Source: Eledone cirrhosa
Lineage: Eukaryota
DNA length: 64,000 nucleotides
Assembly: GCA_964016885.1 (NCBI GenBank)
Contig: OZ024753.1
Coordinates: 4,030,001 to 4,094,000, forward strand
Direction of reading: 5' to 3'
Position 1 is the stretch's first letter; each line of letters opens with the position of its first letter. Below are positions 1 to 64,000 of the stretch, one piece after another. The notes under the pieces were generated by a model that did no database searches, had not been told where the DNA came from, and saw only the letters and a list, made by a program, of their open reading frames with translations. Both the position numbers and the translations under genes were made by a program.

Positions 1-344
1 TCCAACAAATATTAAACAGTCAGAGCTAAGTACTTAATCTACATATGCATAAGTATATGTGCAGAATACGAATATTTTAAAGTTGTATCAACATTAATAC
101 GTAGAAAATGACATCTGTTTATGTTTATTAGGGTATTTCAATGTTAGATCGCAGGAATAAAACCTCTTTCATGTAATTATAAATGCAATGAAGCTAACTC
201 TAATTCTTTAGCACCTGCCTAATTTGATTGCAATTGTGCATTAAAGGGTGCTATTAGTAGTATTTGGAAACATTGTATTTGTATTGTAATTGTAATTGTA
301 TTTGATTTATTATTTTGTATCATAACTGTGATTTGAAGATAATA

Positions 345-571
345 CTGATGAAGATGACTACGGTGATGATGGTGATGATGATGATAATGATGATGATGAT
401 GATGATGAGAAGGAGGAGGGTGATGATGATGATTATGATGATGATGATAATGATGAAGATAACGTTTATCATTGTGATAATTAATATGATAATGGTGGTG
501 GTGGTGGCGATGATTGTGTCAGTGGTGGCTACAATGATAACGACGAAAATGATGACGACGATGGTGATGAC

Positions 572-645
<74 letters not shown>

Positions 646-720
646 CGACGATGATGATGGTGGAAATGATGATAGCGACGATGATGATTATGATAATGAT
701 GGTGTTGATGGTTATGATGA
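345..720. repeat. degenerate (GAT/ATG)n trinucleotide repeat
   Basis: Long runs of gatgatgat with variants; explains the poly-Met and poly-Ile ORFs. Confidence 0.95.
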
Positions 721-2368
721 GACGAAGACGAATATTTTCATTATTCGACTGTTTCTGATAAAAGATTGTGATGTTCAAAATGATATAATTACGTTCGCCC
801 ACGTGAAAAAACTAGACGATCAGTCCCTAAATTCAGCTAAATTAATCCATAGACAAAATCCATCCTTAGTAGGCACTTTTAGAAATTCCAGTTGAATAGA
901 ATATATATATATGATTGAGCAGGTTTAATACGATCAATAAATGTCCACGGATGTCAAGATTTGAATTTATGTACAAGATCTATTCCCATCGGCAACATCT
1001 ACGTTTTCAATATCATTTGAAATATCATATCGGAACTCAAACGCCTGCTTGCAATCTCTAAATTTTAACATCCACGAAGGAAATATTTTTGCAGGAATGA
1101 TGCCAATCGAAAATTGTATTTTCTAATTCAATATTTATCATTTATGAAACATTAATTTTAATATGCGTCAAAAATGTTTTTGATCTTCGTCATTTGTTTC
1201 TCTGTATGTTGATAACATTTATTGATGCAAACTGTTTATTTACTGAATGGATCGAAAAATACATAGAAATAACCCTTGATACCACCAATTGTTCTGATAG
1301 AAATGACCCACTTGTACATATTTCATTTCCTGTAGCTTTCAGAAACCCATAGCTGTATAATTTTCTAAATTAATCGACAATCTCAAGTAATTTACTATTT
1401 CAGCTCACGGTATTACATGTGAAACTCTCACTCATTTATATTTATTATTCAGAATGATGTATCAAGGTATTATCCCTTACTTATATACTTTATCGTATAG
1501 TCATATAAATCATAAAGGAAAACAAACTAAGAGCAATGTTGGTGTAAAGCCAACATCTTTGACTGAATGTGGGATGTTGCTTTTCAACCATAGCTCTAGA
1601 AACTCACATGAAAGATATAAAGCATTTATTGAGTTTTCAGTTTAACATCAAGTCTATACCACAACAATATCTGAGTGAATGTACATAGTATAAATTACTG
1701 ACACATTTTTTCTTCCTTGCTTTGTTGCAAGATGGTGATGATCACTTAGCTCTCAAGTACATTTACTTTGCTGATAAAGATTCGATCTCAGCACATATCT
1801 ACGTTTCCCTGATATTGTCCTTTATTTTTAAGGGGTTTCACTTCACTAGAGCCTTTTATGAAGGGCGAAGTATATTCCTGCGGACATATCTAATCCGTAA
1901 CTATTTAAACGATCATTGAATACATTGAAGTATACGATTTCACACAGATGAAGAGTCGAACTCAGGCATATTATGTCGGTTTGCTGATGGGTTTATTGGC
2001 ACCAACTCACTCGCTAAGGGTGACATTGTCTACTACATATCTTACATCCAATATCTGCACATTGAATGTGAACACACCCACACCATCACTGATAATTTGG
2101 TTAACCTCCAAGTTTTCTCCGATGCCTGACAGTACCTCCGCACCCTCACCTCTGTTTAGTACAATCCTACCCACGTTTATCATGTATTTATTTCTTCCCA
2201 TCCCACTCAAATAAAATGTTTCATAACATTCTCACAATTTCATTGATTCTCTGTTCTTTGAAGTAAAGTCCTGAACTTCGGTGCTGAATAAAAATAGTAT
2301 TCTATTTTATCGACCCTAGAATTGCCTTATGTTATTTGGCTTGCATTTATTTAAGTTGTTATATATGT

Positions 2369-2650
<282 letters not shown>

Positions 2651-3401
2651 ACACATAGAAATAGATGCTTTATATAATTCGCAGTAATTCGCCCATTATC
2701 CCCACATAATTTTCCGTGTAAAGTTGATGTATGCTGTATATGCAATTTTATTCATCACAGTGTTTCCTAATCCATCTACACGTTGATGATGGCCTCCTTC
2801 ATATTTCAATTGTGTTCAATTGTGTTGTTGCATACTATAAGATTATAACGGCAGACATCTAATCAAATACGCCTTTATATACCCGCAGTAAACTAAGAAA
2901 TCTACCTCCCTCTCTTTTTGTTATTCCCGTTTCTGTGTTTCTGTGTTTTATCCTTCTATATTCTCTCTCTCTATATAGGAGGAAATAAGTCTGCATTGTT
3001 GAATAGTTAATAGAGGACATGAACTATAATCATTTTACGAAAGATTATGGGTTATCCTTAGGCGACGAAGACCAGTACTACTTTGCAGGTTTACGGGACC
3101 TGAAGCGGAGCTCATTTTAAACTACTAAAAGCCTTAGATCGTAGACGAATGTGTGATATACATCCTGTGTCGGTAAGGTAAAAGAGAAACTAAAAGAATG
3201 AAAGACTACATGGAAGAATCAACCAAGAATGCGTCAGAAAAGGAATCTATTGGGGCTAATTGCATGCAACCATGGTCCCGTAAATCTTGAGGTATTCTAG
3301 GGCATATTTTAAACCCGGGACAGCCAATTCTCTCCAGATTTGTTTCAGAGAAAGGTAGAGTGTGTGAGTGAATGTATGTGAGAAAGATATATACACGAAG
3401 A

Positions 3402-3530
3402 ATCCACCCCAGTACTAGACTTATTTTATCGACCTTGAATGGCAGAAAAGCAAAGTTGACCTCAATGGAATTTGAATTGAGATAGCAGAGAGCAGAAACA
3501 AATGCTAACAATTCTTCTATCCGACTTTGT
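3402..3530 (-). mobile_element. degenerate tRNA-derived SINE (octopus-type family)
   Basis: ccccagtact..ttattttatcgacc..aaagcaaagttgacctc..gaatttgaa is the reverse complement of the core at 34860-34935. Confidence 0.7.
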
Positions 3531-3773
3531 GGGGCTAATTAATTCTGTTGTAAATAGAGTTTTACAATATCACCAGTTAACTGGAATACGTTGTTATAGA
3601 AATATCATTTCAATTGTTATCTTTTTATCATGTATGCCAAGATGGAATATCCAAATATACACTAACACACCAATAAGAACTCACACGTAAAAACCCATAT
3701 GCACCCACACCCACACACACACTCACGCAAATACACACGCACACACACACACATATATATATATTTATATCTA

Positions 3774-3782
<9 letters not shown>

Positions 3783-3841
<59 letters not shown>
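3783..3841. repeat. (TA)n microsatellite
   Basis: Direct reading. Confidence 0.97.
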
Positions 3842-3849
<8 letters not shown>

Positions 3850-4230
3850 GAGGTATCCACTGTAAGTTGTGGGGTCTATTCTGTATGAAGAACTCAATGT
3901 AATCCATATGTTGAAAATGTTGTAGGTTAAGATAAATCTCAGAAAACAATAAAACATTAAAAGGAGAAGAGTCATGATATAAGTTAAAACAATGAAATAA
4001 AAAATCAAGTCATTAGAGATATACTTCACTGCTTTACGATCGTTTCTAGATGTGATAATACATTGTATCTATACTCAGCTATTGATCTATGTAAGTTTAC
4101 AAACTATCAGATAGAGAGAATATTTACTTACATGCATATCATCAGCTGTTTTAAAAAGCAAAGATTGCCGTTATGGCATGACACCCACAATTTCGATTTA
4201 GATTAAATTCATTTAATTTATCTTAATTTT

Positions 4231-4232
<2 letters not shown>

Positions 4233-4298
<66 letters not shown>
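4233..4298. repeat. (TA)n microsatellite
   Basis: Direct reading. Confidence 0.97.
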
Positions 4299-4300
<2 letters not shown>

Positions 4301-5300
4301 GAGATGCATATTGTGATAGCTCTAATTATACCCTTATATCCTAAAGTTACATGCAGTACAAGTATAACTATTAAAGTAACTCGCTGCACACAAACACATC
4401 TCTCACAAACACACACACGTAGCATTTATATTTTCATACATTTATGTGAAGATTTATTTCAGTCTCTTCTCAATGTTGTTTTATGATTTAGTAAATGTTG
4501 AAAGACGCTTGAAGATATGGTTCAGTGACTGCAAATCATCAGTAAATAAAAATGTATCTATTGAATTAATATATATTCCTGACCTTTTACTGATACGATA
4601 TCTAGTAGGCAACTCTAAATCTAACGTCAGTTTATTAAGCTGTCTCCTATTTTGTATATGTCAAAGAAGCATTATATTCAGATTAGCAGATATGTTGTAG
4701 GTTTTTGAAAACAATTGCCATGTAAATGTAATAAACAACCATAATTTTGTAACGTTTCGTTTTCGTATTATCAATTATTTGATTTGACTTGTTTTGATAC
4801 ATTTTAAATACAATGGAATATACGGGTGTAATTGATGTTGTAGAATGGCGATTTCTGAGTATCTAAACGCTGCCAGCGAGAATGTTAAAAAATTAAATAA
4901 TATAAATTTCTGACTGTCAACAAAACAATGTATTTCATAATAGAGAAAATGTCATGTCGTTCTTGATTGCCCTGCTGCTTAACATATGAAAGTGAACATT
5001 TTCCCCGTCGCAATTTCCCCATTATACATTTATAATCATTGTTGCAATTCTTATATATTTATATTCTCAGGACCATTTTAAACATTATTAGGTTTCCATA
5101 TCTGGCTTTATTCTATATAAATCAAACATTAGAACAAGCAGATCAGTTTACAGGCAAACAGCCAGAGTTATGACAAACGACAAACAGTGCTGCAGCGATT
5201 GGTAACCAGTATTTTTTAGGAAGAATAAGAATCATCATGGATCAAATTCGTGTCCTGATACATAATGGAGAAATATAATAATAGTATGATAATAATAATA

Positions 5301-5458
5301 ATAATTGTTTCTACTTTTGGCACAAGGCCAGCAATTATACCAGTGTATTACTGGTGCTTTATTTTATTGATCCCGTAAGGATAAAAGGCAAAGGTAACCT
5401 GGGTGTAATTTGTCAGACCGTAACGGGCTGCAAAGCATGGTGTCCGACCTTCTACCTT
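5301..5458 (-). mobile_element. tRNA-derived SINE, short-3' subfamily
   Basis: Reverse complement of the copies at 34784-34974 and 61045-61232 (tgtttctacttttggcacaaggccagcaatta...cccgtaaggat). Confidence 0.85.
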
Positions 5459-5473
5459 CTATCTGTAAATAAT

Positions 5474-5580
<107 letters not shown>

Positions 5581-5631
5581 CATACACACTCAGACCCATA
5601 TATATGTAAATATGTATCTATCTATCTATAT

Positions 5632-5719
5632 AATTGATGTGGGATGCTTAAAGCGTCCGTATGCGGTAGGCTGTTTGAGCACTCGATGCTCTTACAGAGC
5701 AGAGTATAATATGTGATAT
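5632..5719 (-). mobile_element. collapsed copy (tail only) of fold-back family A
   Basis: aattgatgtgggatgcttaaagcgtccgtatgcgg...agagcagagtat matches 16253-16329 and is followed by tgtgatat; flanked by TA-rich repeats. Confidence 0.8.
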
Positions 5720-5753
5720 CCATATATATATTATTATTATTATATATATATAA

Positions 5754-6236
<483 letters not shown>

Positions 6237-6829
6237 GAATACACACACACTTCTATATTTCAAAATGCACATTTCAATCAAACCAAGCGGTTCATGAAAA
6301 ATTAAATTAATGCTTCCATTTCTTTTTATTTTGTAAGTTTCAGAAACCACCTTCCTAATGAAATATTTGTTATTCTTAATTTTGTTCTCTTTAAGTTATT
6401 TATACCCATCATCAGGCACTCCTAATCCCACTATGTCCTAGACATATGATATTGGCGCCATTCCTAATTGGGACGACTGCAAATTATATCCCTTTAACTC
6501 AATCTCTGGATTCCATCTTAGTTATGTGATAAACGTAGATAGCCAAGTTCTCAATGTGTTAGATGTTTCATCGTAGAGTACCCTTTAATGGTCTCTGAAA
6601 TGATCTGCACTGGCATGTCGACACTATCCTAATTAAAGGAGTTATGAGTATAATATGTTTACTGTGTGCTTATAGAATTTTTGTTTTAATTCTCTGGTTT
6701 AATTTCGCAAGTGAACATGGTACTGAATGGACATTTAGATATATGAATCTATGCTATATTTACAACTATTTTTAAAGTATAATTATTTAATAATTAATAT
6801 ATTTAATCCTGTCTTTCCTTAGTATAGTA

Positions 6830-7850
6830 ATGCGATTTCTAGGATATGCGTCATTATTAAAATATAGTTGAACACTTTCTCATTATATGCTTTAAATAGC
6901 TATCTAAATATAGGGGTACAATGCCCATGAATTCTGCAGAAATTCTGAGGTTGGCGATGGAGAGATTGTTAATGTTCTGTTGAACACATTGCAGATTGAT
7001 GACTACAGGCACTGTATGTGCAGAAATGGGATCCTGCATATATATAATAGTACAGTGTTAGACATGATATGGATATTGAGCGGAAGAGGTTTGCGTTGAG
7101 TGAATGCAGTTTCCTAAGTGAGTGTAGCACGAGAACAGGCACCTTCAAAGAGCAGAGGTTTTCTTTTGAAGTAGTACATCATATAGTTAGCAATTGTAAG
7201 ACATACCATGTGAATGCCTTTCTGCCTGTCGGTTGAATCTCTTTGGTATTAATGCTTCCAACGACATATAGGCTTATAGAGAGACTGTCCTATCGTGTGT
7301 CACTGTATCACTGAGATTTATAGATGTTCAATAATTATTGAGGTCTGAAGACAACTGCCAATCTTTGATATACTTTATTAACTATTTTGAGGTTATACTT
7401 TCATCAATTTCAGTAATAATTGAATTATTAGCATGCTGCTCGCATTTATCATGAATGGTTTGCAATGGCATTTTCTTGGCTTTTGCACCGGGTAGTTAGC
7501 ATATGAACAAAGTAGCTGTTTCTTGGATCTACTGGAGGTTTGGCTTGTTTCAAGTGGATTGCGAAATAGTGTTTCTCAAAGGAAAATCCTGGTTGGAGAA
7601 GAAATATATGAATATTTTGAACCAGTAGCTGGACATCATTTTGGAAAGTAGGAGAACTTGAACAGAGATATTTAAAATGGGTCACATGATTTGCCATCCT
7701 GAGCAAGAGTTGATGTACTTTTGAAAAATAAAACTTTAATGACGATATATGAAACGATCAGACAAGAAATTCAGATAAAGATAGAATTCATCAGTGAAAA
7801 AATAATATCGACAAAGCGTGTCAAGTAAAGGAGTCTTTCCAGTGAATTGA
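6830..7850 (-). pseudogene. possible highly decayed Penelope-like element RT/endonuclease remnant
   Basis: Minus-strand LYLTRFVDIIF resembles the PLE RT RYVDDIF motif; KYLCSSSPTFQNDVQLL..PGFS resembles the PLE ICS..F....L...GY segment; many stops and frameshifts. Confidence 0.3.
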
Positions 7851-9623
7851 GTTTGGAAGAGAGTTCAGTGTCAGATTTGAAATTGTTTCACTTTTGCCCA
7901 TTCTTTATACTTCAGATACTAAGGCTTTATATCGAATGTGATATATGTTTCTAAAAATTTAAAAGCCGTGTCAGTATATATAATTTTCTCGGGTTGTAAA
8001 CCTTGGGGTTGTCACTCGTTATCCCCAAACACCCTTTTCTTTTCAATATTGGAAAACCATTGAATGCCACTATATAGCGCGCTTTCTAGTGTGTTCCCCT
8101 ATACTCAAATCTATATTGGTTATTCATATAGATTCGGATCATGACCGATCATAATTATACACAATAAAAGTTTGATATCTAAACCAATATGCAAGTTGCT
8201 ATTGTTAGGATTATAGCACAGATCAATACGAATATTTCCCTGGTCACGCTAAAAACATCTTGAATTGACATCAGCTTTCCTAAATATATACGAAACATTA
8301 TATAAGGTCAAATTATACTGCTTAACTATTTCTGATTTTGAATAAAAAACAACAATACAAAAACAAAAAGCGAACCAAGTAATTTTACAAACAAATAAAA
8401 TACAAAAAAATAAAATAAACATTCTTAAAGTGTTAGAGCAGCGTCATGAAAATGATAGGTTTAGCGAAATATGATATGAAGCGCCATGAACTAAATGGCA
8501 TTAGCTACATATTTCTGGTTGCATTGATCCATATGAGAGAGAAAAAAATACTGCAGCCAGAATGTCTGGCTAAAATTCAGTTTTACTGGTAATCTCTTCT
8601 CTCATAATTCAACGTATATTTCTTTCGTTTGCCTGGTTTAGTTGTCTGAAACGGTTAATATTACTCTGCAAATCATGAATGAAGATAATTAGAAGGAATT
8701 ATGAATAATGTGCGCATATTTTTTGCAATCAAAGAGCCTGTATGTTTGTGTTATGTTTGTCTTCTTGTTGTCTTCTTATTTTGGAGCCGTCTTATGAACG
8801 AATATTTGTTTCGTTAGTGTACAGTTGATTCCTAATAAGATAGTGGATTCAACTTTATATATGATAGGAATGGAAGAGAAAATAAAAAATAATACGTTCA
8901 TATATACTCGAAACGTGATTCTATAGCATGACAACTCATGGTTCAATAACATCCATTATATAGTGATGGTAGCATAATTATGATGTTACTAGGCTATATT
9001 TGACTTCCTAGAAATGTATAATTTTAATATAGATACACTTCTAAAGAACTATGTTTCGTGTTCTGAAAAATTCATTACAACTTGCTCTGCTATCAGGTGT
9101 GATCATAATAGAGTACTCCCGTCTGGTGGAAGAAGACTGTTTCATACTACGTTGCAAAGTAAGCAGGAGGAAACACAACGTCGAATACAAGATATTCTTG
9201 TTTCTCTGCAGCCTACACTCAAAATCATAATCATATCCATGTCAAATTTACATTTTATCTTACCGGCGTTAATAAATAAATTATCAGTCATATAGTCAAA
9301 TATATCTGCCTTTTCCTTTTCACTTTACGTATTACTCCCCTTCCTTTTCCCTCTCTCTCTCAATCAAACCCACTCTCTTTTACGGTCTCACGCTCTGTTC
9401 TCTTTCTCTCTCTTTCTCACTGATTCGGCTGCGACAAGACGTGTGAGACCGCTCACAGCAGCCCTTTCTCCAGAGATTGAGAATGATTCACCGAAGATAT
9501 TCTACATACAATATAAAACACTGACATAGTACTAGGTATGTTAAAATACATCCATTGCACTGCAGGGTCCAAACTTCAGAAGGAGAGAAAAATTACTGGA
9601 TTTGCATCACTGAGCACAGAATC

Positions 9624-9733
9624 ACAGACATATAGGTTAGTTATTCAGACATATAGGTTAGTTATACAGACATATAGGTTAGTTATACAGACATATAGGT
9701 TAGTTATACAGACATATAGGTTAGTTATACAGA
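9624..9733. repeat. minisatellite, 21-bp unit x ~5
   Basis: acagacatataggttagttat repeated head-to-tail without spacers. Confidence 0.95.
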
Positions 9734-10165
9734 TGCTAGACCACAACATTCCAATACTAACGGTAATTAAATATAAATATAATGTCAACCTCTCCATAAC
9801 TTTCTATCTAAACATCATTTCTCTCTTTTTCCTGCCTCTATGCATATGTACTTATATGTCTGTATTGAATATTGATTTTTTTCCATCATAATAGAATAAA
9901 AAGGAAAGCCATAAATTAGTAAAGTATATTTTTTATAACGCTTACTCTATCAAATGATTCATTTAACTCATTCCAGAATATATTCTTATTCCTAGATTAT
10001 TGAGTCGGTTATTAGATCTATTTCATTCTGTAATATTTATAATTCTTGTTTAATATATTTAATCATACGTTAAAAGAGAAGAAAATCACATCTGATAATT
10101 TGTATGAAAATCACTGGAATTATTCTGCTATTCATGACCTATTTACGCGTGTATTAGATATTGCC

Positions 10166-10372
10166 TGATAGAATGAGTAAAGCGTCGGACAACATGCTTA
10201 GCGGTATAGAGTTATGGCCCTTTGCGTTCTGAGTTCCAATCGCACCGAGGTTAGATTTGCGTTTCATCCTTACGGGGATAAGTAAAGTACCAGTAATGCA
10301 CTGGGATTAATTTAGTAGACTTTCCATTTACCCCTAAATTGATGGCGTTCTGCCTCAATCAGAAACCATTAT
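10166..10372 (+). mobile_element. tRNA-derived SINE, long-3' form
   Basis: catgcttagcggtat..ttctgagttccaat..ccgaggtt..tttcatccttacgggg..agtaccagtaatgcactggg..agaaaccatta. Confidence 0.85.
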
Positions 10373-11116
10373 ATATTGCCTGACAGAAGCAATATGAATA
10401 GCATTAAGGTTACAAGGCACTATTAAAAATCCCCGGTTCGTATATAATCTGTCCGCTATTTTGCTCAGAATGTCATCATCTATATTCCTATTTAGCTGTC
10501 CTTTCTACACACAAATAGATTTATTTTGTTCCGATTTGTACAACTTTTCTGTTTAAATTTAAAATCTGTGTATTTGCTTCCTGGCAATAGTATTAGGTAC
10601 TCTGGGCAAAAATATATGAAGATTGCATTTTGCTATATTTTGAAGTTTGTTGTCAAAATAATTATCAAATGTGTGTGGGTAATTAAGAAATTTACAATAA
10701 TCGAATATGTTATGAAAAAGTGCACTGAAGTTCATCTAATATTTTTTCCGAACACCAGAAAAACCTGTGGCTGTTCAGAGTTATTCTGCTAAACTATGAT
10801 CCCTCCATATTATTGGTTATAATACTAACTTACTGGATATATAATATTCTGCGAATAATAGAAATACAACAACGCTGTACTCTATTTCGATATAATCTTC
10901 AGGTAGGCAACATATGAAACACTTATGTAATAATATCTAAAGTGATGGACATGTGCCTATGCTAGAGCTGGCCATATTAGTTAGGAATAAAGAACTTCCC
11001 GTTTCCTGTCTTTCATTTCATTACGGAAATCATTCTTTCATTTCTCTCCTGGACTATATTTACATACGTATGCATGGGAATGACACATTTATGTGTCAAA
11101 TACACACATACATAAT

Positions 11117-11118
<2 letters not shown>

Positions 11119-11162
<44 letters not shown>

Positions 11163-11176
11163 ATAATAATATATAT

Positions 11177-11222
<46 letters not shown>
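11119..11222. repeat. (TA)n microsatellite, interrupted
   Basis: Direct reading. Confidence 0.95.
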
Positions 11223-11224
<2 letters not shown>

Positions 11225-12086
11225 AAGGTGAAGCGAGGTTTCAAATTAAGGTCGAAATGTCTAGTCTAAGCAATATACTAATTGCTCAATAGTCCAAGGT
11301 TGGTTTGGGTTTAGAAATTATTACATAACTAGCGTAAATCACGAATTTCTTAGAGATCTCTCTGTAATAAAATATATTTGATTTCCTTGAGGCAGATTTA
11401 TAGTTTTAAACGGTTACAATTTGAAAGATCAAAATTATTGCTTCGTTACATTCTATATATTCCAAATCATCTTTTCTTATATATTTGTTCATCCCGTTAC
11501 TGGTAAATCGGGATGTAATTTTGAGCACTTTCACAGTTCGGAGCCCCATCATATATATTTATGTATCAGAACATTCTTGTCTGATGGCACTGTTGTAAAG
11601 GTGAAATTTCTGATTATCAAGTCACACTATTTACACGCATATATATATATATATATAGAGAGAGAGGTAGAGAGAAGGCGTGAAAGAGACTAGGATACCG
11701 TCGTATATATTAGATAATTTAACTACTTGTCAGTGAATGTCCATCCTTGGAAATAGATTGTATTTGCAATGTAAATAATGCATTAGTTAACTATATGCAG
11801 CTGAAAATCTTTGTTCTGATGTAGTTTACTAGGATTGTAATTATTACCTAAGAAACTTTCTTGAAGAATTTTAAAAGAGTTTAAATGAAAACACATTGCG
11901 ATTTCGTCACCAGCAAGCTATTCCGAAATGATTTGGGTGCGACTTCTCAATTGGAAGTCTATTTTTAGCTAATCATAATCTTAAAATTATTAAACATCAA
12001 TATGAATTATGTTGCATGTAGTCATAAATGAAATTCTGTACGAAAGTCTTCTGTCGTCTATATGGAATATAAATACACGCACACAG

Positions 12087-12226
<140 letters not shown>

Positions 12227-14229
12227 AGATTTGAATGGATACAGTTTAGTTGAAAGGAATTTATTGACACGTGTTTCTATAACAGTTACATAACCTAAAA
12301 CAGCTATCTACAAACTTTTAGTTATGCAGACATTCAATATTTCAATATTATTGTTTACTGTCATTTCATCAGAATAATATTACTGAGGACCTATTTAGTT
12401 TTTATAGAGAATATTAGGAGGAAGGGGTGAAGTTGTTAGAAGAATAGTTGAAGGAGTGGTTTTTCGATAGCAGTGAGAATTCTTGGTGGCAGTGATTAAT
12501 TAGATTCCCATCTGTTGTTTTGACATTTTTTATAGAATATATTATTGGTTATTTTTCTAAATCTATAGAATATACATATATAGCTGTATGTGCGTGTGCG
12601 TGTGTGTTCATTTCCATATATATATATGTATATATATATATTTAAAATATGTGGTGTTATAAAATGCCGTGTCGCTTCCTTTTAGAGGTTCTGTGACCGG
12701 TATGCAATTGAAATGTGGTGCCATTCCCGAATACTACCATACTTAACTTACACAGATTCCCCAATGTTATTTTTGTACAATTGGGTAATTTGGGAAATAG
12801 AAATCCATATTGATGTGTCACTCCATTCTATAAACTTCATCGGAAATTAATCTATTTGTTCTAAGATAAAACATATGACCCAGGGGGACAACAATCACTT
12901 AAACTACATAGTTCACTCCTCATGGCTTCTGCCACAGCAGCTATAGTATATTTAAGTCTGAGTATAAATATTAAGATATAACTAATACATATAATTCCTG
13001 GAAAAATCACCGTCCAGACAATTCCCCTCAGCTGGCGATTTCTTTCATAACCGTACAGTATAGTAAAACTAGACACGATGACTGCCGGTGCAGGGAAAGT
13101 AGCCTTAGAATACTTGGTATTGTCACAGAAAGAGTTATTACTCAACTGATAGCAGGTTGACTGATAAAATGACAAGTCAGTCAATCATATTGATGGCATC
13201 CCCACAGCCCCGGCAGACAGAATAGAGAAGGCGTTTCCCCGGAAGACGGCAAGGGAGACGCGTTATATTTACATTTAATATATTGAATAATTTATTAATT
13301 CGTTCATTGCATAAATAATTCCTTCCCAAATTCATATTCAAATATATAAATTATGAAGGCAATAATAGTTGCTCATCAACATGTAAAATACGAGTTCCAA
13401 TAAATTTCATTTGTTATTGAAAAGACTCAGTTAAAACAATTTTTAAGTGAACGCAGATGGAGAAATTATTAGGGCCCATATGCGTTACTGATAAGTGTTT
13501 ATATAAATTCATATTGGGGACATCTGTTTCGTAGCGGGGCAATTCCTTCTATAAATCTTACAACACCGAAAAGTAAAAAAGGTCACGATAGAAAATATCA
13601 TTGCTGCATACATCCTAATTGGCACACATAAAATAAGGTAGAATTTGATTTATAGAGATGATTTAAGCAAGCTGAACCAGCTTGACAATTTATTGCACAA
13701 CAGGAATAAATTCATGTATAGAAGATGATCACTATCATATTACATTAACGACGTCACTGTGTTTTACAAGAACAAATATCTTAACATGAGCTATCAAACG
13801 CCAGCGATTAAAGATAGAGAATAAATAGAGGAATATAAACATAGTTTATAAACACATACTTTGGGAATATTAATGAAAATGATATTTATTTATACGAAAA
13901 AACAAACAATCACTATTTGGATATTCTGTAATCATTTTTTATAAATTATAGTTTTCACAAATGACTCACTTCTTATTGAAATAAACTTCCATTCACATTA
14001 ATATTTGATAAATTACGTACTAAAATGTATATGCATACATATTTTCATCCATTTATAAAGACAAATAAAAAAAAATAAAAAAATAAATATATATATATAT
14101 AGTCAAATGCGATAACTCATTCCCAGATATAGAATTCCGTTTTAATCACTCTTCACAACAACTTTCACAATGTTTTCACGGTTATCTTCAGTTCTACATC
14201 ATATTACTAGATTAATACACTTGTCTATT

Positions 14230-15130
14230 CATGAAGAAAACAGAGACCCTTTCACAAACTGGGAATATCCTCGAATGGCTTAGTTCCTAATGCAAAACAA
14301 GAAGAAAATCAGAAAAGGCTAAATCAAGATTTTTAGACTACATCCAAACAAATACTCACAAGTATACTTCAGAAAAAGATAATCAGTACAACAAAAATAA
14401 GTTATAAATATACAAAAACACGAGGACGCCCAATCACAAATATAAATAAATCTCAGATACAAGAAAATAACTTACAGAAAAATGATATGATATATTATTG
14501 AAATAAAGAAATTGGCTATCGTCCAGAATAAACCATACTCAACAAGAACACATATCCACATCACATCATACGTTAGCAACATCAGATAACATGACACACT
14601 CTAACACAAAAATTGCATCGCTATCAACCGGTAAAGAACTACACAGAGAAGACAGGAACAGTAAAGAAACCCCTTCTTTCCATGAGATATGCCTTGCAAT
14701 AGGAAAATATAAAAGATCGAAATCTCAAGGCGAGCCAAAAACACATACATTCATTTACAGTACACAGTACAAATCAAAGTAAATAACAAAATCTACAAAA
14801 ATCCGTACTCATACATTTCTACTTCTGAGAATATGAAACCGGAGAAAAATTATAAAACTTCAAAATCTTAATAAAAACCACAAAAAGTTAGATTCATAAC
14901 TATCCTATACAATATATACAACATTTTAAAAAGGTTAATCCTTGGCGACATTCAGCTACCTATCATCTACAAGTAATTCCACTGATCATATTCCTAACCA
15001 GTACTGCCACGTTATATGTAAATCTAAATACTGAATACTTGAGGGATTCACAGCAACACTTTCTCCCACTCATATCATACGACTATGTACATGAACGAAT
15101 CTTTCCATTGGTTTGATAAGGATGCATATA
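14230..15130 (+). pseudogene. heavily decayed non-LTR retrotransposon RT fragment
   Basis: A-rich strand bias; PSFHEICLAIGKYKRSKSQGEP resembles the LINE pre-RT motif P..EEV..AI..LK.GKAPGPD; otherwise disrupted. Confidence 0.4.
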
Positions 15131-15637
15131 TAGACAAATAATCAGGAACTCTTTTAAATATAACGCTAACCGCATGCTAGTAACCTCCACTTAGCTCGCA
15201 ACATTTAAATATAATTATAACATTAATATATAATTTGGAGTACGTGTATGTCTTCATGCAGATATAAACGTACTCCCAAATGTATGCATGTTGTAATGCC
15301 TGAAAACAGAGTGGTAACTAATCTACGAGTTATCGAGAATGAAGTGTATATGCCAATCCTTTCATGTACCTCCTAATTTAAATGAAGTTGTTTTACTCTG
15401 TTATCTTATTCTATCCTGACAAACTGCTTCCTTTGGGTAGATGAAATGGTTAACTTCTTTCTAACTGATATCAGCTACAATCTAACCATCACATAAATAA
15501 CTTTGTCACATATTCCTGACAGGAATGTCTAGCGGAGAATTCAATGTTGTTTCGAATTAATGTTATACCTGTCAATATTCAGATGATATAATAGCTTCTT
15601 TTGAAGGAAACATGATACACCGACATCATCGACCTCG

Positions 15638-16252
<615 letters not shown>

Positions 16253-16595
16253 AATTGGTGTTGGATGCTTAAAGCGTCCGTATGCGGCAGGCCGTATGAG
16301 CACTCAATGCCCTCGTAGAGCAGAGTATGATATCACAGAAAAAAGAGAATCAGTGTTGCGACGAAAGGAATTTATTGGACATATTACAAATGTTTCCCGG
16401 GCGACCAGCTCGAGGCACGATCGATACGATGATCATACCTGACTCTGAAATCAACACGGTCCTGGGATACGTTTCGATTCTACGAAGCAGATTTTCCATA
16501 TCGATCGTGCTTCGAGCTGGTCGCTCGAGAAACATTTGTAATATGTCCAATAAATTCCTTTCGTCGCAACACTGATTCTCTTATTTCTGTGATAT
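16253..16595 (-). mobile_element. fold-back element family A (tail + 97-bp inverted arms + 72-bp spacer) in (TA)n
   Basis: Arms 16330-16426 and 16499-16595 with ~4 mismatches; tail 16253-16329; homolog at 55324-55670. Confidence 0.85.
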
Positions 16596-16624
16596 ATATA
16601 TACATATATATATATAAATGTGTG

Positions 16625-16727
<103 letters not shown>

Positions 16728-16738
16728 ATATGTGTGTG

Positions 16739-16769
<31 letters not shown>

Positions 16770-18928
16770 CGATTTACCTGACCCGATAGAAATTAAAAAG
16801 AATAAACGATTGCGAAGATTGCAAAATATATACACATTAAAGAAAAAAACTACATGAAAATCTCAATTTCACGAGAACATTTCCAATTTCTCTTAGCTCA
16901 CAGAAGATAACAGGTCTTGTCATGAGAATAAATAAATAAAAACAACCTCAAAAATTGTAACCAAATAACTGATATCTGAATAAGCACTATGCAAGTGTTT
17001 TCCATCAAATATGTGTATGGGTGTATGGATCAATTTTCATTCTTTGTAACAACAACTAAAAATACCTTTAGTGTAAGTGTTAATGTAATTATGCAACAAA
17101 AGCCATCTTCTTGGATATGGAATCTACAGGGAATTTCTAAAAATCGGTGATGATGTTTCAGCATTTGAGATACCCTATCTCATTTTCGTAGGTAAATAAT
17201 AGGTTTTTAACAAAAGAAAAAAAGCGAACAAACTCAACATTGAGATCAATCATTCAGAGGTGTCATCCAAATGCGACACCAACAATAGTGCATATTTAAT
17301 ACAGATCAACATATCTTATTAGTAAGAAGTGTATGTTGCTGAGAAGATAACAGGATTATTTTATTAGTCTATAATCTGATTCTGTATGAGAGTACAGAGA
17401 ACGATTTCTTCATAGGAAAGATAGTTTTGAAGTTAATTGTCTCAGAAAATAAAACACAGATTGTATAGATGTTTCAATATCTTAATTTCTAACGTCCTCC
17501 TGTATTTTGTTTCAGTTTATTCCGAATTAAATATCCCATTATCAGTACTTTGATTTGTGTGTTAACGTCTAATATTCACACAGAATTCACTGGATAATTG
17601 GATATATTAGGTCTATGGGCACGTTCCTCTTCTGAATAAACTATCCTCAGGAAACTTATATAAAGATTAAAATATATCTTTCAGTAACACACATTGAAGT
17701 GTTGAAACACTATTAAGTGGTGCGTTGGTTTGCGCTATCAAATCTGTGCGTAAAATCTTAAATTTCATTGAAATAAAACATCATTTAAGCTACCTAAGAT
17801 TTCAGTGTCTAAGTGGAATCGTAAATCTTTGCTAGTTACTGTTTTAAACATTACCGTGTATATTAATTATTAACTTAGACTACATCCCAATAATATAACT
17901 GTATAACTTTACCGTGGAATATATATTCTTTATAAAATAATTGTATGGTATTTCAATTGTATTGATGGCGGAGATGAAGGCTGCCTTGTAAGTCTCTATG
18001 AGTTCTGCCATTTCTGAGACAGTGCTATATCGTATATATACAGGATGATGTTTTATTTGCAAAAATACAAAACAAAAACTACTAATTTAAAATTCGTTTT
18101 AGAGCTACAGGATTTCTTCCTTCATTCACTCAATACCTGAACTATTATCTTGACCCATGCTGCACGATATATAGGTTTTATCAGTTTGTATCAAAAACAC
18201 CATACACACGATGGCCTTATGGAAAATAAATCGTAGAAATATTCAAAGATTTTAAAAAGATTGCCTTCTATTATTATATCAATAAAGAGTGGCTCTCGTG
18301 AGAAAATAACACGTAATGCCTGTAATGAAAACACTTCAGTTTACGGTGTAACGTGAATGTAATTACCAGTAAAGCAGATACATTCGATCGTTAATAATAG
18401 TATATTTTTCGGCCTATCTTACAACACAGCAGTATATACACACAATCAAGAATTCTCAACAACCTGAATCAAACTGGAATAGCAGAAACAAAGATATATA
18501 CTTAAATTATTGGGTATATATTAACCACAACATTCACATTTGATTACGATGGAAATGAAAACAGATTCATCCAAGATAACAAGAAGGTTTGACATAGCCA
18601 GAATAGATATTCAGAGATGTCAGGAAATAAGGGTATAAGTAGAGCTTTCTGCAAAAGTAGGAACATTGCATGAAAATATAGATTATGCTAGGATATTCTG
18701 TATCGAGAAACAACCACAATTATCGCTGCAATGAAAAGAAAACCCGAAGTGTAAATGACATCACAGTAGCCCATTTGGAGAACATCCATTAGGTGTATTA
18801 TTTATGTGTGTGTATATGTGTGGGCGTGAGTGTCTGGATGCGTATCATTATACACGCATACACACACACGCATTACACACATAATGTGTTTACCATCATT
18901 CCGTTGGTATACATCTATTACGTAATTT

Positions 18929-18986
18929 ACACCTGAAGATGTCACCATGTTCTTACGTAACGTGGCCGCTGAAATGTGCATAGTGT
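18929..18986 (+). ncRNA. minimal type-I hammerhead ribozyme motif (partly degenerate)
   Basis: ACAC-CTGAAGA-[tgtcaccatgtt..aacgtggccgct]-GAAA-T-gtgc-A-TA-GTGT; first stem II pair mismatched; AATAAA follows. Confidence 0.6.
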
Positions 18987-20678
18987 TTGCTGGAATAAAT
19001 AAGTAAGGAAATTAGTTTATAACATATAGTTTATAACATATAGTTTATAATATACAGCGCTAGAAGATTTTACTTTACATCCCTTCCAAATGGCGCATAC
19101 AATGAATTAAACGTTATTTTATTCTTATAAGTGTATTATGCAATATATAGTTTTATGTCCTACATAACGTTCCACACACATACACACACCATTAAGCGAT
19201 CGATTATTGAAAACATTTCAATTTAAATAGTCAAGCCTCCTTGTTGTTTTCATAACACGATGCTTTTACTTTTCAAAATCGATGTTTTATCATTTCTAGT
19301 TATAGGGAAATACTTCAAGTAAGTGCCGATATCATAATCATTTGTTCGTTAAATCTATTTCCCGTGTTTTAGTTTCTTCTGCTGGTTCTCTTTGTTGTAG
19401 TTGGTGATCTTTGGGTTGTTGTCTTAAATTAATTATTTCACAATAATTTGAACAAGCATTTGCATGATTAGAATTATTCACACACATTGCATATAATTAC
19501 CAGAATTGGTCAAACTCTATACCACTTGCCCTGTTATAATTCCCAGCTGTGAATATATATTCAAACATCACATGAGTAATTCTATTCCTAGTCAACGGGA
19601 AATCAAACAGCTTTCATGCCCTCTTGTTATTCACCAATCAACGGCTATCCATTATGAAGGATCTCAATGAGCTATATATATATATACAAATTTCAACAGT
19701 GTCTCAACCCTTTCGCCAAACAGTACAAAGACATTCAAATGTGCCCGAAGCACCATAGCAGGCCTTTTATATTAAAATAAAACAACCAATCATTGTATGT
19801 ATGTATACATTCAAAGGAACACAAACATGATCAGGCGATATTTACAATGACTCGGGAAAATAATACCCCCTTATAGGAGACGGTAAAATCACTTATTTTT
19901 ACAATTAATGCATTGGATGTGTCCAAGGCAGGAAGTTACCTGAGTAGTGTATTGCATTATTTGGTTTCATTCACATCAATTATGGGTTCAAACGTTAAAA
20001 AGGTTCTACCAGTAGACATGAATTTGTTTCGATGTTGAAGAATAATTATCAAGATTGACAACATCTATATGAATAAACACATTGCTAATATTGATCAGTA
20101 CTATTCCAATACTACTGAGGAATAATTTCTTATTTCTCGGTACAATTTAATATATCTTCGTGTAATAAATAAACACAAAATCCTGTTACGTAAATGTTTC
20201 AAATATTACAAGTTGAGAATTGAAGTGATTTTAGCCGGTGTTTAGCATAAAAAATGAAAATTCGTAAAATATTTCAGAATAAAAATGTTTTCAATTTGAA
20301 TGGAATTGAAATTTTAACATGGATAATAAACAGAAAAATTCAATCTACTGTAGATTTGACGTGCTTATTATAAGATTACAAACATGATACACAATGAGTA
20401 CAGCTGTAGTTCATGGTAGTTGTCTGTACCTCAGAGACATATATGTCGGGAGATGAATAGGTAACCAGGCATTCCAGAGCGCCCATTTATTAATCCTTTG
20501 TTCTACCCCCCCCCAGTAATAATTTAAGACGGCCACTATTTTGTCAATATTCTCTAAAATTGACTAAAAAATAGCCTATGATTTTAGATAAGGTGGGTTG
20601 GAAATAGAGCGAATCCTATCAGAGTTTATGAAAATAAAACCTCAGAGGTTTAGCTATTAGACGTTGTTTCTCTAATAT

Positions 20679-20845
20679 ACAATAATTTCTAATTCCAGAA
20701 CAAGGTCAGTAATTTGGGGAGAGAAGCGGTAGATTATGTGTACACCAGTAGTTGAACTGTATCTCACTGTGTCTACCACCAAATGTTTGAAAAGCATAGT
20801 TGATATCAGCAGAATTGAATGTCAGCCTTTCATAATTTCGGGTAA
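20679..20845 (-). mobile_element. old degenerate SINE copy
   Basis: aataatttctaa..acaaggtcagtaatttgggg..accagta..tgaaaagcatagttga..gaattgaa is weakly similar to the reverse complement of the SINE. Confidence 0.5.
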
Positions 20846-23419
20846 AAAAGAAAACTAAAGTAAATAGTGTTTAATATACATTGTCTGGCATGTTTTTTTT
20901 TATAAAAAGAACCCCATAAGTCAATTCACAACCTGCTCACAAAGTACAATGCGGTTTGTAAAATTATTCGAGTAAGAAGTCTGGTCGAGTCAAAATGGAT
21001 AGTGTTTGTGAATGCTGTTTAGAATCCCTGAAAAAAAAAAAAAAAAAAAGATTGTATTTCATAATAAATGGAACACATATTTCTAAATAAAAGAATGTTT
21101 TTGTACGAATAAGTAAGTTCAGTCCTCCCCTACGTAAGATTCCATTATTGGTACCTTATTATTCTTAGCATTTGTTTCTGAACACGATCAACTCCAGGTA
21201 ACAAATAGTTAGCTGCAGAAATGTATAGAAATATATCATGCCATAAAGCAATATTAATATCAAGAATGTTTTATTGCGGAGAAATGTTTGACAAAAAAAA
21301 TTTACAGTGACTCGTTGATAGTGAAATATGTAAGGCTTGGAAAAAAACCTAACATAGAACCTCTATGTAAATATATCATATTGCCAATTAACGCGCAAAA
21401 CCATGTAGTACATATAACATTACATGTTTTTCGTTTTACGATAGAAAATAATACTTCAAGTAAAGGTGCATCCCAATTCCTCTTGTAACAAGAATCCAAC
21501 GTACATTATTTTACTTTTACAGCGTTAACAATGAATGACTGTATTAAGTAACGGATCAGCTGCTTATTAATTTTGAGATTCTATTGGTGGATCTTAATAT
21601 AGTCCCTGCATACACAACAGACTAAGCAAATAGTAACTTCAGAAATCACTAGAGTGTTTATCAAAAGAATATAAATGCCTTCAAATATAATTATTTGTAC
21701 ACAGGGCAACACAATACATGTAAAAATACAACAGATTTTGTAAAGTTTTGGATATAATTACATAAAATGGCAACATATGCCATACCGAATATACTCAATG
21801 TTTAGATACTTTAAAGCTGATTTAAGCTTTGTTTTAACAATTGATAAGCATGGAGTTTCTGTGGCTTTACTTAACACCATCTCGGAACATTTCCATTTTA
21901 GGAGCATAAAATCGTTTGAAAGCAAATCAAAATTAAACTGAGTGAAGGAAAATACATAACATTGAAACAAATCTTGCTTTCTTGTCGACGAATATGGACA
22001 TGAACAGGAAAATAAATTATACTAACAACTTCTACGAAAAAGGTCATAACTAAAGATTTCCTATGCTAGTGTACCTCAAATGTTAATGACCAGTTAGTGA
22101 AATATGTGCAAATAATACATGAAATCTTATTTGAAAATGATTGATAACTTCTCACAAAGGGTTCCCAATATATTAATTTTGGGTATACCCGCAAGGATAT
22201 CATTCAATTTCACCTCATAACAACACATACCTTCTATGTGTATTGTTATGTGCATATGTTGTTGTGAGTATATGTGTTTGTGTGTGCGCGTGAATATGCT
22301 CGCATGTGTGCTCGAAATATACACAGCTTTATATTTCTGCATATATATGTGTGTTCAGGAATGTAACAATGCCTCTAGAATAGATTATTTAGTTTCTATA
22401 TTTCTATTTACACATTGCAGTAAATGGTATGCATCTGCATGAAATCTGAATAATTTATAGTTACAATCTACCACAAATTCAAAAGATTAAAGTATTTGAT
22501 TTAGCGAAAAAAGAAATAATTGAAAATTAATATATTCATAAAACAACATCATAAATATGGATTCCTGTTTACGTGGCTTATTTTATACTTAAAGGTATTA
22601 CATTTTCCTGTCACTTTTTTGGATTTAATCGATGTTTCTTTTGACTGTGAAGAATGTGGTTAACGTAGACAGCCGAAATAAGTGTACAAATAATTATACA
22701 TAATTTAGTTATCCCTTGTTCAAACCATAACGAAGTCATTAAGCTTCCCCACAACACAATTATCTATCTTGTACTTGAGTAGATTCAATGACTTGCAAAG
22801 AAAGGTATGCTTATGGAATAAATCACTAATGTTCATTGTTATTGAAGACCTGCCAGAATGTTGTCGGTAAGACCTCTACATGACCCTAACCCTATCCCAA
22901 ACCGTGATCAAAACACCTGTATTACATTGTTAGAATAATACAGAGATGGTTCGCCACAAAAATAAAAACGAATTGGTGAGTCATCTCCGAATCAAGTCTA
23001 TTCTCTATTCCGTTTGTGTTCGACATAATCCTGTTATCGATTAACTAATAACATCGCCATAGGCTGGCATCAGGTTCTGATACTGTAACTAGGCCATTGA
23101 AATAAGTATTGTATTTTTGCAATATTTACTGTTGAATATTTGAATGTTTACTGTTCAGGCTTCTGTTGTCTTTAAATAAATATTTAACTCTTTACCTGCA
23201 CCAGCCACAGGATACCACATCTGCGATGGATGATTTGAATAATGTCGAAGGCTGTATCTTATTACATCATGATTTTCAAATTGGAAGGATCAGATTTATC
23301 AGACGTTTGTTTCCATGACCAGTCTTGAAAGTGCAAGATTAGACACGGTTTGTTAAGTTTTCTCTCTCACACACACAATCTCGTTCTCACTCTATTTATT
23401 ATCTATGTGTTCATGCAAA

Positions 23420-24290
23420 CCTAAATAAAAACAAGACCGTAAAGCTGAAAGTAACACTAAACGTTACTCTAAGGTGTAGCCTAAATCTAACCCTAATGCT
23501 AAACCTAGCCTCAACCCTAAACCTAATCCTAAACATAACTCTAACTGTAAAACCAAACTTAATCATAAACCTAAAACCACACCCTATCCCTAAAACCTAA
23601 TACTGATCTTACATCTAACCCTACGCATGACTTTAAACATAATACTAATGGCAACACTAACACTAACCTTAATCATAAACATTACGCTAGCTATAAAAAT
23701 AACCCAATCCTTAATCGTAATATTAAGCATAACACAACACCTAACCCTAAATGTAATGATAAAACTGAACTTAAATATAATTTAACACTAAACCACCTAA
23801 CTTAAACTTAACCATAACTCTAACCCTAATAAAAAACAAAATACTGCAACACTAACACTAAACTTAAAGCTAACAGTAAACCTAACGCTAACTGTAACAC
23901 TAAAATTAAACCGAGCCCTAACACTGACTTTCTCCCTAAATGTAAACCTAAACATAAAACCTGACCCTAACCTTTAATCTAACAACAAAACTAAGCTTAT
24001 AACAACAAAACTAAACCCAAAGCCTAAGCTTAAGACTAACCATAAACCTAACACTAACATGATCACAAAACTAAAACCTAACACGTAACATTGACCATAA
24101 TCTTGACTGTAAAAATAATTCTAAAGCTAAATATGCCTGAAACCCTGAGTCTAAGCCTATCTTTAAATCTAACCATAGCTCGATAGGTAAGCCTAATATT
24201 AACGCTAAACCTAAACGTTAAGTTAACCCTATCAGGGATAGACATACTGGAAATCCAAAATATACTATTGACTAAACTGAAACCCCAAAC
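23420..24290. repeat. degenerate telomere-like hexamer array (CCCTAA/CCTAAA/ACTAAC)
   Basis: About 870 bp with 6-bp periodic cTAAc, e.g. aaccctaacctaatcctaaacataactctaac. Confidence 0.75.
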
Positions 24291-24423
24291 CAACAATATT
24301 CTAGAACACAAATAGTCTAATATAGACAGCTCTGGGTTTTAATCTATATGATAGACATTACGCCAGTATCTATCTGCTCAATAAGCTTGTGGGATTAAAT
24401 CAACACACACACAACCCCCTCCC

Positions 24424-24553
<130 letters not shown>

Positions 24554-27500
24554 CGTGCGTATGTGTATCTGTGCCCATATTGTTTAGAAATATATTTTGA
24601 TACTTATTTAACTTATATCTTCTCCACATTTCTTTCTTTTACAGAATCATTCATACTTGTAAACAAACAAGAAATAAATAAAGAGAGATGGACATTCCGG
24701 AAGAGAGATAAAAACATCGACGTGTATGATTCGGAAATAATTTGGCATATTTAAAAGTCTTATAATCTGTCATTGAATAACGAATGCTTGATCGATCTCC
24801 AGACCACCACCTTACAACAGTTGATTGTCTGACTAAGCTGAAATATTTCGGATATAAAACGCCTGCGAATCATTGCTCTTATCTAACCCAGCCTCCCTGA
24901 CGTCCAGAATTATTCTTGTTGTAAATTCTATGACACGAATGTTTTATTAAATCTGAAGATTTTTATGAAATAATTTCTAAATACTCAGAAAGGATTTACT
25001 CGAATGACAGATTATAGAAGAACGATAATCGATTTTTATTGTTTTCTTGATATTATTTATTTTAATTTAATGTTTTATATATATACCTTTTGATATTTTC
25101 ATTATAGTCATCTTGATATTTGTGTTCGCGCATCCATATGAATCTTGATGACATACATTCTCTTGGAAATATTCTGGCGCATTGCACTGGATATCAAATA
25201 TAGATAGATAATGAAATATATATATATATATATATTTGAGTTTCTGAGTCCACTCAGACCATAATCGAAAAACAAAAATGCCCGTCCGACACCTGAGGTG
25301 ATGTCTATTAAAGCAGTTATTTCCACAATATATATGTATCAATTTGGCTTTTTTGGTTTTCGCACCTATGTAGCTGCATATTCGCTTCGGGGACTCCAGA
25401 TTTTCACCAGCATGTTATATTCGTGCATGTCGTATACTACAATAGAAATATCCACTCATAGTATAGAATCATGTCAATGTTGGTTTACGTTTTATTGTAT
25501 CATTAGTTGCTTGTAAATATTACATTCTCCAAACAGGGAATGGATTGCGCTTGTTGGATAGTAGGTTATGTCATATAATTGGCTTTAAAAATTGATTTCT
25601 TCAGGTGTCTTGAGTGGTGAAGTCACCAGATAATACTAGTTACACATGCTAAATGTTTCCGTAACTTGTTCGTGATGGATGATACATAAAATGACAACTG
25701 TTGGCTGTAGTTGCTGATACAAACTAACTTCACACAACTTCCTCGAATTGGATCCCTGTACTTTATCAACATGGATACAATATTTTCCCTGTACTCCTAC
25801 AACATGGATACAATATTTTATTCATAAGCTGTGAGTTTTACAACAAGTATCATGTTATTGTTTAATTCATTCATAATCTGTATGTATAGGGTTCCGTAAC
25901 TCCTGATGGTTTCGTAAGACCGCCGTAGTGACATACGGCTTTTCTTGTATTTTAACCCCATTTCATTCCTGGTCTGACTTCAGCAGATATTTTCCAGAAA
26001 AGGATAGAAAGTGAAATTATTAACTCGCGCTTTCTTAGTGATACTGACTACTGTGTGATACCAAGTGTGGAATAACACAGCAGCGACCAGACCCACATTG
26101 GCCTTGAATTATATATATATATATATTCTTCAGAGATTTTACTGGTTTCAATACTTGAACTTCGGTCATGAAATAGTAAGGATTACAGATGTTACCAAAC
26201 AACGTAATAATGTCAATGCTTACAATATCAGGCTCTACCTATGGAGTCAATAAGTTTTAGTTTTGACAAAAGATAAACGCATGTATACACGCCGATTTCT
26301 AAATAAAACAATTCGTCGTAGGTATCCACACACAATGCTAGTGTTTACGACTAATACAATTCTATTTCAATATTCTTAAATTGGACATTAAAGCAAGAAT
26401 ATTCCTGTTTGGTGACCATTACAAAAATGACGCATTGTAGTACATTATAATACAATGTGGCATGAATGGAAAACACAAGAAGTTAAGATTAACATTCTAT
26501 AAGGAATTATAGAAATAAAACAACTTCTTGAATCTAGAATATTTATTTATAGCCAAATCCAAATATGAATTGTAGTTTTAAATAAAGCTCACGAGAAGTC
26601 AATAATGAAATGATACAATTTCAAGGATTTTTTTTATTGTGTTCCGACACTCATTTGCGAAACATTTGTTCGTATATATTTAAGAATGCGCTAATAAATA
26701 AACATTATTACACTTTTTATTTTTGGTGGCAGCTGCAAGAAATATGTTTTTAAATTTCCATCTAATCTTCTGTTGCACCTATCATGAAAGTTTCAGATTC
26801 AGGGCATTCACCCTAGAAGATGATATTGTGGAAGGAATGCTAATCCTGTTAGTGTACAGATGAGAAACGTACCTTTTATTTTTTCCCTAATATCGGTGTC
26901 GTTTCCCCATAATCTGTATAATACATACAGGCATAATCAGAAAACGTCAGATGTATGTAACTGTAAGGATAATGTTCTTCAGCTTTTCCTGATAAGGAGA
27001 TGATGGCTTTCTGACATTGAAACCTAGAGTTGTGAAACTTGTCTTATGTACTGAACTGAAGCCTCACATGTTGAATATAATGCTCAGGAATTTTGATCTC
27101 AAGTCAATATTTTGATAGATTCTCATATGTGTCATAGCTAAAAGTTGAGATTGGGAAGCTTTAATTTAATTTGCTGTTTATAGGTATTCAGTTACGAAGT
27201 GAACAGATCCTTCTTAAAACGTGACATACGCGTATTCCTTGAAAGAGACTCATTAAATATACCAGCATTTTAATATCATGGTAATAAAAAGCATTACAGA
27301 AAAGGTTACTGGAGAATTAACAGAAGAAATGCTGGTGATGCATATAAAATAATATGAAAATAAATAAGAAAATAATTTATGATAAGTGTGAGAAAATAAA
27401 TGCAGATTATGAAAATACTTAAATTGGAAAAGAAACCATGATTTTGAAAATGTTATTTAGGATAGAGTTCAAGAGATATGACTATAGTACCTGATTCCAT

Positions 27501-29347
27501 TTTTTAAAATGCATATGTAGAGATAAATAAGATAATGTGAATGGCATTTAACATAAATTTTAGATCTTTCCTAGGAGAGTGTATTCATGAAATACATTAC
27601 CGATTGAAATTTTAATCAGATTTGATAGAATTTATAACAATGTATTCTAATTAGTTAGTAATGTCAGGAAATGTGTATTGTTATAAAATAGGAGTTAATT
27701 CTGTGCGATAACTATCAGTTGATTTACCCTATCTACTCGATAAGATTTGATCTGAATATACGTCGGCCCTAATTTTATGCCTGAGAAATGGGCAAAATTC
27801 CAACTCCAATTTGTGATTCGAGGCAGCTAATCAACACATTGTTTCGATTGCGTGTACAAGCACCCCCATTTCCCTTCGATTTTTCGTTTACGTGTTCCTC
27901 AACTTATGTTCCAGCATATGCGGTAATTATTTTTGTTTTCTTTTGTTATTAATGTTAACTCCATGGTTACAGATATGTTTGTGTTCAACAATTATATTCT
28001 TCATCTATGCTGAGTGGATCATGCGTACTAGAATGCATTTGTTTTGGGGAATTATGAAAATAGAAGTGTATGGAAATGTATGCTCACTAATTGCATCAGC
28101 CCACACAGGGGATACAGATTTAAATGGGAGAAACTCACTTGTAAAATAAATCCGCAAGTTTTGAAACGAAATATGTAACTATACAAATTAAGAGAGAGAG
28201 AGAGAGGGAGAGAGAGATTGTGAGTGTTAGATAGGCATGCATACATATTTATGAATGCATGCTTACATATGATAAAACCACTGATTTTTAAATTCATGCG
28301 TTCATTGAAAATACTTTCTCAAATATTCTGTTGATATATCAGTATTCTCTATGAAAGTCTTTTAATTTTATCAAAATTCTAAATTTTATTAACGCATCAG
28401 ATACTATTTAAATAATGAACAGTTGATATGAAATCGAACCTACTAAGCATGTTATTTGTAAATATTAATATTATCATTATCTAAAATTTACTTATTAATG
28501 ATGTGCATTGTTTTGTGACAATTTATTGTTGCTAACTCGATATTGCTAAAATTTGGGGCGTATAGATTGAAATTATAGCAGCACTGCGGATTTAAAATAA
28601 ATGGGAATAATTTATTGGTGGCGATTTCTATTAGTACTCATATGTTCGAATGAGAGTTGAAGTTATATAAGTTAACTAACGGCCAATTATGTTTCTATGC
28701 TTCACATATGCTCTTCTCAACTATACATAATATATATTTTCAGACCGGTCGTGTGAAATAACAATAACTGAGTTGTATCTTTATGGAAAATATAATCTAA
28801 ACAATGAAGCATTCATCTCAACCGCCAAATTTCAACAATAGCACTCCAGATTTCACCAGAGAGAAAAGTATGGGAGGCTAGAAGGCTAGAGACAAAACAC
28901 AAAATTAAGATGACTGAGGAGGGTAGGCGAGTATTCCAATGTGTGAGGGTCGGGTTAGATGTGCCCTGGTGCTGTTACATGTGTGCAGATCGCGGGTGAG
29001 ATTACTTCTTCTGTGCGTGTGTGTATTTGATTTGTGTAACATTAATGGAAGTGTGCGTGGGTTGTATATTTGCCTGTTTATGTATTTTTCGTGAGAATGT
29101 TGTACTATTTATTGATGTCCATACACAAAGCAAATAGCGCAACCTTCGGTTTCATGGCCCAGTTATGGCTATCTCCTTAGATTGTGCCGCTGCAGCTAAA
29201 TACATGGTGGAGTGATCAAATGTGTGACCTATTCACCAAGCGGGGCTAACAGTTTGGACATATTATATATATGTATGTATGCAAGAATGTAGATATGTAT
29301 GTATGTATGTATCTTTGTGTGTATGCATGCATGTGTGTATGTACATA

Positions 29348-29457
<110 letters not shown>

Positions 29458-29617
29458 TTTTGAGTATATGTTGGTTGTATATGATTCCAGTTCCTCAGTG
29501 AAATAACAACCCAACCAGGAACTGGGTATATCAGAGTATTGACAATAGTATACACCTAAACAACACATGTACTTGTCTATACCAACATATGTACTTGTCT
29601 ATACCACACTAATTCAA

Positions 29618-29672
29618 ACTGCCTGAAGAGGTCACATTCAAAGATGGCTGTCACTGAAATATATATAGCAGT
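29618..29672 (+). ncRNA. minimal type-I hammerhead ribozyme motif
   Basis: ACTGC-CTGAAGA-[ggtcac..gtcact]-GAAA-T-atat-A-TA-GCAGT-AATAAA; predicted cut after 29667; within a ~270-bp cassette between TA tracts. Confidence 0.75.
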
Positions 29673-30589
29673 AATAAACGAAGCTAAATTTTAAACATTT
29701 GACTTTTTATTTAACTTTATTTTATATATATATATATTTCCACGTGTTTGTGCGAATGTGTGTGTCAGTGTGGGCGTGTATGGCTGTCCGTATGTGTATT
29801 TGTGTGCGGTCCAGTTAAACCATTTTGAATTATGCTAAATGTTATATTCCATTATACGCCTCTTATATTCAGTTCCTTGCCCTTATTAATGATTCAAACT
29901 TTTCTCCGCCTCATTCAACGGTGACACAGTTATATTAAAGCATGTTGTCAAAATTGTGATTGAGATACACACTATATGATTACTATTCATCTCAAATATA
30001 CTGAAATGCTTACACCTAATCAGATTGCTCATTAAACTGGTAAATCTCACTTGTCAAAAATAAACCAACTTAAATTCTTTATTACAGATATTCTATTTGT
30101 CAAGTATAAAAATATAATAGTGTCATTCACCACAATCTCATATAGTAATACCTCCTACATTTTCAATTTGAAAGCATATGTTGCATTTGCATTTTTATAC
30201 TTAGGTAATTATAGTACTTCATATTGTAGTAATCCGAATATTATCACAACAAGGAAGGAAACAACTTCGTACATATAATCACAATTCTATTTAACATATC
30301 GCCAATCAACAAAACCTAAATGTACTCATATCACACATTTACAAGGAAAATATGAATAAAAAGTGAAATAAACTACAAGTAGGCAGATAGGTTATGTAAG
30401 TTCCGTATAATTAAATCTCTATATGCAGAAGCTTTGGTAAATCATATCAATCAAACGATACATATGCCTGTGAGTAGTTGATATTGTTTTGTAGTTCGTT
30501 AGTGTGAAGATTGCAGTTAAATTAGGATCTGCTCCCCCAAAATAAATATACTACATATTGATATAAAATCACTTACATATCTACTTACA

Positions 30590-30644
30590 TGTATGTATAT
30601 ATATATACATATATATAAATATAATTATATATATATATATATAT

Positions 30645-30730
<86 letters not shown>

Positions 30731-30745
30731 GTGTGTGTGTGTATA
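30590..30745. repeat. (TA)n/(TG)n microsatellite
   Basis: Direct reading. Confidence 0.95.
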
Positions 30746-31153
30746 TAAAACTTAACAGGCTACATCAGGGCACCCAATTCATATCTTATAATTACTGCAT
30801 AAGCAATGTAACAACCGGTATGTCACTACCTACTTTAATACTGTGCATATAGTTGACAGTTCTCTCTATTATATGTACTGTCTATATGCACCGAGCCTTC
30901 CAACTATCGGGCATGCTAGATTAAGGTTCTCTCACATTTCGGTACATTTTCAGGTTCAGACTTATATTTGCAATATTGTAAAGTTGACTTAAATTAACGA
31001 CGATTTTGTAAGATTGTTATTTCTACGAACAGGATAATATTACGACCCACAAATGCTGTCCCCTTATCCGTTAAATATCCGTTGACCTTTATAGGAGGTC
31101 TATGGAAAATTTCACATTTTTGTTTTGCCCCAAAACAAGACTAGACCGTTGCA

Positions 31154-31209
<56 letters not shown>

Positions 31210-31344
31210 AAGGACTAGTGTCCGAAACGTTAATACTCTTTTCGTGCTATTTCAAGCGTTAAACTAATATATTTCTTCCATGTACTGTGCTGTTTGTTTT
31301 TTTTATTTTTGTTATTATCATCTATCTATCCATCTATCTTTGCA

Positions 31345-32341
31345 ACTCGGCACATGGAGAGGCGACCCAATGCCTTCCGACTGTGTCGTTGGACGCTGGA
31401 CGGAAGGACCGGTGAAATTGCTCGGGGTCTGGTTTACTCCAGACCTCCAGGTGGCCAAGAAATGGAACGAGGTCACGGCGAAGGTGTTTGCACTCACCCA
31501 GAAGTGGGCTGAGGTCAAACGCCCCTTGAAAGGTCGAGCGGAGGTGGCGAACACTTACATAGCGTCCGTTATCTACTACCGCTTGACAGTCGTGCCTTGT
31601 CCCCGCGAATACCTCAACAAAATGGAACGCCTACTCTTCAAGTTATTCTGGAAGAAACAGGCTACATTGATGAGGAGATCTATCTGCTGTCAACACCCTT
31701 CTAACGGAGGGCTGGGCATGCCGTGACTGATGGTGCGCAAACATGCGCGAGGCTACACTATCACCGGGTATTCCTGACCGGTGACTCGTGTGGCTGTCGT
31801 TTGTGAGACAAACTCTTCCACAACTTGTCTCACTAACAGAGCTGCAGTCTTGGGTCAAGCGAAGACCGAAAATGGGTGCCTGGCACCTCGAGTGTCTTCA
31901 GTCGCTCACAGCCCTCTACCAAGCGGAAACGGCAATCACCGGAGATTTCACTTCGACATTCTATAGGCGATTAGTGGAGGATAAGCGCGACGACGTTCTC
32001 GGGGAAAGTCTAGGCATCGAGGAGGACGAATTGACTAGTCTGTTCGGGAGGACTTTCCGTCCAGGGCCTATGGATAACTCCAGATGTCTCAGGCCTGGCA
32101 GTGCTACCGACGAGCTCTACCAGTTCGAGGCAAAAATCTACAGGCACGGACGCCCTGGCAGAGATCCTGCCAAAAGGACCTGTCCAAGATGCGAGCAGTA
32201 CATCAAAACCGTTCTGCACGCAATTGCTCAGTGCCCAGGGGTGACCAACCTGTGGAATTATGCCGAACAGCTACTGTCACGTGTGGGACGCATCCAGTTG
32301 TCAGCCGAGTCCATCGTGAGGATCACGCCGCCGCCTCATTT
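31345..32341 (+). pseudogene. L1/Tx1-clade LINE ORF2 fragment (RT C-terminus to CCHC zinc knuckle), frameshifted
   Basis: PVKLLGVWF, LKGRAEVANTYIASVIYY, ERLLFKLFWK, GGLGMP and CPRC..TVLHAIAQCP are L1/Tx1 ORF2 motifs; in-frame stop at 31724 and frameshifts. Confidence 0.9.
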
Positions 32342-32346
32342 TCAAA

Positions 32347-32993
32347 GAGAAGAAAAACAAAAAGAAAGGAAGAAGAAGAAAAGTCAGCGTTAATATCATG
32401 CTACAAGAAAAACGACAGAAAGGAAGAGGAAGAAAAGTTATCCGAGTGAGATCTCAGTCGGAATGGCTGACACGTGGTTAGAATGGGCTGGCCGGAGTCT
32501 GCAGTCGCCGCATGATGTTTGACTGCTAAACAAAGACATAATCTTTACTCTACATCCCACTCGGATAACTTATAGAGGATCTCTATAATACAATTAAAGT
32601 TTCTTCATAAAAGACTCTTTCTTTAACTAAACCTCGCAACCAAAACCTTAAAATTTTTTTTAAACTGTTTAATTTTCAATTTTCTAATTTTTTAATTTTA
32701 TAATGTTAATCTTTAATTTTTGTAACTTCATCCTATAAATCTAAACAAAATTTAACGTTCCCATCTTCTGCTCACACATTATATCATGTAGACCCCAACT
32801 ATATATACCTCTGTTATAATATATACATCTGTTAAGATACGGGTCCTTTAGAATAACTTTTTTCGCGGCAATTCCTGGCCTGACTGTAGCATAGCATTAA
32901 TGCTGACTGTTCTTCCTCTTTCTTTCTGTCTTTTTTCTTGTAGCATGACATTAACGCTGACTTTTCTTCTTCTTCCTTTCTGTTTTTCTTCTC
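32347..32993. repeat. ~90-bp purine-rich inverted repeat with ~470-bp spacer, abutting the LINE fragment
   Basis: 32347-32438 is the reverse complement of 32906-32993 (gaagaagaaaagtcagcgttaat(a/g)tcatgctacaagaaaa). Confidence 0.85.
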
Positions 32994-33149
32994 ATTGACC
33001 GGGAGGTTAGTAGCAGACTATAAGCTTTAGCTCCCTCACCAGATAGCATTAAGTAGGCCGAATGGGCAGCACTTGAAGGCGACCGGCTAAAGTGGAATAT
33101 GCTAGATGGTCGCTCGTCCTCGTGTCTATGATGTATAACACACACACAC

Positions 33150-33234
<85 letters not shown>

Positions 33235-33819
33235 AGTGTGTATCTCAAACGCGGTAACAGCTGTAAAATAAGCTGTTATGATGCTTATTAAAAAGAGTCG
33301 AGTTAAACGAAACCCCTTAATACTCAGATGATTAGTCAGAGACATAGAGAGAAAGAGATTTTTCTGACCGCTACTCCGTTCATTTAGTGTATTTTGTTTA
33401 GACAGTTTCTCCTATGGACATCATAGCATCCAGCTGATTTACAGTTATTTCCGAGTACTAGTGCCATACTATTTCACAACATATGTACATACTCAAACCT
33501 TCAAATTATTTCAAATATATATGTATATATTTATTGTGTTTCACTATCATTTTGTTTATGGTTATAATACAGCTGCACGATTGTTACATACTAAAAGAGA
33601 CATCTACTATCAATAGAATAGTATTTTTCCTGGTATCACATACAATTTGTTCCTGAGGCGGTCGGGTAATATGTCTGGTGTTATACATGTTAAGTATAAA
33701 ACCGATCCGTCTATTTCAGAACAAAACTCTTATGATCACACTACTTATGTAAAGCATAAATATAACTCAAAATCTAATGCAAATCAATTTTCTCTATGTA
33801 TATATGTATCTCTCACTTT

Positions 33820-33936
<117 letters not shown>

Positions 33937-34783
33937 TTCTCTGTCCTCCATCTATCTCTGCCTTCACATATCCATACGTACTTATATACATACATTTAGA
34001 TTCACACACACACACATACACACAAACACACAAGCATTTTGAGCATAAGTATAAGCTAGCTAATGTCTTAGACTCAGCCATAATTCTAACCTGTTTGATC
34101 CATACCATAAAGTTAAGGAAAGTCTGACAGATACTCTAATCACCCTAGATCCATTATAAATTACATCACCAAGGGTGTATCACTTAGGATCTGTAGACTC
34201 TACATCTATAAACACATTTAAGGCACATACTGATTATTACAATTCTGCGATATGAAAGCCTGGATAGTAGGAGGAAATAAATTATTCCTAACATTAGGGA
34301 CGCTCAACAGCATTAATGCCAATTTCTGAGATACAACATATCGAACACACAATCATAAATTGGTGGGTAGTAGCTATCACAAGACTTACAATTCGGAAAA
34401 AATCCTGAGCTGGTAAAATACCTGGACGATCCATACAACAACTTAGTTAAAGCTAAATAAACTGATATATTCTTGAAGTTACTAGATTAGAACTATCCAC
34501 CATCTAGCAGATACTAGAACAAGGACACAATGCTACTTAAATAAGGACACAATGCGACTATTATACTCTACAACAGCGAAACTAGAAAATTATATACAAG
34601 ATCTAATTAATAAGCGCCTGCGAAGACATGAGTAACATAGAGAATTCAATTCAATCTAATAACCTGGACTCATCCTCGTCTCAGCCTGTTGTACCACGCC
34701 AAAATAACAAAAGAAAAAATTATTGGAAATAACAAGCACTGGTACATTGTAACTGTAGAAAACCCAACTGCTACCCATTATCG

Positions 34784-34974
34784 AGGGCGGTGGATTGGCA
34801 GTATCGGTAGAGGGTCGGACGCCATGGTTTCCAGCATAGTTACGTCCCTTTACGATCTGAGTTCAAATCCCGCCCAGGTTGACTTTGCCTTTCATCCTTA
34901 CGGGGTCGATAAAATAAAGTACCAGTAATGCACTGGGTAATTGCTGGCCTTGTGCCTAAAGTAGAAACAATTAT
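34784..34974 (+). mobile_element. tRNA-derived SINE, full length, short-3' subfamily
   Basis: A-box-like tggcagtatcggta, B-box gagttcaaatcc, core gactttgcctttcatccttacggggtcgataaaataaagtaccag. Confidence 0.9.
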
Positions 34975-35117
34975 CTGGTAAATGCATGGGCTACAAAATA
35001 GCGTACCGGTGCGAAGTTACAACGAACGATGGAGTTTTCAGATACCGGGGGTCCACAACCATTGTTTTTAAGGAAAGATCTGTCATTCTTAATGAATATA
35101 TATATATATATATATAT

Positions 35118-35384
35118 TTATTATTATGTAATAAACAACATAAGGCAATTAATCCATTTACCAGTGGTTTCTTAAAAGCAAAAGGTTTTGCTTTCAATCC
35201 TCAGAATGAAAAAATCCTGGTTTGTATATTGAATTTGGATCTTAAAAAAACGTTTTTTAAGATCCAAATTCAATATACAAACCAGGATTTTTTCATTCTG
35301 AGGATTGAAAGCAAAACCTTTTGCTTTTAAGAAACCACTGGTAAATGGATTAATTGCCTTATGTTGTTTATTACATAATAATAA
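35118..35384. repeat. near-perfect 267-bp spacerless palindrome
   Basis: Arms complementary except a 1-nt A-run difference at the centre (cttaaaaaaacgttttttaag); left end abuts a TA run. Confidence 0.95.
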
Positions 35385-36444
35385 TTAAGCTCTGTTGCTT
35401 ACATAGAGCACGTTGACAAAATAGGAATGGTTCGTTATTGTAACTCACGGGTTAATCACCGTCTAAAGATTTCTGTAATCTATGTATTGCTAGAAATCTA
35501 TTGTTATGTTTTATGGGGGTTGGCTTGAAACATTTACGGTTTAAAATTTATTTCATTGGGAAGAAAAACAAAATGATAACGTCTTTGAGGAGAAGAAAAG
35601 AAAGATATATTCTGAGAAAATATTTCACAACTAAGTATGCAGTAAGGTATATGATATTTTCAACAAAGAATTTAAAATTAATTAAAATTTCAGAGTAAAT
35701 AATATCTAAAATATTCTTGAAATATCTTTAATCTAAAGGGAGAGTGTTGACAGGTTTTAAAATCGTAATAAATTAAGGTTAATTAAATAAGTTATGTAGT
35801 GTGGATTGAGTTTAATATTCAGCAGTAAAGTGATAATTCTTTACAGGTTTTTATATTAGAGCTAAATCAGTTCAGCATTTTTAAGTATTATTGGAGAAGT
35901 TATCTGACAAAACAATTATATTGATTTTGTCATGAATGAATGTTAAAAACACTCAGACACCGAAGCATATAAAATACTGCCAGATAATTTCTAATTTTAA
36001 ATCAGAGATTCACACTGCCTACGAAATTTAAATAATTTTAACTGATTACAAATTTGCGGATATCTATATATATATTGAACTCGGAGGTTTTTCTTTCATC
36101 CACAAATAGTTATTGAGATAATTACTCCTGCGTTAATGGTGTAAACTGATAAAACATGATATTTATTTACATATTTCATCTGGTTTGTATGTGTATATTT
36201 TTGTATGTGCTTTTGAGATGTGGGATTTTTTCCTAGCAGGGAAATTTATTGATAGGTAATTTCTTTTAAGTCTTTAAGTTAACTCAACTACAATTAGCAT
36301 CAATTTCATCTCACCAGAGACGTTAAATATTTACGATATATGCAAAAACATTACCATATAACATAAGCTTAAAACTCTATACAATGTGTGCTCTGGATAG
36401 AAGAGAGCTTTTGATTTCATGTTTAATAATACGGTACTGCAAGC

Positions 36445-36500
<56 letters not shown>

Positions 36501-36502
<2 letters not shown>

Positions 36503-36562
36503 AGGGCGGTGCTCCGGCATGGCCTCAGCGGGATGGCTGGAATAGGTAAAAGAGTAAAAGAG
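36501..36562 (+). mobile_element. SINE/LINE 3'-end fragment in (TA)n
   Basis: ggcggtgctccggcatggcc..gctggaataggtaaaagagtaaaagag: GC-rich segment with repeated taaaagag tail between TA tracts. Confidence 0.5.
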
Positions 36563-36575
36563 TATATATACATAT

Positions 36576-36642
<67 letters not shown>

Positions 36643-36643
36643 C

Positions 36644-36681
<38 letters not shown>

Positions 36682-36788
36682 GAGTGTGTATATATATATG
36701 TGTGTGTGTGTATGTATATATATATATATATAAATATATATATGTATGTATATATATATATATATATTCCTTCGTTATAAATATATAT

Positions 36789-36974
36789 AACGAAGGAATT
36801 TTGGTAAGGAACCAGATGGACAATAACGCACCAGAGTACTCAATACTTAGGGTGGTAGAGTGGGAAATAGGAAAAAAATATGACCCCGACGGCGGAGTTC
36901 AAGCCGTTTCGACGGCAGAGCTCAAGCCGTCGAAACGGCTTGAGCTCTGCCGTCGAGGTCATATTTTTTCCTAT
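36789..36974 (-). mobile_element. fold-back element family B (tail + ~50-bp inverted arms) in (TA)n
   Basis: Arms 36867-36916 and 36926-36974; tail 36789-36866; TA on both sides. Confidence 0.8.
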
Positions 36975-38989
36975 ATATATATATAGAGAGAGAGATAGAT
37001 AGATAGATAGATAGATATGAGAACAGAGAGAGAGAGTGTGTGTGTGCGAGAGACAGGGAAAGAGAGAGATGGAGAACGTTTATAAAAAAACTAGATGTGT
37101 TTATATAAAAATACAGAACAAAACGACTTGTAGTGCAACCTTTAATCCTAATGTTTTAAGATCTAACATCATAAGCTATTTGCTTTCGTTATTGGTTTGT
37201 AACCACACCTATAATAACATATGCATAAATGTTAATAATGTTAATAATGTGACTGAAACTATACTACTCAATACTTAAAACGAATTGAATATTCATGTAT
37301 TGGAAGTAGAAATTTAGGGAATATGCACCGGAAATGTGCGTTTCATAACTGTATAATCAATTAACTAAATAATTAACTATGAAATTTAGAGTTATAAAGC
37401 ATTTTACATAATGGAATAAAACATAGTGTGAATTCGTTCAAAACTACTGCCATAGTGTGTATATTATTTTTGATTTTTATTAATAATTGTGTATATTATT
37501 TCATCTATTCATCCATACACAAATACATGCATACATACACACACACACATACACATACACACACACACTTATATATATAGATAGATATATAGATTGATAG
37601 ATAGAAAGGTAGATAGATAGATTGATATATATATATACATACACACATATATATATATATACATATATATATATAGAGAGAGATATATATATATACATAT
37701 ATATATACGTACGTATGTATATATACATATATGCATACACATATGTGTCTGTATGTGTGTGTGTGTGTTAGTACAGAGATACACACACACACACTCACAC
37801 ATATCTATGTATATATATATATATTCGTGCATAGATGCATACAACATACATACACCCACACGTGTACACCCACACAGGCACACACGTGGATATTTGCAAA
37901 TATATATGGTTTTATAATTTTTGATTTGATGTAATTGCTATTACATCTCAATCTTCAATTTGCATTGAACTCACAATCTTGGATTGTGATATCCGTTTAC
38001 TTATATTTTATTTAGTTTCTGATTCAAGTTTCTATCTTTTATTTATTCATCAACATAATCCAAATAAGAAAGAAGAATACGACATAAGCAGTTCTGTATA
38101 ACAGCTCTACCGAAATAGTCTCGTTGATTGAATGTCACAATAAAAAGAAAGTAATCATATGGGGGCGAGATTCTGAACATCTAATTTAAAATGGATCACT
38201 GAACTGATTCAAATTGACCTTCCACTAATTATCAAAATCACTCCAATAATTAATTAGTCAACTATCTGTTTCTAGTTCCATTGAAATTATTTTAAAATCT
38301 CTGTTTAGTTTTATTATCACCTATGCAGTTTCAAAGTCTCCGTAGGGGTTGAAGTGCTGATAAGATGCATTGAAATCACTTATTTGACGCCAGCTTTGAC
38401 ACTTTTGATGAAATTGAATGTAATGAAATTTACAGTTATTGAGATTTCTGAATTTCTACTAGTAGTTACACTCTGTATTTAGTCACTGTTGATTTTTTTT
38501 CCTTTAAACGCTTTCTCTTCAACAGAAATTTCCTCACATATACAGGCGTATATCAAGCGTAGGTTGTAATAGGCGAAAAAAAAAATAGAAAATGATGAGA
38601 TCAAATTCTGGATTGATACTCATTTTGAAGGTCCGTATGTTAAGGAACATTAATGTACTGCGGACTATACTGGATAAAAATCAAATACAAGTTAGCTTTA
38701 CTAAAGTTGCGTTAAAACACGACAGGACGAAAACGGAGAGAAAGCTAGTATGAAATGTGTAGTAATTTGTTAGATATAAAGAAAATAATGCAGTTATACT
38801 GACACCTCTATAAGACAGCCAAATATACAATATGTGGTTATGCTGTAGAGGTTTTGAAGGTACATCTGAACCTCAATGTTAGCATTGGTTGGCGTATTGA
38901 GATATAATTCTGTCGAATGGAATTACTTCCGACTAATTGCACTTGACAGGTTTGATACCTAAGAGACACCCTCCCTCGCAAGGAAGCCT

Positions 38990-39663
38990 GTACAGTGCAC
39001 ACTACATGCGAATGAGATCCACTGAAGCAGGAAAAGATGTTTAAGTATCTCGGGCCGTGTTCATGAGTGATGGAAGGAAGGAAGATGAATTAAGTGCAAT
39101 AATTACAGGAGCTTGTGCAGTTATGTGCCAGCCCCAGCATTGAGTAGTCAGAATAAAGGAGGTAAGCGTAAATGACAAACTATCTATCTTCAATTCGGTA
39201 TTCATGCCAACCCTCACCTATGGTCATGAATCATGGGTTATGACAGAAAGAATACAATCGCGAATACAAGCGGCTGGAATAGGGCTCCTCGGAAGGGTCT
39301 TCGGAGTAGCCTTATTCGAAAGACTGCATAGTTCGGAGATCATAGTGTCACTCCGGGTAGAGCCACTACTTCGCCGAATTGAGACGTCACAGGCCCGATA
39401 CTACAGACATGTGGTCAGAATGTCTCAGGAAAGAATCGGGGGACAGATTTTACGGACAAAACCAACCAATAGGAGGCTCAGGGGTAGACCACAAGCAAGA
39501 TGGTTGGATAACATCCATGCGCTTGGCTAATCTCGCTTGGGGAATCCACCCGGAACAGTTGGAAGCGGTTGCTTCTAACAGTACCCGCTGGAATGAGTGT
39601 TTGAGGACTCTGCCCCCACGACTCTCTCAGGAAGAAGGAGGGGAAGAAGAAGAAGAAGAAGAA
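38990..39663 (+). pseudogene. 5'-truncated RTE-superfamily LINE (RT C-terminus) with (GAA)n tail
   Basis: FKYLG, MPTLTYGHESWVMTE..RIQAA, RRLRGRPQARWLDNI; ends gaagaagaagaa. Confidence 0.88.
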
Positions 39664-42042
39664 CGCTGTTTAATGTACCAGTACATTAGCGATTTTAAGA
39701 ATATTTTCAAGAAACGTGTTAAAACGAATTTAATGGTTTATATGTTATTGAATAAGTGGTTTATTGCTTATCAAGAACCGAATGAAAGGACCCTACCGGA
39801 TTGTAGTTTTCCCCAACACACGCACGCCTACCCTTACACAGTTGTATATGTATGCTAACATAAAAGCATATATATATATATATATATACGTATAGAGGTC
39901 CTGACATACCAAGGAACATGAATATACACTTGTTTGAAGAAACATACACACATGCATCCTCATATATACATATATGCACATATCCATAAATACACTCACT
40001 TGAATACAAAAATAACTCTACATATAAATGCACACGCATACATACAAACAACTCTAAACAAACGAATAATTACCAAACGAGAAGAAAGTTTTAAAAGGAA
40101 GGAGTGTGTGTGTGTGTATATGCGTGATGTCGTTTCGTTGGTGCGTACGCGTTTGTATATCAGCCTATGTGTGGATGCACGTGAATGTGTGTGGTGTGGG
40201 TGGAGGTGAGAGAGTAAGAGAGATAGAAAGATAGGAAAATGGAGACAGAGGGAAGAAGAGAGAAAAAGTGAGAGGTGGAAGGAAAATAGCGAAAAATATT
40301 CCTGTAATTAATTAAATTCTGCCTCTTTTGAAGTAGCGCACTATTCTCACATATGAAAACGAATATTTGTTCAAGTCCTTTTCTCTCTCCCTCCTTCATG
40401 TTCTATCACGTAGCCGGTAATGCTGTTTTTTTTTCTTTTGGTTTGTTTCATTTCATTACCACGACTCCTCTCACAATTTCATTAATTATAACTCTGCCAA
40501 TACACTCCTATCTCAATGTATTTGTTAAGAAACATCATGCATGACTGGAAATGCTTCCAAGCAAAACTTGACTACATTTTATTATGATAGATAATAATGA
40601 TGGTGGCGCCCCTGGTGGGTCGGTTATCGAAGTATTTTAGGACGAAAAATATGACGGAGAGGATAATTATTGAAGGAGGAAAGTGTGTGTGGCGGTAGGT
40701 CTGAGGGACGCGAAGGCTAAATGATATAATGGTTGGTAAATGGTAAAGACGAATCGTATATTGGCGCCTATACTACTAAGATACAAATTAAAACGGTTAA
40801 ACGGTGATAAATATAAGAAAATGTAATGCGACGGTGATATGATGAACGAAGAATATGCTAGAAAGAATATGCTGACTGTTACTATTACCCACACAATAAT
40901 CTTCACAAATACATTCAACATCACATCAATAAATACTCCCATTATCGCACGCTCTATTACGATTACTATCACCTGCTCTTTCGATAATATTCAAATTCTA
41001 TACTTGTGCCAAAAACATGACAATAAAAAACAAACGAACCCTCTGAAAACAATCCTTTATAAAATAATAAGGATCATCTAACTTGAAATACTGAACGATA
41101 TATATATGCGAATATCATATGGCTATAAAATAGATTGCAATACGTATCTACTACTGAATTTATTTTCCACAGAAGGTTTAAATGTAAGGTTAACTATGTA
41201 ACATATACCATCGAATGGAATAGAGATTATCTACCTTTCATGAGGTTATTGAAAGGAGTACCAATAATTTTCAAAAAGTTTCATACATTTTGAGGGGTTC
41301 CAATATATCGGCACTTTTCTTTTACATGACTGACACCTAGTTTCTCAAACTAGAAAAGATGAACATAGATTTGGGGTTTATATTTATCAATTAAGGATAC
41401 ATAACTAAATACTCACTACAGGCATAATTTGTTTACTATTCCATGAATGTTAACTATACCAGCCTAAATATATTCATTTCAAATATAGGTATACAGACAA
41501 CAATTATGGGAAGTGTTAGTAAATTAAAACTGCTCAAGGACCAACTGACAGATGGAAAATTGAACTGAGCAAGATTTAAACATTGAATGTAATGATTCGG
41601 AACATATACCACAAGGTATTTGTGTCCATGTTCTGAATAATCCTGCTAATCGACAGTTGTCAGAAAGGGTATAATTAATATAATGATTTCTAACTTATTA
41701 ATTGCATGATGGAAGTCCAATATTAGGTATCTCCTTAAATATATAACTACAAACCACATTTCTTTATAGCTTTCTAACGTTTTGGTCATATATTAATAAA
41801 CATAAGTCACTAATTCTGAGGTAGGTTCAGTGAGACATGGTGCGTAACAAGCTGTCCCTCTGAATAACTGGTACGGATAATCCGACAGTCCTCCAAGTAG
41901 AACAGTTTCCATCAACCCTCCTTCACTGACAGGGACACGTCAAACCTATGTCCTGATAAATGATAGTTACTCAAGTATACATGACATAATGATTGCGATA
42001 TGAAATCATTAATTATCTGGCAATGCTGTGAATTGAAGACTT

Positions 42043-42102
<60 letters not shown>

Positions 42103-42112
42103 GAGGAGGAGG
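42043..42112. repeat. (TAG)n microsatellite
   Basis: Direct reading. Confidence 0.95.
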
Positions 42113-42252
42113 ATAATCTCCTAATTTTTCATTTGCCATATGATTATATGAACATCATCATTAGCAATGTCATTGTCCTCAGTCGTAGAATAACAAACAC
42201 TATTCTTAGTGACAGTAATATCGTTATAACCTCCCCCATTATCAGTTATATT

Positions 42253-42930
42253 CACATCAGCATCATCATCATCATCATTATCACACCCTCAGCATTGCTA
42301 CAACCACCACCACCAGCTTCATCGTTAATATCATCCTCATCTTCGTCACATCATCACGATCATAATCATCATGTCATAATCAGCATCATCACCATCACCA
42401 TATTCATCATCACCCTTACCATCACCATCACCATCATCACCAGCATCATCGTCTTCATCATCACCATCATCAGCATCATATCCATCACCATTATCATCAT
42501 CTTTATCACCCTTATCAGCAACGACGTCATTATTGTCATCACCATCATCATCATTATCATCATAATCACCATCACTATCATCTCCTCCATCATCTTCATT
42601 ATCACTATCATCATCACCATCATCATCATCACCATCGTCATCATCATTAACACCATCATCATCATCACCATCATCATCATCATTATCACCATCATCATGA
42701 TCACCATCATCATCATCATTATCACCATCATCATGATCACCATCATCATCATCATCATTATCACCATCATCATCCTCATTATCACCATCATCATCATCAT
42801 TATCACCATCATCATCACTACCATTATTATCACCATCATCATCATCATCATCATTATCACCATCATCCTCTTCATTATCATCATCATCAGCAATAACGCC
42901 GTCGTCGTCGTCATTGGCATTATTATCTTC
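42253..42930. repeat. degenerate (ATC/ACC)n trinucleotide array
   Basis: Direct reading; explains the 291-aa poly-Ile ORF. Confidence 0.95.
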
Positions 42931-44043
42931 ATAATTAATTTCTGGAATCTTAACACTTCAACAAAACAAAGACCTCTAAATGTGAACAAGCTAATAAATG
43001 ATGTATAATTGAACATTTACTCCTTCTTTTCTCCTATCATTACATCTTCTATATCTTTAGAATAGAAAGAAAAATCTAAATAAACAAATAAAGACACACA
43101 ACTGAAACGTTAATTAAAATAATAATTTGTTCTTTATTATTTTATTGTTTATTGGTTTTCATCAAAATCCTTTATCCGTTTATTTTCATTTAGAGAGTCG
43201 AACATCAAACACCAACACTACTAACACATATTAAACCTTCTGTTAACCTTAAACATAGCAACGATTAGTAAGTTTAAGTGGGGATATTAACTTCACCCCG
43301 GTCAACCACTTGTTTTGTCAACAGCATTTGGTATTGAGAATGCAATGAATTAGAAACGACGCAAGTAATTAAAATCCACGAAATTCTTCAAAACCTCCTT
43401 CACCAGCCCCATGATAATTCTATCTTGTAATCCTCCACAGTTACACAACCAATACGTATATAGGTATCTTATCATCAATCTTCGCACGCATGTATATATA
43501 TATATATTTATCCTTACCATCTCAATAGGAAATATTTTCACCTCCATTTCCACCTCACGATCTATTAGTATTCCTCCATTGATATCATCCACACCCGATC
43601 ATCCCGACTCCCCAACCGTGCCACCTACGTTCCACACTCTCACACATCTATACAATCAACCACGAACTTCCCCAAACATTTATCATTCTGTGTTCTACAC
43701 TTTTCTCGAACATGTGATCCTTCTCTTCACCCACCATCTCAATTACTTCAACTTCCAAAATTCATATCGAAAAGCTTTCAAATGTTTATTCTTTAACATA
43801 CCGTGTACTAGATATACATAATACACATACCTATATGTATACAGCTATGTCAGAGCGAGAACTTAAATATGTTTACACACACACAAACACACGCATATAT
43901 ATATATACACACAGTTCCAGAGTTAACCAAACTTGAATTGAGAGATGGAGATAGGAGAGGAGAGATTGGTGAAGGTATTAGATAGGAGAGGAGAGATTGG
44001 TAAAGGCATGTGCTCAATGTGCAATAAGCAGTGGGAAGCATTA

Positions 44044-44214
44044 TATATACATTTAATATAGAATTGGCTTCTACAGGACTAGAACTGTTTCATTCAGGAG
44101 AAATGGTCTACAGTTCTAGTCCTGTAGAAGCCCTTTCTATATTAAATATTTATATTCTGCCATGATTTGAGTATCTTACTTACTCTGGTTACCCCCGATT
44201 AAACCCGGGATAAA

Positions 44215-44216
<2 letters not shown>
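44044..44216 (+). mobile_element. fold-back element family C (45-bp arms, 21-bp spacer, tail) ending in (TA)n
   Basis: ggcttctacaggactagaactgt / acagttctagtcctgtagaagcc perfect core; tail 44155-44216. Confidence 0.8.
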
Positions 44217-44273
<57 letters not shown>

Positions 44274-45236
44274 GCACACACTGTCACAAGATACCACGCA
44301 TATGTCGATCAAGAGTTCCCATGATTAAAATTCCACCTTTATTTTAAATCTGATACACACCTATGTCCATACATTTTACATATACTTCATCAGTTTACTT
44401 GAATTTATACAACCTACGTTAAGATGTTCAGTTGCACCAGTAGAAAATGAAAGATCTAATGAATATATGTCCTGTTTCACGGGCACAACATTTTTAGTAT
44501 TTATATTCATGCTGCTTCACTCACACGAAATCTAGCGAGAAACTCCTCCGCACAAAGTGTTCAAAGAATGAGGCGAAATATGGTTGCAACGTAGTGTAAA
44601 CTTTAAATAATATATGTAGGTAATTTCCTTATATATCATATTGAATATTATATGAACTATGAAAACAGTTGTATAAGTGTCTTGTAACAAAAGCAAATTC
44701 TTTAATAATATGGTCATAAATACATTCCAATAGAAGCATTCTAATAGTATAAGAGATAAATCCTTCAAATTCTTCGGTTAGCCATTCGTTACGAAGCAGC
44801 TTTGTTTATTCTAATTCTCTCTGACCTTATTTATATCATTTAGCCGAAAAGCTATCATTTTAATAGAACGGCCATTATAAGTCTAATCGCATCTATAGAT
44901 GGATTGTGTTGGCCTATGGCCAATATATTTGCTGTTAATGTTTTAACCCAAACACGCTCTTTAATTTGTTCATGATCTTTATATTCTCTTTCCTGCGGCG
45001 TCGGAAGTTTTAAAGAAGCTTTAAATTGTACTTATGAAAATTGATATATGTTAATATTGCACAGTCATTTAACCGAAAAACCAATCAATAACTGAATGAA
45101 GGTCATCTAAATACAGATTCTAAATTTAGAAATGGAAGGAACTGATGTTAAGTGTAGGAAAATTATTACCAACAGAATTCAAGTTCTTTTCTAATGTTAC
45201 TATCTAACATCGTAACACAGGTCTGTTAAGTTAAGC

Positions 45237-45237
<1 letters not shown>

Positions 45238-45326
<89 letters not shown>

Positions 45327-45349
45327 TATATATATATAAGTATATATAA

Positions 45350-45405
<56 letters not shown>
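45238..45405. repeat. (TA)n microsatellite
   Basis: Direct reading. Confidence 0.97.
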
Positions 45406-45409
<4 letters not shown>

Positions 45410-45470
45410 CCCAATGCTCTGATACCATCAACACTATAAACACAGAGCTGGCATATCTAAGTACTGACTA

Positions 45471-45526
45471 ACTGTCTGATGAGGTCATAGCCATTCAATG
45501 GCTATCATCGAAATATATATAGCAGT
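45471..45526 (+). ncRNA. minimal type-I hammerhead ribozyme, canonical core
   Basis: ACTGT-CTGATGA-GGTCATAGCCAT-tca-ATGGCTATCATC-GAAA-T-atat-A-TA-GCAGT; predicted cut after A45521; AATAAA immediately after. Confidence 0.88.
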
Positions 45527-45567
45527 AAATAAAGGATTATGAGTTCATGCAATTGACTTATGTTTCG

Positions 45568-45604
<37 letters not shown>

Positions 45605-45605
<1 letters not shown>

Positions 45606-45650
45606 ACGAAGGAGTTGTGGTAAGGAACTAGATGTTATACATTTTCCTAT
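45605..45650 (-). mobile_element. collapsed derivative of fold-back family B
   Basis: aacgaaggagttgtggtaaggaactagatg matches 36789-36818 and attttcctat matches the family B distal end; flanked by TA. Confidence 0.7.
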
Positions 45651-46112
45651 ATATATATATATATATATATGATATCTAATACCGCACCATATGTTTCATT
45701 TCAAAACTCATACTCTTTACTAACTCTGTCTCTGTCTAGGTTTTATACCATAGCTCGGGCACTTATAACTTGAAACAATGTCACTATAACTTGAAACAAT
45801 GTCTTCTTTATCACCATGATCCCTTTCTTATGGAGAGCGAAGTGATATATGCCTAAACGAAACTGAAAAAGTTTCATTTCACATTCTACCATCATCCACT
45901 GCAGACGCATATCCATATATACCACACAAACTACATACATTAATTCTCCAATTCATACAGTCACATACACTGAATATCACACACACACACAAGTAAGAAT
46001 CAGCACACAAACATAATATGTGACACACACATAACCTACATGCACACATATCTACACCACAACACTATCTGTTATGTACAGAGATAAAACTAGTTTCATA
46101 TTCCTAAACGAG

Positions 46113-46299
46113 TTTTAGTTTTAGGCACACATTGATTTGGCGAGGAGAACGTTGATTATATCCACCCCAGTACTTGACTGCTACTTTATTTTATCGACCA
46201 TGGAAGGATGAAACGCAAACCTGACCTCGACTGTACTTGAACTCAGAATGTAAAGGGACGTAACTAAAGACTTTACGATTCTGTCAATTCACTGCCCTT
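46113..46299 (-). mobile_element. tRNA-derived SINE, long-3' form
   Basis: ccccagtacttgactg..ttattttatcgacc..ggatgaaa..ttgaactcagaatgtaaag..gattctgtcaattcactgcc. Confidence 0.85.
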
Positions 46300-46755
46300 A
46301 TATTCTTAAGCAATATAATGAATGAACCACGGTCTCCTTTCAGTCATCCCATCTTCCTAAACACCTTGCTGTCATCATACCAGTTAGTTCCCCCCTCTCT
46401 ATCTCTCCCATTCTCTTAGTTTATTCTCAGCATCCACTCTAACGGTCACATTTTCATTTCAGAAAATATATTATTAATAAACACGTGTTCACAAATTTGG
46501 TGTCATTCTGACACTTTTCTAAGTCCATTTTTATATTAATATCTCATACCTTAAATATATCTTACTTCGATAAGGAATTAATTTAGAACCTGACAACCTT
46601 TATTTTCTTTTTCATTCAGCGTAAATATTTTCGTTATACACACACGGTTTGTTATTGTATTTCATATTTTTCAATTTTTATTTACCGTATTTCAAAGATT
46701 TAAAATCTCCTTCTCACGCTGTCTCATCACCTGTTCCTCCAATTTATTTGTATTG

Positions 46756-46758
<3 letters not shown>

Positions 46759-46826
<68 letters not shown>

Positions 46827-46835
46827 CACACACAT
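46759..46835. repeat. (CA)n microsatellite
   Basis: Direct reading. Confidence 0.95.
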
Positions 46836-47992
46836 GTGTATATGTGTGTGTGTTTGTGCGTGTGTATTCATGTAAGATTGTGTTTTATAATGTGTTTGAA
46901 TTACCTGTTTTCGAGCAGACCTAAGACATGTATTACATATTATATCGCAATATCCCAATATTCTTTCACAATGAAAAATTAAATAGGGTAAACACTTAGA
47001 ATTCCCTTATTAAAATGTGTACCGCTGTCATTTTTTTCTTTCAATCTTAAGTTGGATCTCTGGTGCATCACAAGTAACGCTGTATGCTGGTGTTACCATT
47101 AGTGATACTATCTACTGGTTGCAATTCCAGGCAAAATATTATATATACACCCACACATGTACACACACACATGTACACACACACATGTACACACATTCAA
47201 CCGAAATCCAGGACACATTACAAAAAACAATGTTCTGTATTCGTCCTAAATGAAATATATATTATTGTAAGACGATAACATATACTGGCGGGTGATTCTA
47301 GGTTCGAAAGCTTACGAAAGCCCGATATAAAAGGTGATTTCAGGAAATGGCATGGAACATCGTAAGAGTTACTTGATAGCTGGAAAGTAGATATTAATAA
47401 CGTGTTAAATTATTTTCGAGTTATACATTCTAGGCTGCATATTTTTAAATGTATTTTAAGTATTTATATCTGCAGAAACATCGTGCGCGTTTTCAGTGAA
47501 TGCCAGATGGATAATGTTGAAAATAACATTATATGTATCAATATTATGATTGGTATAAATATAAATGGTAAATTGATTAATTTGTTAGTTAAATCAGATA
47601 TATCCCCGTATGAAACATTTATACATATCCATATGTTAACGGTCAATAAAATAATGAAGGTGTTCAGGAAATTCTTCTATATTGTTGAAACGCGCGACAA
47701 ACGGTGGACTATTTGGCACATTTAATAGTGATGTGATTACAATAGTCTTTGTCTCTGTTCATAAAGGTGTGAGAGGAATATTGCTGATTGATCTCACAAT
47801 ACAGAGACCTGCACGTACAAATGCATAATCAATGACACATAAACCGGCACAAACGCACACACATAGCGCAAATGTTGAACTGATACACAGCACAAACACT
47901 CAGTTACACAAATAGTCTCTGTCGCTCTCTCCCCCTCTCTCTCTCTTGCACACAGATATCACATACACACACATATAAACATATGTATGTAC

Positions 47993-48053
<61 letters not shown>

Positions 48054-48139
48054 AAATTGGAACGGGAACAAAAACAGAGAGGCAGTACAAACTTAGGTTA
48101 TTTAGTTTCACGGTCTTGAGAGTGTGGGGGGGGGGGGTG

Positions 48140-48181
<42 letters not shown>

Positions 48182-49399
48182 ATGTGTGTGTGTGTGCGTG
48201 TGTGTGTGTATAAATATAAATATATATACACACATGTATATATACAAATATACACACATATGTTTACGTATGCATACATTTATATATGGTATGCATATAT
48301 ATATATGCGTGTGTGTTTGAGAGTGTATGTGAATGTGTATCAGTATCAATTTATATGACTACGTTTATATTTATAAACATGGACACATACAGACACACAC
48401 ATATATATGTGTGTGTGCGCACGCGCCAACGTTTCAACGTATTAGGAAATCGCATGAAGTATACCAATGTAAGATCCTATTTTTATCTTATTTTACACTT
48501 TCTTTGGATGTTAATACTGATAACATATCTATATCCTACATATTAAGGTGGCATACAGGATATTCTAAAATTAATACCGGAAATATTTATTGCTTTCGAA
48601 CGACTGCAATATATATATATGCATGTTTCTTATGTAAGTCAGAAATTCTGTTACTATACAAGATGATATGAAATTTTTATCCATTTTTTTTCTTTGAATA
48701 TGAATGTTAATTTGTAAAAGAGCGTATTGCATTTATAATATATATAAAAAGTATGGATATCTAAATTTAGAACATGAAAGAAAAGACGTGAACAGTTTAT
48801 TGGAAAGTAAAACCTGATGCGTAAGTATGAACTCGGTTTTCTCAGAGAAATTCATTGGAGAAAATAAGTTTAACGCAAAAATGAAAGAGAAAAATTTAGA
48901 AAATATGGGCTATACAACATCTTTATTTTGCATAAACGGAAAACTCTTTAAGGTGACAATTGTATAGCGTTTTAAATACGTATATGCTGAGCAACAACAT
49001 ATGTTGGTAATTAGGTAAACTTGTGAAAAATTGCTATCGGATATTCCCCATTCATACGACGATGAAAATCACTATTAATAACAACTACAACAACAGATAT
49101 GGTGTGGATGATACTAAACATCGCGTTGTAGATCTAATCATTTGGTAAGAAGATGACAAGATGTTGTACTTTTAGTAATAATGTTAGGTTACAATTTTGC
49201 TTTGTTATTGTATCAGTGAAACTTGGCCTGATATATATTTGTGTGTTATAATTATAGTGAGTGCTAATATATGAATGTTAATTATAATTATAGGAATGAT
49301 TCTTATAGTTTCAGAAATCAAAGTCATTTAGTCTAACAATGTTAACGACGATGAAACATTGCTGCATCTTGCATCTACTACTTCCCAACCAATACTAAC

Positions 49400-49553
<154 letters not shown>

Positions 49554-49806
49554 TGTTCTTCGAGTCTGAGTCAATGATGTTATTTAACTGGAAAGTTTGT
49601 TGAAATGAATATCAAGCCATTACCCGCAGCCTCAAACATTCTGGACGTATCGGAGGGTTCTTGCTGTTGCCAGCAAGAATGCCTTTTGAAGTGTTCCAAA
49701 ACGCGGGGCTGGACTAATCTTCTTTAACCATCCTTGGAATCTCTTTGAGATAGTACCTAGTGTGCCTATGACAATCGGGACAACCTTGTTACATGGCAGT
49801 TCCAAA
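49554..49806 (-). mobile_element. 3' end of an R4/Dong-like (restriction-like endonuclease) non-LTR retrotransposon
   Basis: Minus frame 49787-49632 reads KVVPIVIGTLGTISKRFQGWLKKISPAPRFGTLQKAFLLATARTLRYVQNV*, matching the VPIVIGALG...LQK..LL.TA.ILR C-terminus; short 3' UTR then (TAA)n. Confidence 0.85.
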
Positions 49807-51348
49807 ACCTATTATTATTTCTACTTTAGCAGAGGGCCAGGAATGTTAAGCTGAAGGTGAAGTCGATGAAATTGATCCCAGTACATTACTATTACCTTAT
49901 TTCACCAGTAATGCAATGATAAGAAAAATAATAACAACAAAAACAACAACTAAACAATTATGGCGCCGACATTATTGTATTAAGAACAATATAATGAACA
50001 TGGCGAGAGGACATTTACATAGAATTGGTAAAACCTAAAGTAACGAAGTATAAGGAGTTAGGGAAATACCCAATATAGAGGAACATCTTTCAGTGATAAG
50101 CAACAAATACACAGTTCTGTAGACTTGCGTTTCTCATCCACTCCTTTCGGTATACAGGCACATGTTCATTGCAGGCCCTTTATCTCAGTCCATTATTGCT
50201 ACATTTACCCATAATTTAATAAGTATACGTGGATTTCTAATCTGTTGATGAGGGTTTGGCTGACAAGGAAAGTGTCTGTCTTGCTGTTTTCCGCCTTGTC
50301 CACTACAGAAACCTTTTCGCCATAATCACCAGAGAGGATCTTCTTGCGCCCAAGATGCAGTTCCAGTCCTCCGTTATCGGTAAAACACCCGAGACAGAAA
50401 TCTTTCTAGATGCACGAAGATATCCGAGAGAGTAAGGTCTTGCATGCCAATTAATATTAGTTTAATGATATAGCAAATATAAAAAAACCCATAGTTTTTG
50501 TCAATAGAAGCTTCACCTGTACAGATTGTGCTCGTTGCTCTAACAAAGGGCATTAATGATATTGCTGAGGAAGACGGTAAATATAGAGCTAAACAATATA
50601 TGCTACAGCAGAAATGCACACACAACAAACAAATAAATAAATTAAAATGGTTGAGGATAAATGGATAGAGGGTGAGACATACAAAATCATTAGTATTTAC
50701 AACATAACACGAATTGCATATCATCTTTAGCTTGCAATTGTAGTGACAGCAAATTAATTATTTGCGATTATGCTACGATATTTGCATCGGAAATACCAGT
50801 CAATGTTATGGAGTAATATTTAACTCAGATTACACAGAACTAATGACATAAATAGCGACAAATAAGCCAGCATCGATGCGTAGAATCTGGACGCAATGCG
50901 TCCGTCCTAATAGTGTAAAAATTCCATTCATTTTCTATTCAAAATATTCTGTCTGTTTTCAAACACTGTAATCTAGCAAATATACATATATATAAAGACA
51001 GCTTTAGAATATATCTAATGGCTACAAAACACGCGTTTCTGAATTTGAAAATAGTCAAACAAACAGGAGAAGCGTTGTAACAGTTCTATCCTTGTCGGGT
51101 CTTCTATGGTCAGATTGTTTGATCGTAGTGTACAACAGGTAGGTTTTGGCCATTAAATTCACTCTAAAGTTGCACTATTTATAGAAGGTTCGAAATCGCT
51201 GATCACTTAAAATATGTTGTTTATAAATGCAGCTATTTGTCTGTATATCCAGTTGCTTTCTATAGATAGGGCATATTATACCTTCCATTAATGTTGGTGA
51301 TGATTACAACATATAAAGAAGATTTTGAAAAAAAACCCTCAGATATAT

Positions 51349-51424
<76 letters not shown>

Positions 51425-51490
51425 ACACAAACACAAACACAAACAGACAAACACACAGAAACATACAGGCACACACACACACACACACAT
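51349..51490. repeat. (CA)n microsatellite
   Basis: Direct reading. Confidence 0.95.
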
Positions 51491-52194
51491 ATACATGCAT
51501 ATATAGTATGTATAAACCGAAGTTGTAGCATTCAGATAAACAGAAACTAGTGTTGTATCAATAAGAAGCACCACAGTCTAGATTTTGTTATTGTGACATT
51601 TACGAGCACACTTGCTATGAGCTGTTCCATGCACAAACACACGATTCATATTCTAAATAGTTGGAAATATGTTAACCTTCACGGCCTACTTCTCTGATAA
51701 AATTCATCCCACCAGTATTAGCAAAACCACGTCCACATCGAAATATGCTGAATTAAGTGAACATAAAATTAATGCAACGTTGTATTAATTATACATACAA
51801 TTAATTGGATGTTAGTAATATTCAATAATATAGTGTAGTATCCTTCCTCCAGGGAAACCCTAATCGTTTTATTTTCATTCGGATGTGCTTTTAACAGGAG
51901 CCACTTCATTCAACCGAAATTAATAGTGTGTCTGTCAATGGTATAATTCTGCAATAACAGTTTCTTCATCTACCATGGTATTGGGTACTTTAAGAAATGG
52001 TCGTCTCATTAATACTGACATGGTTCATTTTGTAATTTAGGTCATGTGAAATAATCATATAAGCCGTGCACTGTCTGCATTAGTATTTCGAGTTGTCAAT
52101 AATATTTCATGTACAAATTGAGTTTGAACGTATATAAGGTATATAAGGATTTATGTGCAGTTGCATTTTTTCGAAGTCCAGTCATAATCAACGT

Positions 52195-52512
52195 ATCTGA
52201 AATGAATCTGTGTGTAACAGAAGACTAATGAGGAAAGCCGGCACAAATGTTCAGGATTGTGGGGATTGCCAGTTCGAGACATATTGTACACGTACGGACG
52301 TTTTGGTCAGGTGGACATGTCCAACATTCGTGCTCCGAAACTTCGGTTGGATTAGGCGCTCTTCCTATTGCAGAATCCTGTTATTATTTATTTATTGTTA
52401 ATATTTTTCTGTTTTCCTTTTTTTACACGTTTTTCTGTAAATGTCCATGTCCTTGTTCTTTTGTACTGCCCTTTTTCTTTCGACCCTTGTGGCCAATAAA
52501 GTAATAATTATT
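52195..52512 (+). mobile_element. probable LINE 3' UTR fragment (L1/Tx1-like)
   Basis: GC-richer block, then T-rich tract, ending cccttgtggccAATAAAgtaataattatt. Confidence 0.45.
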
Positions 52513-52554
52513 GACATTGCTGTCATTTTTTATGTGATTTTTGTGGTTTTCTAT

Positions 52555-52555
52555 G

Positions 52556-52590
<35 letters not shown>

Positions 52591-52699
52591 GGTAGTAGTA
52601 GTTGTAGTAGTAGTAGTAGTAGTAGTGGTTTAGTAGGAGCAGAAGGAGCAGCAGCAGTAGTAGTAGCAGTAGTAATAGTAGTGTTGTTGTGGGTGGTAA

Positions 52700-52733
<34 letters not shown>
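52555..52733. repeat. (TAG)n/(TGG)n microsatellite
   Basis: Direct reading. Confidence 0.95.
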
Positions 52734-52734
<1 letters not shown>

Positions 52735-53054
52735 AAAATATTAGGAAACATTTGTAATTTGAAAAGCAGATTTTACAAATGGCAAATTCAAACAAGCATG
52801 TGAATGCCATCACACAGTCACTTTTACACAAAGCTCATATATCACCAAAGACACGCATTCCCACAAACTGGTAATCATGTCTTCCGTTTATATTTCTTTT
52901 TTTATATTTTGTTTAATCATATCGCTGTCAAATGACATCCAGTCTTTTGTATTTTTATTATATTTTATTTGAAAGCGAGTTGAATTTTAATCGAACCGCA
53001 TCAGATTTCTGAATATAATTACTGAATCTGTAGCTGGATATTAATTGTTTCACA

Positions 53055-53419
53055 CGTAACAGGTGGTGTAATTCAATGAAAGAGTCAGTTGGTGGTTTAG
53101 CATTTGTTTCATTGTCATTTAACACTATCAAAGTTATATATTTCTCTTTGTCGTTATTACTGCTGTCGTAAATATTATTCTATTTGCTGTTCATACTGTT
53201 ATTCATGTTCACTATAATAATCATCACTGAGATAGTGGTCCTTATAAACAAACGGCTTTCGTTATATAATGTCACCTTTCTTCGTTTTAAATTGTAGTGC
53301 AAGAACCAAACATAAGTCTATGTTCTACCCATCTGGGTGTAACAAATCAATAACTAGGATGCGGGGTTTATATCTCCTTAATCACTATGGAAATGCGTTC
53401 ATTATTCAATGTTTACCCA

Positions 53420-53472
<53 letters not shown>

Positions 53473-53487
53473 ACACACACACACACA

Positions 53488-53558
<71 letters not shown>

Positions 53559-54080
53559 TAAAATAACAGATTAAAGTTTAATCAAATAATCCCCTCTTTC
53601 ACCCTTAACGGGATCTTCTGGAACTAAATTATTTCCGCCAAACATCTTCAAATGCTTCGGTGACAGAGAAATAGGAAAATAACAAAACAATCATATCGTT
53701 ATGAGTTAATAAATCCCGTTTTATGTATATACTTTAAAAAAAATATTTTATGTAAAGATTTTTAAAATGTTATTTGAATAGCGTCATACTTCCACACGTT
53801 TGACAAAAATGGCTTTATCTGCAGCGTGATAAAATTGCATCATCCGTAACAGGTGGTCAAATGAATGAAACAGTCAGTTAGTGGATTTTTTTAAATTCAT
53901 TTATTTAATAATGGTTTAGTAATTGTGTTGTATAGCTGTAACCTTTGTCGTAAATATAATACTTGCTGATTATATTGTTATTTTATTCATGGTAATTATT
54001 TTGCAAAGTAAGGTAGAGCACCAAAACATATACAAAACGTCATTTAATTTCACTACACTTCGCTTTAAATTTTAGTGCAA
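53055..54080 (+). repeat. old diverged direct duplication (53055-53302 / 53845-54080)
   Basis: Colinear shared blocks cgtaacaggtgg, aatgaaa.agtcagtt.gtgg, tgtcgtaaatat, ttcg.tttaaatt.tagtgcaa. Confidence 0.75.
53420..53555. repeat. (CT)n(CA)n microsatellite
   Basis: Direct reading. Confidence 0.95.
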
Positions 54081-54346
54081 AACATTTCTCGTTCCGAAGC
54101 CACCCTGCTGTATATTTTATTACTACAACTTACGGGAGATAATCTAGTAGAATTCGCTCATTACCTCCTGTTCTTTCAGGTGAATTTCATCAGTATTTCG
54201 GCGTTCTCGTTATACACACACTGGCACACTACAGCCATAACTCTGGAATAGAAACAAACGAAATGGAACTCGAACCATTATTGAGTGGTTCGAATGGCGC
54301 GCCGCCTCTAACTGTGGTTGAACACATAACACACACACACATACAC

Positions 54347-54380
<34 letters not shown>

Positions 54381-54384
<4 letters not shown>

Positions 54385-54563
54385 GAATATATAAGAGAGA
54401 TAAACACACATATATATATATGTGTTCAAATAGTAAGGGCCCAGATGATTTGAACACATATATGTATATATGTGTTTATTTCTCTCATATATTCAATTAT
54501 ATTACACGGCCCGGAAAAATTCTTTTACTTGAGCTATTTATTTTTGAGTTTCTAAAATACTTT

Positions 54564-54565
<2 letters not shown>
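54381..54565 (+). mobile_element. fold-back element family D (51-bp arms, 16-bp spacer, tail) in (TA)n
   Basis: Arms 54381-54431 and 54448-54498; tail 54503-54565. Confidence 0.75.
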
Positions 54566-54637
<72 letters not shown>

Positions 54638-54646
54638 TTATATATA

Positions 54647-54742
<96 letters not shown>

Positions 54743-54744
54743 TA

Positions 54745-54912
54745 GTAATAATAATAAATTTGAAGACTAAAATCCAAAGAGGGCTCGATAAGGGTAAATA
54801 TATATCAAATATAGAAGAACTGTAGAGCAAATATTTATTAAAATAACAGATTAAAGTTGAAGCAAAGAATCGCTGCTTTGCTTAAATTTTAATCTGTTAT
54901 TTTAATAAATAT
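54745..54912 (-). mobile_element. fold-back element family E (tail + 37-bp arms, 8-bp spacer) in (TA)n
   Basis: Arms 54831-54867 and 54876-54912; the same arm sequence occurs at 53557-53591. Confidence 0.75.
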
Positions 54913-54955
54913 ATATATGTATATATATATATATGGGAATGATCGAAGCATATTC

Positions 54956-55009
<54 letters not shown>

Positions 55010-55014
<5 letters not shown>

Positions 55015-55235
55015 AAATAAGATTTCGCTTCAAGCATAGCTTTATACAAATATGTATAGAGATTTCGTATTCCTAAAGAAACACGGTTTTAGGAAGCCGT
55101 AGCTATGCAAACACCGGGGCTAACGCCCTCTGGTAGTGTCCAGCAGAAGGAAGGAGGACAACCGTCTATGAATTTCAGGCTTGACTGTGTTTGCATAGCT
55201 ACGGCTTCCTAAAACCGTGTTTCTTTAGAAATACG

Positions 55236-55243
<8 letters not shown>
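55010..55243 (-). mobile_element. fold-back element family F (tail + 57-bp arms, 72-bp spacer)
   Basis: Arms 55058-55114 and 55187-55243 with one mismatch; between (TA)n and (CT)n(TA)n. Confidence 0.8.
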
Positions 55244-55323
<80 letters not shown>

Positions 55324-55330
<7 letters not shown>

Positions 55331-55670
55331 AGAAAAGAGGAGAATCAGTGTTGCGTCGAATCGAATTTATTGGATCTATTACAATCGTTTCTCTGGCGAC
55401 CAGCTCGAGGCACGATCGCGTGATGATCGAACCTGACTCTGATAGGAAAATCTGCTTCGTAGAATCAAGACGCATCTGAGGACCTTGCGATTTTCAGAAT
55501 CAGGTTCGATCATCACATCGATCGTGCCTCGAGCTGGTCGCGAGAGAAACGATTGTAATATATCCAATAAATTCCATTCGTCGCAACACTGATTCTCATT
55601 TTTTCTGTGATATCATCGAGTGCTCATACGGTCTACCGCATACGGACGCTTTAAGCATCCAACACCAATT
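55324..55670 (+). mobile_element. fold-back element family A, second copy in opposite orientation
   Basis: Arms 55324-55442 and 55494-55613, 51-bp spacer, tail 55614-55670; homologous to 16253-16595. Confidence 0.85.
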
Positions 55671-57829
55671 ATATATATATATATTTAACGCTGTAAAAGT
55701 GAACGTGTATCTTGATGTGTAAGCACATGCAACATTATATTACATATTAATACTTTTTAGCAAAACGTCAGTATCGCTGTGTTATTTAACCCCAATCCTC
55801 ATTTAAAGTTATAATAAATGATTTAATTCAACTGAAATAATTTTGAATTAATTGAAAAATAATGAAAATTTGAAAAAGAAGGAAAAATGAATGAAGAATG
55901 TTTAATAAAATGTGTATCGTATATACTTGAAACATTAAATAACTTTTTGCATGGGCATTTAAAAATGAATGTGTTACATGAATTTAATTGTGAGGATGAC
56001 AAAATATTCTGGTTTAACGTAGTAAATTTCTACTTTAATAATATAAGCTCTCTTATCCTTTGAGACATCTACATGTAAAAGAATGCTGTGATGCTATCGC
56101 AAATTGAAATCGTATTATCGACAAAATCCAATAACATTCACCACAATGCATTTATTATCAAATGTCTTCTGTTATATTGTTACTACCAAGAGAACTATTC
56201 AGTTATGATGCGTTAGATTACTCTCTAAGTAGGAAGCCATAAATACAATCGGTAGTGTTTATAACGGTATACAAGTGACGGAGTGACAATAATAGACGAA
56301 TGCAGATTGGTAATTCAGATTTATATGTGAAAAACTACAAACTACAGTTGGCCTATAGGGGTGGGATTAACTACATCATACGTATTATAACCATTTTATT
56401 CTTCTCACTATTTACCATTTCATAGATCGTTAAACATTGTGAGATAAACTGAATTATACACTAGATATTGCACAATTTTTCAGAAGGAGTTAGTTGTAGA
56501 TCTGGGCATATTCTGTTCTGAAATTATCTAGGACGTTTGTTTTATCACCAGTAAAAATAAATAAACTCACCGTAAAACATCTAATATCTGCCATCATTTA
56601 ACCTATTTATTTTATACACACTTCTTCTGAAAAGTAAATTAGCTGATTATTCTCAGTATGATCTAATTATATAAATGCTCAAATAGCAGTCGGTAAAACA
56701 ATTAATTTCTCCATTAATTAAGACTTAAGGAAATGATTCAGTGTGTAAAATGTATTTATGCTTTGGCAAACGCGTTCTGCTAAATTCAAAAGTAGAGATT
56801 CCTCATACTTAAACTGAACGATCAATATTAATTTTCATTCACCCATATTATGATAGTGTCAACAAATATTTTGAAAGTTTATAAAATAAGTATCTGTCCG
56901 CTGTTAGATATTGAATATTAATTGTCCATTGTAGCTTTATTCCCTTCTGTGCAAAGCAAGGGTCTAGTTTCAATATTAGCTCTGTGTTATCTTGTTCCTG
57001 CTCGTTTCTATCTGTCATACAACTGCACATTCTAGGTGTTTTGTTTTTAGGATAGAACCATCGCGTGCTCGATTACTAGATTGAGCAATCCATTGTGTTC
57101 CTGAGAAAGACGATTAATTTCACGTTGCCTTTCATGACCCCCCTAAAAGACACTCCTACGATATATTACATTTTAGATGTCAGTAAAACTTGCATAATCA
57201 TGATCTACCTACCCATCACCACGCATCAAAAGGGGAATCAGTTTCATGTTACCTCTATCCAGTTTATGTTAGAAGGATTGTTGATATTTTGCTTTCTCCT
57301 AGTATAGTACGAGTGGGAGTGACGATGAAGCTATCTTGATTTTCCCTGATGCGATTATGGTTACACATTCAGGCACACCCGTTTGTCCTAGGAAAACAGT
57401 GTTAGGTGCAGTAATAATCGTCATCTTTAGAAGTCGTTGCCGAAGCTCTCTTTTCCATTAAATTATTTGGATATTGTCATTTCCCATTTCGTCTTAGAAA
57501 GCATCAAGTGGCATTTTCTACAACACGTACACCAGCTGGAACGAGTCCCACCGAAACATTGCAAAATGACTCGGAGGAAATTAGAAAGGATGTATGCAGC
57601 ATTGCAAGTTTGTAATAAATTGAATGTTAATACACTGGTTTCGGTAATCGAAGTAATTTAATACGATAATTGAAATTGTCTAATTATGAGAGCATGCTAT
57701 AGAAAGTGATTGTTCTCATCAGTGTAAATTTCATTATTGTTTTCTCTCATTACTAAACCATGTATGCTAGCATACATTTTAGCATAGAAGTTTCAGGCAA
57801 CAGGTGTACATTTCTGTTTTTGCTAGACT

Positions 57830-57935
57830 TTCTGGTTAAGTAGTTCGATTCCCAGTGTGTTGGGCTATTGTGCAAGACACTTTATCTTACGTCCAATCAG
57901 ATGGCACAATTGGCGTCCAGCATGACTGCAGCCAA
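57830..57935 (+). mobile_element. degenerate SINE head
   Basis: tggttaag..gttcgattcc..tgtgcaagacactttatc (A/B-box remnants plus gcaagacactt core). Confidence 0.45.
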
Positions 57936-58499
57936 TGTAAATCCGTGCCTGCTTTTCGCATATACAAGGGCAATTCCATTTTGAAGAGACACTGCTATGC
58001 ATAGGCGAATGCTAGTTTTCCTCATAACGCATTGCCTAATTTTGCACCTTGGAATCTACACTTTCATGTGCAAATCCTTGTTCAGTCAAAACCAAACGAT
58101 TTCACTAACTTTACATCCCATTGAGGTTGCTATGCTACTGTGTTTTTATTAGCAAACCACATACACGTTACCTTTGTTAATCCAGTAATGATTAGAGCAC
58201 GATTCGTTTTATAATCAACCGTAGTACTTTCGTTCAGACTTTATACCCATTGAACACGATATTTATTGAAATTTAATTAAATAAATGTTGGTGCTGGTCT
58301 CCTTGCACAACAGATGAGGAACAGATTCTTCTTATCCCTAAATGAGTTAATCCGAATTAAATGTTATGTCTTGTCATATTAGATCAATTACTTTAACCCT
58401 AACATTGCGAATGAATTATTGTTTATAAATTATTAATTCAACATAAGTTTGCTGGAGCTGGTGCAATAATGTGCCAGTTTCAGCATTAGGTAATCAGAA

Positions 58500-59045
58500 G
58501 AAGGAAGGGTGGTGTAATAGTCAAACACTCTATCTTTGATTCAGTATTCGTGCCAACCCTTATCTATGGTAATGAATCTTGGGTAAATCAAGAAAGGATA
58601 CAATGACAAATACAATCGGCTGAAATGCGGTTCCTCCGAAGGGTCCTCGGAGTAAAGCTATTTGATCGAGTGCGTAGCTCGGAGATCACATTCACTCCAG
58701 TTATAGCCGCTACATCTCCGAATTGAGAGATCATAGATCTGAGATTAAGTATATGGGGTTTAGAATATTCAAAGAAATTGCTGACATATTTCACAGGCAA
58801 AACCAACCAGCATAGGACCCAGGGTTAGACCTCGAGAAAAATGTTTGGATAAAAGCCATGAGATCGGTTGGTCAGCATTGAGGATCTAGGCTGATCATTT
58901 GGAGACGGTTGCTTCCGACAGGACCCGCTGAAAGAAGTGTTTGAAAATTCAGTAGATACGACATATGTGGGTGATGACGAAGAAGAAGAAGAAGAAGAAG
59001 AAGAAGGCGACGAAGAAGAATAAGAAGAAGAAGGCGAAGGAGAAG
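58500..59045 (+). pseudogene. second, more decayed copy of the RTE LINE 3' end with (GAA)n tail
   Basis: Colinear with 39180-39663 (tattcgtgccaacccttatctatggtaatgaatcttggg..ccgaagggtcctcggagta..cggttgcttccgacaggacccgctg). Confidence 0.85.
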
Positions 59046-60292
59046 GAAATGAAATGAAATTAATAAAAAAAAATATACCAAAACAAAAATGTTAATATTC
59101 ACATGTTCACAGGCAGCTCAAAAGAGATAAATAGAATATGCTAGAGAAGAGTTCATGTTTAAAATTGCTGCTTGCAGCTCAAGCGGTCCCATAGCAACAT
59201 TGTATTGCTGCTCAATTGATCTAAACAGATAGCCGAACTGGCAGCCTGCGGCTCTTGAAATTTATTTCAATTCTTTATATTGCGATCATATTGACATCCG
59301 AACAGAACAGTAAGTGCGAAAAGAAAATCGAAGTGTACTGTAGCGTTGAGCTGAGGAGCATGAGCAGTAAACACGCCTCCTCGTCGGAGACAATGGGGGA
59401 GGACGACATATGCATTATCTGGAAAGTGCTTTGTCAATGGTAGATTAATCAAGGGCGCCGGTTTGGATTTCTGCTTTGAATACTTTTGACTACAGCTGGA
59501 AAATTGAATTTTATGCAAAGAAAACAAATTTACATATTAAGTTTAAAGAAAAGCAAACGAATAAACAAATAGAAATAACAATATAAGTTTCAGTTATTAT
59601 TATTGTTGTCGTTGTTATTGCTGTTGTTATTGTTTCTACTTTTGTTCCTTTTATTAATAATATTGTAATTATTGTTATTATTATTATTATTATTAAAATC
59701 ATCATCAATATCTACATCGTATTTTTCGTCGTCACCGCTGGCGTAATCATCCATATCACCAACATACAGGCATAAAAAGATACGAATTATTTTAGTTTGA
59801 AGAAAATTCAATTATTAATGTATTTCCATATCAAATATAACAGATAAAACATATCTGGCTCCAAAACTATAGTTAATGTACAATAATACACGTTGTTCCT
59901 CCTTTATAATTCTACATTTTGTTCAAACCATAGACTTGGCTCGGCGTAAGACAATGAAAATATTAAAAAGAAGATAAAAGAACGCAGATTACATCGATTA
60001 AACAATAACTTCTAAATCTATGTCTCTTTTATGCAGATAGGATTAGATACTTAATCAATGGCAAAGAGGAAGTGAAAGCATATTAATTTACATAGGTATA
60101 ATACTATAATTGTCTATTGTTCCACATCCTATATATGTAAACAAATGCCGCGTATCATTGAATTAAAATCCTTTCAATTCCAATATCAATATCGTTTGGC
60201 TTAAAACGCATCTATCTATCTAACTATCTAGCTATCACTCTCTTTATCTATTTATTGAACAATCTATCTAACTAGCTTTCTCTATCTTACTC

Positions 60293-60310
60293 TCTCTCTC
60301 TCTCTCTCAA

Positions 60311-60347
<37 letters not shown>

Positions 60348-60353
60348 ACACCC

Positions 60354-60407
<54 letters not shown>

Positions 60408-60417
60408 TCTCTCTCTC
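60293..60417. repeat. (CT)n(CA)n(CT)n microsatellite
   Basis: Direct reading. Confidence 0.95.
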
Positions 60418-60789
60418 ATATACGCCTATCTATCTGTATATTTATCTATCAATCAATTTATATATCATTCTATCTCCATCTTATAATTCTTATTTGAGAT
60501 TGATGAATACAAAAGCGTTGGCTGTGTATTGTTTGGCAATTTTATTACGCATATCCGAATATAACGGAAAAGAAGCAAAACAAAGCAATAGACATATAAT
60601 ATTAGAGTCTCCAAGATGTGTGAGCCTGTCTTATTATCAATATTACAATTCTCTGTATAAAATTTGGAAAACACAAATAAAAGTAACTTTCCTCACAGTT
60701 TCCGCATCCTTACAACTACCACAGCCTCCATGATCGCCACACGAACCACTACCTCCTCAAGCAAACCCATGAAAACTACCACTACAACC

Positions 60790-60791
<2 letters not shown>

Positions 60792-60854
<63 letters not shown>

Positions 60855-60949
60855 TATATATATGTATATATATATATAATATATATATATTATATATATG
60901 TATATATATATAATATATATATATATATTATATATATGTATATATATAT

Positions 60950-60981
<32 letters not shown>

Positions 60982-61280
60982 GTATATATATATTATATAT
61001 ATGTATATATATAATATATATATATGTATATATATAATATATATCGGTGAATTGGCAGTATCGGTAGAGGGTTGGACGCCATGCTTTCTAGCATAGTTAC
61101 GTCCCTTTACAGTCTGAGTTCAAATCCCGCCGAGGTTAACTTTGCCTTTCATCCTTACGGGGTCGATAAAATAAAGTACCAGTAATGTACTGGGTAATTT
61201 GCTGGCCTTGTGCCAAAAGTAGAAACAATTATATATATGTATATATATATATATGTATATATATAATATATATATATATG

Positions 61281-61344
<64 letters not shown>

Positions 61345-61427
61345 ATATATATATATATATGTATATATATAATATATATATATATATATGTATATATATA
61401 ATATATATATATATATGTATATATATA

Positions 61428-61478
<51 letters not shown>

Positions 61479-61532
61479 ATATATATATATATATATATGT
61501 ATATATAATATATATATATATATATGTATATA

Positions 61533-61580
<48 letters not shown>

Positions 61581-61696
61581 ATATATATATATATGTATAT
61601 ATATATGTATATATAATATATATTATATATATACATATATATATATATTATATATATACATATATATATATATACATATATATAATATATATATAC

Positions 61697-61731
<35 letters not shown>

Positions 61732-61750
61732 GTATATATATATGTATATA

Positions 61751-61805
<55 letters not shown>
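60792..61805. repeat. ~1-kb degenerate (TA)n field interrupted by a SINE
   Basis: Direct reading. Confidence 0.95.
61045..61232 (+). mobile_element. tRNA-derived SINE, short-3' subfamily, inserted in (TA)n
   Basis: Highly similar to 34784-34974. Confidence 0.9.
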
Positions 61806-61807
<2 letters not shown>

Positions 61808-62416
61808 TTGCACTCAACACCACATTCGCCACCACCACTACCAACAACAGCAACAACAACACAAGCAATATGAACATATAGACCATTGTATCCCAAACAC
61901 CTCTGCAATGTTGTTCTTTACAACATTGAATTACCTTCATTATTAGGTTTCTAAAATATCGCTAGTGATTTTTTTCCCCACAAATACGTTGCTATACTGA
62001 ATAAAAACAATATATTTTTTCTTATTTTATCATCATAATCAGAATTGTCGTCGACAATCATCATGGACAGCAGCAACAATATGAACAGCTGCAACATCAC
62101 GTGGGGAGCCATTGCTTTCTTATAATTGTTGACAATTTTCGTGCATCGTCTTCTTCTTTATCCATTCTTTCACGTTCATCTTTCACCATTTATTATCCTC
62201 GTCCACCTAATGTTCTTCTGCTCTTGTAATTTTCTAACACTACTCTCATTGGAGAAGCATAGATCCGAACAGAAACCTTGTTTGATCGTTAGTTATGACA
62301 TTTTATATTCTGTGTTCAATTCATACCAATCCCGTCTTCTGTTTCATCCCTTCAGCTTGCTAATATAACCAAAAGTTCAGAATATAATTGTATGTGCCTG
62401 TTTCTTCCATTATTCT

Positions 62417-62589
62417 GTATCGGTAGAGAGTCAGACACCATGTTTGCAGCATAGAGTTATGACCTTCACGGTCTTCAACTCCCAATGACGTTAAATTTGC
62501 CTGTCATCCTTACGGCGTCGATAAAATAAAGCACCAGTATTGCACTGGGGTAATTGCTGGCCTTGTGCCAAAAAGTAGAAACAATTATT
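62417..62589 (+). mobile_element. tRNA-derived SINE, short-3' subfamily
   Basis: gtatcggtagag..tcatccttacggcgtcgataaaataaagcaccag..taattgctggccttgtgccaaaaagtagaaacaattatt. Confidence 0.85.
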
Positions 62590-63937
62590 TTGTGGATGAT
62601 TTCCAAAATAGAGTTCCCATATGTAAATACCTGTCTCCTTTTGTTGTTTTGGTTTCAAATTTCAGCGATATTCACAGACCTTGGGTTGTTAAATAAAATC
62701 TTATTTGAGAAAAGGGTGACCGTGTTATTAGCTTCGGACAATTGTACAGTAGTTTTTGCTCCGGCCCGTTACATTCTGGGTTCAAATCTTGCCTCATTTC
62801 TGTATCTGTCAGAATTTATGTCTCTTATAGGGAGAATCGGAAGGTATTTTCGGATGAAAATTTAAATACACTCTACACAGCGATATATATATATATAGAG
62901 TAAAATTTACAGTTCATGAATCAACCTGTCAACAAACATTAACACATATTAAAAGAAAGAAACTGAGAGCAGAGGAATAACCTAAATCCACAAAAACAAG
63001 TCTTCAATGAGAGGAACTGTATCTCCGCACAAGCAGTAGCATTTTATGACAATTATAGGTGTATATATGGAAGAAATAGGAATGGCAGTCCATCTGACTT
63101 GATACAAAGGGTAGAAAAAGGAATAGAATAAATTGAATGCACGTTAAACATGTTTTACTTTGTGAACGTGATGCAAAAATATTCCTTATTAGAATAGCCG
63201 AGGTAAGGTCAATCTATTCAAGAAATATTTGAAAGAATGGATTATATGGACTAGTAGTTAAATGTGAGACTACTAAAACCAGCCTACCAGAAATGATTAC
63301 CTCATAAATAATCCGATCTCCGAACACTCACGGGCATCTTTGTTTCCTATTCGAACGAGACACTACCCTAGTTATTTGAACAGTAAAAATAAAAGATCAG
63401 GTAGTATTAATACATTACTGAATTAAACGAGAACACGTTACCAGTTGTTGTTATTTTACATTTCAATTCTGAGATTTTGCAAACGATTGCGTCTAGGGTA
63501 TCAGAAAAACTGAAATTTATTTGAAAATCAGACACTTGCAACAAAATAAATGAAAAATAAATATTTCCTTTTACACAAGGTAACACATATACAACAGATG
63601 TTAACACAAAGGAAAAAAAAAACGATTTTATTGGAACGACATCATAAACACACTAACTTCATCATGTCAGGAAATTATTTTTGATTTCGTTTTTGTCACT
63701 GGAAACACGAATAAATAGAGGCAGTGTGTTACCGTTTTGTAAAGAAGCAATACAATATACTATATAGTCAAGGTGTTAGGCTTCTAGAAAAGAAAGAAGG
63801 GACAGAAGGACATTCCTGTGTATTAAAAAAATATCAGTTGGATGAGGTAAATTTTGTAGGTATGTATATGCATCTTTCATAATAATTGCGAATGTTTGAC
63901 CACCACCCCACAAGTTAGCTATTCAAAATTAGTTATA

Positions 63938-64000
63938 TTAACACTTTAGCATTTAAACCGGCCGTATCCAGCCATAATTATCTCACCCCTTTCTATTCAA
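63938..64000 (+). mobile_element. possible left end of a TTAA-type (piggyBac-like) MITE, cut by the window edge
   Basis: TTAA-cactttagcatttaaaccggcc resembles TTAA-CCCTT termini; the other end is not visible. Confidence 0.3.

Follow-up and report, generated by a model that had tools for sequence, protein, structure and literature searches.

A (TA)n-associated, probable Penelope-like 3′ module in Eledone cirrhosa with a predicted long-helix hammerhead and an inverted arm probably formed at each integration

Family A beside known Penelope-like insertion units

The insertion unit of Penelope-like elements (PLEs) pairs a direct pLTR with a neighboring inverted pLTR that is shorter, and may bear a tail at one end only (PMC3846280; PMC8557442). 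A self-priming explanation for this layout is in print (PMC3846280), and how the tandem and inverted termini arise is listed among the unsolved questions (PMC8557442). The purified PLE protein of the anole, a predicted dimer, cleaves and extends each of the two target strands, and its synthesis begins at two positions, one at each border of the tail; the same in vitro study left the steps past first-strand synthesis unvalidated and, in its main text, the inverted pLTR unexplained (PMC11167929). In Octopus vulgaris, PLE families occur in abundance and are in part recent (PMC13282606).

The window analyzed here is a 64,000-nt stretch of Eledone cirrhosa contig OZ024753.1, consisting of microsatellite-rich animal DNA of which ~14% is masked as simple repeats (GC 23-38%). 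It contains two full copies of a repeat designated family A, at 16 kb and 55 kb, as well as a micro-insertion of the same family, and (TA)n adjoins all three. The 16-kb copy lies on the minus strand and reads inverted arm (16595-16499), spacer from GGAAAA, direct arm, tail, and (TA)n, while the parts of the 55-kb copy correspond to these and lie on the plus strand:

15639..16252: left (TA)n target tract
16253..16329, minus strand: 77-nt optional 3′ tail that meets (TA)n with CACCAAT; the tail end at 16253 is the proposed outer reverse-transcription start site
16330..16426, minus strand: direct arm, the 3′ part of the pLTR, ending CTGTGATAT; 16330, the pLTR end, is the proposed inner reverse-transcription start site
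16371..16376, minus strand: AATAAA just 3′ of the hammerhead, with a T-rich stretch next to it, which together we take to be poly(A)-signal-like
16378..16473, minus strand: predicted type I hammerhead, its helix II region 63 nt long, with the core at 16466-16460, GAAA at 16396-16393, and cleavage expected after 16385
16427..16497, minus strand: spacer, the unduplicated 5′ part of the pLTR, starting at the recurrent 5′ point GGAAAA (16496-16497)
16499..16595, plus strand: 97-bp inverted arm, a 5′-truncated copy of the pLTR that meets the direct unit head-to-head
16596..16766: right (TA)n target tract
55324..55442, minus strand: inverted arm of the 55-kb copy, 119 bp
55445..55613, plus strand: pLTR of the 55-kb copy (spacer ~55445-55493, arm ~55494-55613)
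55614..55669, plus strand: tail of the 55-kb copy, with a ~20-nt deletion
5630..5719, minus strand: family A micro-insertion, a tail (5630-5712) followed by the inverted 7-nt pLTR end GTGATAT

In this form, family A can be read as a PLE 3′ module in (TA)n, made up of a pLTR with a hammerhead, an optional tail, and an inverted 5′-truncated pLTR. It shares with endonuclease-positive PLE units the head-to-head shorter inverted pLTR, the one-end tail, the short junction overlap, the pLTR hammerhead, and the (TA)n target, toward which the Neptune, Hydra, and Naiad types of PLE are likewise biased. It differs from full units of that kind in having no ORF between the repeats (the family A unit is ~245 nt and the 16-kb stump ~340 bp) and in its 77-nt tail, compared with 30-40 nt in published units (PMC3846280; PMC8557442). 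The tail lies beyond the direct arm, on that side only in both full copies; it bears on the mechanism and was absent from the sequence-only reading of this locus. Family A also resembles PAc, a Poseidon-clade PLE of the green anole, in the two ends that bound the tail, the AC-rich outer end, the AT-rich target, and boundaries that lie away from the hammerhead cut (PMC11167929).

A Pfam search of 25 of the 85 open frames of the window returned no reverse transcriptase (RT) or GIY-YIG frame (one unrelated match fell below the cutoff), and exact-motif scans of metagenome, viral, and prokaryote genome collections gave 0 matches. Because no RT or endonuclease frame was found, the assignment draws on the non-coding features, and from these we judge PLE membership of family A to be very probable. 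A MITE or foldback DNA transposon is a poor fit: in place of constant symmetric terminal inverted repeats, there are arms of 97 and 119 bp, a one-sided tail, and variable joints. PLE stumps of the family A kind may be mislabelled as MITEs.

A predicted hammerhead with a long helix II

Family A carries a predicted minimal type I hammerhead motif in its pLTR. A relaxed scan finds it on the direct strand of both full copies, with both cores and three helices, each copy being partly decayed. The 55-kb copy has an intact core (CTGAGGA at 55476-55482) and 9 bp of helix II with only 2 contiguous helix I pairs, a combination equalled in 6 of 2000 shuffles; the 16-kb copy keeps a 6-bp helix I with a decayed core and is equalled in 1 of 2000 shuffles, under a core pattern that was relaxed after viewing. 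A strict scan for an intact core plus a helix I of at least 4 was passed by neither copy. Across the reads, the core G at 16464 is the family norm (312/314 and 171/181 reads), and U4 (16465) is present in roughly half of the reads or more. Of 64 cells of the named structure, 58 are paired, whereas slid controls reach 27-42%. Covariation amounts to one two-sided change in two sequences and is not significant (228/500 shuffles), free folds form no hammerhead junction (z −1.15 and −0.22), and folding of the whole unit is no better than that of shuffles. Rfam gave 0 matches at gathering level in the window and 4 weak, unrelated matches at E 0.48-7.6; it also missed a clear hammerhead at 35.2-35.3 kb. 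The relaxed scan found five further matches in the window (29623, 35204/35298, 45476, and 12372), each near (TA)n.

Comparison with described PLE hammerheads reveals both likenesses and differences. Hydra-clade PLEs, including Hydra-1 of Octopus bimaculoides, share with family A the (TA)n setting, a hammerhead ~100-200 nt from the 3′ end, an additional nucleotide behind the first core and ahead of GAAA, and a short helix III with a 1-2 nt loop (PMC8557442 supplement), and the format also fits the minimal PLE hammerheads of PMC4209133. The Hydra clade is set by protein (a C-terminal endonuclease lacking CCHH, and RT phylogeny), whereas family A is known from its non-coding parts. Ten short motifs gave no relevant match in the published Naiad, Chlamys, and Hydra consensus sequences, where line breaks can hide matches. 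Naiad PLEs are without a canonical hammerhead, whereas family A has both cores and three helices, and the PAc ORF starts inside helix II (PMC11167929), a place where family A has no conserved open frame. A published hammerhead core search used a 7-17 nt spacer (PMC8557442), which the 63-nt helix II form would escape. While the layout of family A is itself already known, this predicted hammerhead is a previously unnoticed and unusual form, and it raises the possibility that a ribozyme is present in some of the PLE families recorded as lacking one.

The possibility that the recurrent 5′ point is the ribozyme cut was rejected. The predicted cut (16385) lies 112 nt downstream of it, and therefore the fixed point is not a ribozyme product; ~16497 is either an RNA 5′ end or a strong RT stop.

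Arm variants, inversion joints, and the formation of the inverted arm

The four arms of the two full copies were compared over 98 shared columns. They split by copy at 6 sites, by side at 0, and crosswise at 0, in line with the earlier claims that the two arms of each copy are alike (TTGGACATATTACAAATG at 16 kb versus TTGGAT(A/C)TATTACAATCG at 55 kb) and that diagnostic variants are shared within a copy. The remaining variable columns comprise 9 private to one arm and 2 mixed. Mismatches number 4/97 between the arms of the 16-kb copy and 8/97 between those of the 55-kb copy, with 7-14 between copies. The geometry that had been described was likewise confirmed: the inverted arms measure 97 bp (16499-16595) and 119 bp (55324-55442), both finish TGTGATAT against (TA)n, and both spacers start GGAAAATCTGCTTCGTAGAATC (16497 downwards; 55445 upwards), the common start reaching 4-5 nt further (GATA/GATAT) than had been recognized. 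Spacer and arm end overlap by a microhomology of 2-4 nt, namely GATA at 16 kb and 2-3 nt at 55 kb.

These observations were extended by comparing 16249-16503, at 80% likeness, with four of the six runs listed by one search, in which no RNA data set appeared; the four consist of two contig sets from one sample, which may be the sample behind the window (2254 and 2450 records), and two RAD read sets from other samples (2803 and 2610 reads). Family A is very abundant, with a summed contig depth of ~200,000 against 6-18 for a single listed contig, a depth that is no copy number. Minority alleles are shared by both 16-kb arms (A at 16390, ~6% of contig depth; A at 16426, ~18%). The table of joints, which holds the best-supported rows without single-start RAD piles, lists 13 inversion joints, all opposite-strand and none a direct tandem. 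The fixed point 16496-16497 is used by 6 of the 13, with partners 16309, 16311, 16407, 16426, 16442, and 16495 (in the window copies the partners are 16426 and ~16448); the 16495/16497 joint is a near-perfect hairpin. The other 7 listed joints lie off it (16284/16403, 16292/16369, 16309/16450, 16323/16425, 16330/16426, 16348/16389, and 16389/16450). One arm is confined to the tail in 7/13 listed joints, and (TA)n occurs in loose ends before 16330 in 46 and 32 contigs and in 157 and 228 reads.

Several features of the data set how these joints are to be read. The short side is <30 letters in 3/13; the 10 listed joints with at least 30 letters comprise 5 at the fixed point and 5 elsewhere, so that the "fixed template end" of the sequence-only reading holds for one half of them and fails for the other. 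RAD reads start at AATT (16253 and 16369), giving a biased view of which joints appear, and since detection is biased by contig assembly as well, position counts were not used as a test. Read-end pile-ups at 16253 and 16369-16372 were rejected as proof of element ends, both being AATT sites in RAD libraries. The 16292/16369 joint coincides with an AATT site and could be a chimera made by ligation, the 16426/16496 joint could stem from the locus in the window itself, the joints involving 16425-16426 and 16450 fall where the window reference differs from most copies, and target-site duplications are unreadable inside (TA)n.

Taken together, the by-copy grouping, the rare shared alleles, the varying partners, and the lack of a recurrent joint among those listed support the earlier proposal that the inverted arm is made afresh, and we consider it highly probable that each insertion forms its own. 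The main alternative on this point is that the inverted layout is inherited from source elements, as a subfamily-specific foldback or MITE-like form, and that hairpin-driven conversion and deletion later shape the arms. Long inverted repeats do tend toward conversion and deletion, and several of the alleles that group by copy belong to subfamilies and are not private mutations (those at 16366, 16391, and 16399 segregate at 27-60%), both of which suit this alternative. Yet no listed joint exceeds 3 read starts or single-contig depth (7-15) among the thousands of records compared, in which the spacer (16464, 16473) is covered by 56-70 starts, and an inversion inherited from a master element is disfavored because its junction would be expected to stand out in reads. 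The ends are also asymmetric, with the tail on one side, deletion from the window layout cannot give tail-bearing inverted arms, and the 4-8% divergence within a copy shows that its arms are not being equalized by conversion; inheritance of the layout is therefore improbable in our assessment. Slightly more improbable still is a non-LTR retrozyme identity, under which rolling-circle reverse transcription of a circular family A RNA would generate the copies and the inversions would be incidental. The ~245-nt family A unit with a type I hammerhead fits the 150-450 bp range and the short non-coding format of metazoan non-LTR retrozymes (PMC7229834), which are proposed to derive from pLTRs (10.64898/2026.07.22.740005). 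Retrozymes, in contrast, are head-to-tail tandems (PMC7229834; 10.64898/2026.07.22.740005), whereas family A forms solitary inverted stumps, with no head-to-tail tandem in the window, 13/13 listed joints opposite-strand, and unit boundaries away from the predicted cut (16385).

Formation at each insertion can itself be explained in two ways, and two very short pieces bear on the choice. One is the family A micro-insertion at 5630-5719, and the other belongs to an unrelated family, designated C:

36789..36974, minus strand: family C copy with the same layout, a ~77-nt tail, an arm, and an inverted arm ending TTTTCC against (TA)n
45604..45650, strand unassigned: micro-insertion of family C, in which 30 nt of tail adjoin an inverted pLTR end, the two pieces having no sequence overlap

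At 45604-45650, 34/38 letters match the family C tail including the TA edge, and the right end matches at 9/11 letters; TTTTCCTATA occurs in the window only at 36966 and 45642, that is, at 2/158 tract edges. The GTGATAT end of the 5630-5719 piece has only 3 informative letters, and TGTGATAT is found at 3/158 (TA)n tract edges in the window, all three of them family A.

Under the snap-back account advanced by the sequence-only reading, the same PLE cDNA, on reaching the template 5′ end, would fold at a microhomology and copy itself, one tail being lost at resolution. Such an account is possible and has much that agrees with it: a 2-4 nt microhomology at both window junctions, arms that share variants within a copy, the fixed point in 6/13 listed joints with its one near-perfect hairpin, a near-perfect palindrome of another hammerhead family at 35122-35380, and the self-priming argued for PLEs (PMC3846280). 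It is not, however, the simplest reading. Under snap-back, the copy would be expected to continue back across the tail, and an extra trimming step is needed for the arm to end at 16330. Moreover, the inverted pieces at 45604-45650 and 5630-5719 are not contained in the first piece and so were not copied from it, and snap-back alone cannot yield these non-overlapping joins. A further, weak hint against it comes from the private differences, 8/9 of which fall in inverted arms (sign test p 0.039), and from the 55-kb inverted arm, two variants of which are common to another RAD-read locus and not to its own direct arm; such differences and foreign variants may hint at a second template. Microhomology is no discriminator because it is expected under both accounts. 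On this evidence we regard snap-back formation as rather unlikely.

The reading that we favor, with moderate confidence, is that family A is the short-stump 3′ module of a (TA)n-targeting, endonuclease-bearing PLE whose inverted arm is made per integration, most likely by two-strand priming. In this model, the enzyme would nick both strands of the TA tract; one target strand would prime where the tail ends (16253), the other where the pLTR ends (16330); and the two cDNAs would extend toward each other, one often getting to the template 5′ boundary (~16497-16502) and the other halting at a variable point. Their 3′ ends would then join via 2-4 nt of microhomology, after which gaps would be filled. 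We infer a PLE enzyme, an RNA intermediate, two priming events, and one source RNA or source locus. Priming from both target strands, at two start sites, would directly explain the arm stop at 16330. The tail-only arms and the two micro-insertions lean toward two-strand priming over snap-back. Against two-site priming, the outer end of the long arm lies outside the joint tables, tail-only arms are also compatible with a snap-back that tails both ends, and deletion at a later time within a full hairpin could account for the micro-insertions and for the 5 joints missing the fixed point.

A comparable process is known from LINE-1 twin priming, in which both target strands prime on the RNA and the two cDNAs are joined head-to-head by microhomology, giving inversions without sequence duplication and with a random internal site. 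Family A differs in that its second site is fixed and its arms often overlap. A literature search that covered few subscription papers found no two-strand priming account of the inverted pLTR; the supplements of PMC11167929 may bear on this. We tentatively propose, as a broader possibility short of even likelihood, that the inverted pLTR would represent two primings from opposite target strands at two programmed sites, sometimes from two RNAs on a dimeric enzyme, and that family A and its neighbors may be thousands of natural records of it, the mobile form being a non-autonomous RNA of 245 nt that has a 5′ start of its own and a long-helix hammerhead missed by standard searches. Since both ends and the junction lie within 350 bp in numerous stumps, counting in one assembly can separate snap-back from two-strand priming. 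While the anatomy is known, abundant short copies make the open question of mechanism countable, and the mechanism offered here is a testable lead.

Other repeats of the window

The window holds further repeats in similar settings. The tails of family A and family C are both ~77 nt, and at 36768-36780 a family C tail end of ~10 nt stands alone between TA runs, facing the full copy. The 259-bp near-perfect head-to-head palindrome at 35122-35380 (98.8%) has a clean hammerhead per strand, with a 6-bp helix I and a 12-bp helix II, and is a young PLE-like stump of another family. A minus-strand hammerhead with an 88-nt helix II region, belonging to a second long-helix family, lies at 12224-12390; it adjoins (TA)n and has AATAAATTCCTTTC in common with family A. 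Two related minimal hammerheads, at 29617-29722 and 45470-45571, have a palindromic TATATA helix III loop, and each ends in (TA)n. Across four families, the predicted hammerhead cut is followed within a few bases, on the 3′ side, by AATAAA (16371-16376, 12260-12265, 29672-29677, and 45526-45533).

Adjoining the 55-kb family A copy, a third family at 55007-55240 consists of a ~50-nt tail, 57-bp arms (56/57 identical), and a spacer, and the scan gave no hammerhead in it. Inverted-repeat islands in AT-rich or (TA)n context at 44043-44155, 54839-54904, 15214-15297, 32342-32998, and 54382-54502 are likely to be more stumps of a similar kind. A 560-bp direct repeat pair (39108-39666 and 58454-59008) has 73% identity and no Pfam match in the frames scanned. 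Finally, a dispersed repeat of ~190 bp is present in at least six copies (5301-5456, 10177-10313, 34788-34974, 46160-46266, 61045-61232, and 62417-62588) and, as exemplified by 34788-34974, presumably resembles an octopus tRNA-type SINE.
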